DNA of 64,000 nt from Isurus oxyrinchus (taxonomy: Eukaryota). Position 1 is the first letter of the stretch. The number at the start of each line of letters is the position of its first letter. The notes beneath the pieces were generated by a model. The model worked only from the letters and a program-made list of their open reading frames with translations. It was not told the origin of the DNA and did no database searches. The position numbers and the translations under genes were made by a program. This document shows, piece by piece, positions 1-64,000 of this stretch. The stretch lies in NCBI GenBank assembly GCA_026770705.1, contig JANJGN010000013.1, positions 88,722,001 through 88,786,000 of the forward strand. Reading direction: 5' to 3'.

Positions 1-1529
1 CAAATTACAACCTATTTTTTTAAAAATCCGTAGTTCAGCTTTACAAAGAAATTTCGCTTTCTTTCCTTTTGGGGGTTGTTCTGATATTGGGCAGATGTGT
101 AAGCGTGACCGCCAGACTTGTTAAGTTATCCGAATTTTGGAAAAACATGTTGCCTGGACTATGACTGGACACCGCGCAGCGCCTGATAACGACATCACTT
201 GTAATTTAACCAACTCTCACAGGGTTTTGTTGTGTGCGCGCCGAGCTGGAACATACAGCTGTTGTTTCCGGGATTAGAAAGGTTTAATGTGGAGCACAGA
301 TGGATCCAGCACTATTGTCCAGAGCATTTCAAGGCAGAGGCTAAATCTGAAGGATGAATAGCGAGAGCTGATTGAAAAATCCCCTTGTTTAGTAAACTCT
401 GCGGATTGACATTGTCCAATGTTGGATAAGTGAAAATGGGGCTGTAGCATTACTTGACATGTCATAGTTATTGTGGGAACACGACAGGCTGGGACAAGGC
501 TTGCAGCTGTTCCAGTGTTTTCGACCAAACCATTAAAGGCTTAAACAAACCCATTATTATGATTTCCTCTGCTCCTACAACTGTTCTTGTGATAAGATGC
601 AACAAGCCTACAGCAGCCGCAGACCATCTCTAAGGTGTAGGTGGAAACTAAACTGGCTGGACAAGCTGTTCCACAGAATACTTCACTCCGGTAACATCGT
701 AAAGCAGAAAACACAGCTAATTGTCTGTTCCAGTGAGCCAGGAATGACATCTTCTCTCACTGCAGACCGTGCATTCCTGCATTGCACCATTTAACGTGAC
801 GTAACTCCTCTGGATGGAGTTATTATCTAACTGTAATTGTTTTTAAAAAAACTGCAAGGGGAAGTGGCTAATTACTTAATTATAAATTACATATTGAAAT
901 TGATATACACTCAGGTACTACAGAATTAGCGGAGTACACTGACAACAATGATGATGGAAGGTTGCAGCTTCTACTACAGGACACGGTGTTAACCCTTAGG
1001 CACCTACACACAAGATTGTCAAATGAACTTTCAGATTTCCACTGGGCTAAAGGTTAAAGCTATCATTTTTCTCAGATGTAGATGAGGTGTGACATGTTTA
1101 CTCAATAAATGTTCTCAAATATTTCCAGCGCGTTTTATTAACATGTACCTCAGGTACTGATCCATACGCTGGTCATGTGCAGGCCAGTCAGATATGGCAA
1201 ATGTCAGATCTTTCCCTGTTTTTGTCTCGAAGCCTATAGTGTGCTTGTCTTTTAATGCTAGCATTAAATCTTAGTAAAAAAAAATATTATATTCGCCACA
1301 TCCACATCCTTTAGCTTTCACCTCATAATCTCCTATAGTTAATAGTGAGAGAATTCTGCAGATGGATTTACCTTCCAACCAACATCCATATCAATTCATG
1401 ACTCCACACCAAGATAGAAAGTCCTGTTGAGCATTTTGTGCAAGGAAGGTTTTAAAAAAAAACAAAATTGAATAACCTTACATTTTATAACTGTACCTTT
1501 CTTACCTCCAAACTCAACTGTGCTGTCCT

Positions 1530-2595
1530 GATCAGCCACCCATCTTCTATAAACTTAAGCTCATTCAAAACTCTGCCTTCTGTATCCTAGCCCACTCCAA
1601 GTTCTGCTCAATCCATCACCCCTATGCTTGCCATTCAATTTTTCATTCTTTCATGGGATGGGTGGCAAGGTCAGCATTTGTGGCCCATCCCTTTGAGAAG
1701 GTGGTGGTGAGCTGCCTTCTTGAACCACTGCAATCCATGTGGTGTAGGTACACCCACAGTGCTGTTAGGGAGGGAGTTCCATGATTTTGTCCCAGCAACA
1801 GTGAGGAACAGCGATATATTTCCAAGTCAGGATGGTGTGTGGCTTGGAGGGGAATTTGCAGATGGTAATGTTGCCATGCATCTACTGCCCTTGTCCTTCC
1901 AGGTGGTAGAGTTTGAGGATTTGAAAGGTACAGCTGAAGGAAGTTTGCTGTATTGCAACTTATAGACGGTGCACACAGCTGCACTGTGTGCCGGTGTAGG
2001 AGCAAGTGAATGTTTAAGGCAGTGGGTGGGGTGCCAGACAAGCGGGCTGCTTTGTCCTGGATGGTGTCAAATTTCTTGAGTGTTGTGGGAGCTGCATTCA
2101 TCCAGGCAAGTGGAGAGTATTCCTTCACACTCCTGACTTGTACCTTGTGGATGGTGGACAGGAGTCACCTTAGCTCTAAGTTAAACAATGCTTCAATTTT
2201 AAAATTCTCATCCTTATTTTCAAATCCCTCCATGACCTTGCCCCTCCCTAATTTTGTAACCTTCTACAGCTCACAAACCTCTGAGATATTTGCATTCCTC
2301 CAATTCTGGCCTCTTGTGCATCCTCAATTTTAATCATTCCTCCATTGGTGGCTGTGATTCCAGCTGCCTTGGCCCAAAGCTCTGGAAATCCCTCCCTAAA
2401 CGTCTCCACCTCTCAACTTCTTTCCCTTTTAAGTCAGTTTTTAAAACCTACCTCTTTGTCCAAGCTTTTGGTCACCTGTGCTCATCTTTAAATGTGACTT
2501 GGTATCAATTCTTGTATCATGATGCTCCTATGAGGCACTTTGGAGATATTTTAGTGCATTAATGGTGATATATCAATGCATGTTATTATGTTTTA
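1530..2595 (+). mobile_element. L2-like LINE 3' fragment, interrupted by another LINE at about 1643-2162
   Basis: Reads KLKLIQNSA..IL and resumes after the insert with ttttaaaattctcatcctt and the ctctggaaatccctccctaaa tail. The same tail recurs near 21030, 26200 and 49390. Confidence 0.7.
1643..2162 (-). mobile_element. LINE (CR1/L2 clade) 3' fragment, family with the cacatcccatgaatgaataaaaa tail
   Basis: ORF 1643-2128 reads EYSPLAWMNAAPTTLKKFDTIQDKAARL (post-RT region). The same peptide recurs at 12722, 37009 and about 63410. Confidence 0.85.
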
Positions 2596-2894
2596 TAAGC
2601 TTAGTGTAATATTGCAAGAAAAACTAGGTAGTCAAGATGATAATGAGTTTGTCTTACTGCTGTTTCCTCAAAGATTTGAAATAAGCAATTCAATGGTTAT
2701 CAGCGCATTAGTCAACACCTCACATTCAGTGTGTTTTGAGGTCTTTTCCTGACTATGATCAGTCAAGAAATAAATCAGAATGTCGGATGCCTAAAAAGCA
2801 GTCAAGTTTTTTCAGTAAAAGTAACACAAGGCAAAAATGCTCCAGAAACGGCAAACTTAAAAGAAAAGGCAGAATGCATATGAATTAAAGAATA

Positions 2895-3335
2895 ATTGCA
2901 TTTATATAAGGTTTTTCATGATAAGGACATTCCAAAGCATTTAATAGCCAGTGAAGTACTTTTAAAATGCGGTTACTGTTGTAGGAAATGTGGCAGCCAA
3001 TTTGCACACAGCAACTCCCTCAAACAGCAGTGTGATAATGACCAGATAATTAGTTTTAGTGATGCTGATTGAGGGATAGATATTGGCCAGGACACCATGG
3101 ATAATTCCTCTTCTCTTCAAAATGCTGCCATTGGATCTTCTGTATCCACTGGAGAGGGCAAATGTGTGCTCATTTTAACATCTCATCAGAAGGACAGTGC
3201 CTCCAACAATGCAGCACGCCCTCAGTACTGCACTGGAGTGACAGTCTTGGTTTTTGTAATCAGGTCCTGGGAAGTAACTTGAACCCACAACTTTGTGACT
3301 CAGAGGTGAGAGTACTAGCACTGAGCTACAGTTCT
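2895..3335 (-). mobile_element. tRNA-derived Deu-domain SINE (SacSINE1-like)
   Basis: Reverse complement of a tRNA-like A/B-box head at the right end, plus the central gcagccaatttgcacacagcaa...cagataat domain. More than 10 related copies in the window. Confidence 0.75.
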
Positions 3336-3375
3336 GTTTAAGTCAGGTAAGTTGCACAGGGTAATATGGGTAATA

Positions 3376-5056
3376 TGGCATATTCAAAATAAGGAGATGG
3401 CAGATGAATTGAACAGGTATTTTGCATCGGTTTTCACTACAGAGTATATGAGTAACATCCCAGAAATTCCAGTAAATCAGGAAATGGAAGGGAGGGAGGG
3501 ACTCGGGAAAATTGCAATCACCAGAGTGGTATTGAATAAATTGTTGGAGCTGTCGGCTGACAAATCCTCAGGTCCTGATGGACTTCATCCTAGGGTCTTG
3601 AAAGAAATGGCTAGTGAAATATTTGATGCATTGGTTTTAATTTTCCACACATCCCTAGATTTGGGAAGGTTCAATCAGATTGGAAAATAGCAAATGTAAC
3701 TCCTTTATTCAAAAAGGGAGGGAGACAGAAAGCAGGAAACTACAGGCCAGTTAGCCTAACATCTGTATAGGGAAAATGTTGGAAGCTTTTATTAAAGATG
3801 TTATGGCAGAGCACTTGGAAAAGTTTAAGGCAATCAGGAAGAATCAACATGATTTTGTGAAAAGGAAATCATGTTTAACCAATTTATTGAGGTTCTTTGA
3901 AGGAGTCACGTGCTGTGGATAAAGGGGAAGCAGTGGATGTACGGTACTTAGATTTGCAAAGACATTTGATAAGGAGTCTCATCAAAGGTTATTGCAGAAA
4001 ATAAAAGTTCATGGTGTAGGGGATAACTTATTGGCATGGATAGAAGATTGGCTAGCTAACAGGAAATAGACATTAGCCATAAATGGATCCTTTTTGGATT
4101 GCGGGATGTAACGAGTGGTGTACCACAGGGATCAGTGCTGGGGCCTCAACTTTTTTCAATTTGTATAAATGACTTACATGAAGGGACTGATGGGATGGTT
4201 GCTAAATTTGCTGACAACAAAAAGATAGGCAGGAAAGTAAATTGTAAAGAGAACTTAAGGAGGCTACAAAGTGACTTAGTTAAGTTAGTGGGCAAAGATC
4301 TGGCATATTATCTAAATGGTGAGAGATTGCAGAGCTCAGATTCAGAGGGATTTTGGTATCCTAGTGTATGAATCACAAAAGGTTAGTATACAGGTACAAC
4401 AAGTAATTAGGGAAGTTAATAGAATGCTATTGTTTATTGTGAGGTGAATTGAATACAAAAGTAGGGAGGTTATGCTTCAGTTGTACAGGGCACTGCTGAG
4501 ACTACATCTGGAGTGCTGTATACAGTATTAGTCTCCTTATGTAAGGAAAGATGTAAATGCGTTGGAAGCAGTTCGGAGAAGGTTTAGTCGACTAATACAA
4601 GGAGTAGGTGAATTGTCTTATGAGGAAAGGTTAGACAGGTTAGGCTTGTATCCACTGGAGTTTAGAAGAGTAAGAGGTGACTTGATCAAAACCTTTTAAG
4701 ATCCTGAGGGGTCTTGACAGGGTCAATGTGGAAAGGATGTTTCCTTTTTTGGGAGAATCGAGAACTAGGGGTCACAGGTTAAAAATAAGGGGTCACTCAT
4801 TTAAGGCAGAGATGAGGAGAGTTTTTTTCTCTCAGAGAGTCATGAGTCTTTAGAATTCTCTTCCTCAAAAGTCAGTGGATGCAGAGTTTTCAAATATTTT
4901 TAAGGCAGAGCTAGATAGATTCTTGATTAACAAGGGGGTGAAAGGTTATCAGGGATAGGTGGGAGGTTACAATCAGATCAGCCATGATCTTATTGAATGG
5001 CAGAGCAGGCTTGAAAGGCTGAGTGGCCTACTCCTGCTCCAAGCTCGTATGTTTGT
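3376..5056 (+). mobile_element. CR1 LINE, 5'-truncated, decayed ORF2 (reverse transcriptase)
   Basis: GPDGLHPRVLKE and SGVPQGSVLGPQLFSICINDL...KFADN RT motifs with stops and frameshifts; typical 3' tail atcagccatgatcttattgaatggcagagcaggc. Confidence 0.92.
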
Positions 5057-5235
5057 ATTATTTCTACTGTTGCATCCCTGCTAAGCGAAAACTAATAAAA
5101 GAGAAAGACTTGCATATATATAATATTTTTACCGACCACCAGACATCTCAAAGTGCTTTACAACCAATGAAGTACTTTTGAAGCCACTGTTGTAATGTAG
5201 GAATGCTATCAGGCAGGTAATACATAGGGATGTAG

Positions 5236-5662
5236 AAACATAGGACTTAGGAGCAGCAGTAGGAGTAGGCCATTCGGCTCCTCAAGTCTGCTCTGCCATT
5301 CAGTAAGATCATAGCTGATCTAGTTGTGGTCTTAACTCCACTTTCCTGTCCTACCCCATAACCCTTGATTCCCTTGATTATCAAAAATCTGTCCAACTCA
5401 GCCGTGAATAAATTCAATGATCCAGCCTCCACTGCTTTCTGGGGATGAGGATTCCACATAGAAACAACCGTATGAGGGAAAAACATTCTCCTTATCTACA
5501 TCTTAAAAGGGAGACCTCTTATTTGTAAACTGTGTCCCCTAATTCTAGACTGCCCCACAAGTGGAAACATCTTCCCAGTATCAAATCTATCAAGTCCCCT
5601 CAGGATCTTATATGTTTCAATCAGGTCACCTCCCATTCTTCTAAACTCCAATGGCTATAGGA
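5236..5662 (-). mobile_element. CR1 LINE 3' end
   Basis: Reverse complement of the 4650-5056 tail; peptide VVSMWNPHPQKAVEAGSLNLFTAELDRFL. Confidence 0.85.
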
Positions 5663-7036
5663 CCAAAATACGGGGCAGTGGGAGACAATTCCCTTAAAAG
5701 AAAGATGTTCACAGACTTACTGAAGCACCCAGTACCAAGAAGGTATCCATCTAAATCTGTAGCAATAATGTTCCATTGAGTAGCCCAGCTGAATACTGAC
5801 CTGTACAAGCAAGTGGGCTACAATGGTTTATCAGAATATAAGCTCATCGCCTACTCATTGACACACAGGTACTCAGTTACTCAACAAAATAACAGGTGAT
5901 TCAGTAATTAAATCTTGAAGGGATCTTTTTTACATTTATTATTTTTCTTGATAAAAATTTGTTGACCTTATTCCATTATTTCATCCACTGTACCTTGCCT
6001 ACCACCTCCCATCACGCACCACCCCCCCCCCCCCACCCCCCTCCACCGCCATTCCACAGGCCACACCCCAGCTAAACAATTAGTAATGAGGCCTTTGATA
6101 ATCCCCTGTTAACTAACTGATTCCACAAAGGAACACGGAAGGATCTCATTCCCCACCATCTCACTGATACAGCATGTAGAAGCACTGCTTTTTATAGCAG
6201 AGATACGTTTTGATCAAGGGGTTTAGCCAGTGCTGCAACAAATCAAATCGAGATCCCGCCTGCTGCAAAGCCTCTTGTCCCAGCTGCCAATGTTTTGAGC
6301 AAAGTTCGGCAGCAAACCCCATTCCTTAACTTACACATTTTATTCGCTAAAGTCAAATGACCTTGGGTGGTATAATCTGACAACTTGTCTAGTCGAAAAG
6401 AGAATTTTCCTGGTGGGTCTGTTAGCAAATGCTTCTCTGAGATGCTCTACTCCCTGTTGAGCATGTAGTCAGGTTCAAGTGCTGACTTGTGTTACATTGT
6501 AATCTCTGTATTGACAGGTTATGTTTTTTCTTTATTAGCCCTTAAGGCAGACTCGCACTTGCAAAGGGATGGGAATGTTGAATTCATCTGAGAACTTTCT
6601 AGTCATTTTCAATAACATCACTTTTTTTCTGTAATTTTTTTTTCTTGGCAGCGCAGTCCCTGGTAGGAACCATCTGTCACTCTGTTTTCAATGCGTTGTT
6701 CTGAGTCTTCATGCTTGGCAAAGTCACTTTTATCTCCAGAACCTTTAGAAGTTCTGGGGCTTCCTGCCGATCCCGCCTGTGTAAAATATTCTGCACAGCT
6801 GTTTGTTTTATTTTATTTGAGATTATCCATAATCCAAATATAGTCTGTGCGCCTCTGCTTAAAAGACAACACAGTTGAGCTTTGTGAAGAGGTAATGGAG
6901 ACTGAAGGGTAGAAAGAATAATTTTTCTTCACAAGGTCCAGCATCTGATTTTTATCTAATCTGTATTCAATAGAACAATCTAATGTGATCCCCACTCATA
7001 ACTGACAAAAAAGGCCAAACATTCACAAACTGATTA

Positions 7037-7400
7037 CATAGAATTTACAGCACAGAAACAGGCCATTCAGCCCAACCAGCTCATATGGATATTTATGCTC
7101 CAAATGAGCCACATCTCACCTCATTTCACCTCATTGTATTAGCATATCCTTCTATTCCTTTCTCCCTCATGTGTTCATCTAACTTCCCCATGAATACATC
7201 TATGCTATTCACTTCAACTACTTCTTATGGTACTAAGTTCGACATTCTAACCACTCTCTGTATAAAGAAGTTGCTTCGGAATTCTCTATTGAATTTATGA
7301 GTAGCTGTTTTATTTTTACAGCTCCTAGTTTTGGTTTCCTCTACAAATGGAAACAAAGTCTCAATTGAACCCTTTCATAATCTTAAAGACCTCTTTAAGA
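7037..7400 (-). mobile_element. CR1-like LINE 3' end (second family)
   Basis: catagaatttacagcacagaaacaggccattcagccc tail followed by the CR1 ORF2 terminus on the minus strand. Confidence 0.65.
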
Positions 7401-8385
7401 TTCTGGTAAATAGAGACAGTGCCAGGAATGAGAAATTGTTCTGTTTGTTGCACTGAACGAGCATGCCTAGGTCAGATATCATTTAACAAGGCAAACATGG
7501 CTCCACCTACACGGGCTCAATAATAGAGCTTAACCCAACCTTCGGATAATTGCCTTCCACTCTCCCACACTAACGTGTCATTTACATTCTGAACATTCCC
7601 ATCACTATAAATAATAATTTTTTTCAGAAAGACTGAAGATAGGTGAGGACGCATTTATATAATAGGGATATTGTCTGTGGATGGGAGGCTTGATTTTAGT
7701 GGTAGTACTGAAGGCATATTTTTGTGCATTCAAAATATGCATTTAACTACAATTTTATATTATTAGTGAGGAGTGGCAGTGAATGTAAAAAAAATACTGG
7801 TTTCGATCATGAAAAATCCAACATGAACAAACAATCGCTTGAATCATTTAGCTAAGATTTACTGACCAGGGTAAAGGAGACAGGAGATTTGAAGTTCTCC
7901 AGGATCCTTCCAGACCATAATCAAAGTCTTGGGGGTTTTTTTTTGCGGAGTTATGCAGAAGAACAGAAATAATTTTAGCAGAGGATTTGTAGAAACTCTA
8001 GAAAAATTGATCAAATTCAACTCTGCTGGTCCTTTCTTCCAGGCAACAACTACCAGAAGAATGGAAGGAATATAGTGTGGTCAAGTCACAACTAAAAGAA
8101 GCAGGCAATTAGCAGCACTTTAAGTTACAGCACAGAGCTTTCACTTCCGGACACTGGGTTCAAAACAGCTTATGTCTATGAGATTCTGCTTGGTTTAGCG
8201 ATCTGATGTGAAATGAGTTTATACAGTCACGGTCCAATTCCTAATTGGTATGACCCCACAGCACACTATTTGTCACCAATTTGGCTGCATCACTGAAAAG
8301 CATTTCGAATTGCCAGTGTGTGAAGTGGTCATTTTTGCACATGGTACAGCAGGGTTTAAGTATATTGCCAAGCTTGTTCAGAAGG

Positions 8386-8535
8386 AATAAAAGCAGAAGA
8401 TGCTGGAAATACTCAGCAAGTCAGGTAGTGCCTGTGGAGAGAGAAACAGAGTTAAACAGCTGTCTGAACTGTTGAGTACTTCCAGCATTTTCTGTTTTCA
8501 TTTCAGATTTCCAACATCTGCAGCATTTTGCTTTA
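8386..8535. mobile_element. Old, diverged fold-back element related to the Penelope-type hairpins
   Basis: atgctggaaatactcagca ... tgttgagtacttccagcat are inverted arms and share motifs with the 13718 and 58603 elements. Confidence 0.65.
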
Positions 8536-8947
8536 GTTTAGAAGGAACTTTGTTCTGCATGTAAACATGCTGTATCTAAACTTTTTGAATGTCATATTGG
8601 GTGCATAAAATGGAAAGTGCTCTATTTCTTACAAATAGGTTGCCAAAACTTGATGACAACAAAATTAGCTAAACCCCACTTGCTAAAAATAATGACTGTA
8701 ATCATTGCCACACTGCCTAGAAAATATTACATTCAGGTATCTGGGATTGAACACAAGCTTTACCATTTTGTTTTTGACCTATTTGGCTCTGAGTCTTGCT
8801 GGATGCCATAATACTTTTCAATATCTTTCTGTGACAATTGAGCTCTAAGAGACCACTTATGAAGTAACTTTGTACATCCTGTTAGCTGTGCACATCAATA
8901 CCCATTCCCCCTTGACAGGGCTTCTGGAACTAGGATGTTTTAGCTCC

Positions 8948-9430
8948 ACAATCTGGAGTACTGTGTACATTATTGGTCTCCTTATTTAGGGAAGGATATA
9001 AATGCGCTGCAATCAGTTCAGAGAAGGTTTACCAGACTAATACCTGGAACAGGAATGTTGTCTTATGAGGAAAGGTTGGACAGACTAGGTTTGTATCTGG
9101 TGGAGATTAGAAGAGTAGGAGGTGACTTGATTGACACATAAATGATCCTGAGGGGTCTTGACAGGGTGGATGTGGAAAGGATGTTTCTTGTTGTGGGAGA
9201 ATCTCGAGCTAGGCATTACTGTTTAAAAATAAGAGGGCACGGAGAGTTGTGAGTCTTTGGAATTCTCTTCCTCAAAAGGTGGTGGAAGCAGACTCTTTGA
9301 ATATTTTTAAGGCAGAGCCAGATAGATTCTTGATAAGCAAGGGGGCGAAAGGTTATCGGGGTTAAGTGAGAATATGGACTTGGGGTTACAATCAGAACAG
9401 CCATGATCTTATGGAATGGTGGAGCAGGCT
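8948..9430 (+). mobile_element. CR1 LINE 3' fragment with its tail cut off at a chimeric junction
   Basis: Collinear with 4500-5010; ends abruptly at ggagcaggct (9430). Confidence 0.85.
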
Positions 9431-9684
9431 GCAGCGGTTCAAGAAGGCGGCTCACCACCACCTTCTCAAGGGCAATTAGGGTTGGGCAATAAATGCTGGC
9501 CTAGCCAGTGATGCCCACATCCCATGAATGAATAAAAAAAGTGGTAGGTGTTAAGGAAAGCAAGGTAGAAAGGCTGTGAGGTTTAGGGAGGAAATTTCAG
9601 AACTTAGGGCATAGGTGGCTGAAGCTGCGTCTGCTAGTGTCACGCAAAGAGACTCAGATTACACAGCATTCTTTTGGATTTTAT
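9429..9684 (+). repeat. Local two-part duplication: 9429-9639 copies 13115-13312, and 9637-9684 copies 11416-11463
   Basis: Direct comparison. The copy includes the LINE-tail/flank junction aataaaaaaagtggtaggtgttaaggaaagcaaggtagaaaggc and the unique sequence gcaaagagactcagattacacagcattcttttggattttat. Confidence 0.9.
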
Positions 9685-9699
9685 GTTTGTATGTACAAT

Positions 9700-10095
9700 A
9701 ACACTTGTCTCTGAGTCAGGACTTCATGAGCTCATGCCTCACTTGATAAACAGCACTCCAGCGTAGTACTGCAGGGGCACTGAACTGTCAAAGGTGTGAT
9801 CTTTTAGATGAGATGTAAACTGAGGCCCCATCTACCCTCACAGGTGGATGTAAAAGATTTCATGGTACTCTTTGAAGAAGAGCAAGGGAGTTCTCCCTGA
9901 TGTTCTGGCTGCATCCAACATGAATAATACAAATTATATGAATTATCTCATTGCTGTTTGTGGTAATTTGCTGTGTGCATTTTTAATTCCCGAGATTCCC
10001 TACAATGACTACATTTCAAAAGCGGTTACTCGGCTGTGAAGTGCATTTAATGAGCTGAAGTCGTGAAAGGTGCTATACAAATACAAGGACTTTCA
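9700..10095 (+). mobile_element. Deu-domain SINE
   Basis: ctctgagtcagg head remnant, central domain and gtgaaaggtgctatacaaatacaag tail. Confidence 0.7.
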
Positions 10096-10158
10096 AAATC
10101 ATATTTATTTCCTTGTTGTTTTATAACAAAAGAGTCAATGTCATAGCATGAGTCTCGA

Positions 10159-10745
10159 GTCACAGATAGACCAGGCTAGGTCAGGATGGCAGGTTTACAT
10201 CTCTGGGGTCACAGATAGACCAGGCTAGGTCAGGATGGCAGGTTTACATCCCTGGGGTCACAGATAGACCAGACTAGGTCAGGATGGCAGGTTTACATCC
10301 CTGGGGTCACAGCTAGACCAGGCTAGGTCAGGATGGCAGGTTTACATCTCTGGGGTCACAGATAGACCAGGCTAGGTCAGGATGGCAGGTTTAGATCCCT
10401 GGGGTCACAGATAGACCAGGCTAGGTCAGGATGGCAGGTTTACATCCCTGGGGTCACAGATAGACCAGGCTAGGTCAGGATGGCAGGTTTACATCCCTGG
10501 GGTCACAGAAAGACCAGGCTAGGTCAGGATGGCAGGTTTACATCCCTGGGGTCACAGCTAGACCAGGCTAGGTCAGGATGGCAGGTTTACATCCCTGGGG
10601 TCACAGCTAGACCAGGCTAGGTCAGGATGGCAGGTTTACATCCCTGGGGTCACAGAAAGACCAGGCTAGGTCAGGATGGCAGGTTTAGATCCCTGGGGTC
10701 ACAGCTAGACCAGGCTAGGTCAGGATGGCAGGTTTACATCCCTGG
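10159..10745 (+). repeat. 49-bp minisatellite, about 12 near-identical units (gtcacagatagaccaggctaggtcaggatggcaggtttacatccctggg)
   Basis: Period of 49 (gtcacag at 10159, 10208 and onward); units differ only at single positions. Confidence 0.97.
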
Positions 10746-10981
10746 AGGATACGAGTGACCCTGCTGGGTGTTTAACAAAAGGTCCACCAGCTTTCACAGT
10801 CATTTTTATTAATGTCAAGTTTAATGGTAGGATTTGCACTCAACGCTCTTGGGCTCCTATTTGCAATACCATAGCCATAAAGCAAGCACATCAACTTCAC
10901 CACACATGGGAAAACCTGACCACAATGTCACTTCTATTTTTTAGATAAGTCAATTCTATTCAGACTGAAGCTTTTTTTTGA

Positions 10982-11230
<249 letters not shown>

Positions 11231-11825
11231 TAGTTAAAGTCTGTCAGCAAGACAGGCTGGATGATCTTCAGCTAAATAAGACTGGGATGATGAAGTAATC
11301 TAACTTAACAGTGATGTTCTGCTGGGGTGTGAAATGATGGCAACTTATCCTTTAGGCAAGCGTGTAGAAAAACCCATTTGTTATTTATTAGCTGCAAATT
11401 TGAAACACGGAACTTGTGTCATGCAAAGAGACTCAGATTACACAGCATTCTTTTGGATTTTATTTAACTGATAATGTAAACGACAGTTATTTTTTTATGA
11501 TGATGTGATAAGATAATCATTAATAAGTACTTGATGATCTGTATCTTAGCAAATTCTGACTGACTGACCCTTAACTATCACTAATAAATGTACAGTAATA
11601 AATTAAATGTACAGTAATAAATTTAAGTTTAGATGACATTTATTTATTTGTAATATTAATTAAGATAATCTGAAATTTAAGACCTGTAGTTAGTAACTCA
11701 GCAACCAGTGAAATATTTTTTACTGATTTAACCCAGGATAAGTTCTCATAATTTTGAACACTTTTATCATTTCTCTTAACCTTTTAAACCCTTATGAAAA
11801 TAAGCCATTTCTTTAGCTTCTCCTC

Positions 11826-12270
11826 AATTTTTTATTCATTCATGGGATGTGAGCATCACCAGCAAGGTCATTATTTATTGCCCTTGAGAAAGTGGTGGTG
11901 AGCCGCCTTCTTGAACTTCTGCACTTTGTTTGGTGTTGGTACACCCACAGTGCTGTTAGGAAGAGAGTTCCAGGATTTTGACCCAGCGACAATCAAGGAA
12001 TTGTGATATAGTTCCAAGTCAAGACACCGTCTACCTTTGAGAGGAACTTAGCGGTCATTATAGGAGGAGTTCTGAATGGCACTGAACATTGTCCAATCAT
12101 CAGCGAATGCCATCTCCAAACATCCCTACTCCTGACCTTATGATGGAAGGATGTTCATTGACGGAACAACTGAAGGTGGATGGACCTAGAACACCAGCCT
12201 GAGGAGCTCCTGCCACAGTGTCTTAGGATTGAGATGATTGTCCTCCAACAGCCACCTTCCTTTGTGCTGG
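11826..12270 (-). mobile_element. LINE copy with internal deletion (same family as 1643-2162)
   Basis: 3' tail reverse complement at 11826-12050, then an RT-core segment at about 12066-12268. Confidence 0.75.
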
Positions 12271-12274
12271 CTCA

Positions 12275-13212
12275 CTACCTCAGGTTAGTGTCCTAGGATC
12301 AACCATCTTCAGCTGCTTCATCAATGACCTTCCTTCCATCATAAGGTCAGACGTGGAGATGTTTGCTGATGATTGCAAAATGTTCAGTATCATTCCCGAC
12401 ACTTCAGATACTGAAGCAGTCCATGCCCAAATGCAGCAAGACCTGGACAATATTAAGGCTTGGGCAGATTAGTGGCAAGTAACATTCATGCCACAGAAGT
12501 GCCAACAAGAAAGAATCTAACCATTTCCCCTGGCATTACCATTGCTGAATTCCCCCACTATCAAGATCCTGGAGATTACCATTGACCAGAAACTGAACTA
12601 GACTAGCCATATAAATACTGTGTCTACAAGAGCAGGTCAGAGGCTGGGAATTCTGCAGAGAGTTACTCACCTCCTGACTCCCCAAGGCTAGTCTACCATC
12701 CACAAGGCACAAGTCAGGAGTGTGATGGAATACTCTCCACTTGCCTGGATGAGTGCTGCTGCAATAACACTCAAGGAGGTCAACACCATCCAGGATAATA
12801 CAGCCTGCTTGAATGGCATCCCATCCACCAGCTTAAATATTCACTGTCTCCACCACCGACACACAGTAGCAGCTGTGCATACAATCTACAAGATGCTCTG
12901 CAGCAACTCACTAAGTCTCTTCGGCAGCACCTTCCAATCTCATAACCTCTACCACTTAAAAGGACAAGAGCAGCAGATGCATGGGAGGCAAGCTCACCTC
13001 TAGGCTACTCACCATCCTGACTTGGAACTACATCACCGTTCCTTCACTGTCACTGGGTCAAAATCCTGGAACTCCCTCCCTCACAGCAATGTAGATGTAC
13101 CTACACCACATGGACTGCAGCGGTTCAAGAAGGTGGATCACCACCACCTTCTCAAGGGCAATAAATGCTGGCCTAGCCAGTGATGCCCACATCCCATGAA
13201 TGAATAAAAAAA
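12275..13212 (+). mobile_element. LINE 3' portion from RT core to tail (same family as 1643-2162)
   Basis: PQVSVLGSTIFSCFINDLPSIIRSDVEMFADD RT motif, EYSPLAWMSAA, and tail cacatcccatgaatgaataaaaaaa. Confidence 0.88.
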
Positions 13213-13214
13213 GT

Positions 13215-14930
13215 GGTAGGTGTTAAGGAAAGCAAGGTAGAAAGGCTGTAAGGTTTAGGAAAGAAATTTCAGAACTTAGGGCATAGAGTGGCTGAAGCTG
13301 CATCCGCTAGTGGTGGAGCAATTAAAGTTGTGGATGCTCAAGAAACCTGAATTACAGAAGTGCAGATATCTCAGGGGGCTTTAGAGTGGGAAGAGATTAG
13401 AGAGATAGGGAGGAACCAGATCTGAGAAGGATTTGAAACCAAGGATGAGGATTTTAAAATTGAGGCTTTGCTTGACCGGGAGCCAACCCAGGTTCATGAG
13501 TACACGCACAGGAGTGAAAGGTGAAGGCATTTGGTATAAGTTAGGACACAGGCAGCAGAGTTTTGGATGACCTCATGTTTATAGAAGGTAGAATGTGGAA
13601 GGCTGGCCTGGTGTGCGTTGGAATAGTCAACTCCGGAGGTAATAAAGTTGCGAATGAGGCTTTCAGCAGAAGAGCTCAGACAAGGGCACAGTCGGTGATG
13701 GTATGGAGGTGGAAGTAAAAACAAAAAAACTGCGGATGGTGGAAATCCAAAACAAAAACAAAAACAGAATTACCTGGAAAAACTCAGCAGGTCTGGCAGC
13801 ATCGGCGGAGAAGAAAAGAGTTGACGTTTCGAGTCTTCATGACCCTTCGACAGAACTTGTTCTGTCGAAGGGTCATGAGGACTCGAAACATCAACCCTTT
13901 TCTTCTCCGCCGATGCTGCCAGACCTGCTGAGTTTTTCCAGGTAATTCTGTTTTTGTTTTTGTTTTGGAGGTGGAAATAGTTGGCCTGGGTGACAGTGTG
14001 GATATGTGGTAGAGGGTTCACCTCAAACATAACACCAAGGTTGCAAACAGTCTGGTTCAGCCTCAGACAGTTACCAGGGTGAAGGGGGAGGTCAGTGGTG
14101 AGGGAGCGGAGTTTGTGGCAGGGCAGGAGACAATGGTTTCACTCTGCCCAATATTGAATTTGAGGAGTACTCGATGTCAGGCAAGCATTTTGACACTGTA
14201 GAGGTACTGGCGTTGTCGAGAGAGGTAGGAATGAGGTAAAACTGGTTGTTGACAGTTTATATGTGGAAACTAACATGGTGCTTTCGATGATGTCACTGAG
14301 TGGTAACATGTAGATGAGAAATAGCAAGGCTCAAGGATCAATCCTTGGGGGACACCAGAGGTAACTGTGTGAGAGCAGGAGGAGAAATCATTGATGACAA
14401 TTTTCCAGCTACAATTAGATAGGTAAGAATGGAACCAGGCAAGGGCAGTCCCACCCAGTGGGGAAGCGTTAGAGAAAGATAATTTGATCAGATGTTGCAA
14501 GGACTGCAGACAAGTCAAGGAGGATGAAGAGGGATAGTTTGCCTTTGTCACAGTCGCATAGGATGTCATTGAGACTTTGAGAAAAAACTTTTTCAGTACT
14601 GTGACATGGCAGAAATCTGATTGGAGGGATTCAAACATGGAGTTCCAGGAAAGATGGGTATGAATTTTGGAGGAGATAACATTTTCGGTTTTGGAGAGAA
14701 AAAGGAGATTGGAGATGGGGGCAGTAGTTTGCAAGGATGGAGACTTGATGGATTGGACTTTTGAGGAGAGGTGATAATGGCGGATTTGAAAGAGAGAGGA
14801 ACAGAACCTGAGGAGAGAGAACTGTTAACAATATCGACTAATGTGGTCCAAGAAGGGAAATTGGGTGGTCAGTAGTTTAGTGGCGATAGAGTCAAGAGAG
14901 CAGGAACTGGGTCTCATGGATAAAATGAGC
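13215..14930 (-). mobile_element. L2 LINE ORF2 remnant, interrupted by the hairpin element
   Basis: Minus-strand peptides GTALAWFHSYLSN, TSGVPQGLIL and FITSGVDYSNA...IQNSAACVLT are typical of L2 RT. Confidence 0.85.
13718..13969. mobile_element. Fold-back (inverted pLTR) Penelope-like insert: 111-bp arms, 2-nt loop, about 14-bp target duplication
   Basis: Arms 13746-13856 and 13859-13969 are near-perfect reverse complements; tggaggtggaa(g/a)ta occurs at 13704-13717 and 13966-13979. Confidence 0.88.
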
Positions 14931-15474
14931 TCAAAGTGGTTTTGGGATACGGAATGTTGGGCTGACAGTCAGTATTGAAATAGTTCTTACACATCATCTG
15001 CTGTTGGTATACTTGCATTGCTTTGAACACATGTAGTGCTGAATGCTTCACAGGAGCAGTACGATTATTTGAAAGTGAAAACCTTTTCTTCCCATCCTTT
15101 CATTTACTAAAAAAAAACTTTGCTCAATTTTTATTTATTTTGACTTCCCGCTTTCTCCCTCCTTCTCCTGCTGCTTTTCACAATTCTCTAAGTGCGATCT
15201 CCTGCAGTCCCACTCTGCTACTAGCTGTTAGCAGGAGCGTGAGAGTGGCTGGGAATATCTCCCTGGTTGCATTCACCCTGAATCTGTTTGAAGCAGGAGG
15301 TAATTTCCTTTGAAACCCTCCAGCCAGCTACGCTGGGGTACAGTGGCATAACGGTTATTCTTTCTGGACTAGTAAGTGATCTGGACTAATGAGTGTAGAA
15401 ATGATTTCAAATCCTGCCATAGCAGCTGAGAATTTAAATTCAATTAATTAAATAAGTCTCGAATAAGGAGCTAG

Positions 15475-16227
15475 GTGCCTCAGTAGCCAGGTTTTGGCTA
15501 CTGAGGCATATAATTTCATTTGGGAAATTCCTTAACTTGCTGGATCCGCCTCAGTAAAAAGTTGTCTGAAATGTGCAAGTTTTGTGGGGGGTTTGGTGGG
15601 GGGAGGGGTTTGGGGTGTGCGGTGGTGTTGGCGCAGTGCGGGATGGAACTGTGCCTGTCAATTCCGAAGTGGAGTGTAGGCTGCCATGGGGGGGTGGGGG
15701 GGGGGGGGGGGGGGGTGGTGGCGGGTGCTTAGGTGGGCTTTGTCCCAGTCATTTTGGAAGCTGTTAGGCCCTCTAGCCCTCACCCTTCAGACCCCTGCAA
15801 CGACCCTACCCCATGTTCCCTCATACCCTGCGTGCCACCTCCACAGCCGGCCACCCAGTACCCATCATGGGCAGGCTTCAGGAGACATGTAGAGATGAAA
15901 AAAAATCAACAATCTTATACAGCTCTCACTCCTACGTACTTGGTAGCGATAAAACTCCCATTCATGAAAGCCATTCAAAGCTTTCAAATCTCCTCGAATG
16001 GTTAATCTGTTATAAAAACAAACATCTATTTCACTAACTACATCAAAGACAGCTAATCCTTTAATAGTCTCTTTAAGATATCAATTAAACTATGAGCTCA
16101 GAACTCCTGTTGAGATAGTTGTAAATGGTTTCAGCTGGAAAGGGGCAGGGCTTCCAAATCTGGGCCACACCCACCATTTTTTAGAAGGTCTTTGGAACCT
16201 TCCCGACTTCTATGAAAATTTGGCCCC
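15475..16227. mobile_element. MITE-like insert splitting a SINE-like element; 14-bp hairpin at the left end and an internal G-run
   Basis: Host sequence ...aggagctag resumes as tagtgtcagtgatggtgac (tag on both sides); right terminus gaaaatttggccc. Confidence 0.5.
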
Positions 16228-17130
16228 TAGTGTCAGTGATGGTGACTATTAGTTGATAGTTAGAAAAACCCATCTGACTCACAAATTACTTCAAACCCAC
16301 AACAATGTGGTTGGCTCTTAATTGCCCTCTGAGATGGCCTAGAAAACCACTCATTGGGGTGGCTTTAATGGTTTTGACCATTGATCCATCCACTGGATGG
16401 AGACCCCTCACCGTGGCCATTTCTGGGCACCCTGACATGGTTAAGATCCAATCGGGGACCTGCTTGGTCAGCGTGGGGTTCTTGGATCCTTCAGTGCAGA
16501 TGTCCCACCTCTGAGAGCTGCTGGTCAATCAGAGGCTGGCAGCTGTTCAGCACCAGAAGCACCACTGGGACCACCGACCATTGTCAGTACTGCCCCAGGA
16601 GGAGGAACTGATATAAAACTCTATGGGGTTAATCAGACAGGCTGCGGTGAGGAGGGGGAGGGGGAGGCAGGTTGGTTTAAAGGGCAAGGGTCAGTCTTCC
16701 AATGGGAATGGACCTTGCTACCAGCGGGTCTCTCTGTTGCACATAGGGTGCCCGAGAAGGATCAACCCTCCCTCTCTTCTCAGGGTTTATCTGGCAGCCA
16801 GCCCACACGATGTGACCATGCAAGGGTCTCAATCAGGAAGGCTGTCCTCGACCCTTCCTGTTCGGACTTGTTTGGGTGTAGTTGTGAATGTGGCGAGCTC
16901 TCCATCCCGCTACCTTCACGGCCCTTTTTGAGTGCCCCCCCCCTCACCCCCCCCCCCACCACCTCTCATCCCACTCTCAGGGGGCATTGAATTACGCCCA
17001 TTGTATTAAAACCATTCTGAGAAGGCCAAATAAAATGATACTGGATTGATCACTTGGCTTTGACCAAAGCAGACATGACAAAGGTTCACCCAGTCCAGTC
17101 AACTCTGCAAAGACCCCCTCACTAATACCT

Positions 17131-17816
17131 GGGCAGGATTTTACGTTCGTCAGGTTGTCAGCACGCCCACCCCGATTGGACAAAAAATCACGCGCGATGA
17201 CATTGGGCAAGTGTCCTAACGTCATCGAGTACTCTCACGATCTTTCGGTGGCGTGCGTGCGCAGGAATCGGCAGCAGCGCGCACACTAACAATTGAGAGG
17301 CCTATTAAGGCCGTTAAGCAATTAATTAATCTGTATTTTTCGCTGCCCATTCAACTGTTCGGTTGGCGGGCAGGCAAATAGGCCAGGCAGCCCTTGCATT
17401 TTTTATGAAACCTCATCCATGGGCAGGATGAGGTTTCAAACGGTAAATAAAAAAAACAGAAAAAGTTTTCAATTTCATTTCAAACGTCCCTCTTGATGTG
17501 ACTGAGTCACATGAGGGGACATGTTTATATCATTAATAAAATCTTTATTTTCCTTGTAGGATCTTCAGCTGCCTGAGGCAGCTCAGTACCCTCAGGGAGC
17601 TTTCAGTGCACGCTGCCTTGCGCATGCGCAGGTTTCCACGCCCACCCTCCTCCGCCCCCACTCCAACAACGCTGAGCTTCTCAGTGTGCCTTTCATGCTG
17701 GCAGCCCATTAATTGGCTAGCCAGTGTGAATTCGCGGTCGGGAGCCAATCGCGGGCAGTGGGCCTTTTCCCAGATGCTCCCGGGCGCACCCACCCAACAA
17801 ACGTAAAATCCTGCCC
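17131..17816. mobile_element. PIF/Harbinger-like MITE (about 690 bp)
   Basis: Perfect 17-bp TIR GGGCAGGATTTTACGTT / AACGTAAAATCCTGCCC; (c)ctg duplicated at the ends; interior homologous to the 22075 and 58227 elements. Confidence 0.85.
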
Positions 17817-17859
17817 CTGCGGATGTACGTCAAAATTGAGAGAGCTCATAGAGTAGTCA

Positions 17860-18130
17860 TGCACCAAGGCTTCTTTGACAGCACCTTCTAAACCTGCATA
17901 CTCTACTGACTGGAAGGACAAGGGTAGCATGGGAACACCACCACCTGCAAGTTCCCCTCCAAGCTGGGCCAAAATCCTGGAACTCCCTTCCTAACAGCAC
18001 TGTGGGTGTATATATGGACTGCAGCTGTTCAAGCAGGTGACTCACCACCACCTTCTCAAGGGCATTTAGGTTTGGGCAACAAAAGCTGGCCCAGCCAGCA
18101 ATGCCCACATCCCGTGAATGAATATATAAA
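17860..18130 (+). mobile_element. LINE 3' tail (family of 12275-13212)
   Basis: caccaccttctcaagggc...cacatcccgtgaatgaat tail. Confidence 0.75.
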
Positions 18131-19796
18131 AATGGAATCATCCTGGATGCCTCCTCCTTCATTCAGCCAATGCACCTTGGCACTCTGAGCAAAAAGCCTG
18201 CCTCTTACACATGCTGTAAGTACATATCGTTAAAGTATTGAAAATCTCAGACTCAGAGAACAGTTTTACAATATGTCGTCTGGAGTATCTACCCATAGTG
18301 GAATCTTTCCCCTTAGGTTCTCACTTGATTCATTTCAAAATTGCTGCCTTCTTAAATTTTGAATCATTTTCATTTTACATTTAGAGCAGTGGGAGATGAT
18401 GGCTCAGATCTTGCTCTTGCTTGAATCTTGCTGTGTAAAGTTGACATTGCAGGGTTTATGGCAGCCTACGTGAGCCAGCATAGCACCTGGCAAACCTGCT
18501 GGGCTCAACCAGGTGCTAAATGTTTCTCGAATAAGCTCGTGTCAGTATTGTTGCCTATGCTTGGGGGGGGAAGAAGGGGAGAGATAGAAGAGAGGAGAGC
18601 CGGAATATCGATTGTTTACAGGAGCCAGATGCTTGCAGCAGCTTAAGCAGAGGGATGGCCTCTCATTTTTGCTACCTCTGCCAACTTGGCAAATGTCACT
18701 GATCTGCAGTTACCACTCAGTTTTCCACAACTGACGCTCGGCTAATCATGGTGTTGTCTTACCTCCAGAAATGCTGGATGCCTGTTAAATGCTGGGGTCC
18801 AGCGTTGCTAAGGTGATAATGATGTCATCATTGCATGATCTGACTGTGCCTGATTCAGGGATATGGGGAGCAGGTGGGAAATTGGAGTTGAAGTCCAAGA
18901 TCAGCCATGATCGTATTGAATGGCGGAGCAGGCTCAAAGGGCTGTGTGGTCTACTCCTGCTTCTATTTCTTATGTTCTTGTGCCTACTAATACTTCTGCC
19001 ATATACCATCACTCCCAGCAGAATATTATACCCCATAAAACAATGGGAGTCTCTAATGGTTAGCCAAATGCATTGTTTAATGTGTCAAACAAAACTGCAG
19101 CTCCAGCCTAAAAGCTTTTCTCTCCAGTCACAGGCCAGAAGGAATCCAAAAAATCAGTATTCCTCACCAAAGAAGTAGTGTTGAAATGGAAAGTCCCATC
19201 CTGGCTTGACATAATCCCTTTTTAACATTGCATTTGAGAGTGATGGTGAGGAAAGAGATTCAGGCTGTAGTGGAGGAAGGGAGGTTAATATTCATTTCTA
19301 GGATGTGGATGTCAGTGGCTTTCATTACCCTTTGTCATAGTTGTCCTATGAAGGTGGTAGTGAGCGTTCTTCTTGAATGTTATTGTTCATGTGGTGGAAG
19401 TACTTCCACAATGCTGTTAGATAGGGGTTTCGAAGGTTTTGACCCAGCAACATTGGATGAACGGTAATCTATGTCCAAGTTAGGATGGTGTGTGATAGTA
19501 GGGCTGCCAGAATTATATTCTACAGATACAAATCCAAAATGTGGAGAAGGGATTGGATAGTTTGTGCATTTTCATTCTTTTCTTTGCAGTGTGAAGAAAA
19601 TGGAATTTTGTTTTATGTGTGAATATATTTCCAGTTATTATCACCTGTGACTAGTCTCACCTTTAGGGTGGTGCATGGAGTCTATGTTCCTGTGAAGTTC
19701 TTTTTTTTGTACATTCCACTATGACTAAAAGCTTTATTCTGAGTGTGAATCACCAATCCTGATGTTTTACTGGATTTGGAGTTATTGTTAGTGGGG

Positions 19797-20370
19797 TGGT
19801 GAAAATGGGAAATGGGACACTTACCTTTACCATTCGAGACATAGATTACAAAATTAGGGAGGTCATGTTGGAGTTGTATAGAACTTTAGTGAGGCCACAG
19901 CTGGAGTACTGTGTGCAGTTCTGGTTGCCACATTATAGGAAGGATGTGATTGTACTGGAGGGGGTGCAGAGGAGATTCACCAGGATGTTGCCTGGGATGA
20001 AACATTTAAGTTATGAAGAGAGGCTGGATAGACTTGGGTTGTTTTCGTTGGTTGGTTCCCCTTAGTTGTAGGATCAGTCACGAGGGGACATAAGTTCAAG
20101 GTGAGGGGCAGGAGGTTTAAGGGGGATGTGAGGAAAAACTTTTTTACCTAGAGTGTGTTGACAGTCTGGAATGTGCTGCCTGGGAGGGTGGTGGAGGCGG
20201 GTTGTCTCACATCCTTTAAAAAGTACTGGATGATCACTTAGCACATCATAACATTCAAGGCTATGGACCAAGTGCTGGTGAATGGGATTTGGTAGGTAGG
20301 TCAGGTGTTTCTCACGTGTCGGAGCAGACTCGATGGGCTGAAGCGCCTCTTCTGCACTGTGATTCTGTGT
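19797..20370 (+). mobile_element. CR1 LINE 3' fragment
   Basis: LYRTLVRPQLEYCVQFWLPHYRKDVIVLEGVQRRFTRMLPGM, the canonical CR1 ORF2 C-terminus. Confidence 0.9.
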
Positions 20371-20591
20371 GATAAATGAACTCCATTAAAACAACGGGTA
20401 AATATTCCACCTGCTGCCCATGCTGGTTATTCAGGGGACGAGGGAGCTGGGGGTGGGGTCATGATTGGAAACTTATTTGGTGCGGTCCCCAACTTCATGC
20501 CCACTAATCCCTCGCACTGGAATTGGCCACCTCAGATGTGGCTGCCCGCATCTGCACTGCTGCTTGTCAAATGAAGAAAGTATGGCAGAGA

Positions 20592-20696
20592 TAAAAACAA
20601 AAAACTGCGGATGCTGGAAATCCAAAGCAAAAACAGAATTACCTGGAAAAACTCAGCAGGTCTGGCAGCATCAGCGGAGAAGAAAAGAGTTGACGT
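20592..20696 (-). mobile_element. Single-arm copy of the Penelope-like hairpin element, inside an older MITE-like sequence
   Basis: Nearly identical to the left arms at 13718 and 58603; stops at gagttgacgt. Confidence 0.85.
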
Positions 20697-22074
20697 ATGC
20701 AGGATATTTTCAGATCATGGTCATACACAGGCCCCGTCATCTCATCGAAAATTTCGAATATATGCAATTTTAAAAATTTTGCTTTTCTTTTTCCTCAGGC
20801 ATTTCAGTGACTGCCTGTTAAATCCCTGTGGCCCTCCAGCACGGTCCCAAGAGCCTACCCCTTGCATTCCAATTACCTCAGAGCCAGAATGTTAGGGCAA
20901 ATGGACATCTTCATGGAAAGAAGGATTCCCACCATGCCCAAGATGCTGCCCACCCTCAGCTCAATTGAAGATATGGACCTGTAGGAAAAATACTTCTTTG
21001 ACCTACATGGGTTCCCAGAAAAGCCTCAAATTTAAAATTCCCAACCTTTTTGTTCTAGTTTCTCCATGACCTTGCACCTCCTGATCTCTGTCACTTCCTC
21101 TAGTCCTTCAACTTTCCAAGAACTCTCTGTTCCTCAAACTCAGGCCTCTTTGACCTTGCAACTACCTTTGCCCTGCCATTAGTGTCAATGCCTTCAATTG
21201 CTTAAGCCCTAAGGCCTGAAATTCCCTCCTCAAAACACCTGGCTTTGCCATCTCCCTTTCCTCCTTTACATTGCCCCTTACAACCTAACTCTTTTACCAA
21301 GCTTTTGGTCAGCCATTCTAATGTGGTTCAGTATGAGTTTTTTTTCTGATACTGCTCCCGTGTAACACCTTCGCATGTTTTACTATGTTAAAGATGCTAG
21401 GTAAATCTAAGTTATTGTATTGGATGAAATATGCCATTAGGATAGAGATTTGAGTGAGTTTTCCCATCTTCCAACTGTCTCCTCTATCTCAGCAGTAAAA
21501 AAAAAGTGCTTTGAGTATCTGAAATATCAGTCTTTGAATTCGTTCTAGTCTGCATAAATCCTGAAGTTATCTGGCCCTAGGTGGAACATTAGACGACACA
21601 ATCAACAATGTGATCTGTTGATCAGTAGGGATGGTTTAAAATGTGTGCTCTTTCTGAAACTAAAACATTAGGTATCTATATACTGAAGGACTTTGGATTT
21701 TGGGTGTCTGGAGGACCCTGTTTTATATTTTCTACATGTGCTGGGTGAAAACTCACATGCATCATGCATGACCGAACTGAGCCTTACATGCAATTTTGGG
21801 CAGGCAGGAATTTATCATTCAGACAATGGTTGTTAATCCACTCCAGCTTTTCGACCCTTTGTCATTCTGCTCACCTGCAACAGTTGGAGGTTATTGTTAA
21901 TGGAGTTTGTGGCTGAGTAAACGTTACTGATTAATATGATTGTGAATTTTGATTTGGAGCAGTAATTAAAATGGCATTTCCAATACACCCAATTAACTCA
22001 TGTTAATGGATCTGAATCATTGTTGAGCATCATGTATTGAACTGCATCAGGATAAGCCATTGTGTTAACATTAT

Positions 22075-22790
22075 GGGCTGAATTTTCCCATCAGCGAGCG
22101 CGGTTGGGGCCCATTTGCTGACACGTAAAATGATGCGCAGTGATGTCAGGCGTGCGCCCCGATGTCACCACGCGTCATTTAGATTGTCAGTTCAGTGGGC
22201 ATGCAGCCGACGCAGTTGTGCGCCTGTCAAACTGTCAAAGGCCTATTAAGGTCATTATTAAATTAATTAAAGTTATTAAGAATGCTGCCCGTCCAACCTT
22301 AAGGTTGATGGGCAGGCGAAGAGCCCAGGCGGCCTTTGCATTTTTCATGAAATCTCATCCATGGGCGGGATGAGGTTTCATGAAGGGTTTGTTAATTAAA
22401 TTAAATTTTTGAAAAAATTAATGGACATGTCCCAGCTCATGTGACAGTTTCACATGAGGGGACATGTCCTTAAAATCTTTTTCCACCTTTATTAAATTTT
22501 CCACAACTTAAACTAATCTCCTTGAGGCACCTCCGTGCTTCAGGGAGGTTTCTGCACCCTTTCGTGCACATGCACGACAGAGGGCAGGCCCTGACTCTGG
22601 GAAGCCCCTCGCCCCCCACCGGCATGTACAGGGAGCCCTTGGCGCTTCCAGGTGTGTGTCATGCTGGGCGGCCTTAATTGGCCTGCACACGTAAAATGGC
22701 AGCACGCACTTGATTGGGGGCACTGATCAGATTCATGCCCATTCCCACCCGCCCCTGCACAACCCCCCCAACGGGGGGAAAATTCTTCCC
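22075..22790. mobile_element. PIF/Harbinger-like MITE (about 715 bp)
   Basis: Termini GGGCTGAATTTTCCC / GGGAAAATTCTTCCC with a 3-bp TAT duplication (22072-22074 and 22791-22793). Confidence 0.85.
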
Positions 22791-23029
22791 TATGTCCTGA
22801 GATCAGCCATGTTTGGGCATGTTGCAGTTTGAAATAGCAGAATTCCATCTTGACCAGCAGTGCATCAATTGAACTAGTATGTCAGTTCTGTAAAGGAGTA
22901 TCATGCTCATTCAGAAGCCTGAATGTGGTGCATCTCTACAAATGTTCATTGTAGCCATGATGGTCTGGCATGATGGACCAGTTAGATTTTTCCTGTACGT
23001 CAGTTTTGTGTGCTCATGTGTTTGAGTTG

Positions 23030-23590
23030 AAAAGACAGAAATAAGGAAGTTATGGTAAACTATAATAAATTAGCATCTAGCCCTCAGTATTATGGCCAAT
23101 TCTGGACATCACATCTTAGGAAGGATGTCAAAACTCCAGAGAAAGTGCAGAGCAATATTACCAGAATGACACCAGGAATGAGGGACTTTAGTAATGCAAA
23201 GAGCCTAGAGAAGTTGGGATTATTCTCCTTAGCATAGGGAAGGTTAAGCTGAGATTCAATGGAGGTGTTCAAAATCATGAGGTGTTATGATAGAGTATAT
23301 AAGGAGAAACTGTTTCCACTGGTGTGTGAGCCAGTAACCAGGGAACAGAGATTTAAAATAACTGGAAAATAGGGAGATAAGGAGAATTTTTTCACATGGC
23401 AAGTTATGATTTGGAATGTGTTGCCTGAAAGGGTGGTGCAAGCGGATACAATAGTAACTTTTAAAGGAATTGGATAGATACTTGAAAAAAACAATGCAGG
23501 GCTTTGGGAAAAGAGCAGGGGAGTGGGACTACTTGCATAGCTCTTTCAAAGAGTCAGTACTGGCACAATGGACCAAATGGCCTCTTCTCA
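23030..23590 (+). mobile_element. CR1 LINE 3' fragment
   Basis: QFWTSHLRKDVKTPEKVQSNITRMTPGMRDFS...LEKLGLFSL. Confidence 0.85.
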
Positions 23591-24663
23591 AACATCCAGG
23601 AATCAGCGGTAGCTTACTCATTTGAAATGTAATGCCTAATTCAACACAGTATCACCCAAGTACTACTTAGATGGGCATGAACTGAACATGACATTACATA
23701 GTGGAGTTAACCAGAAGAGATATTGCTTCATAGAGGGAATTGTCTCTTAGTTAAAGCCTTCAATTGAAGTGCTAAGAACTGCATGTTATTAACAGACTGG
23801 TTATGGTGATGTCAGAAATCCTTTGCTTGCTTGATTGAATTCAGTCCAAGTGTACAACTGAACAAATGTGAAGAGTAGAGCAATGTTTTTAATTCAGTTT
23901 AAATTAAGATCATCACCTTGTCAACCTAAAGAGAGTCAGGATATTATCTATGTTTAAACTGAATGGAGTAGATTTTGGGTGATGGTGGGTTGCAGCCTGT
24001 TTTACATCTCTCCTCATTCTTATTTCTACTGAAGTCAGTGTTGCACAAAGTCAAGTTTAACCAATGACACAGCTGAATAGGCAGACTGTCATCATTATTG
24101 ATATCTTGAATCATCAGCTGCAAAATCATTCGAACTTGCATAGTTGTCACATTTTGGAATTGTTCACTATTTGGCCTAGGATGCTGTTATTAAATCAGCT
24201 ACCAATGGATTAAATTGACACAAGCTTTGTATAATAAAGATTAGATCCAGAGAAAATATTTGTCCAGACGTACCACATCAGTTTGAGACAGTGGAGTTCA
24301 TTAATATATTCCACCCATAATATGTTGTAATGGCCTCATTGTACTAAGCCCAGTGGGAAGTGGTTAGCTGCCAAAGGAGCCTAGGAGAGTGATAGCAAGT
24401 TTAAACCTGCATTAAGAGACTCGTCTATAAGGCCACCAGAAATCAGTGGCAAAGATGCAGTTTCATTGTATATAATTCTCACTATGCATTGACATATTTG
24501 TAAAATTTATCAATGGTTTTTATTTTGAAAGCTAAGTTAAATGTCACAGATGGAACAATATTCACAGACAGCACAGGCCTTTGAGAAGAGTGGTGGTTGC
24601 TGTGTGGGATTGGTTGGTGGAGTATGTACAATATGTTCTCAAAAATGTTGCTCTCTTTCGTAG

Positions 24664-24743
24664 ATGAGCCCTACCCTCTTCAGCTTATCCCCACAACCAT
24701 GGCAGCAGCAGCAACACCAGGGCTTGGCCAGCTCCAGCTGCAG
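24664..24743 (+). CDS. SOX5: SOX5 internal coding exon ([27 protein letters not shown])
   Basis: ctctctttcgtag acceptor; CAG|gtaaga donor; 80 nt, phase 1 to 0, in frame with the previous exon. Matches SOX5 [28 protein letters not shown]. Confidence 0.95.
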
Positions 24744-26339
24744 GTAAGACAGATGTTAATATTGTGGCTTGCAGGCTTGAAGGACAAGGGCAAGTCTTTG
24801 GAGGAATTGTTTAGGAAGAGTGGTGAATAAAAATCTAACCTTTGATAGATAAATGCCTGTCAGTGACTTTCTGATGGCTCCGTGAATTTACCCAACCTTG
24901 CCCTGGGTTGACATCAACTAACTTGACATGGGTTTGAATCTGGAGCCTTCGTGGTGTGTGTTGAGGAACTGATAATGAAAACCAACAGACAGGAAAATAG
25001 AAAAAGAATGTCAAGGGGATTCCCAGAGATAGATTTATCAAGATGTCCAGTATCATTTTGAATAACGTTTGATCCTCATTTTTTAGTTGAGATGTATCTC
25101 TGTTTTTCCAACAAAACCATATTTTAATTCTCCATCCTGAGTCCTATGTTACAACTCTTGTATAGTTGGAGTATAGTGAGTTGTTCCAAGGCCTCCACCA
25201 ATAATTCATTTATTCTGATGATTGGGAAGTGCTCAGACATAGCCAAGAGCAATGCACCCTCTCATTTTCCTTCTACTGTACTTCCTTTCCTCATAAAGAG
25301 ATGAATATCCCTGTACAGCATGACTGAGATCAGAAACTTTCAGAAATGAGAAAAATAAACTATTACCACTCAGATGGACAAGAAAGTTATTGTGGCAGTA
25401 TTCAAAGAAAAGCAAAGGAATACTTCTGATGTTCTGGTTATCATTTATCCTTCAACCAGATAACATTAAAAAGCAGATGATCTAGCCATTTACCTCATTA
25501 CTGTTTGTGGGACCTGTGTGTCTGTTGCTGCACTTGTCTACAAAACAACACTGATTGCACTTCAAAAACACTTCACTAGCTGTGAAATGCCTTTGGGGTG
25601 TCCTGAAGACGTGAAGCATGGTTTGGAAATGCAAGTTTCTTCTTTCCAGTTCATCACCAGTTGCAAGGTGGATGAATGAAAAAGGAGATAAGCTGTTCTG
25701 AAATATGCATGATATTTTTGCTAATGGTGGTCATAAGGGCAGTATTTATTGCTTGTACAGTTGCATGTCTTATTGAAAGTTCAAAGGAATCCTTGTAGTT
25801 AGGTGATCCCAAACAAGATTAATGTAATTCATGTTTTATTCCTTTATGCCTGCATTGTGATGAGCATTACCTTCACATTCACTAACTGCATCAGCAACAA
25901 ATATCACTGGGGTCCCTTGAGTCGCCATAGATAACTTTATCACAGTTCCACTTCCATAATATTGTCTGTTTCTGCTCCTGCCTCAGCCCATCTCCAGCTG
26001 AAACTCATATCCACCCCTTTGGCAAGTCCACTCTCTAATTGATATCAAAGATCTGCTGGCCAGCATGCCATTTTCCACATGCCATAAAACCTCTGTGCAT
26101 CTGAAAACTTAACAACTGTATCTTATCTTGCACCAATTCCTCACCCATAACCCCTGCCCTTGTTGGCCTATATTAGTATCCAGTCCTCCAATGCTTTCAA
26201 TTTATAATTCTCATCCTGGTGTTTAATTCCCTTCAGCCTCACCCCTTTCTAACTCTGTAATTTCCTTCAATCCAACAAAAGAGCCCATGGACAATATTGA
26301 AGTTGCTTCCATTAAACGCACTGCCCAATTTTTTTTTCC

Positions 26340-26730
26340 TTTCATTGACTTCTGAGCCAGAAGATTGTGGGTTCAAACCCCACTCCAGAAACTTGAGCAC
26401 TGCTGACACTTCATGCAGTACTGAGGGAGTTCTGCACTGTTGTAAGTGCTGTCTTTTGGATGAGATGATAAACCAAGGCTTATCTGCCTTCTCAGGTGGA
26501 GCTAAAAGATCTCATGGTATTATTTTGAAGAAGAGTAGGAGAATTCTGAAGCAATATTTAAAAAATAGATTATCAGATCATCATCACTGTTTGTGAGACC
26601 TGGCTATCTGCAAATTTGCTGTCTTGTTTCCTACATTATACTACAAATCTGCTTAATTAGCTGAAAATTGCTTTGGGACATCCAGAGCTCATGAAAGGTG
26701 CTACAAAGATACAAGTCTTCCTTTCTTTTA
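26340..26730 (+). mobile_element. Deu-domain SINE
   Basis: ttctgagccagaagattgtgggttcaaacccc B-box head, central domain and tail. Confidence 0.7.
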
Positions 26731-27562
26731 TTGGAAAGGAGAATCAAGCATGGTGTATCTCATAATGTTGTCTGTATTGCATCATTGTCCAAAGTTAAAT
26801 TTAACCAAACTGAATTTACCCTTCACATCAAGAGAATCGTTGGCAATCTATGGATTCTACTTTTGAGAATATTACATTTACTCATTGTCTGCACATTTTG
26901 CCCATGTACACAGGGCAGATCAAGACTCTAAAGAGAGACATCTCTGCCCTTGTAATGTGCCCAGACTCTCCCAGAATCAGGCTAAGGACAAGCACTGAAG
27001 AAACTTGGTTGTGTTTAATAATTGTCTAAAGGCAAGATTAATGCTGCCAGGAGTCAAGGACATGAATGGAGGCTGCTTATAATCAAAAAATAGTGATATC
27101 GTGCGTCCAATGGATTGACCTGTTTTGGATTTGGATTTTGCCATCAAATTTGTGGTTTGCAGCAAGGGCACTGTTGCCAATCCTTCTGGAGTCTCCAGGA
27201 ATAAAAGATTAATTTCTGGGACACAGCAGCAAACAACTCAAGATTAAAATTATAGGGGCATTAAAAAAACTGACTATTTTTAAAAATAATTTTAAAAACT
27301 GTGTTTAAAAAATATCAGCCAGGATAAGAAGGATGTTTGGGTGACAGTCAAGTATTATCCAATTGGGTAATGAAATTTGTTCACATTTCGATAAGTATAG
27401 GAAGGCAAGGCACTGTGGGTATTGACATGTTGAGTTGAATAATGGCGTGAAAGCAGGGATGATAGTATGTGATGGGAGGTCATGTGATGAAAACTCCAAG
27501 AAGATAGGTTATGGGGGCAGACAGGAAAGTGGAGTTAAGGCTGCAATTAGATCAGCTGTGAT

Positions 27563-27690
27563 GACTGGGATTTTCCAGCCCCGCCTGCTGCTGGGATCTT
27601 CCGGTCCTCCCAAAGTCACTGCACTTTTGGCAGTCCCCCCCGCATCCCCCGCAGCGGGTTCCACCATGGTGGGGCTGGAAAATCCCGGCC
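27563..27690. mobile_element. 128-bp MITE with 20-bp TIRs inserted in a CR1 tail
   Basis: GACTGGGATTTTCCAGCCCC versus the reverse complement of the right end GGCCGGGATTTTCCAGCCCC (18/20); GAT duplicated; host atcagctgtgat|...|gatctt continues. Confidence 0.88.
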
Positions 27691-30240
27691 GATCTTTGTG
27701 AATTGAGGAGCAGGCTCATGGGGCCGAATGGTCTACTCCTGTTGTTGTTTCTTATGATCATATAATATGCCCAACCAGGGTTCCTGGCAAACTGAGACCA
27801 GAATCACTTCAAAGTTTTTACTTTTGTTTTCCAAACGGTACATATTTAAATTCTGCCTCTTTAGCTTTTTTTGCATGTATCCAAATCCAGGGGCAATTTT
27901 TCACCAGGCACCAGCAGTCGATCCTAGCTAGCTCGCACTCTTCTAAACCCGCCCTTTCATCCATGTGAGTGTGTTTTATGATAGGTGAGGAGGGCTGTGC
28001 TTTCCAGTTCCAGCCTGCAGGGACAGGTAGATTCAATATTACACATACAGTTAGTCTTGCACAGCTGCTAGAGTGCCAGTCATGTGCATATGTATTTATA
28101 GAGCAAAAGGAGAAAACAGAAACAGAATTATAATTAAGCAACATTCTGCACGATTGAAGAATGCATGGCACTAATGCAACATGGAGAACAGTTTAAAAAT
28201 TCTTCTTTCGCATAATAAAAAGACCTCATAATTTAAGGATTCTTTAAAGGACAGAGTCGTGTAAAAATAGCTGGTAGTTATTAGAACACTGTTCAGCCTT
28301 CATTGTCTTTGCCTACAAAAAGCCCAAAAGTGTTTATTGTCACAGGTGTCTGAAGGAAAGGTGATTGATAATAAATTAGCTTTAGATTTACCTCAGTAGA
28401 AGCACTGGTTGCTGACTTGAGTGTCACAGGGGCTGCCATTTAGGCAGTTGACCTGAGGATCTTGTCACATACAGAGAGAAGGTCATCGTTGTCATGTACC
28501 ATACATCTCGCTGGCACGGTGAATGACAGGTCCTCTGCTGCTGAGCACATGAACAGAAGAGAGACAGAAAGAAATAAATGTGAAAGAGCACGGGGAGGGG
28601 GAGTGGGGGAAGCCATCCAATTTGTGGTTTGGCTATTGGAAAATAAATGATGAGAATATTATGCTTTGGGAATGAAAGAGATTCAGGCTGCGCGTGTACA
28701 AGTCCAGTTTTGAATGGAAATGTATTTACTGGTTGATGACCTGAAGATGAGATGAGCACCCTGTTCATCCTCCTTCTGTAATGAACAGGAACGCTGGCGC
28801 TGTTTAAAGAGGGTCAATCGAATAGGTCATGCATCATATGGGGAGGCAGATGTTGGAACATATTGTAATGGATTACTCTTCTGCGCGAGGATTGGCTTGT
28901 GGAGAGCAGATCAGCCAGTGCTTAATACTTTCACTCGAGTTGAGGAATGTAATGAATTTACCTCAATAGCAGCAGCTGGACGTGCTGTTGTTCCTGTGAT
29001 TTGTAATGCATGTGTCGCATCTTTGAAGGGTAAGAGCAAAAGCTGAGCTCTTTGCAAGGTGTAGTGAGCAGGAATTATATGTCTAGCTCCTGTAATTGGT
29101 GTCATGGAGCTCAGTGTTAACTATTTAACAACCAAACCCAGAAAGGCTGATGCATAGCATCAGAACACAGCCACCTTGCCAAGTAAATAGAAGGCATTTT
29201 ATAATTACATTTTATATTACACTGTGTTCCTCTGCTTTGCAAATGAAATACACTCGGTAATTCCTCCTCCCTTCCTAAGCTGGGAGCAATGAAGCCAATT
29301 ATAGTCTGACTTGACGTTCACTGAATAAATCTAGAACCTATCTGATCCTATGGCTCAGATCCACATTGGCCAGTGTTATTACAGGAAGAACTTGCATTGA
29401 TATAGAACCTTTCCTGACCTCAGACACCCTAATACGCTTTACAGCCAATGACCTACTTTTTTGAAGTGTTAGTCACTGTTGCAATGCAGGAAATATGGGA
29501 GCCAAGCTGCATACAGCAAGGTTCCCCAAACAGCAATGTAATCATGATCAGGTTATCTGCTATGAGGTGCTGAATTTTGAAGTGGAGGTGGGTTGGGAGG
29601 TGGGTCGGGAGGTGGGTGGGTTGGTCGGGAGGTGGGTGGGTCCACAATCTCTGGACACTGGCCAGTGTGCTGGTTTGCCAGCGCGTCCCAACTCTGGCCC
29701 ATTTTGAAAAATGCTGATTCAAAGAGGAAATGGCTAGTTGCCTACACGGTGGGTAGCCAATTAGATATCATTAGTGGCCTGTTAAGACCCATCTTCCGAT
29801 CACGCCGTCTTGTATTTTCCAGCAGTTGGGCCCCCCACCGAGGCTGATTCCTAGCCAATGCAAGGAGACATCCGTCTGATGACAGACTGGGGAAGGGGGT
29901 CCAGTGCCCCATTTTGCCTTTTAATCCCCTGACACCCACCGCCACAGTTGAGATTTTGGACGGAATCGGTCCAGGGTTGCACTAAGTGCGACAGCAGGCC
30001 TGAAAAATGACGTTTTACCTGCCGGCCGCAATGGTGGGTTCTCGTGCCATTCCGTCCTCTTCCCAGCACATCCTACCTCATTGATAATGCATTCACAGGA
30101 AACACGCCAGATCACGGCCAGGCTTGGATTTGCCCACCACACCGTGACTTCAGTGCTTCCTCGCTCCGGGCGCCATATTTAAAGTGCGCCAGAACACAGC
30201 CTACTTCATGTCTACAGACCAGGACTGCTCCAGGTGACAG

Positions 30241-31916
30241 ATGGCCCCCAAATTTAGTGACACCTCACTTGGGTACCTGCTGGAGGCAGTGGAAGGCTGC
30301 CACGATGTCCTCTACCCCTGCTCTGGCTGCAGGAGACCACCAGAGTCACCAATCCGGCCTGGGAGGCGATGGCAGCAGTGGTCAGCACCACAGGAGCACA
30401 GAGGGTGTCAGCCATCCAGTGCAGGAAGAGAATGAATGCTTGCATCCCTTCCACTAGAGTAAGTCAACCACCTCATCACTCTCAACTCTCACATTCACAA
30501 ACCCATCACACACTCACAGGGATCTCACACCTCAAGGGACAACACCAACAACTCTCACACACACCCTCACATCTCCGTCAGGCTGATATCCTCTGGAGCT
30601 CGTGTCCTCATCCCGTCCATGGCTCTGTTCATCACACAAACATTCCACCCAGTGCCATGTGTCCTGTTCACAACAGCAGCAAGAGGTCCCAGACTTGGGG
30701 TGGAGTGACCTACATGAGGTCCCTCACTCAACTTTGAGGACAGTGTCATCGTGCTGACTAGTGAGGATGTGGACTATGCCTGTGGTGACATTGAGGTCAG
30801 TGGCGAACACCCAGTGAGGATCCTGCATCACATCATCCCTCTCTCAATGCAACTGTGAGTGCTCTCTCTTCTGCTTTTGACTCTGCTGCATGCACTAATT
30901 ATTTCTACTTTGGTTCACAGGGACCTCTGCCAAGTTTCTGACACCCTCAGCCAGCCAGTTCCTCAGCTCCATCCAGGCCCTCACCTCCAGCCAAGAGGAC
31001 ACTTCCTCCATTGAAGAGCTGGAAATAAGTAACCTGGAAGATCCATCACAGTGTTTACCCACCCCCTCCACCAGTGCAGAGACACACACACCTCGGTGGG
31101 ACCTAGACCAGGCTCAGGTTCTCAATCTGGTGCTCACTGTCATACATGTGTCTGCAGCAGGAGGAGGCAGGTTCAGCCAAACTCCCCGGCACTCACAGGA
31201 CTGCTGGGGAAGAGGCATATGTGAGGCCTGAGCCAGATGACAAGCCTCTGGATTTGGCCTCCCAACTCATTGTGGAAAGTCAGCAGAAGGTGGGGTAACA
31301 TCAGGGAGAGCTGTTGGAAACCCTCAACAGAGAGGCATGTGAGTCAGAGGAGTGCGTCCGCCTGCTCTCTGATGAACTGGTGCCCACAAGTGTGCACGTG
31401 GAGGTCTCCAATGGAAGGATGGCGGACGACATGGAAACCCTAGCCTAACAGAACATGGAGATGTGTGCAGACCTGCACTCCATCATGGTATCCATGGGTG
31501 AGTTCCTGCAGTAGCAATGCAAGAAGGAACCAGGGCACCTTGACATTCCTCCAGGTGCTCCTTCCCTTCAAGGAGTTAGGCCGGGGCCCTCAGGCACCCG
31601 AAGGGAGGAGGAACAGCAGTTGGACATCCCTGGGTCATCCACTTAGGAATCTCAGAGACTGTCCTCTCCCTCTGAGTCCCCTTTGCCTGTGACCCCCTCA
31701 ACCTCATCCTCTGTCACTTCAGAGGGAGCAGCTGGCCCACAGGAGGACAGCCAAAGCAAGCCGGGGCCCTCAAGGCCTCAGCTTTCCAGAGGACCCATGC
31801 CAAAGTCATCAGAGGCAACAGGGCCAACCATTGCACAGACTGTCCCCACCCCTGCTGCAGATGTCAGGGCAGCACCTAGAAGAAGTGGTAGGCCTAGGAA
31901 AGTTATGAAATCCTGA
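30241..31916 (+). pseudogene. Decayed, intron-containing Myb/SANT-like (trihelix) DNA-binding protein gene of the transposon, with C-terminal AT-hook-like RRSGRPRK
   Basis: MAPKFSDTSLGYLLEAVE ... (frameshift) WEAMAAVVSTTGAQRVSAIQCRKRMN; donor AGA|gtaagt at about 30458; acceptor ttcacag| at 30920; in-frame stops in the last exon. Confidence 0.75.
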
Positions 31917-32529
31917 TCACAGTTGGTTGCACCGGTGAACACATTTTGTCACTTTATAATCTGAAAATATATTCACTGTCACTGAATAATGTGTAACATT
32001 GTCTTTCAGCTTCATTGACAGGTTTGTGAGTGCTCCTACTGTAACCGCACCCGACACCCCCCCACTAGCATTTTGGCTGCATGTAACCGGAGCATGAGTG
32101 ATTCTGAAGGGAGAAGCGTGTGTGTAGCAAGGCCTTTTGGAGCCATGTCCAAGCACTCTCGCACGCACGCGGAGCCTTCCTCCATCACACTTATCTTACT
32201 CTCCCGAGCATTTTCAATGCTGCCTGCTGGGATTCTCTTTCAGTTATCCATCTGAGCCGACATATATCTCCTCCCACCCACTGCTCACACTCCCATGCAA
32301 CACCTGTGCCCACCCAACACGAGGCTCTGTTCACTTCTGATTTCGATAGCCATGGTCGTGGTCAAATATATTGTTAGCTCCCCAGTCCTTTTCCCTGCTC
32401 CAGTCATCCATTTCTTGTCCCCCATCACTGTCGAACCCCCTGGCATCACCGTCCACATCCCCACCATCACCTACCAACTCAACCCCTGCTTTCCAGGATG
32501 TCCTGGTGAATGTGCACGTTCCCTACCTT

Positions 32530-33230
32530 CCTGAGTACCCCACCCCCATCCACATTGACCTCCCCAACCTCCTCCTTCACATCCCAGGGTCTGTGTCTGC
32601 CTCTGAGTCCCCACCATCCACCCTCACCACTCCTTCTACTGTTGCTGATGCATCCTCACCCTCCCACCCTACCAGCTCCATCTGCCCACTTTCACACTCC
32701 TACCATGCCCACCCTTTGTTCCCCTCTCAGGAGACAGTCGTTGACTATACAGACCCCTCCATTGCATGTTCACTTGGACATCCTCCCTTATTCCCTCCTC
32801 CACCATTACTCCCTCCTCCCCCAAACTCCTTCCCCTCTCCACACTCTCTCCCTTACACCTTCCTCCCCCCTTACACCTCCCTCCCCAGTTGCAGTATTCT
32901 CCCCTCTTACACCCTCCTACCCCCATTCTCCCCCCTCCCTCCTCCCAACCTCACCCCCCGACACCGTCATCCCACCTTACCAACCATGCCCCCCTGACAT
33001 CTTCGTCCACTGCAGCCTCACCCCTGGCATGTTTGTACCCCCTTTCCCAACCTTGCCTCCACCAACACCTTCATTGTCCCCTATCAACCTCACCCCTCCC
33101 TGACACATGTGTTTCATCCCCCACCAACTTCACCCCCCAAACACCTCATCCCCCTCTCTGAAACTCACCCCCCCTCAGTACTCATTCCTCTCCCACACAC
33201 GGCTGGACCTTCCTCTCCCCCACCTCATCG
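32530..33230 (+). repeat. C/T-rich low-complexity tract inside the transposon
   Basis: Runs of cctccc and ccccac; the source of several Pro/Ser-rich spurious ORFs. Confidence 0.8.
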
Positions 33231-35264
33231 ATCATCCGTGGCAGCCCCGTGATGTTCCGAAGCAGACCCGAAACATCAGCTGAGACCTCCCACCTTCTGA
33301 GAGCTGCTTCACGCCGGAGCCATGTCCACAAGAACCCTCCCAGCAGGCGAAGCACATGTCCCTCCAGGGTCCGGTAGCTGTAGGGCCCCAGCATCTTCTG
33401 CTTCTCGGATGTCCGCGATCTGAGCAAGGCCCTAAAGGTAAGTTCTGACTTCTGCATGTCTTGCTTGTCCAGACATGTTCTGGGCTGGCATGTTTCCCTG
33501 CCAGCGCAATGGTAAATCGGGCATGGGGGTGATCATTCCGGTTGGGCCTTACTTTGCATCCCAGTACCAGGATGCATATCGGGTTTATGCCAGCCTCCAG
33601 CAGGAGCCATGTTCCGCCATGGCGGACACCATCGGATGATCCCGCTGTGATTTCACACCGGCGTGAAACTGATTTCTGCCCCACCCACTAAATTGTACCA
33701 CCCCTACCTGCCATGATGCCCATCACCAGTGGGGCCAGGTGATTCCACCCATAGCCACAGCTGTGGCTACAGCTTCCCTTGGGGGAGGTTCCCCCTTCGT
33801 AGTGGCAATCCAGCAGCTGTGGCCAGTTTTTAGATGCTTATATTGAAAAGTATGGACAGGGTGCCACCATCTTGAGGTGCCCTCTCTCTCTCTTACCTGC
33901 ATCAGAATCACCCATGCCTGATGGTGTGGCTGCCAATGTGTTATTTGTGGGAGGGCCACCCTTTGGCCCTCCAGGATTGCAAGTCTGCCTGAAGTCCTTA
34001 ATTGGACAGCAAGCTCACTCACTGAGCATCCATCGGTCAGCTCATCGAAACTTGTGTCAAGCATCATAATGCAGGGCTCGGACCCGGAAATGTGCTTGGC
34101 TTAGGGGGTCCCAACCCAGAAATAAAATCCAGACAGATGTTTTAATGATAAATATTGTCCAGCATACTTGGGGGAGAAATTCCCCTGCTCACCTTCAAGC
34201 TAGTCAGATCTTTTACATCTGCCTGAGAGGGAAGGCAATTTAACCTCTTATCTGAAAGATGACACCTCTGACAGTGTGGCATTCACTTAGCGCTCTACTG
34301 GAGTGTCAACATAGATTTTGTGCATGTCCCTGAAGCTCATGTTAAAGTCAAGGGTTTTAGCACAAGACTTGAAATTCTCACTAGTTTTGGAAACACGGCA
34401 TGATACCACTTTTTAAAAAATCTTTTGTGCAAGTTGCTTTTCTTTCAAATCAAGTACCGTTCTGCCTGGCCAATCAGTCCACTGTTTAAATCTCATTTGG
34501 TACAAGGTGAGGCCAAATGGAAGGAAGAAATGCTGCCTCGGCACTGACTTAACTACCCAGGTTCAAAGGTCAGCCCTTTGAAACATTGTAAATGTGCCAT
34601 GCTGATTGTTCACAAATGTGCAAGAGAATGAGGATTTAAATTCGTCTTTAAAGGCACCGGTTCTGATGGCCTCATTTCCTTCCTGGCCGCTCCTTTAAAA
34701 TGATCCTTCATGTATGTGTACATTTTAAAAACCTTCCTTTCAATTCAAAACAATTTGGGGTTAAATTTATTTTAATAAGGGGCATTCCATACATCCTTCA
34801 GACAATGTCTGAAGCATTTTAATCAGCATTCGTCAGCTGGAAAAATTACAACCACAATGTTCAATGGTTAATGGTTAAAATCAGGCCCAGTTTCTTTTTA
34901 TATTTCTTTTTATTACTACCTCTATAAACCCAGTCTCGAGGCCATTCTCCAATTGAAAGGCAGTTAGGCACCTGTACCTAGGCCCAAACCATTCCTTTTG
35001 TGAAATGGCTGCCAAGAGATGAACAAGAATGACTCTGGTCATTTTTTCCTCACATTTTCTTCACTCTTATTGGGAAGCATTGGTGCCCTCCTCAGTGACT
35101 TCCCCAAGTGTGACTGGCAGCTTGCTGCAAGTTGACTCAATACATTACATGGTGCAATGTTCTTGTCATTATGAAATATATATGTAAAAGTCTCACACCC
35201 AGGTATTACACTTCAGATGTCCTGTTCCAATTGTTACATAAGCTTTATGCTGTGTTATATTGGC

Positions 35265-36680
35265 CTTACAAAAAGTCCTTAGATAAACTCAAAGATATGG
35301 GAATTCAGAGTAAAACTTGCAAATGAATAAGTAATTGGCTGAAGGGCAGAAAGCAATGGGTATTTGTTAAAAAAGTTATGTTGGGTTGCGGAAGGACCAG
35401 GTGGAGTGCCTCTGACTTGGGATTGGGACCCGCGACTAATCCTAACTTACATCAGTGACATGCAGTCGGAAACTCAGTGCAAATAGGTCAAATATTCAGG
35501 TGATGCCAAAAGAGGGGAAACAGTAGATTCAGAGGAGGCAGCTCAGAAGTTACAGAATGAGTTGGACAGAGTCTATAGGTGGGTAGAATGATGACAGGCG
35601 GGACTGAATCTTAGAGTCAATGAAGATTTTCTGAGGTCAGGATCAAAAGTAGGTTCTGACCCAGCTGATGATGCCTGGCCGCATTTCTGTGCGATCTTAC
35701 CAGAGGCAGCCAATTAAGAGACTGCTTCCAGGAATACTGTCCAATTAAGGATGGTGGCAGAACAGTTACCCACGTGGCCCAATGGGAGGGCCCGCAGAGT
35801 TGTCCTGTTGGCAGCCCCATCAGGAGTGGTGGGCATTATTACAACAGGCAGGAGATTGCCCTCGAAGATGTACAACGTTATTAAAATTATTTGTGGCTAC
35901 AGCTGCCAGGCCATCATTTTTGGGGGGTGGGGGGACAGCCTCCACCTGCAGCAATGGCCCTGTGGTCAAAGTGGTGGGGGTTGGGTGGGCTAGATAAACC
36001 AAGAAGGCCTTTCCGGGCCACCCAGCCTGCCACAGGGAGGCCGCCTCCAGGGATCTGCCAGGTTGGGCTGCAACATGGGGCCCATCCATCACCATTACGA
36101 TCCGGGCAATGTCCCTATCTGGCACTGTTGAATATCACTAATAGAATACGCACAGCCGCCAGCGGATAGCAGTTTCTGCTGTTTAGATGCCTCCAGCAAG
36201 ACCACCAGGAACGTTTTGGCCTGTCAACCCAACAGTGACCTACTGGATCTCCTTCCCGACCCCGCCTCCAGCCCTGCCTCCAGAAGCCTCATCAGGTTCT
36301 GCCCTGGAATTAATTCGGTCAAGGGCCTATAGAATAGAAAACTGAGTGAATCGTATAGTCCATGACCTGAGTGGAAGTTTCTAAGGATGATGTTGTAAGA
36401 GACCCAGGAGTCTTTGTTGACTTGACGCTAAACATTTCCAACCAGCACAGAGCAACAATTAACAAAGCAAATGGAATATTTTGCTTGATAGAGCCTGAGC
36501 AATGAGTCAGAAAAAGTTGTGGTAAATCTACACTGCTCTGGTCAAGACACAAGGGAGACAGCAAGCTCTGAAGACAGTATAGAGAAGATCCACGAGGTAA
36601 ATGCTTTGTGTTAGAGGTCTCAGTTTTGAGGAAAGACAGGAAGAATTTGAGCTTCTCAGCCTTGAAAGGATATGCCTGAA
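35265..36680 (+). mobile_element. Old CR1-like RT remnant interrupted by a MITE-like insert (about 35617-36304)
   Basis: LDKLKDMGI..., NWLKGRKQWV and ggagtgcct RT-like segments; LINE-like sequence resumes after 36305. Confidence 0.55.
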
Positions 36681-36734
36681 GGGAGTGGGTGGGTAGTGTG
36701 GGGAGACGGGTGGTTAGGGGAGTCTTTTTTTAAA

Positions 36735-37865
36735 ATTCATTCATGGGGTGTAGGTGTCACAGGCTAGGCCAGCATTTATTGCCCTTGAGAAGGTGGTGGT
36801 GAGCTGCCTTCTTAAACTGCTGCAGTCCATGTGTTGTAGGAATCAGATGCAGAGGCTGTTAGGAAGAAAGTTCAGGGATTTTTACCAAGCAACAGTGAAG
36901 GAACAGCGATATATTTCCAAGTCAGGGTGGTGTGTGGCTTGGAGGGGGAACTTGCAGGTGGTGATGTTCCCATGAATCTGCTGCCCTTGTCCTTCTAGGT
37001 GTTGGAAGTCACGGCTTTGGAAGGTGCTGTCGAAGGAGCCTTGGTGAGTTGCTGTAGTGTATCTTGTAGATGGTACACACTGCTTCCACTGTGCATTGGT
37101 GGTGGAGAGAGTGGATGTTGAAGGTGGTGGATGGGGTACCAATTAAGTAGGCTGTTTTGTCCTGGATGGTGTCAAGCTTCTTGAATGTTATTGGAGCTGC
37201 ACTCATCCAGGCAAGTGGAGAGTATTCCATCACACTTCTGACTTGTGCATAGTGGATGGTGGGTTGGCTTTGGGGAGTTAGTAGGTGAGTTACTTGCTGC
37301 AGAATTCCCAGCCTTTGAACTGTTCTTGTGGCCACGGTATTTATATGGCTAGTTCAGTTCAGTTTCTGGTCAACAGTAACCCCCAGGATGTCGATAGTGG
37401 GGGATTCAGTGATGGTAATGCCATTGAATGTCAAGGGTAGATGATTAGATCCTCTCTTGTTGGAGATTGTCATTGTCTGGCACTTGTGTAGCTCGAATGT
37501 TACTTGCCACTAATCAACCCAAGCCTTAATATTGTCCAGGCCTTGCTGCATATGGGCACAGACTGCTTCAGTGTCTGAGGAGTTGCAAATGGCGCCGAAT
37601 ATTGTGCAATCATCCACGATAATCCCCACTTCTGACCTTATGATGGAGGGGAGGTCATTGATGAAGCAACTGAAGATGGTTGGGCCTAGGAAACCACCCT
37701 GAGGAACTCCTGCAGTGATGTCCCAGGGCTGAGATGATTGACCTCCAACAACCACAACCATCTACCTTTGTGTTAGGTATGACTCCAACCAGCGGAGAGT
37801 TTCCCCCAATTCCTGTTGGTTTCAGTTTCGCTAGGGCTCCTTGATGCCAGACTCAGTCAGATGCA
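36735..37865 (-). mobile_element. LINE 3' portion from RT core to tail (family of 12275-13212)
   Basis: AGVPQGGFLGPTIFSCFINDLPSIIRSEVGIIVDD and EYSPLAWMSAAPITFKKLDTIQDK on the minus strand. Confidence 0.9.
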
Positions 37866-39151
37866 GTGATTTTTTAATGCCTAAGGATATTATAATTTCA
37901 TATTTCAATGGGTGACCAACCAGTGATCAGCACTACCCTCCCATACCACTGTTACCTTCCAATTTAGCATAATGAGAAAGGGAGGAGGGTACAGCTGAAA
38001 TTTAACAGGTACAAATATGATCGCTATGTCATGTTTGCAGAAAGAACATTTGATCTACAAAAGCTGGGGAATTGAAGCATTTTCTGATAGTTTGAAAATA
38101 ACTTGAAATATTTCTGATATACAGCTTTACGACATAGAATGTAAAATAGACTCATAAGTTTCCTTCCCTATCCCTGTAACCTCCACCAGCCCTAAAACCT
38201 TCCAAGACCTCTGTGTTCCTCTAACTCTGGCCTCCTGAGCATCCCCGATTCGCTTCACCCCACCAGTGGCAGTTCTGCCATCCATTGACTGGGCGCTAAG
38301 CTCTGATCTGCTATTCAATTATATCATGGCTGATCTGTATCTTAACTCCACTGACTAGTCTTGCTTCCAAAAACTTTAATATGCTTGCCTGACGAATGCC
38401 TATCCGTTTTCAATTGACCTAGATTTTCACAGGCATTTGTGTGAAGAAGAGTTTCCTGGCATCACCTCCAACCAGTGGAACCAACAGAGACAGGAGACTT
38501 TATCCCAGCAGCCTGTGCTGGGTTTAAACAGTCCCAGAGGTGTCAAAGAAAGTCCAGTGTAATACTGCCTCACCCAGCCAATCATAGGCTTCCATTTTTA
38601 GGCGCCTGGCTGAGCTGGGTTTTTAGGCAATAACATGGAATGATCACTTCAGTTAAGCAAATGTTCATCAGTAGGTACTTGATGCATTAATTAAAGGACA
38701 TCTCCATCCTGATTATATGCAGATGAATTGAAAATTGCTCTGCATCATAGCCCATTTTTGTCATGTCTAACTCAGCAAGCTGCCTGTGCTGAATGCTGTG
38801 CAGAACTCAGCAGCATATTTTTATAAACATATCTTTCCTTTTTCCTCATGGGCTGTCACCTTGTTTGTGATGAAGCAGTGTTGGAGCGAGAGAGAGAGCC
38901 TGGTGCTTTAGGGGATTGATGCCATTGCAATTATGTAAGCAGCTGACTTGATTGACCATCGTCAGCCGTGCCTTCAGTTGCCTGAGCCCTGGAATCCCCC
39001 TCCTGATACCCTCCACCTTTTTACTTCTCTCTCCTCCACTAAGATACTCCTCAGTACCTACCTCATAGACATCTCCTTCCTTGTCAATTTTTATTTCCTG
39101 GTTATGCGCCTGTGAATAGCCTTATGATATATTGCTCAATTTAAAGATGCT

Positions 39152-39448
39152 ATAAGAACATAAGAACAAGGAGCAGGAGTAGGCAATTCAGCCCCTTGAG
39201 CCTGCCCCGCCATTCAATATGATCATGGCTGATCTCATTCGGCCTCAACTCCAATTTCCCGCCCCCTCCCCGTAACCTTTCAACCCGTTACTAATTAAAA
39301 ATCTGTCTATCTCCTCCTTAAATTTATTCAGCGTCCCAGCATCCACTGCACTCTGAGGCAGTGAATTGCACAGATTCACAACCCTTTGAGAAAAGTAATT
39401 CCTCCTCATCTCTGATTTAAATCTATCACCCCTTAGCCTAAAACTATG
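39152..39448 (-). mobile_element. CR1 3' end
   Basis: LRGDRFKSEMRRNYFSQRVVNLCNSLPQSAVDAG; taagaacataagaac terminal microsatellite. Confidence 0.88.
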
Positions 39449-40299
39449 TAAATACAAGTTGTTGCTGTTGGTTTTAATGAAGTGATAGAGACAATCTTAG
39501 TACTTCTACCACTTGGTGACCACTTAGCCAAGGCTTTTGGAAAGCGACACCAGCAACCTTTTACCATCAAGGGATGGTTCCACTGCGCCCAGCAGTTCTT
39601 GTTGGACTCGTTTATTGCCAAGTGCAAGAAGATCCAAAATTCTGTAGTCTCCTTTTCAATCATTCAATGGGTTCCCCCTCACTTAAATGTGTAACTGAAA
39701 ATGCTATTCAATATCATCTCCACTCCAGCCCCTGATCTCAGGGAGATGACAGCACTGTCTAACATTGTACAAGTGACACATCTCAGTCACTACATGTACT
39801 GGCTTCATTTCTAAAATCTATAATTTCAAGAAAGAATAGTAAGTGTGGCAGTAACAAATCCTTCTATTGCAGTCTGAAGATTTTGGGTGTTGGTCTGGAG
39901 CAAATTTGGCTCTGACTTTAGTGATCAGCCCTGGTAGATTGATGACTGTTGGAACTCCAGTTCTTTAGTGCAGTTGATGCACAGAAGAGTATAACAATGA
40001 AAGTAAATTATACCCTGATGGTAACACATTTACATTCTTTAATGAATCTATTAATGTCCTTGTGCCTAAAGGTACACATGAATGAAAAGATTTATCAGAT
40101 AATTATCTGTATCTTTCAAGATGTCAGTTGACATCTATTATAATCTTGTAAGGTTTGAACAGATTCACCCAAAATACCTATTTGGTTAAATAAAATGAAT
40201 TGCTTTCCATTGTCAGTAATGTTTCCAGTTAGAGTGTTTTAACTTGTGAAGTTTGGCATCAGTATAAATGGTAGCCTGCCTGTCATCTGTGGAACTGTG

Positions 40300-40925
40300 G
40301 AGCTGCATTTGTATAGCGCCTTTCACATCCCCAGCACATTTCAAAGCACAATGTACATTTGAAGTGGAGTCACTGTTGTGATGTCGGAAGCACAGCAACC
40401 AATTTACTTAAAGTAAGATACCTCAACAGTAACATGATAATGACCAGATGCTGTGATTGAGAGATAAATATTGGCCAGGACACAGGGGAGAACTCCCCTG
40501 TTCTTCTTCAAAATAGTGCCAAGAGATTTTTTTACATTTACCTGAGAAGGCAGATCTTTGGAATTGTCTACCCCAGAGAGTTGTGGATGCTCCATTATTG
40601 TGTGTATTCAAGACTCAGATTGACAGATTTTTGATCTCTCAGGGAATTGAGGGATATGGGGAGTGGGCAGAAAAGTGAAGTTGAGGTAGGAGATCAGCCA
40701 TGATTATATGGAATGGTGGAGCAGCCACCAGGGATTACTCCTGCACCTATTTCTTATGTTCGTAAGGGAGCCTCGGTTTAACGCCTCATCTTAAAGATGG
40801 CACCTCTCAGTACTTGACTAGAGTGCCAGCCTAGATTTTGTGCTTAATTCTCTGGAGTGTAACTTGAATCCACAACCTAATCGCTGAGGAATTGTAGCGC
40901 TATCCAATGGCCCACAGCTGACACC
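40300..40925 (-). mobile_element. Deu-domain SINE interrupted by a + strand CR1 tail (about 40556-40765)
   Basis: SINE reads ...gagaaggcaga | CR1 tail | gggagcctcggtttaacgcctcatc... and continues collinearly. Confidence 0.75.
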
Positions 40926-43889
40926 TTAAAAAAAAGACAAAGCCCCAGGATTAGTGATGAAAGTATCTCCTTTACTGATAGCTCGTCCTTAGTGTAGTTA
41001 CAGTGGATTTGAGTTCACTGCACACAACAGTCCATGAAGCTCATCGGAAGTGTTGAATGGTGCTCCTGTCAGATTGCTTTATTGTGTGACTGCCGTAACA
41101 GTGAATAGGCAGCTGAGCCCCTCAGACCAGCACTAAATGAACAGCTGTACAATTTTCATTATTACAGGTGACTAGCTCAGCAGTTTTTTTTTACCTTGCT
41201 TAATGTGACAAAGGTTAAGCAGGTTCCTTGCACGTGCTTCCACTTCCATGGGAGCTGCTATTCCTTTGGAAGGATGTGCAGATGTTTTGGCCAGGTCGGA
41301 ATTTAATACTCAATTTCCTCCAAAGTGGAATCAGTAGCTGGGAAGGCAGGCAAACAGCTGTCTTCTCTTTTTAACCTGCCCACCATCTTTTCCTGATGAC
41401 GAAGTATTAACTGGAGCTGCGAATCTGGCTCCAACGCTCCCACCCCATCCCCCACGCTAACCCACCTCCCCACCTCGCGCCCCCCCACCCCCACCCCCCC
41501 CCCCCCCCCCCCCACCACCCCCACCACCACCACCACCAAAAATTGCTGAGGAAATCTTGTTATCTGTCACTCTGCATTAATATTCACTTCTGTCTTTGAT
41601 TTGGTAAACAAGCCCTGCCCGCTGTCCACCCGCAACCCCCCCACCCCACCACCACAACCCCCCCACCCCCATAACTCTCCCCAGAATAAACACTGACCTC
41701 TCAGACTTAATTTTAGTAAATGATATATTTTTTAAAATTCCTCCACCTCATCGTGACCCAGATTTTTTTGTTATTATTGTCCCTCTCTCTATCATAATTT
41801 CTTTCTCTTCCCCCTTCTGGATTTTTTCTGCCCCGTGCGTACCCCTGGCTGCCCCAGAGGGCAAAAGTGTCACATCCTTTATTTTCACCCAGCGCTCTCT
41901 CTTTTTCTTTCAACCACTTCTGAGCTTTGTTGCCAGTGAATGCGCCGTGCAGTAGTAAGTGGCTGTCAGGTCGACTGTGCCTCCATTCAGAATGCTGAGT
42001 GATAGTTATTGGCCCCTGTAATGGAACTCAATTCAAACAGCAAATAAGCTTTGAACCAGTGGACTGGATACAGCAAGATGTCAGCAATTTAGTATGCATC
42101 AGCTCACTGAAGAGCATGTTTATTCTTTCACACACACTGGAGCAATCAGAGGAACAAACTGGGTGTAATTGGACTGAAATTACCTAAAATCACATTCCGA
42201 TTTACAAGCAAACTTCCTTACTTATGAGCATTCTATTTGCTATTGTTTGGGGAACGATATGGTGAATTGCAACATGAAAGAAAGTGCCTCATGTGGGATA
42301 TTCCCCCTGCCCACCCCCACCCCCCCCCATCCCAACCACATCTCCTGATTAAGAATTACTGGGTGGGGAAATTACAGTGAAGAATAGAGAAGTACAGCTG
42401 CAGAATATCATTGATGAAGCAAAAAATACTGTCTGAAAATAATAAACGGTTCTGGCCTTTGTTAAATCATGCTTAAATATAAAATTCATTACATAGCAAA
42501 AACAAAAACAGTTTCAATGGAAATCAGTGGTTAAAATTTGCTTCCCCAAATTAGAGCAGTAAATTAAGAAAAATATCATTCTGTTTCAAACCATGGATGT
42601 GAAATATGACTGTTAACTCCATGGTGGCTGATTGGAACTTTTGGTTAACAAAGCAAATCATGTTAGGAGCATCAGCGGGTTTGATGTTTAATCTGTGCTG
42701 AATTATTAGCTGCACTCAGCTGAGTTTCTGGTCAGGAATTGGACCAGTGTGCCCTAGGCTAGGCAGGGGAAAATAAAATCACCCATTGGACCCACTTGAG
42801 GTTTTATCATACGGCTTCCCACCACCAACTGTCTCTTTTGGTCTAACAGCCTTCCCCCATCACCCCCATCTTTGATATTTTTATAATTATTAAACAAAAG
42901 TGTTCAAAGAGTGAAAAAAAACTATGATTTTTCTCCAGAGTGTTGCTCACTGTGTTCTGGTTATTAATCATTAATTCCTGGAGACTCTGGGGCAATTCTC
43001 AAGGCTTGGTAGCCCCTGGAGCCACTTCTGATCCAGTGACGGCTCCTGCAGAGTGTAGGAGTGTGAGTGGTGTCTGGGGATTGGACTAGACTATCCAGTG
43101 ACCCCACTGAGCCAGATACCATCCTCACATCCGCTATTGAGGCATTAGATCAGGACTTCGGAAACTGTGGGTCATGACTCCCATTGGGGTCACATGATGG
43201 GATTTTGGCATCGCGAACTCTGAGGCAGAAATGGCTGTCCTGAAGTGCTCAGACTGATATCTGGCAGCTGTGAAGCCCCTTTATATTTTGTAGTTCTTTT
43301 TTTGTTGGCGGGCATGGTCTAATGGACTGCTCTCCAAGGCCTGATTGCTGCTGCTAAAAAAGGCCTGTGAATAGGTAAGTGTTCTTTTTTTCTCGTGACC
43401 CCACCACCCCCCACTCAACAACTGAAAGCCACCTCCCCTTGCCTTGCTGAAAAAATGAAGCCTCCCACCCCCACCCCTGCCCCACCTACTCCCCCAACTC
43501 AGTAATTCTTGCACCCTCCAAATTTTCACTCTGGGGGTCACACAAAGTGTGAGGAATTAAAATGGGGAGAAAGTTTGGGAAGCACAACATTAGAGTATTG
43601 GCATTTGGGCATTCTGGGGTCTTGAGAACCATTTCCACTTTGGTTGAGGTGGGGAGAACAATTCCAATGCACATACAAGCCAGTAAAATGATAAAACTAA
43701 GCTCCATACAGTGCCCAGAGATGTTCTTCTTTGTGCAAGGACTGCTATAAAAGGGAAGCTGTTGCCTTGCAGTCTTAAGCAAAGCCCTCGAAACTCAAGC
43801 TATTGATCTGGACACCATGAGCCAAAGGCAGGATTGCAGATTGTAGAATGGAGCAACAAGGTTAAGTGTCCTGGGAATGGAGTCACATT

Positions 43890-44936
43890 TGTTATGACCA
43901 GGTGAGGAGGGTCAAATGACTCCCCTCTGTGCCCTATCCTCATTTGACTGCAATAGGTTTTTTTGAAAAGAGTATAATTGCTAATTCAGTGACTACTTAA
44001 TTGTTCATGCGCTGCAATCATAAAAGAAACAACAGGAAAGCTTTTCTTGAGTTTAACAAAGAAAGAGGTTAGTTTTATTATACTTAAACTGATCTAAGTG
44101 AAATCATAAAATATACACTGACTTTTGCTCACGCACACCCTCGAAATTCACATACAGATTACAGAGTGGAGAAGGATAGGTTGGCCAGATTAGGGAGCTG
44201 TAAAAGAGTGCGCAGTCTGTAGCTTGTTGACTCGGCTGGCTTCAGGATGAATTTGATGGTCTCAATGCCTCTGATTTTAAAATCTAGAGGCCGGGTTGGT
44301 TGTTCTTTGGGAGATAGTGGGTGCTAGGTTTGATTCTCGTCTGCAGCAACATGTCCCTCGATGATCACTGTCAGCAAACAAGGCTCGAAGCTTACCAGGT
44401 GGGTTGGAGACAAAAAGGAGGGGTTCCATTTAGCTCTTCTCCCTAAGTTGCTTGTCCCCAAACTGCTGAGAAAACATGTGCTTAACACATACAAGAGTTG
44501 GCTTTTAATCTGACCTTCCTTTTCCAGCTGCCAGGGGAATTGATAAAAAGACATTGCCCATGTACTCCAAAGTGACTTGATTAGCTCATGTCTGGAAACT
44601 AACTTAGCCAGGGTCCCATTGTTGAAGCGATTAGTCTTAGTGACCCATCTCCAATTGTTGAATACCTCAGGTGATTGCCACAGATGCTTTGCTAAAGGGA
44701 CATGAGATTTGAGGTCTTGACACTCCCCTGAAGTCTTTGTCTTTGAGTTTTTCAGACAGGCTGACTCCACTTCAATTAACTGTAATGTGGAACATATAGT
44801 AATGCAAATTGGGGTTAGCCAACTTGGATTGTGAGTTCAAATCACTTTAGTTTCTGTGTTTTAAAAAAAAATTGTTTTTAAATTCCAGCTGGTGGATTAA
44901 AAATCATTATTGAGCATAAAGCAAATCTTCATGACA
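43890..44936. mobile_element. Solo LTR-like element (1047 bp)
   Basis: TG...CA ends with short inverted termini TGTTATGA / TCATGACA and a perfect 4-bp CATT duplication (43886-43889 and 44937-44940). Confidence 0.8.
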
Positions 44937-45284
44937 CATTATGCATTGACGTTCTTCATGAGGTATGAGCCCACACAGCAATGAACCTCTGAAGTTGGCA
45001 GGTTTATAGTTCAGAGCCCTGTCATATCTCAACCAGGTTTAGGTATGAAGTACATTCTGTGGGGTGCTGATAAACCAAATAATTATTGGTTGACTAATAC
45101 AAGCACCTTGACCCAAGGCATTGACTAATATATTGTTTTTGGTACATTGGAACCTTCCAGTACTTAAACAAATAAGCAGTTTTCATATTTGTGCTTTATC
45201 AATGAGTTCCTGCAGGATAGTTGATATTTGGAGTGGAAGGGGAATCATTGGCCAGCCTAACACTATACTCATACAACTTCTAAC

Positions 45285-45640
45285 ACTCAGTGGTAGCAGT
45301 CGTGCCTCTGAAGCAGAAGGCCATGTTTGCACTTCAGCACAGAAACCAGGCTGTTGGTTGATAGATAGATATCAACCAGGGAGATCGGGCTTACATCTCC
45401 AAAAAATGCTGCATCTCCAACAGTGCAGCACTTCCTCAGTACAGCACTGGAGTGTACCATCGAAACGATTGTGCGGTCATTTATCTCACTGCTGTTTGTG
45501 GGATCTTGCTGTGTGCAAATTGGCTGCTGAGTTTCATACATTACAATAGTGATTACACTTCAAATGTATTTAATTGGCTATGAATCACTTTGGCTTCTGC
45601 AGAGGTTAACAAAGATGTTATATGAATGCAAGTCCTTTTG
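45285..45640 (+). mobile_element. Deu-domain SINE
   Basis: ctcagtggtagca A-box head and ctgtttgtgggatcttgctgtgtgcaaattggctgc core. Confidence 0.72.
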
Positions 45641-45911
45641 CACCCTATCTGCCAGCTGACAACACAGAGAATGGCTAGCCCTGCCACAGCGAGGTGAAGG
45701 TGCTGGTAAAAATCCAATTAAGCAAAAGTCTGCAAAATAACTTGAAATTTCAAGTGCTGTAAAACGGAAGTAAAATGCTTCTGTGATTTGAGCACTAACA
45801 TAGTAAAGAAAGTTGCTTTTGGCGCCTGATCTTACATCAGTTTTCAACTCATCAGTTACCTGCCTTTGACTTTGAATATCTGAGTAATTGCCTTACTTGC
45901 CTTGGAACTTG

Positions 45912-46295
45912 GGACTTATGAGCAGGAGTAGGCCATTCAGCCCTTCAAGCCTGCTCTGCCATTTAATAAAATCATGACTGATCTGGTTATGGTCTCAACT
46001 CCATTTGGCCTCTGCCCTCCATAATGCTTGACTCCCTCGAATATCAAAAATCTATTTAACTCTGCCATGAATAAATTCAATGACCCAGCCTTGATTACTC
46101 TCTGGGAAAGAGAATTCCACATACTGACGACACTTTGAGAGATTTTTTTCCCTCATCTCCATCTTAAATGGTAGGACCTCCTCTTAAGCTGTAACCCCTG
46201 TCTAACCTCTCCCATAAGTGGAAACATCCTCCTGGTATCTACCCTATCCGTATCTTATATGTTTCAAAAAGATCACCTCTCATTCTTCTAAACTT
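45912..46295 (-). mobile_element. CR1 3' end
   Basis: WNSLSQRVIKAGSLNLFMAELNRFL on the minus strand with the shared tail. Confidence 0.85.
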
Positions 46296-46432
46296 CTTGG
46301 TACAAGCAATGTGAAGTGGACAATGCAGGACCCACAATGAAGCAATCCCGGTCAATGCAAAATTGCAGGGTTAACACCAACTATGGCAAGGAATGTGTGT
46401 ATTTATAAATGATATCCATTGCTCCATTACAG

Positions 46433-46579
46433 CAGTTGTATGCAGCCCAACTTGCTGCGATGCAGGTGTCTCCTGGAGCCAAGTTACATGGCATGTCGCA
46501 GGCCAGCCTGAGCAACACTCTCTCACCCAACAACATCCAGACAGAGAAAAGCAGAAACACCCCTCCACCCAAAAGCAAG
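46433..46579 (+). CDS. SOX5: SOX5 internal coding exon ([49 protein letters not shown])
   Basis: ccattacag acceptor; AAG|gtactg donor; 147 nt, phase 0-0. Absent from the ORF track in this frame and translated by hand. Matches SOX5 [15 protein letters not shown]...PPPKSK. Confidence 0.93.
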
Positions 46580-49500
46580 GTACTGTGATCATCTTCCAAC
46601 TTATATTGACTTGCATATAATTCCGTTTGTTCAGAATCGATAGAGACTTGTGATTTAAATTTTGACTTATTCCTTTTCAGGCTACAGGGATGAATTTTAT
46701 TCAAAATCTGTGGGGTGGGGGCTGAGAGGAATAACCTCAGTGGGAATGCTTCTAAAAATGGAAATTTCTTGCTTTTATTGGCAACATAAACATAAATGTC
46801 TTTATTTTTCTGAGAGATATTAAACTGAGGTTCCTCCTGCCTCTTTTGGTGAATGTATAAAAGATCCCATGGCATGATTGAAAGGGGAGCAGGGAATTCT
46901 CCTGGCTAACATCCATTCTTCATCCATCACCAGCCAAACAGATTAATGAGTCACTCAATTCCTGTGCTGTTTTTAGGACCTTGCTGTACAGAAGTTGACT
47001 TTCATGTTTGCCCATGCAACAATGGTGACTGCACATTAAAAGTAAGTCATTGGTAGTGAGGCCACTTGGGACACACAGCGGACATGAAAAGTACTGTATA
47101 AATGCTGGCTCTGTTTTCTTTGCAGAGTCCAGGAAAGGTCAAGCATTTTAGAATTTGTTATCATCAAAATTTTTAAAATGGAGCTCTTTAAAAGAAATCT
47201 GAGTTGCATCAACAAGGAATATTGTCAATATTTAGCTTTGAATAGCTTTAGCCTGTTGTCTGGTCTTTGAGGTAAGAGCACATTGGGCAAAGATTAATTT
47301 TGGTAATTATGTGTTGGAGAGGGACCTCCTCTGATCACTTTCCATTGAAATCATTAATGTATCTTTTAGAACATACTTATCAGAGATAATTGTAACCTAA
47401 CCTGCCAGGCAGAGATCTGCCAAAATCAGCATGGCTGACTGATTTACACCTCACCCAATTTGCTTTCCCTTAAAAGACAATGGAAGCTAAAATGGGGTGG
47501 AGTGTTTAATGGGCAGCCACTTCAATCCCATCACTTCCCTGATGGGTCCTTCAGAATAAACTTACCCCCATTGTTGTACTAGAGATAGCAAGATGGGAAA
47601 ACTGTTTACATTGTCATCAATACATGTGGACCAGAAGGTACAAACCCTTCCCCACTCCAGATGTTCAAAGCTCAGCTGCATGGCAACAGCACAAAATTTA
47701 GGATTTATTTTATGTTATTTCACAGGATGTGGGCATCACTGGCCAGGCCAGCATTTGTCGCCCACCCTTAATTGCCCTTGAGAAGATGGTAGTGAGTCGC
47801 CTTCTTGAATCGTTGCAGTCCATGTGGGTTATTTCTTTCTTTCTTTGTCTATTTCCGATCCCCTCCACCCAGCCCACCACCACTGCTCATTTCTGTCACT
47901 AACTCACCCGGTCCATTAACAGTAATTCAGCAGGTTGGGTGTGAACCTTACTCAGACCCTGGATTGGCGATGGTATTCTGAGCCACTGTTGCTCTATTGA
48001 CAGATGAACAGAAGCGGGCAATGTCCATGCGTCAAATCAGATAAGAAGTTCATTCTATCGTTCTGCTTAACAACGTGACTGAGCATTGACATTGTACTTT
48101 GACTATTGTCGAGATAATCTGGATATCACCTTCCCAGCAAGGTCGCTGACTACAAGCTCCAGTAATAATTTTCAGTCTAGAACTATCCTCCTATTAAAAT
48201 ATTTATTGTACTTTGTACATAGCAACCTTTGACCCCTCGAACGGATGTGTCTGTAGCTATCTAAGTGCTCTTGCATCGTTATCTTTTGTATTTATTTATT
48301 TATTTTTGTGTGAGGAATGCTGTTGCTGGGAAAACTAAATATTTTTTTACCTGTTGCTCTTGCTGTCGGTCTCTGACTCACAGGTCATTTACAGCAGAGA
48401 TTGTTGAAATGTGTGCTGTCATGCTCTCTCTGAGCAGCCCATTGTGTCTGTAGCTCATCACTTGACCCCGGTCACCACATTGCTGTTTGTTTGTGGGATC
48501 TTGCTGTGAGCTATTGCATTTTCCAGATTAGAACAGCGACTACACCTCAAGTGTACTTCATTGGCCGTAAAGCACTTTGGGATGCCTTGAGACTGTGAAG
48601 GTGCAACATAAATTCAAGTTTTTTTCTTTATTTTAAATCTACCCTCCCATGTACTGTTTAGGAAATTCCTTCCCCAACAACCACCCACCACCCCCCCAAC
48701 TCCTCACCCCACCTCTCCCCACACCAGAGATCCCTCTGAACAAGACTGCTAACTTGTTTTATGCAATAAGGATGAATACTTGTACTTATATTTTTGCAAT
48801 ATGAAAAAACATGGCAGCCAATCTTCACACAGCAAGATCCCACAAACTGCAATATAATAACAACCAGGGAATCAGTTAAGTGATATTGCTTGAGGGACTA
48901 ATAATGGCCAGGACATCAGGCTGGGCCTCAATTTAATCTTCTGCACAAGATGACACCCCTGACACTGCAGCACTTCTTCAGTACTGGACTAGTGCATCAG
49001 ATTAGATGCCTGTGCTCATTGGTGTGGGACTTGGACCCTCTGACTCAGAGGCGAGAGTCACTGCTACCCACCGAGCTATAACTGACAAGATTGACAAATG
49101 AGCCTTTTTTTTTGCTGTAAGTACTTTTACACTAGTTACCATGTTCAGACTTCCCTGACCTCACGTCTGATTTTGGACTCTTTTATTAATATTACCTGTC
49201 TCCTTTACATTTCTTCACCCACACCAGTTTCACACAGACATTATTTGTAAGAGGGCAGACATGCTATTTGTTCCAAGGCCTCTGTCAAGGCTGTTAACCA
49301 AAATTCTGTTGCCAACTTGCACAAGTCCTGTTTAACCATCAGCCCTGAGCTCGCTGACCTACATTGACTTCCAGTCCACCAATATCTCAATTTTAAAATC
49401 ATGTGCAAATCTCTCCTTGCCCCTCCCCTGTCCCTCTCACCTCCTCGAGCCCTGCTCCACCTTCCTCCAAATCTGATCTGTCTGCACTCCCCATATTCTT

Positions 49501-50499
49501 CACTCCAGCACAGCTGGCTGGGCTTCCAATCATCTTTGGCCTGAGCTCTGGAATTCTCTCCCTAACCTTATTGTCCCTCCACCCCTCTCTCCTTTAAGGC
49601 AATCTTTAAAACCAACCTCCTTGATCTAGTGTTTGGTCACCTGACCTCATGTCTCCTTCTTTGGCTGGTTGTCAGTTGCTGTCTAATGGAATCTCCTGTG
49701 AAGCTTTGGAAGTTTTGCTATATTCGTGTTATACAAGTGCAAGTTTGTGGTTGTTGCTGTTGAATCTGTTACCAACATATGTTGAAAGGCAAGCCTGGCT
49801 GACATGTCTACAGATTCCTCCTAGACAGCACAGCCAAGATTGGGAACTCCTGACATCAGGTACTGCGATATGATCAAATCGATTACTCCATCACATGCAT
49901 TGCCCATGGGGAGCACATTGTTGTAATCCCTCTTCCGTTATATTAATTTCTTATATGTTTCAACGCCGATGAGCCTTGTTTTTCTGTAAAAGTATATTAA
50001 AATCATAAGTTGGGAGCACTCTTTGTAGATAAAGAAATGTAGAACTCATTGTTTTTGTAGCTTTTGAGGGAGCTTGAAAATTTGTCAGCATGAGTAAACT
50101 CTGATGCTAAAAATTGATTCCACTGTGCATCCCTGCTGAAAGCAGGGCAGAGTTCAGTTTCAATCGAGAAGAAAATATAATTTGAAGATTGACAGTAGAT
50201 GAGATACATGCTGTGCTCCATTGATTTTTATCTAGAGAGATAAAATATGTATAGAATATTGTTAAAAGTTCTTGAAATATGTCTATGTATGTAATAGAGA
50301 ACAACAACAAAAACTTACATTTACGCAGAATCTTTAATATGAAAAAACACCTCAAGGCACTTCAAAGGGGAATTATTAAACAACATTTGACAGCAAGACA
50401 CATAAGGACTTATTAGGACAGGTGACCAAAAGCTAGGGCAATGAGATAGATATTGAGGAGCATCTTAAAGAAGAGAGGTGGAGAGGTTTGCAGAATTAC

Positions 50500-50982
50500 C
50501 AAATTCACAGCATTGTTACAGCACAGAAGGAGACCGTTTGGCCCATCATGTCTGCATCGGCTCTCCAAATGAGCATTTCACCTATTCCCATTCTCTTGCC
50601 TTCACCCCATAACTCTGCATATTGTTTCTTTTCAAATAATCACCTAATTCCCTCTTGAATGCTTTGATTGAACCTGTCTCCACCACACTCTCAGGCAGTG
50701 CATTCCAGACCCTAACGACTTGCTGTGTGAAAAGATTTTTCTTTATTTTGCTTTTGCTTCTTTTGCCAATTACTTTAAATCTGTGCCCTCTTCACTCTTG
50801 ATTTTTTCACAAGTGGGAACAGTTTCTCCCAATCTACTCTGTCCAGACCCCTCATGATTTTGAAAGCCGCTATCAAATCTCCTCTCAGCCTTCTTTTCCC
50901 CAAGGAAAAACGTCCCAACTTCTCCAATCTATCTCCATAACTGACGTTTCCAATCCCTGGAACCATTCTCACGAACCTCTTA
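50500..50982 (-). mobile_element. CR1 3' fragment inserted in an L2-like tail (about 50310-51140)
   Basis: RFVRMVPGIGNVSYGDRLEKLGRFSLGKRRLRGDLIAAFKIMRGLDRVD. Confidence 0.85.
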
Positions 50983-52889
50983 GGGAGCAAATTTCAAAAT
51001 TTACAGCCTAGGCAGCTGAAGGTACTGTCCCCAATGGCGGAACAATGAAAATCAGGGTTGCGTAAGAGATCAGACTGGAGAGTTGTTCTCGTAGGGTAGT
51101 AGGACTGGAGAAGGTTACAGGCATAGAATATCAAGGTCTTCAAGGGGGTTGGCTGTGAGCTTAGTTGGCTAAAAGTGTAGTGCAGAATAATGCCAATAGC
51201 GCAGGTTCAATACCTGTATTGGCTGAGTAGTTTTTAGGACCTGCCTCATAGCTCTGCCCCATCGTGATGCAGCTGCCAAGCTCCTAGATGTCTTGAATTC
51301 TCCTTGCCTCTGGGGTCATGCAAAAGCAGCCAAGAAAGTGAAGCAGCAGCATTCACCCTTCCTCCACTATAGTTAAATTCCTTAGCAAAGGTTTAACTGT
51401 AAAGTATGACCATCAAAATTGCTTACAGCTTGGACATACTCAAATAAAGAGGAGTCTACCATTATTACTACTGTTAAGGTCTTAGGAACAGGAGAGTCCA
51501 TTCAACCCTTTGAGTCTGCTCCACCATTCATTAGATCATGGCTGATCTGTACCTCAATTCCATTTACTGACATTACTTCCAAAATCCACGAATATTCTTA
51601 CTGAATAAAAATCTATTAATCTCAATCTTGAAAAAACTAATTGCTCCAGAAACCACAGGCTTTTGTGGGAGCGAATTCTAGATTTCCAATACATAGGCCC
51701 CATATGACAGAGATCTGGTGATTAACATACAAAAGTGGAATCTGTTGTCCTTGTGCTTCAAGCATAGTCGCTTTTGAACATTGTAGAATTTTAACAATTA
51801 CTGCAGATTCACTCAAAGATGTCAATGTTGCCAGGAATGGATAAGTTTTACGCTATATCAGCAAATCTTATGGATCTGAGGTTGTGGGGGGCAGCTATAG
51901 TTGTCTGTTTCTCTTCTCTAGGTGCTGAGAGACATTGGAAATGATTTAAGACCTAAAACTTCTGATCTGACATGCAGGTGACCCTGCGGGCCCACCCTAT
52001 GACCCTCATCACAAAGACACCAATTTGACATGAGTGACCTATAGCCCGTCTGCAAGGGCCTCGTCACCCCCACGTCCTTCTGAAGGCAGCTTCCCTGCTG
52101 AAAGGCTGCCACTTGATCTAACATTTAAAATCATATTCCATCGAGAAAACTAGAGAAGCCAATATCTGGAGAAATGTGTTGTTTCTCTCCTGGACTACGT
52201 GTGGTAAAGGATGTTAAGATGTTGGGGGCAGGGAGCGGGGCATGTGGTTTGATTGAAAATTTCAAAATGGAGATTGATAGGTTTTTGTTAGGCAAGGATT
52301 ATTAAGGCTTACAGACCGAGGTGGCTGAACGGAGTTAAGATACAGATCAGCCATGATCTAATTGAACAGCAGAAAAGGCTCAAGGGGCTGATGGGTCTAC
52401 TCCTCTTATCCATGTTCCTGCAAATTCACGAGGCAGCAGCACAGTGTCTGTGTAAGAACAAAATGTTGTTTTGAGTCAAAGCCCCACCACCTCCACCCCA
52501 TGCCCCCATGAACTAATTGTTGTCTTATTAATCAGTCCAGGAGTGTGTGGGCGCAGCTGCAAGACGAACATTATCTGATTCAGCCATCCTGTCATGTGAA
52601 CGTCCTATCTTAATTTGATGCAATTATTTCATCAACGGGATGATATCAGCAGCCTGATTAATTTATAAAGCATGTTTTTGCAACTGAATGTACCTCTTTG
52701 ATTCTCATTATGTGCACTGATAGTGGCAAAATGAGTATTTATGAAGAAGACTGCCAAATCCTCTTGTTTATTGGTTTTTGGAGCCATGAACCGCGGCATT
52801 TAATAAATACTTGCACTCTTTGCGATGATCTCCGGCTGTTTCTGCCTTACTCACTGTGTGGGGTTTTATGTTTCTGTTGTTGTTTTAAG

Positions 52890-53070
52890 GACGAAGTGAC
52901 ACAGCCATTGAACCTCTCAGCCAAGCCGAAAACGCTCGACCCCACAAAATCGCCCGCATCGCCAACCTCACCCCAGATTCCCTCCTTGAAAACGAGCACA
53001 GGACCCAGCCACCTCAAACCTGCCATGTCCGCCACATTGAGCGGTCCTCCCGGCCGAATGACTTCAATAG
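52890..53070 (+). CDS. SOX5: SOX5 internal coding exon (DEVTQPLNLSAKPK...PGRMTSI) containing the PLNLS CtBP-type motif
   Basis: tgttttaag acceptor; ATAG|gtatgg donor; 181 nt, phase 0 to 1. Matches SOX5 DEVAQPLNLSAKPKT. Confidence 0.95.
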
Positions 53071-54004
53071 GTATGGCACCAGCCCAATCTGCCACCTCTT
53101 CTTTTGTTCTTTGTGCCAAATCTGAGTGAGTGATTGAGTGCGTGTGTATGTGTGTTTGTTTGTTTGTGTGTGTCTTTTTTCCAACAGAACACTGTTTACC
53201 AAATGAATGAACTTATGAGTCAGACGTTCTACATGCCAAAAAGGATCCACTGTGCCATGTTTGTAGGGATCTGTCTGACAGAGAAGTGACTTGTTTAAGT
53301 GTTTGAATGGTAGCTGCATCCTATATGATATTCTCTCCTCCCTCACTGCCTCCTCCTTCCCTTCCCTTCCACTTGCTCCCTGTCATTTAGTGTACGTGTA
53401 GTAACCACCTCCTATACTGCCGTTCCTCCTCTATTGCCACCCTCCCCTCCCTCTTCCTTCCTTCCCTCCTCCTCCATTCCTTTCCTCCCCTGCTCCTGCC
53501 GTCCCCACCTGCCAGGGCTCCACATTGTGCCAGATTTAGATTCTGATAACAAGTTGCAGTCACAGCACTGGACTACATCAGAAAACCTGACAATAAGCTT
53601 GAAAAGCAGCAAGTCTCCACTCATAACGAACTTGCATTAATACGGCCAAATTCCAGGGCGTGACTTTAATGAAGGCTGGACATGAAATAACATGTTGGGA
53701 GAAAATTCAGATCAATTCTTTTCTGATGATGTCACTGCAGCTGCTATTTCCTTTTATTCATTTTGTTGAACTGTTTCACATACCTGTAAAAACTTGCAGG
53801 GAAGCATGCACGATAAAGGTGAAAGAATGTAGGTGCTTATTGTTCCATTGTAACTCTTTTTTATCTGCATGCTCAGAGTTTGGTAGAGGAATCACATTTT
53901 CAGAAAGAAAGGGTCACAGAGTAGATTACATCATTTATGTTTTAGTACTGGTTAAGAAGTCGCTGATATTTTTACATGAAACATAAAATATTTTTAAAAG
54001 AAAG

Positions 54005-55685
54005 GAAGACCTTTCATTTACATCTCACCATTCACAGCATTAGGACCCCCCCACCCCTCATAGAGAATGAAATACTTTTGAAGTGTAATTACTGTAGTAA
54101 TGTAGGAAGTGCAGCAGCCAATTTGCACACAGTATGCTCCCAAAAACAGCAATGACATAATGATCAGATAATCTGTTTTAAATAATATAGGTTGAGGGAT
54201 AAATATTGGGCAGGATATTGGGGATAACTTTCCTGCGCTTCTTCAAAATAGTGCCATAGAACTTTCACATCCACCTGAACAAGCAGATGGACCTTGGTTT
54301 AACATCTCATCTGAACGATGGCACTTCCAACACTGCAGCTCTGCTACGCTGCAGTGCAGTATTGCACTGGAGTCTCAACCTTGATTTTTGTGCTCAACCA
54401 CTGGAGTAGGTCTTGAACTTAGAACCTCAGGCAGAATTGTTCCAGATTTGCACTAAGTGCAGGAAGTGGCCGGGAAAAAGGCCGTTTTACCCACTGGCCG
54501 CAATGGTGGCTTTTCGCATCGTATCGTCCCATTCCCGCCTCATTAATTATGCAGCCACAGGAAACATGATGTCTCATTGGCGGGCGGCCTGCATCTGATT
54601 TGCCCACCATGCCATTACCTCACTGCTTCCTCACGCAGGGTGCCATAATTAAACTGTAGCTGTGTGCACACTCCTCAACGCTTGCAGCCCAGGAGGGCAC
54701 CAGTGAAGACGTGGCCTCAAATGGTGAGAATCGGTCCGCCGATTCAGTGACACATCCTTGAGACGTCTTATGGACATCTTGGAGGCCCTCTGTGATATCC
54801 TCTACCTCCTCTCTGGCTGCAGGAGGCCCATCGCTCTTACCACTCCGGCTTGGGAGGTGATGGCCAAGTGGCCAATGCCAATACCGCACACAAGAGGTCA
54901 GATATCCAGTGCAGAAAAAGGATGAATTATCTCATCCATGCTGCCAGGGTAAGACAACCATCTCATCACTCTAAACTCACACTCACAAGGCCATCACACA
55001 TTCACTGGCATCTCAATCACTGCCAGCTCAAGGGACATCATCACTCACTCTCACATACCCTCACATCTCCATCTGGCCTCATCTCCTCTGGAGACTGCCT
55101 ACTTAGCCCTCACCATCTTGAGGCCACTTGCACAGATCAACATGTCCACACACACCCTGGGATGCCCCTCTTCCCTAGTACAGCCCTCGTCCTGCAATCT
55201 CTTCCTTTGCCTGAGGCCATTTCTCCGCCTTCCTCCAGCCCTGCAGCCGTTGAATAGCCACCTCCACCTTATGGCTGGTCTGGTAGGTAGAGACTTGCCT
55301 GTGAGCCCCCCCTAAAAGTAACGTGGTGCTGCCTATGAAGCCTGGCGCTGATGACCACGAGTGCTGCCCAAAGCAAGGTAAGCAAACAAACACTGAAGTC
55401 CCGATCGAGCATGGGGGGGATGATTCCAGCAAGCAGGGCTTATAATGAGATGCAGATGTATTAAAATGATGTTCCCAACGTGCAGCAGTAGGAAATGCGG
55501 CCCGCCATTGACGGGCGGAGCAAATGATTGCAAACTGGTTTCACGAAAGTGTGAAACCAATTTTTGGCCTTCCCACCATATTGTCTGCTCACATGATGCC
55601 CAATGCCAATGGAGCCTGAAAATTCCATCCCACATGATTCAGAAGCTGAGGTAACAGCATTACCAACTGAGCTGTGGCTGACACT
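54005..55685 (-). mobile_element. Deu-domain SINE split in its tRNA head by a DNA transposon derivative
   Basis: Full SINE body at 54005-54428; remainder tgattcagaagctgagg...ttaccaactgagctgtggctgac after 55631. Confidence 0.78.
54430..55630 (+). mobile_element. Internally deleted relative of the 29958-33750 Harbinger-like element, retaining only Myb exon 1
   Basis: Shared start ccag..ttgcactaagtgc; AWEVMA..VANANTAHKRSDIQCRKRMNYLIHAAR|gtaag; shared right end; termini GGCAGAATT / AATTCCATCC. Confidence 0.8.
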
Positions 55686-55904
55686 GAGAGCAGAGAGGGC
55701 ATTGGTTTAATAAGATATATTCCCACTCAGTAATGTTTATTATTTGCAATAATGAACTGAACATTTTTTGGGTGGAATCTTGTGGAGGCAGCGGGGGTCT
55801 CGGCCATTGCTGGAGAGCTAATGAGAACCTTGTGTGACCTGTTTCTGAGCAGGTACTTAACAGACCAGTGGGGAACCTTCCCCCAAGACAGGGAAAGAAG
55901 CAGA

Positions 55905-56914
55905 CTTTTTAAAACACAGACTAAAGTGACTTGAACACACAGCCAAGATTGCTACTTAATTTGCATTACTGTACATTGCAAATTCCAACGCTCATTGAGA
56001 TGGAGACGGCATGTCTGCAAAAAACCCATCAAAGACAACTACCTCAGAGGAACGTGAATGAACTATTTTTCCTATCCATTAGCATAATATTCAGATACTC
56101 ACCTGAGTGGATACAAACCATCAACTCTAATCACGTGAAAAATGGGACCCTGGCTAAGAGGGAGAATTTCCAGGCCTGACTTAACCAAGTTACAGTTGGA
56201 ATACATGATCATATTTGAAGTACTGGTCAGTTGGAGAGGGTGGTCACATGACAAACCAACACTTTGTATATATTAAGCATGTTTTCTCAACAGAACTGGG
56301 GCAAGCAGCTCAGATTCCTGAGAGAGTTCCTTCCTCCCCCTCTCTCCCTCTCTCTCTCTCTCTCTCCAACCAACCTGCAAGCTTTTGGGCCCTGCTTGCT
56401 ACTGTTTGACTCTCTCTCCACGTGCAGCAGACAGAGATTTTAAAGAAAGAACTCAGCTCCACAGCTGTGTCTCCAGAAGAACAGATAGATCACCTATCGC
56501 AGTTTTAAGCCACCTCAATACTGAAGCAGAAGACCACCAAGTGAAAGCAGTAAGACTACCAGATTCAGCCTGAAGCCAGCTGAGTCACCAACCTACAGAC
56601 TATGATTTCATTTTCACTTTTATGGACTTTAATGTGACCAACCTATCCTTCCCCGTCCTGTAATCTGCATGTGTGTGTGTGTTTGTGTGTGTGTGTGCAG
56701 AAGTCGGTGTGTATTTTATAATTTTACTTAGATCATTTTAAGTATAATGAAGCTAACCTCTTTCTTTGTCAAACTCAAATAAAACTGTCCTATTGGCTCT
56801 TTTATGATCGTAAACAGTTAAGTGCTCATTGAAGTATATCCTTTCCAACAAAACAAACCTGTTGCAGTCAAACAAGGAGAGGGGCCATTTGACCCTCCTC
56901 ACCTGGTCACAGCA
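55905..56914. mobile_element. LTR-like element related to 43890-44936, in the opposite orientation; left boundary uncertain
   Basis: End catttgaccctcctcacctggtcacagca is the near reverse complement of tgttatgaccaggtgaggagggtcaaatg at 43890. Confidence 0.6.
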
Positions 56915-58602
56915 GAATTGTCAATCTGGATTACAGATTGATTCTGTGGAGTCGAATTTGAACCCACAGCCTTCTGATTTACAGGCACACGTACTACCCG
57001 CTGAGTCATGGCTGCTACTTGTCCAAAATAACTGTTGACCAATTGAATAAAAGGCTAATTCATCCTCCTGACTAAACTATGTTATGTGCAGAAGTATTGA
57101 ACATGTTGTCCTAGGCTGCAATCATCTGCCCATATTATTATTGGTTCAATAGGTTTGTGGGATGGGAGTGGGACAGGGAGATTGCTTGTTTTTCTTTTGA
57201 TTCATAATTCATTTCTAAAGAGTCTGTTTGCCTGCTAATTTTAGAATTAGATTCCCAATGGAAGAATAACTTCTTCTTGTATTTTGTGTCGTGGTTTCAC
57301 AGAACCAGCTAGTGAGATATTTGTTCATTTGCTGGAGCTTGTTGAAACTTTGAAGGAGTTTGGGACCTCCACGATCGGCTCAGTTAGTTGTACTCTTGCC
57401 TCTGGGTTAGAAGGTTGTGGGTTCAAATCCCAATTGAATGATTTGATCCTGGAATCCAGGCTATCACTCACAGTGTAGTACTGTGGGAGGTATCAGCCAC
57501 AGGGTTCTGCCTGATGTGCTGACAAATATTTATCCCTTAACCAACATCGCTACAAACAGAATACCTGGTTATTATCACATTGCTGTCTGTGGGATTTTGC
57601 TACGTGCAAATTTGGCTGTATTTTTCTTTTAATTCATTCACAGAGTGTGGATAACAGTGGCAAGGTGGACATTTATTGCCCTTGAGAAGGTGATGGTGAG
57701 CTGCCTGCAACAATACAACTGAATAATTTACTAAGCCTTTTTAGAGGGCAGTTAGGAGTCAGCCACAATGCTGTGGGTCTGGAGACACATAAGGACAGCA
57801 GATCAAGGTCATCAGGCAGAGTCAACATGGTGTTGTGAAAGGGAAATCATGTTTAACCAACTTATTAGAGTTCTTTGAAGAAGTAACGTGCTGTGGATAA
57901 AGAGGAACCAGTGGATGTACTATACTTGAATTTTCAGAAGATATTTGATAAAGTGCCATCTCAAAGGTTATTGCAGAAAAATAAAATCTCATGGTATAGG
58001 GGGTAACATATTGGCATGGATAGAAGGTTGGCTTGATAACAGGAAGCAGAGAGTAGGCATAAATGGGTCTTTTTCAGGTTGGCAAGATGTAATAAGTGGT
58101 GAGCCACCAGGGATTAGTGCTGGACGTCAACTGTTTGCAATTTATATAAATGACTTGGATGAAGGGATTGACAAACTTGCTGATAACACAAAGATAGGTT
58201 GGAAAGTTAGCTGTGAAGAGGACATAGGCCAGGATCTTTAGGTCGGCGAGCGGGGGGTGGGGCCCGCTCACTGACGCGTAAAATGACGCAGGATGATGTC
58301 GGGCGGAACTCCCAAAGTCACCCTGTGTTATTTCAATTTTCAGGTCGGCGGGGGCGCAGCCAAATCAGCTGTGCACTCGCGGACCTGTGAACAGCCTATT
58401 GAGGCCATTGATAAAGTAATTGACTTAATTAATGGACCTGCCCGTCCAACCTTAAGGTTGGTGGGCAGGCTCGGAACCCTGGTGGACTTCAGAAAAAACA
58501 TGAAACCTTATCCACAGGCGGGATGAGGGTTTTTAAAACTTTACTAAAGCTTACAGTTAAAGTGATGGACATGTCCTAACTCATGTGACAGTATCACGTG
58601 AT

Positions 58603-59082
58603 AAAAACAAAGAAAACTGCGGATGCTGGAAATCCAAAACAAAAACAGAATTACCTGGAAAAACTCAGCAGGTCTGGCAGCATCGGCGGAGAAGAAAAGA
58701 GTTGACGTTTCGAGTCCTCATGACCCTTTGACAGAACTTGATTTTGAGTCCAAGAAAGAGTTGAAATATAAGCTGGTTTAAGGTGTGTGTGTGGGGGGGC
58801 GGAGAGATAGAGAGAGAGAGAGATGCTTGTGTAGACAAACAAGCAGTGATACTTGTTTGATACAGTGATACTCACTGCTTGTTTGTCTACACAAGCACCT
58901 CTGTCTCTCTCTCTCTCTCCGCCCCCCCACACACACACCTTAAACCAGCTTATATTTCAACTCTTTCTTGGACTCGAAATCAAGTTCTGTCGAAGGGTCA
59001 TGAGGACTCGAAACGTCAACTCTTTTCTTCTCCGCCGATGCTGCCAGACCTGCTGAGTTTTTCCAGGTAATTCTGTTTTTTT
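58603..59082. mobile_element. Fold-back (inverted pLTR) Penelope-like insert: about 208-bp arms, 22-nt spacer, perfect 17-bp target duplication
   Basis: Arms at about 58641-58849 and 58872-59080; tgacagtatcacgtgat at 58586-58602 and 59083-59099. Confidence 0.92.
58983..59021 (+). ncRNA. Minimal type I hammerhead-ribozyme-like motif with variant core CUGUCGA
   Basis: AGTT-CTGTCGA-A-GGGTC(ATGAG)GACTC-GAAAC-GTC-AACT: stem I AGTT/AACT, stem II GGGUC/GACUC, palindromic ACGU stem III, predicted cut after C59017. Activity is not shown. Confidence 0.6.
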
Positions 59083-61519
59083 TGACAGTATCACGTGATG
59101 GGACATGTCAGGGAAATTTTGTTTCTGTTCCTTGATCATTTTTAAATTTGGCGCCGATCTCCCTGAGAGACTTAGCATGAAAGAGCACTCTCAGCTGAGG
59201 GATTCCCCCCCCACCGCATGTCACACTGGGCGGGCCTTAATTGGCCCACCCACATAAAACCGATCGGAGGTGCGCCTACACATGGCCGCTCCTGCATTTC
59301 CCCCAACGGGGGGAGAATTCTTCCCATAAGGAGGCTACAAAAAGATATAGATAGGTTAAGTGAGTGGGCAAAGATCTGGCAGATGGAGAAGAATGTGGGA
59401 AAATGTGAAATTGTCCATTTTGGCAGGAAGAATATAGGAGAAGCATATTATCAAAATGGTGAGAGATTGCAAAGCTCTGAGGTGCAGAGGGATCTGGATG
59501 TCCTCGTGCATGAATCACAAAAAGTTGGTATGCAAGTAATTAGGAAAGCTAATAGAATGTTACCATTTATTGCGAGGGGAATTGAATACAAAAGTAGTGA
59601 GGTTATGCTTCAGTTGTACAGGGTACTGGTGAGACCACATCTGGGGTATTGTGTAAAGTATTGGTCACCTTATTTAAGGAAGAATGTAAATGCATCAGAA
59701 ACAGTTCAGAGAATGTTTACCAGACTAATGCCTGGTGGGTGGTCTTGTGAGGAAAGGCTGGACAGACTAGGTCTGTATCCGCCGGAGTTTAGAAGAGTAA
59801 GAGATGACTTGATTGAAACATATAAGACCCTGAGGGGTCTTGACAGGGTGGATATGGAGACGTTGTTTCCTCTTGTGGAAGGATCTAGAGCTAGGGGTCA
59901 CTAAAAATAAGGGGTTGCCCCATTTAAAATAGAGATGAGGAAAAAGTTTTGCACTCTAAGGGTCATAGGTGTTTGGAACTCTCTTCCTGAAAAGATGGTG
60001 GAAGCAGAGCCTTTGAATGTTTTTAAGGCAGTGGTGCATAGATTCTTGGTAAGCAAGGGGGTGATAGGTTATTGGGGGTTGGTGGGATGCACATTTCCGG
60101 TTCCTATCAGATCAGCCATGAATGGCAGAACGACTGAGTGGCTTACTCCTGCTCCTGGCTCGTATGTTCGTATTTCCTTCCCTAAAGGTCATTAATGAAC
60201 CAGATGGGTTCTTACAAGAGTCCAGTAGTTTCATGGTCACCATTATTCTAGATTTAAGGAATTGAATTTATATTCCCCAATTGCTGTGGTGGGATTTTAA
60301 CTCACATCTCCAGATTATTAGCCCAGATGTTTAAATCTGTATCTTTCATGGGATGTGGGCATTGCAAGGCCACCATGCATTGCCCATCCCTAATTGCCCT
60401 TGAACCAAATGGCTTGCTAGGCCATTGCAGAGGGCAGTAAAGAGTCAACCACATTGCAGTGGGTCTGGAGTCACACGTAGACTAGACAGCAGATTCTGTT
60501 CTCTAAAGGGTGTTAGTGAACCAGATGGGCATTTACAACAATTGATGATAATTTGATGGTCACCATTACTGATACTAGCGTTTCAATTCCAGATTTTTCC
60601 TTTTATTAATTGAATTTGAATTCAATTCTAGCTGCCTGGGATTTGAACTTATATCCCCAGAGGATTAGCCTGGCCTCTGGGGACATAGGTTCTGGATTAT
60701 TAGCCTAGCAGCATTACCACTACACCACCATCCTACATGACAACAATGACAACACTTTAAAAGTACTTGATTGGCTATAAAGTGCCTTGGGACATACTGA
60801 GATTGAAAAGGGCTGAATATAAATGTAAGTTCTTTCTTTAATACCACCATCGGTTGAACTTTTAAAAATTCATGCGACCATCGACTGCACTCATTGTGCA
60901 CTTCCTATTAAAATTCCCGAGCGGAAGACTACAAAATACCAAGTATCTAAGCTATATGGATCAGGATTTCTTCACTGTTCTGCACTAGATTTCAGCTAGG
61001 GACTGTAATTGGCTTCAGTGCTCCTGGGCTAAAAGGAGAGGAGGAATTTGATCAGGTTCCCAAATCCCCATTGTTACCCAACAACATCTGCTGGAAAGTG
61101 ATGAGTTGTGGACATGAGGTCAATATAAGGACCATGGTTAACTGTGATGTACCTAATAGTTGAATAGCTGGTCAAAACCCATGCCTGGGCCCACACACAC
61201 CAAGAATGGATGCGGCACTGAATGTCAGCTGGTTGATAAAAATTTGGGACTTATAGGGAAGGAGAGAATTGAAGTTTTTTTCTTTGAAATAACTTATTGA
61301 CTCTTCTCAGCTTGTCTCTACTGTCCACAAAATGTGTTCATGTTTTCTTAACTTGAAGAAATTTGGTGTTTCTTAAAAAAAAATAACTGTTTTGTCTTTC
61401 ATGTATTGTAAAACTTTGAACGTTGAGCATAAAGCCCTTGCTGTTTCACTTCAACATGTCGAGTCGATTCCATGAACTTGCTAGTCTTTACTTAATCTTC
61501 CTCTCTCCTTTCTATCCAG

Positions 61520-61692
61520 ACATCCTCTCCTCCATCACATCCTCGGGCTATTTGAATGACCATGACGCCGTGGCTAAAGCGATTCAAGAAGCCCGGCAAA
61601 TGAAGGAGCAGCTTCGGAGGGAACAGCAGGCGCTGGATGGGAAGGTCGCAGTCATCAACAGTCTGGGGCTAAACAACTGTAGGATGGAAAAG
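61520..61692 (+). CDS. SOX5: SOX5 internal coding exon, second coiled coil ([58 protein letters not shown])
   Basis: cctttctatccag acceptor; AAG|gtcagt donor; 173 nt, phase 1 to 0. [27 protein letters not shown] distinguishes SOX5 from SOX6/SOX13. Confidence 0.95.
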
Positions 61693-62986
61693 GTCAGTTT
61701 GCATGCCTGTACTCCCTAGTTGTGTGATTCATTTTTATCGGGACTCTTGCTCGTTTTGTTGCAGCTTGACTACGTTTAGAGAGACAACATGCCTTGCCTT
61801 TTATTGAGAGAGCCAGGCACAGTCCCAGTACTCACAACCCCTCCCCGTTCCGTCTCATTTAATGAAATTTAGCATCTGATTTAGACGAAGGGGTACTATT
61901 TTTAGCACAGAAGCATCAGAAACGACGGAGATCAGAAAGGGCCAGCATTAACTTTGTTTACTTATTTGCGGGAAGGCATAGCCTAATTTAGTTTGGAATT
62001 TCTAATTAAATTAGTTCACGCTTTGCACCAAGTAACAGCATTATCATTTACAGCACAGATAGGGGATTTTGTAAAGCATACAGCAGCCTATATTACATAT
62101 TGTTGCTTTTATTTTTGCAACATTGGGACTTTTCTTTTAAGTAGTGTGTATTTTAAGCAGAGACAAACAAATATAATTCTCAATTAGTGTCACGCCTTTC
62201 TAGAGCAGTCCTCTGTACTGATATCCCATATGAATGCAAGAAATAGCACATCAGTGACCTGTTCAAATAATTATTGACCTGTCACAGATTGGGATTTCAA
62301 TAGTTTCCAGGCATTTTTTTTTAAGTGAAAGAATGGGAGGAAGCACAGAAAACACAGGATACAGTACACTACTGTGAGAGTTTTTTAAAAAATGCATTCG
62401 TGGGATGTGGGTATCGCTGGCTAGGCCAGCATTTATTGCCCACCCTAATTGCCCTTGAGAAGGTGGTGGTGAGCTGCCTTCTGGAACCGCTGCAATCCAG
62501 TTTGGAGATGTGAGATTGAGGACTTGGCTTCAGAGAGTGGCAAAGCTTCTCGGGAACAATTTACATAAAAGTAAAGACAGACAAATCATCAATACTGCAA
62601 AAGCACCTAAGTACTGCATGTTGATTTTTAATACATTCCCAGGATGTAGACATCACTGAAGAAGCCAGTATTTATTGCCCATCTCTAATTGCCCTTGACC
62701 AGGTGGTGGTGAGCTGCCTTCTTGAACTACTGTAAATACGCCCACAATGCTTTTGGGTCAGGAATGCCAGGATTTTGCTCTGGCAACAATGAAGGAAAAG
62801 TGGTCTATATGCAAGCTGGGGTGGTGTGTGGCTTGAAGGGAGACTCAGAGTGATGGTGAGGGTGTTCCTGCAATGCTGATGTTTGTGGCATTTGTTACAG
62901 CTGTGTACCTTGCAAGCCGCTGCAGAGGGAGGGTAAGAGTTGGTGTGGAACTGGAGGCACACATAGGCCAGACCACGTTAGGAAAA

Positions 62987-63945
62987 AGGGCAGGATTTTA
63001 CCATGGGTGTCGGAACCCCAATTTTGGGACTAAATGGTGGTCCAGAGCCTGCAATTCCTGGCTCAGCAATCATCCCAGAGGTTGTCTCCATTTGGCCACC
63101 TCCAGATCTGTTGTATAATTAAGGATGGCGGGCAGGAAGCAGATTCTGCTGCTACAATCAGAGGGCTGGCAGCTCTATAATCTTGGCAGCTCCACAAGGA
63201 GAGGCAGGGCTGCTGAGGCAGCTAGGAGTTCAAAAATGTGCCTCGCTGAATCTTCCACTATCAAGATCCTGGGGTTACCATTGACCGGAACCTGAACTGG
63301 ACTAGCCATATAGACAATCTGGCTTCAAGAGCAGGTCAGAGGCTAGGGTCCTGAAGTGACTAACTCCCCAAAGCCTGTCAACCATCTACAAGGCACAAGT
63401 CAGGAGTGTGAGGGAATACTCCCCACTTACCTGGATGAGTGCAGCTCGAACAACACTCAAGAAGCTTGACACCATCTAGGACAAAGCAGCCCACTTGATT
63501 GGCACCCCATCCACAAACGTTCACTCCCTCCACCACCTACATAAAGTGGCTGCAGTGATGCACTGCAGGAACAGACACATGGGAGCACCACCACCTGCAA
63601 GTTCCCCTCCAAGTCACTCACCATCCTGATTTGGAACTATATCGCAGTTCCTTCACTGTCACTGGGTCAAAATCCTGGAACTCCCTTCCTAACAGCACCA
63701 TGGATGTACCTACACTACATGGACTGCAGTGGTTCAAGAAGGCAGCTCACCACCAGCTTCTCGAGGGCAATTAGGGATGGGCAATAAATTTTGGCCTAGC
63801 CAGCGACGCCAACATCCTGTGAACGAATAAAAAAAAACTTCAGGACTGCATCAGGGAACTATTCTGAGACAGCTTCCCACAATTTTCCCAGCCCCTTCCA
63901 CACTCCTCCCCTTCCCCACAACCCTGCGGCTGGAAAAATCCTGCA
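62987..63945. mobile_element. MITE-like element interrupted by a + strand LINE 3' fragment (about 63246-63838)
   Basis: Termini GGGCAGGATTTT / AAAATCCTGCAC; internal EYSPLTWMSAARTTLKKLDTI LINE segment with an A-tail at about 63838. Confidence 0.65.
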
Positions 63946-64000
63946 CAAAGGATTTTCCTTCACTAAAAGATATCAGTGAACCAATGAGTCTTGCATTTTG

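Follow-up and report, generated by a model that had tools for sequence, protein, structure and literature searches.

Organization of the locus

The window, i.e. the whole 64,000-nt stretch of Isurus oxyrinchus DNA analysed here, contains part of SOX5 on the + strand, as had been predicted, with exons on both sides of a 480-bp insert that consists of two inverted arms and a 22-nt patched spacer and is flanked by an exact 17-bp duplication. This insert is a genuine, young inverted remnant of a very abundant Penelope-type element. Two further members of the same family were identified elsewhere in the window. Positions within the element are given relative to the parental ATG.

13716..13966, no strand assigned: second hairpin with shorter arms; centre at the hammerhead 5' edge (-176/-173); 11-bp duplication
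20586..20696, - strand: solo fragment of the same Penelope family, -32 to -144; a target duplication was looked for at this fragment and not found
52887..53075, + strand: SOX5 exon upstream of the insert (tblastn, 89% to P0007)
58227..59326, no strand assigned: host repeat (about 0.6 kb before insertion) that received the hairpin; copies 68-92% alike
58586..58602, + strand: target-site duplication, left copy (17 bp), an exact match to the right copy
58603..58851, - strand: Arm 1 with tail; parental pseudo-LTR/5' UTR, -36 to -289 from the ATG; 96.5% to unit L032
58603..58637, - strand: 35-bp tail, found exclusively in Arm 1, extending the left arm beyond the complementary stretch
58700..58738, - strand: minimal type-I hammerhead-like motif of Arm 1; core CUGUCAA, i.e. 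A6U plus G8A (a CpG transition)
58850..58871, no strand assigned: centre, 22 nt (2 templated nt, a sense-strand 8-mer, ATA, an antisense-strand 8-mer, and C)
58872..59083, + strand: Arm 2, tail-less; parent positions -287 to -74; 96.3% to unit L032
58983..59021, + strand: minimal type-I hammerhead-like motif of Arm 2; core CUGUCGA (A6U); predicted cut after 59017
59083..59099, + strand: target-site duplication, right copy (exact 17-bp direct repeat)
61519..61695, + strand: SOX5 exon downstream of the insert (100% to shark SOX5 proteins)

The complementary parts of the arms (58638-58849 and 58872-59083) are 212 nt each, are 97% complementary with 6 mismatches, and lie 22 nt apart; the insert folds with a z-score of -49 relative to 100 shuffles. 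The inverted arms of the original prediction thus stand, with a measured length that replaces the proposed 208 bp or so and with the addition of the 35-bp tail, which had been missed. Both 8-mers in the spacer are copies of sequence beside the junction, one per strand. The insert thus has the inverted, 5'-truncated form in which one end alone bears a tail of 30-40 bp (here 35 bp, on the left arm); the Penelope 'tail' is a feature already described in PMC8557442 and PMC11167929, and the inverted truncated layout itself has also been published (PMC8557442, PMC3846280, PMC4209133).

The host repeat lies within a LINE fragment, with a duplication of TA (up to CATA), and the LINE flanks join across it; the LINE fragment and the host repeat are putatively CR1 and a MITE, respectively. 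In all 14 other host-repeat copies, which serve as paralogous empty sites, the homologous 17-mer is single and its flanks are contiguous, indicating that the 17-bp target duplication is genuine. The predicted insert length, spacer, and duplication are confirmed. The duplication bears private letters of the host-repeat copy at the insert. Its final three nucleotides in the left copy (GAT) also match the element (up to 3 nt), so that the nicks may in fact have been staggered by about 14, the mode for the family.

The two arms differ at none of 133 non-CpG, non-microsatellite sites, in keeping with the recent activity that had been proposed; the mismatch at -181 was treated as CpG decay. They are unlike at two family-polymorphic microsatellite interruptions, at which 14 other inserts agree. 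Among assembled contigs of public runs, neither an empty allele nor an ortholog of the site in a related organism was found, a result that is uninformative on polymorphism and on dating relative to the species split; the Penelope-like family is also abundant in the public runs of the related organism.

The parental element

The parent was identified in the same genome as a tandem array of 3,326-bp units (L031 and L032 on C2), which forms pseudo-LTRs. The parental unit contains a single open ORF of 917 aa with an RT domain (PF00078, RVT_1; E 7.8e-08, above the cut-off) and a GIY-YIG domain (PF01541; E 7.9e-04, residues 820-854; 20.1 bits, below the curated value of 22.6), and a VY..YIG motif and Cys/His residues are visible in the translation. 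No RNase H domain is apparent in this ORF. An RT ORF, a C-terminal GIY-YIG domain, and tandem units are the hallmarks of an EN+ Penelope-like element, and the Penelope origin suggested at the outset is thus borne out by an RT plus GIY-YIG ORF in a parent from the same genome. The translation also contains a CX4CxxC linker, which conforms to the CX2-5CxxC pattern between RT and EN given for Neptune in PMC8557442; we place the parent as Neptune-type by these motifs, a linker of this kind being shared by Nematis.

In longer copies, the arms continue unbroken into the ORF. The insert is accordingly a 5'-truncated, inverted copy of the coding Neptune-type Penelope-like element and no separate non-coding element, and the distinct ribozyme-bearing derivative originally envisaged is replaced by an ordinary truncated copy.

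Structure of inverted inserts in the family

The rules of the layout were counted in a structure-blind family sample (C1), in which 40 simple closed two-arm inserts entered the one-tail count. Each of these 40 carries the tail at one end and lacks it at the other; 35 combine the tail with an end at about -73, and 5 combine it with a shorter end. Single-segment matches in the same sample (n = 32) comprise 16 with the tail, 15 without it, and 1 other, indicating that synthesis also starts at -73; this 16:15 baseline is weakened by the fact that at least 6 of these 32 'solo' matches are parts of larger or gapped inserts. One insert outside the 40 (L123, with a 126-nt gap) breaks the one-tail rule by carrying the tail on both arms, and 13 nt of the -73 type open one of these arms. 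Duplications are 11-19 bp in 38 of the 40 inserts, with a peak at 14-15 bp (24 inserts).

Arm lengths were compared in 55 inserts. The arms are symmetric to within 30 nt in 35 of them. In 14, the 5' extent of the tail-less arm exceeds that of the tail arm by more than 30 nt (maximum 1,147 nt), which shows that the tail-less arm is not a plain copy of the tail arm; the direction of asymmetry (14 versus 6) is not significant. Junctions in the 55 inserts comprise overlaps (24), short insertions (18), blunt joins (7), and insertions of at least 5 nt (6). Among the 29 inserts with both inner ends upstream of -200, the distance between these ends is no more than 30 nt in 12, compared with an expected 2.4 (maximum of 10 in 100,000 permutations). 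At polymorphic non-CpG sites, all 37 comparisons within inserts (11 inserts) show the two arms in agreement, whereas 373 of 860 comparisons between inserts are discordant, and 12 private variants, in 8 inserts, are common to both arms.

Fold centres are spread from about -107 to -2404, as expected of a hairpin generated anew at each insertion, which had been predicted, and not of a MITE with a fixed centre. They concentrate at the 5' edge of the hammerhead-like motif (at least 5,025 hairpins, the exact centres varying from copy to copy), while 585 lie at the cut site and only 49 near the centre of the SOX5-intron insert. Many centres are perfect or nearly perfect palindromes.

Models of integration

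On balance, we favour a single event in which both target ends prime on element RNA and the resulting cDNAs are end-joined, leaving two head-to-head truncated element ends. Identity to the parent, the target duplication, one tail and one tail-less end, and the patched centre are all directly observed. The GIY-YIG nuclease would nick the two strands with a stagger of about 14-15 nt. Of the two 3' ends, one would then prime near -73 and one near -37, probably on a single RNA; the many sister copies point to a likely scheme in which each cut strand is extended along the same element RNA from one of two fixed starts. Since no RNase H domain is apparent in the ORF, synthesis of the second cDNA would be expected to displace the first, and both would tend to stop at a shared point, often the RNA 5' end. 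Microhomology or templated patches would join the two cDNAs by error-prone end-joining and close the hairpin. Joining of this kind would be Pol theta-like. The finished insert would be a dead end. Three observations can be read in other ways: the microsatellite haplotype mismatch between the arms, which speaks against a single RNA, implies two templates or two slippage events; shared arm haplotypes are also explained by one source locus, by subfamilies active at different times, or by inter-arm gene conversion; and arm asymmetry can come from later deletion at the palindrome centre.

Double target-priming in which the two halves of a dimer each copy a separate RNA molecule, as a rule from one source locus, appears unlikely. 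It would account directly for asymmetric arms and for the two different family microsatellite haplotypes matched by the arms of the SOX5-intron insert, and metazoan Penelope hammerheads are thought to work as RNA dimers (PMC4209133). However, it gives no reason for the strict one-tail rule, and the coincidence of inner ends at a distance from the hot spot would be unexplained unless loops are trimmed after joining.

Slightly less probable again is fold-back, in which a strand is copied back on itself about 36 nt short and becomes asymmetric through later deletions at the centre; PMC3846280 has proposed self-priming with an antisense template. The palindromic centres, the haplotypes and private variants shared between arms, and the symmetry of most inserts are all as fold-back would have them, but the longer tail-less arms are not, and tail-less starts, common in single segments, never yield a simple two-arm insert that lacks the tail (0 of 40).

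The hammerhead-like motif

The motif at 58983-59021 contains stem I (AGUU/AACU), stem II (GGGUC/GACUC), GAAA, an NUH cut site, and a palindromic stem III (ACGU). Instead of the canonical CUGANGA, the cores of the insert are CUGUCGA and CUGUCAA; the + strand copy is therefore not the intact hammerhead it had been taken for, whereas the CUGUCAA core reported for the - strand is indeed present. An A at the G8A site was found in 2 of 100 family arms, and A6U is the family norm (59,315 exact 34-mers with the CUGUCGA core versus 132 with canonical CUGANGA). By inspection, the motif stems are retained with pair-preserving changes in related families. An Rfam scan of 57500-60200 (E <= 10) matched no hammerhead family; it returned miRNA-type matches only, below gathering scores, because of the hairpin shape. 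A further hammerhead, in permuted form and with its cut at -176, was considered and dropped, its GAAA being variable (AAAA, GAAC).

The reading of the insert as a non-coding hairpin element in its own right, equipped with an active ribozyme that could cut the host pre-mRNA, is very improbable. The thousands of hairpins centred near the hammerhead 5' edge and the conserved stems might be expected of such an element, but centres differ from copy to copy, few are shared with this insert, and the arms of longer copies run into the ORF without a break. In addition, the core is A6U, a natural A6C ribozyme had low activity (PMC3088659), no excess of ends occurs at the predicted cut (the 585 hairpins above; 1 of 122 sampled ends), and the + motif is predicted by folding to be buried in the 212-bp hairpin duplex. 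Least credible of all is an assembly artefact (a fold-back read or misjoin): no long read or public-run contig was found across the whole insert, but the unequal outer ends, the arm mismatches, the patched spacer, and the duplication with private host-repeat letters argue against it, as does a 58-nt public-DNA-run contig that crosses the left junction without a difference, its 23-nt element side being below the bridging standard.

The original concern that one motif always lies on the sense strand of the SOX5 pre-mRNA is unlikely to amount to a threat, since transcription passes through the antisense arm before it reaches the sense motif, which is predicted to be enclosed in the duplex; the transcript would form a long double-stranded hairpin, not a functioning ribozyme. 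The success of a family with a U6 core suggests that fast self-cleavage is dispensable.

A putative transcription start is the likely cause of the 5' pile-up. Hammerhead cleavage was rejected as the cause because its cut lies about 35 nt downstream of the pile-up. The data do not support an intron that ends at the motif, the situation in D. virilis, as copies extend past the AG at -174/-173 and into the sequence upstream of it. A structural RT stop at -175 is disfavoured: none of 11 long segments that extend to the site from the next unit stops in -182..-168, and one stops at -186.

Comparison with known systems

In the open-access literature, we found no paper describing this shark Penelope family or a twin-priming model for Penelope. 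As in the inverted-pLTR inserts of EN+ Penelope elements described in PMC3846280, PMC8557442, and PMC2377424 (D. virilis Penelope), an inverted 5'-truncated copy lies at the 5' end, a 30-40-bp tail is present at one end only, and target duplication, palindromic junctions, and variable arms occur. The tail is 35 bp here, and the inverted pLTR of Pen2a_Av from Adineta vaga is 37 bp shorter (PMC3846280). Unlike those inserts, the present copy has no ORF sequence, both arms ending inside the pseudo-LTR, and duplications are 14-15 bp in the shark family versus 8-10 bp in A. vaga. The parent resembles Neptune, as characterized in PMC8557442, in its single ORF with RT and C-terminal GIY-YIG domains, DKG motif, CX4CxxC linker, tandem units, and hammerhead-like motif in the pseudo-LTR. 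With the minimal type-I hammerheads of metazoan Penelope-like elements, the motif shares a short stem I, an extra nucleotide before stem II, and a palindromic stem III that needs a dimer (PMC4209133); the same source notes opposite-strand hammerhead pairs 100-700 bp apart. U6 is found throughout the shark family, whereas the cores drawn from these sources are U3-A8 (PMC4209133) and A6C (PMC3088659), not U6.

A biochemical parallel is Poseidon of Anolis carolinensis, whose Penelope protein, a predicted dimer, nicks and extends both strands in vitro and starts at two adjacent internal sites bounding the tail, insertion needing no ribozyme cleavage (PMC11167929). In the sections of that report considered here, no difference in start site between the strands was seen, and inverted products, characteristic of the shark family, are neither described nor reconstituted, which counts against the favoured model; the Poseidon starts lie inside the ORF, whereas the shark starts precede the ATG by 37 and 73 nt.

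In LINE-1 twin priming, both target ends prime on element RNA, producing an inversion within one target duplication, and the two pieces do not overlap; in contrast, the shark arms cover the same sequence from two fixed start sites. The insert recalls non-LTR retrozymes, as outlined in 10.64898/2026.07.22.740005, and MITEs in its short, non-coding, hammerhead-bearing or inverted-repeat shape. It differs from both in being continuous with a coding element, from retrozymes in having two head-to-head copies on opposite strands and no head-to-tail tandem, and from MITEs, which have a fixed interior and 2-9-bp duplications, in the family's variable centres and 11-19-bp duplications.

Implications

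The single insert is ordinary, and the family is useful for understanding how Penelope-like elements finish integration. The origin of one-tailed inverted repeats is unsettled: PMC3846280 proposes antisense self-priming, and in PMC11167929 the later steps are not validated. Because the shark family is young, has intact ORFs, and numbers tens of thousands of copies, its layout can be counted and turned into rules for reconstitution tests, namely one tail per insert, a 14-15-bp stagger, shared haplotypes, and a stop just 5' of the hammerhead. Somewhat short of an even chance, in our estimation, is the more general proposal that Penelope-like elements have a symmetric integration of their own, in which a dimer would cut about 14-15 nt apart and read one RNA twice from two internal starts, the one-tailed inverted repeat being the direct product; in this shark, it would operate without a canonical hammerhead, and its commonest product would be a hairpin of about 240 bp that ends at the RNA 5' end before the motif. 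Thousands of intronic hairpins would also constitute a large putative source of double-stranded RNA.

Structure and origin of the SOX5 insert

The insert lies within an intron of SOX5, flanked by exons 52887–53075 and 61519–61695.

SOX5 exons, family copies and the components of the insert in the window
10985–11140, + strand, SOX5 exon
24660–24782, + strand, SOX5 exon
46427–46579, + strand, SOX5 exon
52887–53075, + strand, SOX5 exon
61519–61695, + strand, SOX5 exon (100% match to shark SOX5 proteins)
58586–58602 and 59083–59099, exact 17-bp direct repeat flanking 480 bp
58638–58849 (arm 1, − strand) and 58872–59083 (arm 2, + strand), inverted arms (212 nt each, 97% identity, spacing 22 nt)
58227–59326, three nested levels: the hairpin lies in an internal imperfect palindrome of a high-copy repeat, and that repeat in a LINE fragment, with a TA duplication
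13716–13966, second family hairpin of the commonest class (centre −176/−173), 11-bp duplication, likewise within SOX5
20586–20696, solo family fragment with tail
8386–8539, older relative (74% alike), hammerhead core lost

The original prediction described a 480-bp insert with a perfect 17-bp duplication, two arms of about 208 bp and a 22-nt spacer patched from local sequence. The insert, its duplication and the patched spacer were recovered, the centre containing two 8-mers whose templates adjoin the junction, one per strand; the arm length was revised to 212 nt, with six mismatches between the arms and the left arm extending 35 bp (the tail) beyond the right on the outer side. The predicted folding energy of the whole insert is −427.7 kcal/mol (z = −49). 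In an empty-site test, the right flank was searched against the genome and paralogous host-repeat copies were fetched. The 17-bp target duplication is genuine, because the homologous 17-mer is single, with the same flanks on either side, in 14/14 other fetched copies, and both 17-mers at the insert bear the locus's own letters.

A genome search with the left arm yielded 40 scored matches (identity, 99–100%); three left-arm matches on C2 are spaced ~3.3 kb apart. The CX4CxxC linker of the parent element, read by the definition given in PMC8557442, points to a Neptune-type Penelope-like element (PLE), a placement by motif. Counted from the next ATG, the arms map to −36..−289 and −287..−74 of the pseudo-LTR of this coding parent, so the insert is a copy of a coding PLE that is both truncated and inverted; the predicted Penelope origin thus holds, and the non-coding derivative proposed with it gives way to such a copy. 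The parent array, loci L031/L032 (G000:C2, ~191.927–191.938 Mb), comprises three tandem units and one partial unit, with two open ORFs and one frameshifted ORF, and is likely a recent source locus.

Anatomy of the family

For the blind sample, the first 100 listed matches of the exact 34-mer with the CUGUCGA core were taken, and 69 stretches surrounding them were fetched; it is structure-blind, and one arm needs the exact core. To it were added the window's copies and 38 loci of the left-arm search, a set in which tail ends are over-represented; open-ended, multi-segment and gapped (≥40 nt) groups were excluded from two-arm counts. Exactly one end lies at about −37, i.e. at the tail, in 40/40 closed two-arm inserts of the blind sample, and the other end lies at about −73 in 35 and is shorter in 5. 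Tabulated copy by copy, as had been proposed, the duplications of these inserts measure 11–19 bp in 38 (14–15 bp in 24 of them), and arm lengths are matched or unmatched: of the 55 two-arm inserts in total, 35 have inner ends ≤30 nt apart, 14 have a longer tail-less arm and 6 a longer tail arm. Where both inner ends lie upstream of −200 (n = 29), 12 match within 30 nt versus 2.4 on permutation. Of the single-segment matches (n = 32, at least 6 being parts of larger inserts), 16 have their end at the tail, 15 at about −73 and 1 elsewhere.

Several loci have other layouts. L123 (685–1972), a gapped inverted insert left out of the 40, has 126 nt of unrelated DNA at its centre and the tail on both arms, one of which opens with 13 nt belonging to the −73 start before beginning afresh at the tail. 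L128 (680–800) has a tail-less arm and a 15-nt tail-side partner, the form that premature termination of the second cDNA would be expected to leave. L021 (1021–3029) contains six pseudo-LTR-sized segments (−344..+134, ~476-nt units), tandem and inverted, within one 15-bp duplication, and resembles retrozymes in its short tandem units. At family site 58979 of the window, runs of a related organism (X5, X6 and X9) have almost only C and the run of the window's organism (X1) has both variants; a younger subfamily specific to one lineage may be tagged by the A variant.

Hammerhead-like motif and cDNA end points

A hammerhead motif had been predicted in each arm, with an intact + strand copy. The motif is shaped like the minimal type-I hammerheads that PMC4209133 describes in metazoan PLEs, but the core differs (CUGUCGA), and the Rfam scan around the insert gave no hammerhead match; the left-arm copy has G8A in addition to U6. 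U6 is present in 99/99 sampled arms, a sample partly selected by this motif, and the genome holds 59,315 exact copies of the family 34-mer, compared with 132 of the same 34-mer with CUGANGA. Related older families have both CUGUUGA and CUGAUGA on the same stems. Low activity is reported for a natural A6C hammerhead (PMC3088659). Cleavage of the SOX5 pre-mRNA is unlikely, because the antisense arm is transcribed ahead of the sense motif in any head-to-head insert and the + strand motif is predicted by folding to be fully paired within the hairpin. In the parent (L032), the stretch at −202..−173, immediately upstream of the hammerhead, is a permuted repeat of the motif's 3′ half and is able to base-pair with the core; this alternative fold might switch the motif off. 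Hammerhead pairs on opposite strands, 100–700 bp apart, are mentioned in PMC4209133.

Inner ends in the blind sample fall in −182..−168, just 5′ of the core, in 42/122 cases and in −145..−133, around the predicted cut, in 1/122. Because inserts with a cut on each arm escape this sample, hairpin centres were counted genome-wide with equal patterns (gap ≤30 nt): 5,025 lie at the 5′ edge of the hammerhead, 2,351 inside the motif, 585 around the cut and 49 near the centre of the window's insert, which itself (34-nt gap) falls outside the count. The genome thus bears no trace of self-cleavage. Since most long segments arriving at −175 from the next unit run past it, the evidence leans towards the stop at about −175 marking where the RNA begins, probably at a transcription start, rather than a structural stop. 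In D. virilis Penelope, a start is known to lie within the pseudo-LTR (PMC2377424).

Arm haplotypes and proposed mechanism

We regard, with moderate confidence, twin target-priming at two RNA start sites followed by end-joining as the probable mechanism. Both target 3′ ends would prime on element RNA at its two start sites, probably on a single molecule, from which the second cDNA would displace the first; the two cDNA ends would then be joined via microhomology-mediated, templated end-joining, the signature of Pol theta. L1 twin priming is a parallel. Results obtained in vitro with the anole element agree with this model, both strands being nicked and extended and two starts bounding the tail; a dimer is predicted, and the ribozyme is described as dispensable (PMC11167929).

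Two RNAs serving as templates is a doubtful alternative. At five polymorphic non-CpG sites, the arms of one insert are concordant in 37/37 comparisons (11 inserts, several haplotypes), versus discordance in 373/860 comparisons between different inserts; 12 private variants are common to both arms (8 inserts) and 68 are confined to one arm. Microsatellite interruption patterns are concordant in 14/15 readable inserts, the exception being the window's insert, whose discordant arms may come from two separate templates or from slippage on two occasions; one such slippage would likewise account for its private change at −261. Fold-back or antisense self-priming, the latter proposed in PMC3846280, appears slightly less probable still. 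An autonomous ribozyme hairpin is very improbable given the lack of a self-cleavage trace in the end and centre counts and the centre sequences, which vary copy by copy among the matches listed, in line with the prediction that the hairpin forms anew at each insertion. The insert is real, and an assembly artefact can be practically dismissed.

The inverted pseudo-LTR, one-sided tail and duplication of the window's insert are shared with the PLE layout described in PMC8557442, PMC3846280 and PMC2377424; no published account of the shark family, or of twin priming in Penelope, was found in the open-access texts searched. The weight of the finding lies in the statistics of the family, not in the single copy in the window.

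Follow-up and report, generated by a model that had tools for sequence, protein, structure and literature searches.

The question raised by positions 58983 to 59021 of the window—by which we mean the whole 64,000-nucleotide stretch of DNA that was analyzed—is whether a hammerhead whose core reads CUGUCGA, with U in place of the conserved A at position 6, is a functional non-canonical ribozyme, an attenuated one or a dead one. An earlier note on this DNA had recognized here a minimal hammerhead of the Penelope type with a palindromic, loop-less stem III, and the layout bears this out (Table 1): ACGU is followed by C17, and the cut predicted between 59017 and 59018 agrees with the arrangement of the motif on the + strand. 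When compared with the minimal hammerheads (min-HHR) of Penelope-like elements (PLEs), the core C3 U4 G5 A6 N7 G8 A9...G12 A13 A14 is matched everywhere except at position 6, which is U. Helix II has G10.1-C11.1 and a bulged base after A9, positions 15.2-16.2 are palindromic and without loop III, the triplet is of the NUH type, helix I (AGUU/AACU) lies within the 3-5 bp range, and the ancestry leads to canonical A6 motifs in the same place in the pLTR. Rfam returned no hammerhead match at E<=1, only hairpin and miRNA models below their gathering scores. Judged from its sequence, the motif has the build and the ancestry of a PLE minimal hammerhead and departs from it at A6.

Table 1. Features of the hammerhead motif and of related copies in the window
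Feature	Position	Strand	Basis or remark
Minimal type I hammerhead, core CUGUCGA, bulged A, ACGU stem III, GUC triplet	58983..59021	+	sequence and folding; layout as in PMC4209133
Stem I 5' strand, AGTT	58983-58986	+	sequence
C3-A9, CTGTCGA	58987-58993	+	sequence
U6 replacing core A6	58990	+	sequence and genome counts
Bulged A after A9	58994	+	sequence
Stem II, GGGTC / GACTC, 5 bp including one G-U	58995-58999 / 59005-59009	+	
GAAA	59010-59013	+	sequence
CG	59014-59015	+	sequence
U16.1	59016	+	sequence
C17	59017	+	sequence
Stem I 3' strand, AACT	59018-59021	+	sequence
TATA-like box TATATTT, putative pLTR core promoter	58951..58957	+	36 nt before C3
Right arm of fold-back insertion, 5'-truncated pLTR and short tail	58872..59083	+	212 nt, 97% complementary
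Left arm, inverted 5'-truncated pLTR and long tail	58603..58849	-	
Left-arm hammerhead, U6 and G8A (CpG decay)	58700..58738	-	
16-bp target-site duplication, left	58587..58602	+	
16-bp target-site duplication, right	59084..59099	+	
Second fold-back of the same PLE family, inverted at hammerhead 5' edge	13718..13966		
Left-arm hammerhead of 13718 element, U6, core otherwise intact	13819..13857	-	
Right-arm hammerhead of 13718 element, U6 and G16.2A (CpG decay)	13858..13896	+	
Third copy, truncated within motif at A15.1, without position 6	20591..20696	-	left coordinate approximate

The change at position 6 is a family trait and not the decay of one copy. This had been argued from the CTGTC core start shared by the arms of the elements at 13718 and 58603; that start is indeed present in all four, with an otherwise intact core in just two arms and CpG decay in the remaining two. 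These arms go back to two insertions, each flanked by a target-site duplication of its own (for the 13718 element, 13 bp with one mismatch, at 13705 and 13967), and not four independent copies, so the claim for the family rests on genome counts. The exact U6 37-mer has 54,482 matches in the 4.98-Gb genome (its reversed control has 0), whereas the same 37-mer with A6 has 60 and an A6U7 35-mer has 37, and with these 60 and 37 matches we rejected the idea that the youngest subfamily has a young sister with A6. One loose pattern finds U6 in 105,799 matches, A6 in 12,770 and C or G in 3,525; although C6U7 is common among the last group, the C6 copies are scattered over several backgrounds and do not show a C6 subfamily. 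A sample of 1,064,000 bases chosen regardless of motif, made up of 100 pieces of 10 kb together with the window, holds 83 copies that cover the core, with U6 in 57 (one of them probably misassigned), A6 in 25 and G6 in 1. Position 7 varies in one subfamily, with U in 80, G in 13 and C in 4 (U6 rows, counted by eye among the first 100 of 2,177 matches listed), while A6 occurs in 0/100 of those first matches. Thirty A6C7 loci were retrieved; in at least 6 of them the partner in inverted orientation still reads U6, and one pair reads A6 in both arms.

U6 is present in all three organisms represented by contigs of four public runs. Against an A6 copy, T makes up 98.6% of the depth at position 6 in organism A, 98.2% and 89.9% in organism B and 96.7% in organism C, percentages obtained with an 85% likeness filter that favors young copies and from runs whose RNA status is a guess. 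An A at position 1056 of locus L062, which marks the youngest subfamily, is common in the contigs of organism A and nearly absent in those of B and C; the latest burst looks species-specific. The window also has a tandem array with a 49-nt period at 10007-10888.

The nature of the element emerges from a tandem array at loci L061 and L062 (C1, about 459,500-469,000), in which units ~3.35 kb apart are 99.5-100% identical. Among ten regions around close match pairs, this array holds an open ORF of 918 aa between two U6 pLTRs. Its reverse transcriptase (RT) matches Pfam RVT_1 above the cut-off (E 7e-08), while the GIY-YIG match (E 9e-04, score 20.0) lies below the Pfam cut-off of 22.6; an RT DKG motif and a GIY-YIG at the C-terminus share a single ORF, and its protein (P0001) has a CX4CxxC linker before the endonuclease, within the CX2-5CxxC pattern. 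Partial tandems, an inverted truncated pLTR and a tail at one end are further Neptune/Nematis traits that we found, inverted truncated pLTRs with a tail on one end being described as typical of EN+ PLEs (PMC8557442). By the definitions in that paper, and as read from sequence, the element is an EN+ PLE of the Neptune/Nematis type. We dropped the label Poseidon, since the linker is present here whereas the Penelope/Poseidon clade is without it. Near-identical tandem units with an open ORF denote very recent activity. The suggestion in the earlier note that a weakened core is tolerated inside introns found no support: U6 is fixed in autonomous source elements, which makes it a property of the retrotransposon lineage. 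L062 1144-1231, which separates the hammerhead from the beginning of the ORF, contains a good 5' splice site, CAG/GTAATT, and a short 5'-UTR intron is possible; neither a splice joint nor a pile-up of ends was seen over L062:1010-1500 in RNA contigs of the public runs, contigs being unable to reveal ends.

How this lineage came to carry U6 can be followed through its subfamilies. Clustering by flanks orders them from diverged A6A7 and A6U7 copies through U6U7 (4,794 and 13,342 matches with two patterns, the second of which includes CpG-decayed C7 copies) to U6C7 classes that are 0.2-1.5% divergent. On a pLTR tree of 93 of 364 copies—built with positions 6-7 masked, young copies thinned to 14, and revertant-targeted loci and short-flank copies excluded—the U6 label needs 2 changes, versus 22 for shuffles. 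A tree of 40 ORF copies shows the same ladder, the median identity of U6C7 copies being 0.978 with one another and 0.882 with A6U7. In both trees A6 copies are basal, U6 copies form the ladder and near-identical copies come last, the base being poorly split. The comparison shows that U6 is derived from A6 subfamilies, which are older, and the trees allow a single origin. At five loci (L079, L147, L176, L278 and L280), A6 motifs of far greater age have another stem II; in this sample their decay is too advanced for covariation counts. Removal of an ATG at positions 6-8 was considered as the driver of A6U and rejected, since loop II of later subfamilies acquired an ATG and a further one lies downstream.

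Where copies of the element begin and end bears on what the RNA does during insertion. In 57 younger-subfamily copies from the unbiased sample, 5' breaks relative to C3 fall at -10..+1 in 23 (one of which, L286, is not a true truncation), at +2..+45 in 9, and at -40..-11 in 4, while 21 copies extend further, the arms of fold-backs not being independent in this set; only 1/57 breaks in the cut-site window, +29..+33. Of the 974 genome matches without C17, the first 100 listed include about 22 true cut-site breaks, less than 1% of the family, and an A6 subfamily has 2 among the first 100 of 401 matches listed. Cut-site breakpoints, which we considered as a fossil of activity, are lacking in both U6 and A6 subfamilies, and because the A6 subfamily is equally without them, they cannot separate the two. 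The copies have their ends beyond the cut site on its 3' side, at two points in the tail, so that the insertion template was uncut at the hammerhead site.

The cluster of breaks at the 5' edge of helix I lies behind the TATA-like box, which is found at -36 in 44/50 U6C7 copies and at -33 in 41/53 U6U7 copies, the spacer being variable. This box before helix I spans, with the sequence that follows, 58951-58986 of the window and 1028-1063 of L062. From this arrangement we infer that transcription may begin at helix I's 5' edge; for the older subfamilies, an alternative is a 3' splice site at the same edge, as in Drosophila virilis (PMC4209133).

The earlier note also expected the motif to be sequestered by the antisense arm, and folding predictions concur. 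For the 481-nt element, the predicted fold has an energy of -412.9 kcal/mol and a stem II pair probability of 0.00, versus 0.97-0.99 in the isolated 39-mer, in which helix I reaches 0.23-0.52. The window copy is thus predicted to be a passive insertion, locked in a long hairpin and inert. When more of the surrounding sequence is included, prediction makes the hammerhead fold a minor state, with stem II at 0.01-0.19 in RNA starting at -4 and at 0.14 in an A6 copy. Across subfamilies, we found neither a trend in folding nor a steady trend in pairing of the core with upstream sequence. In the youngest subfamily, the spacer (58970-58979 in the window) repeats 10 bases of the motif, namely the stem II 3' strand and GAAA, which were gained stepwise; this repeat might lengthen helix I or act as a competitor for stem II.

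The other core positions have stayed constant since A6U. In eight clusters of at least three copies, comprising 104 U6 copies, 0/15 other core positions vary, compared with 4/7 free positions (N7, two of loop II and N17; Fisher p=0.005) and 32/92 flank columns (p=0.005; 18/37 in the upstream part, in a corrected alignment). One apparent core difference, at 10.1, occurs in a two-copy class and comes from a single copy. Helix I differs at 1/8 positions, in one four-copy cluster, and stem II shows a single change across U6 clusters, from A-U to G-U, which keeps pairing. Both core CpGs are kept in every subfamily majority despite their fast decay in genomic copies, the core CpG stretch being intact in 22 of the first 100 of 401 older-subfamily matches listed. 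For the covariation that the earlier note proposed to look for in the stems, 12 natural copies that are close to each other (92% mean identity) give just the one-sided A-U/G-U change in stem II, and two-sided changes in 0/9 pairs. Conservation is not unique to the hammerhead: one block of 30 nt downstream and one of 18 nt upstream have changed as little as the core. Continued selection for catalysis would also be compatible with the gain of C17 (GUU to GUC) and with G8, G12 and the C3-G8 pair, all of them unchanged.

On balance, and with moderate confidence, we favor a weakened pLTR hammerhead in the source lineage of this PLE, its fold remaining under selection and its cut being probably dispensable for insertion. 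By analogy, "attenuated" fits the published data on position 6 better than "fully functional variant." A natural A6C hammerhead has a kobs under 0.1 per min (PMC3088659), and in 0.3 mM Mg2+ the A6C change lowers cleavage from 0.30 to 3.6e-6 per min, with recovery in high Mg2+ or Mn2+ (PMC7151607). Our search of the literature yielded no A6U rate for a PLE hammerhead, the cited studies being without an A6U PLE motif. In the scenario that we favor, the source lineage would have swapped A6 for U and continued to spread. Transcription from the 5' edge of helix I, behind the TATA-like box, would place the hammerhead at the head of the RNA; the uncut RNA would serve as template for reverse transcription, which would start 70-105 nt beyond C17, within the tail, and would often stop or fold back at the RNA 5' end. 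The protein of the element would probably shape or bind the fold, leaving at most a slow, protein- or metal-assisted cleavage of dimers.

A bolder possibility, which we advance only tentatively, is that PLE hammerheads have no need of position 6 in vivo: the protein of the element would replace the contacts of A6, or reuse the fold as an RNP signal at the RNA 5' end, and the lineage would have replaced all A6 lineages in several related species. If this were true, the ladder of subfamilies would be a natural time series from a ribozyme to a protein-dependent RNA element.

It is unlikely, in our estimate, that the motif is a functional non-canonical hammerhead in which protein, dimerization or another metal rescues U6 to a rate that is biologically useful and cleavage is still selected for a step other than insertion, such as RNA turnover, a translation switch or circularization. 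What speaks for it is that along the U6 ladder the catalytic G8 and G12, C3-G8, G5 and the palindrome ACGU stay as they were, changes falling on N7, N17 and loop II, that A6C in one ribozyme cleaves at 0.33 per min in 10 mM Mg2+ and has good activity in Mn2+ (PMC7151607 Table 1), and that the hammerhead of an anole PLE cleaves with the help of protein (PMC11167929). Yet A6 is kept by 44/44 representative motifs, with the consensus CUGANGAH (PMC4209133 Fig. S3), single mutants of the CUGA turn have low activity and no double mutant rescues them save the C3-G8 swap (PMC9901934), and the earliest U6 subfamily arose without a compensating change inside the motif.

We also regard as doubtful a dead ribozyme, conserved for reasons that act on DNA or primary sequence (core and downstream promoter elements, or protein binding) or by chance over a short lineage. 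The motif does stand directly behind the TATA-like box with fixed spacing, the downstream promoter element of D. virilis Penelope, RGACGTGY, likewise contains ACGT (PMC2377424), Naiad PLEs thrive without canonical hammerheads (PMC8557442), and the 12 copies compared offer no two-sided covariation. However, the sites that vary are those that the hammerhead consensus leaves free, the change in stem II keeps pairing, and about a third of the flank columns changed over the same span. Finally, tolerance by the host, with weakened-core copies surviving preferentially in introns where active ones would cut pre-mRNA, is plausible with about 120,000 motifs in the genome and could let a less harmful element spread further, but we consider it very improbable, as U6 is fixed in source elements and not sorted among inserted copies, monomer cleavage is unreported for solitary minimal motifs in the parts of PMC4209133 covered here, and fold-back copies would be sequestered whatever the base at position 6.

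The weakened but still constrained hammerhead that we favor matters for several reasons. First, PLE hammerheads cleave poorly in vitro, where minimal motifs with a canonical core show no activity as monomers and low activity as dimers (PMC4209133), and in the one reconstituted system, an anole PLE, cleavage needs protein and dead mutants leave in vitro insertion unaffected (PMC11167929). Second, a core change expected to slow cleavage has become fixed in the source of most copies while the rest of the motif stays constrained; natural A6 and U6 motifs, together with an intact ORF, make selection on the cut separable from selection on the fold. Third, most motifs of this genome would escape a descriptor search that insists on CUGANGA. 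Our literature search, whose coverage was incomplete and does not establish absence from print, found no published report of an A6U/CUGU hammerhead variant, including in PLEs of sharks and other Chondrichthyes, and the portions covered of a bioRxiv preprint (10.64898/2026.07.22.740005) and of PMC6765202 contain nothing on position 6.

Comparison with known systems places most of these features on familiar ground. With the EN+ PLEs Neptune and Nematis (Craig et al. 2021, PMC8557442), the element shares the RT DKG motif, the CX2-5CxxC linker, the C-terminal GIY-YIG and partial tandems, and against these elements its ORF is in no way unusual. Like the anole Poseidon element PAc (Frangieh et al. 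2024, PMC11167929), it has a pLTR hammerhead upstream of two tail end points and an uncut RNA template; unlike in PAc, whose motif cleaves with protein and overlaps the ORF start, the ORF begins 170 nt after C3 and encodes a CX4CxxC linker. The motif itself resembles the min-HHR of metazoan PLEs (Cervera and De la Pena 2014, PMC4209133) in its pLTR location, short helix I, bulge between A9 and 10.1, G10.1-C11.1 pair, palindromic 15.2-16.2 without loop III and pyrimidine/U-rich 5' flank, and in occurring mostly as solitary copies with few tandems about 3.3 kb apart. It differs in having U at position 6, whereas the core variant reported there is U3-A8; the supplement of that paper, as far as covered, lists neither an A6 variant nor a cartilaginous fish. 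A natural change at position 6 has its closest parallel in the A6C hammerhead of phage Bcep176, whose activity is low but detectable (Perreault et al. 2011, PMC3088659; Naghdi et al. 2020, PMC7151607), although the base there is C and not U, and a single phage copy with full helices contrasts with a dimer-type minimal motif present in ~100,000 retrotransposon copies.
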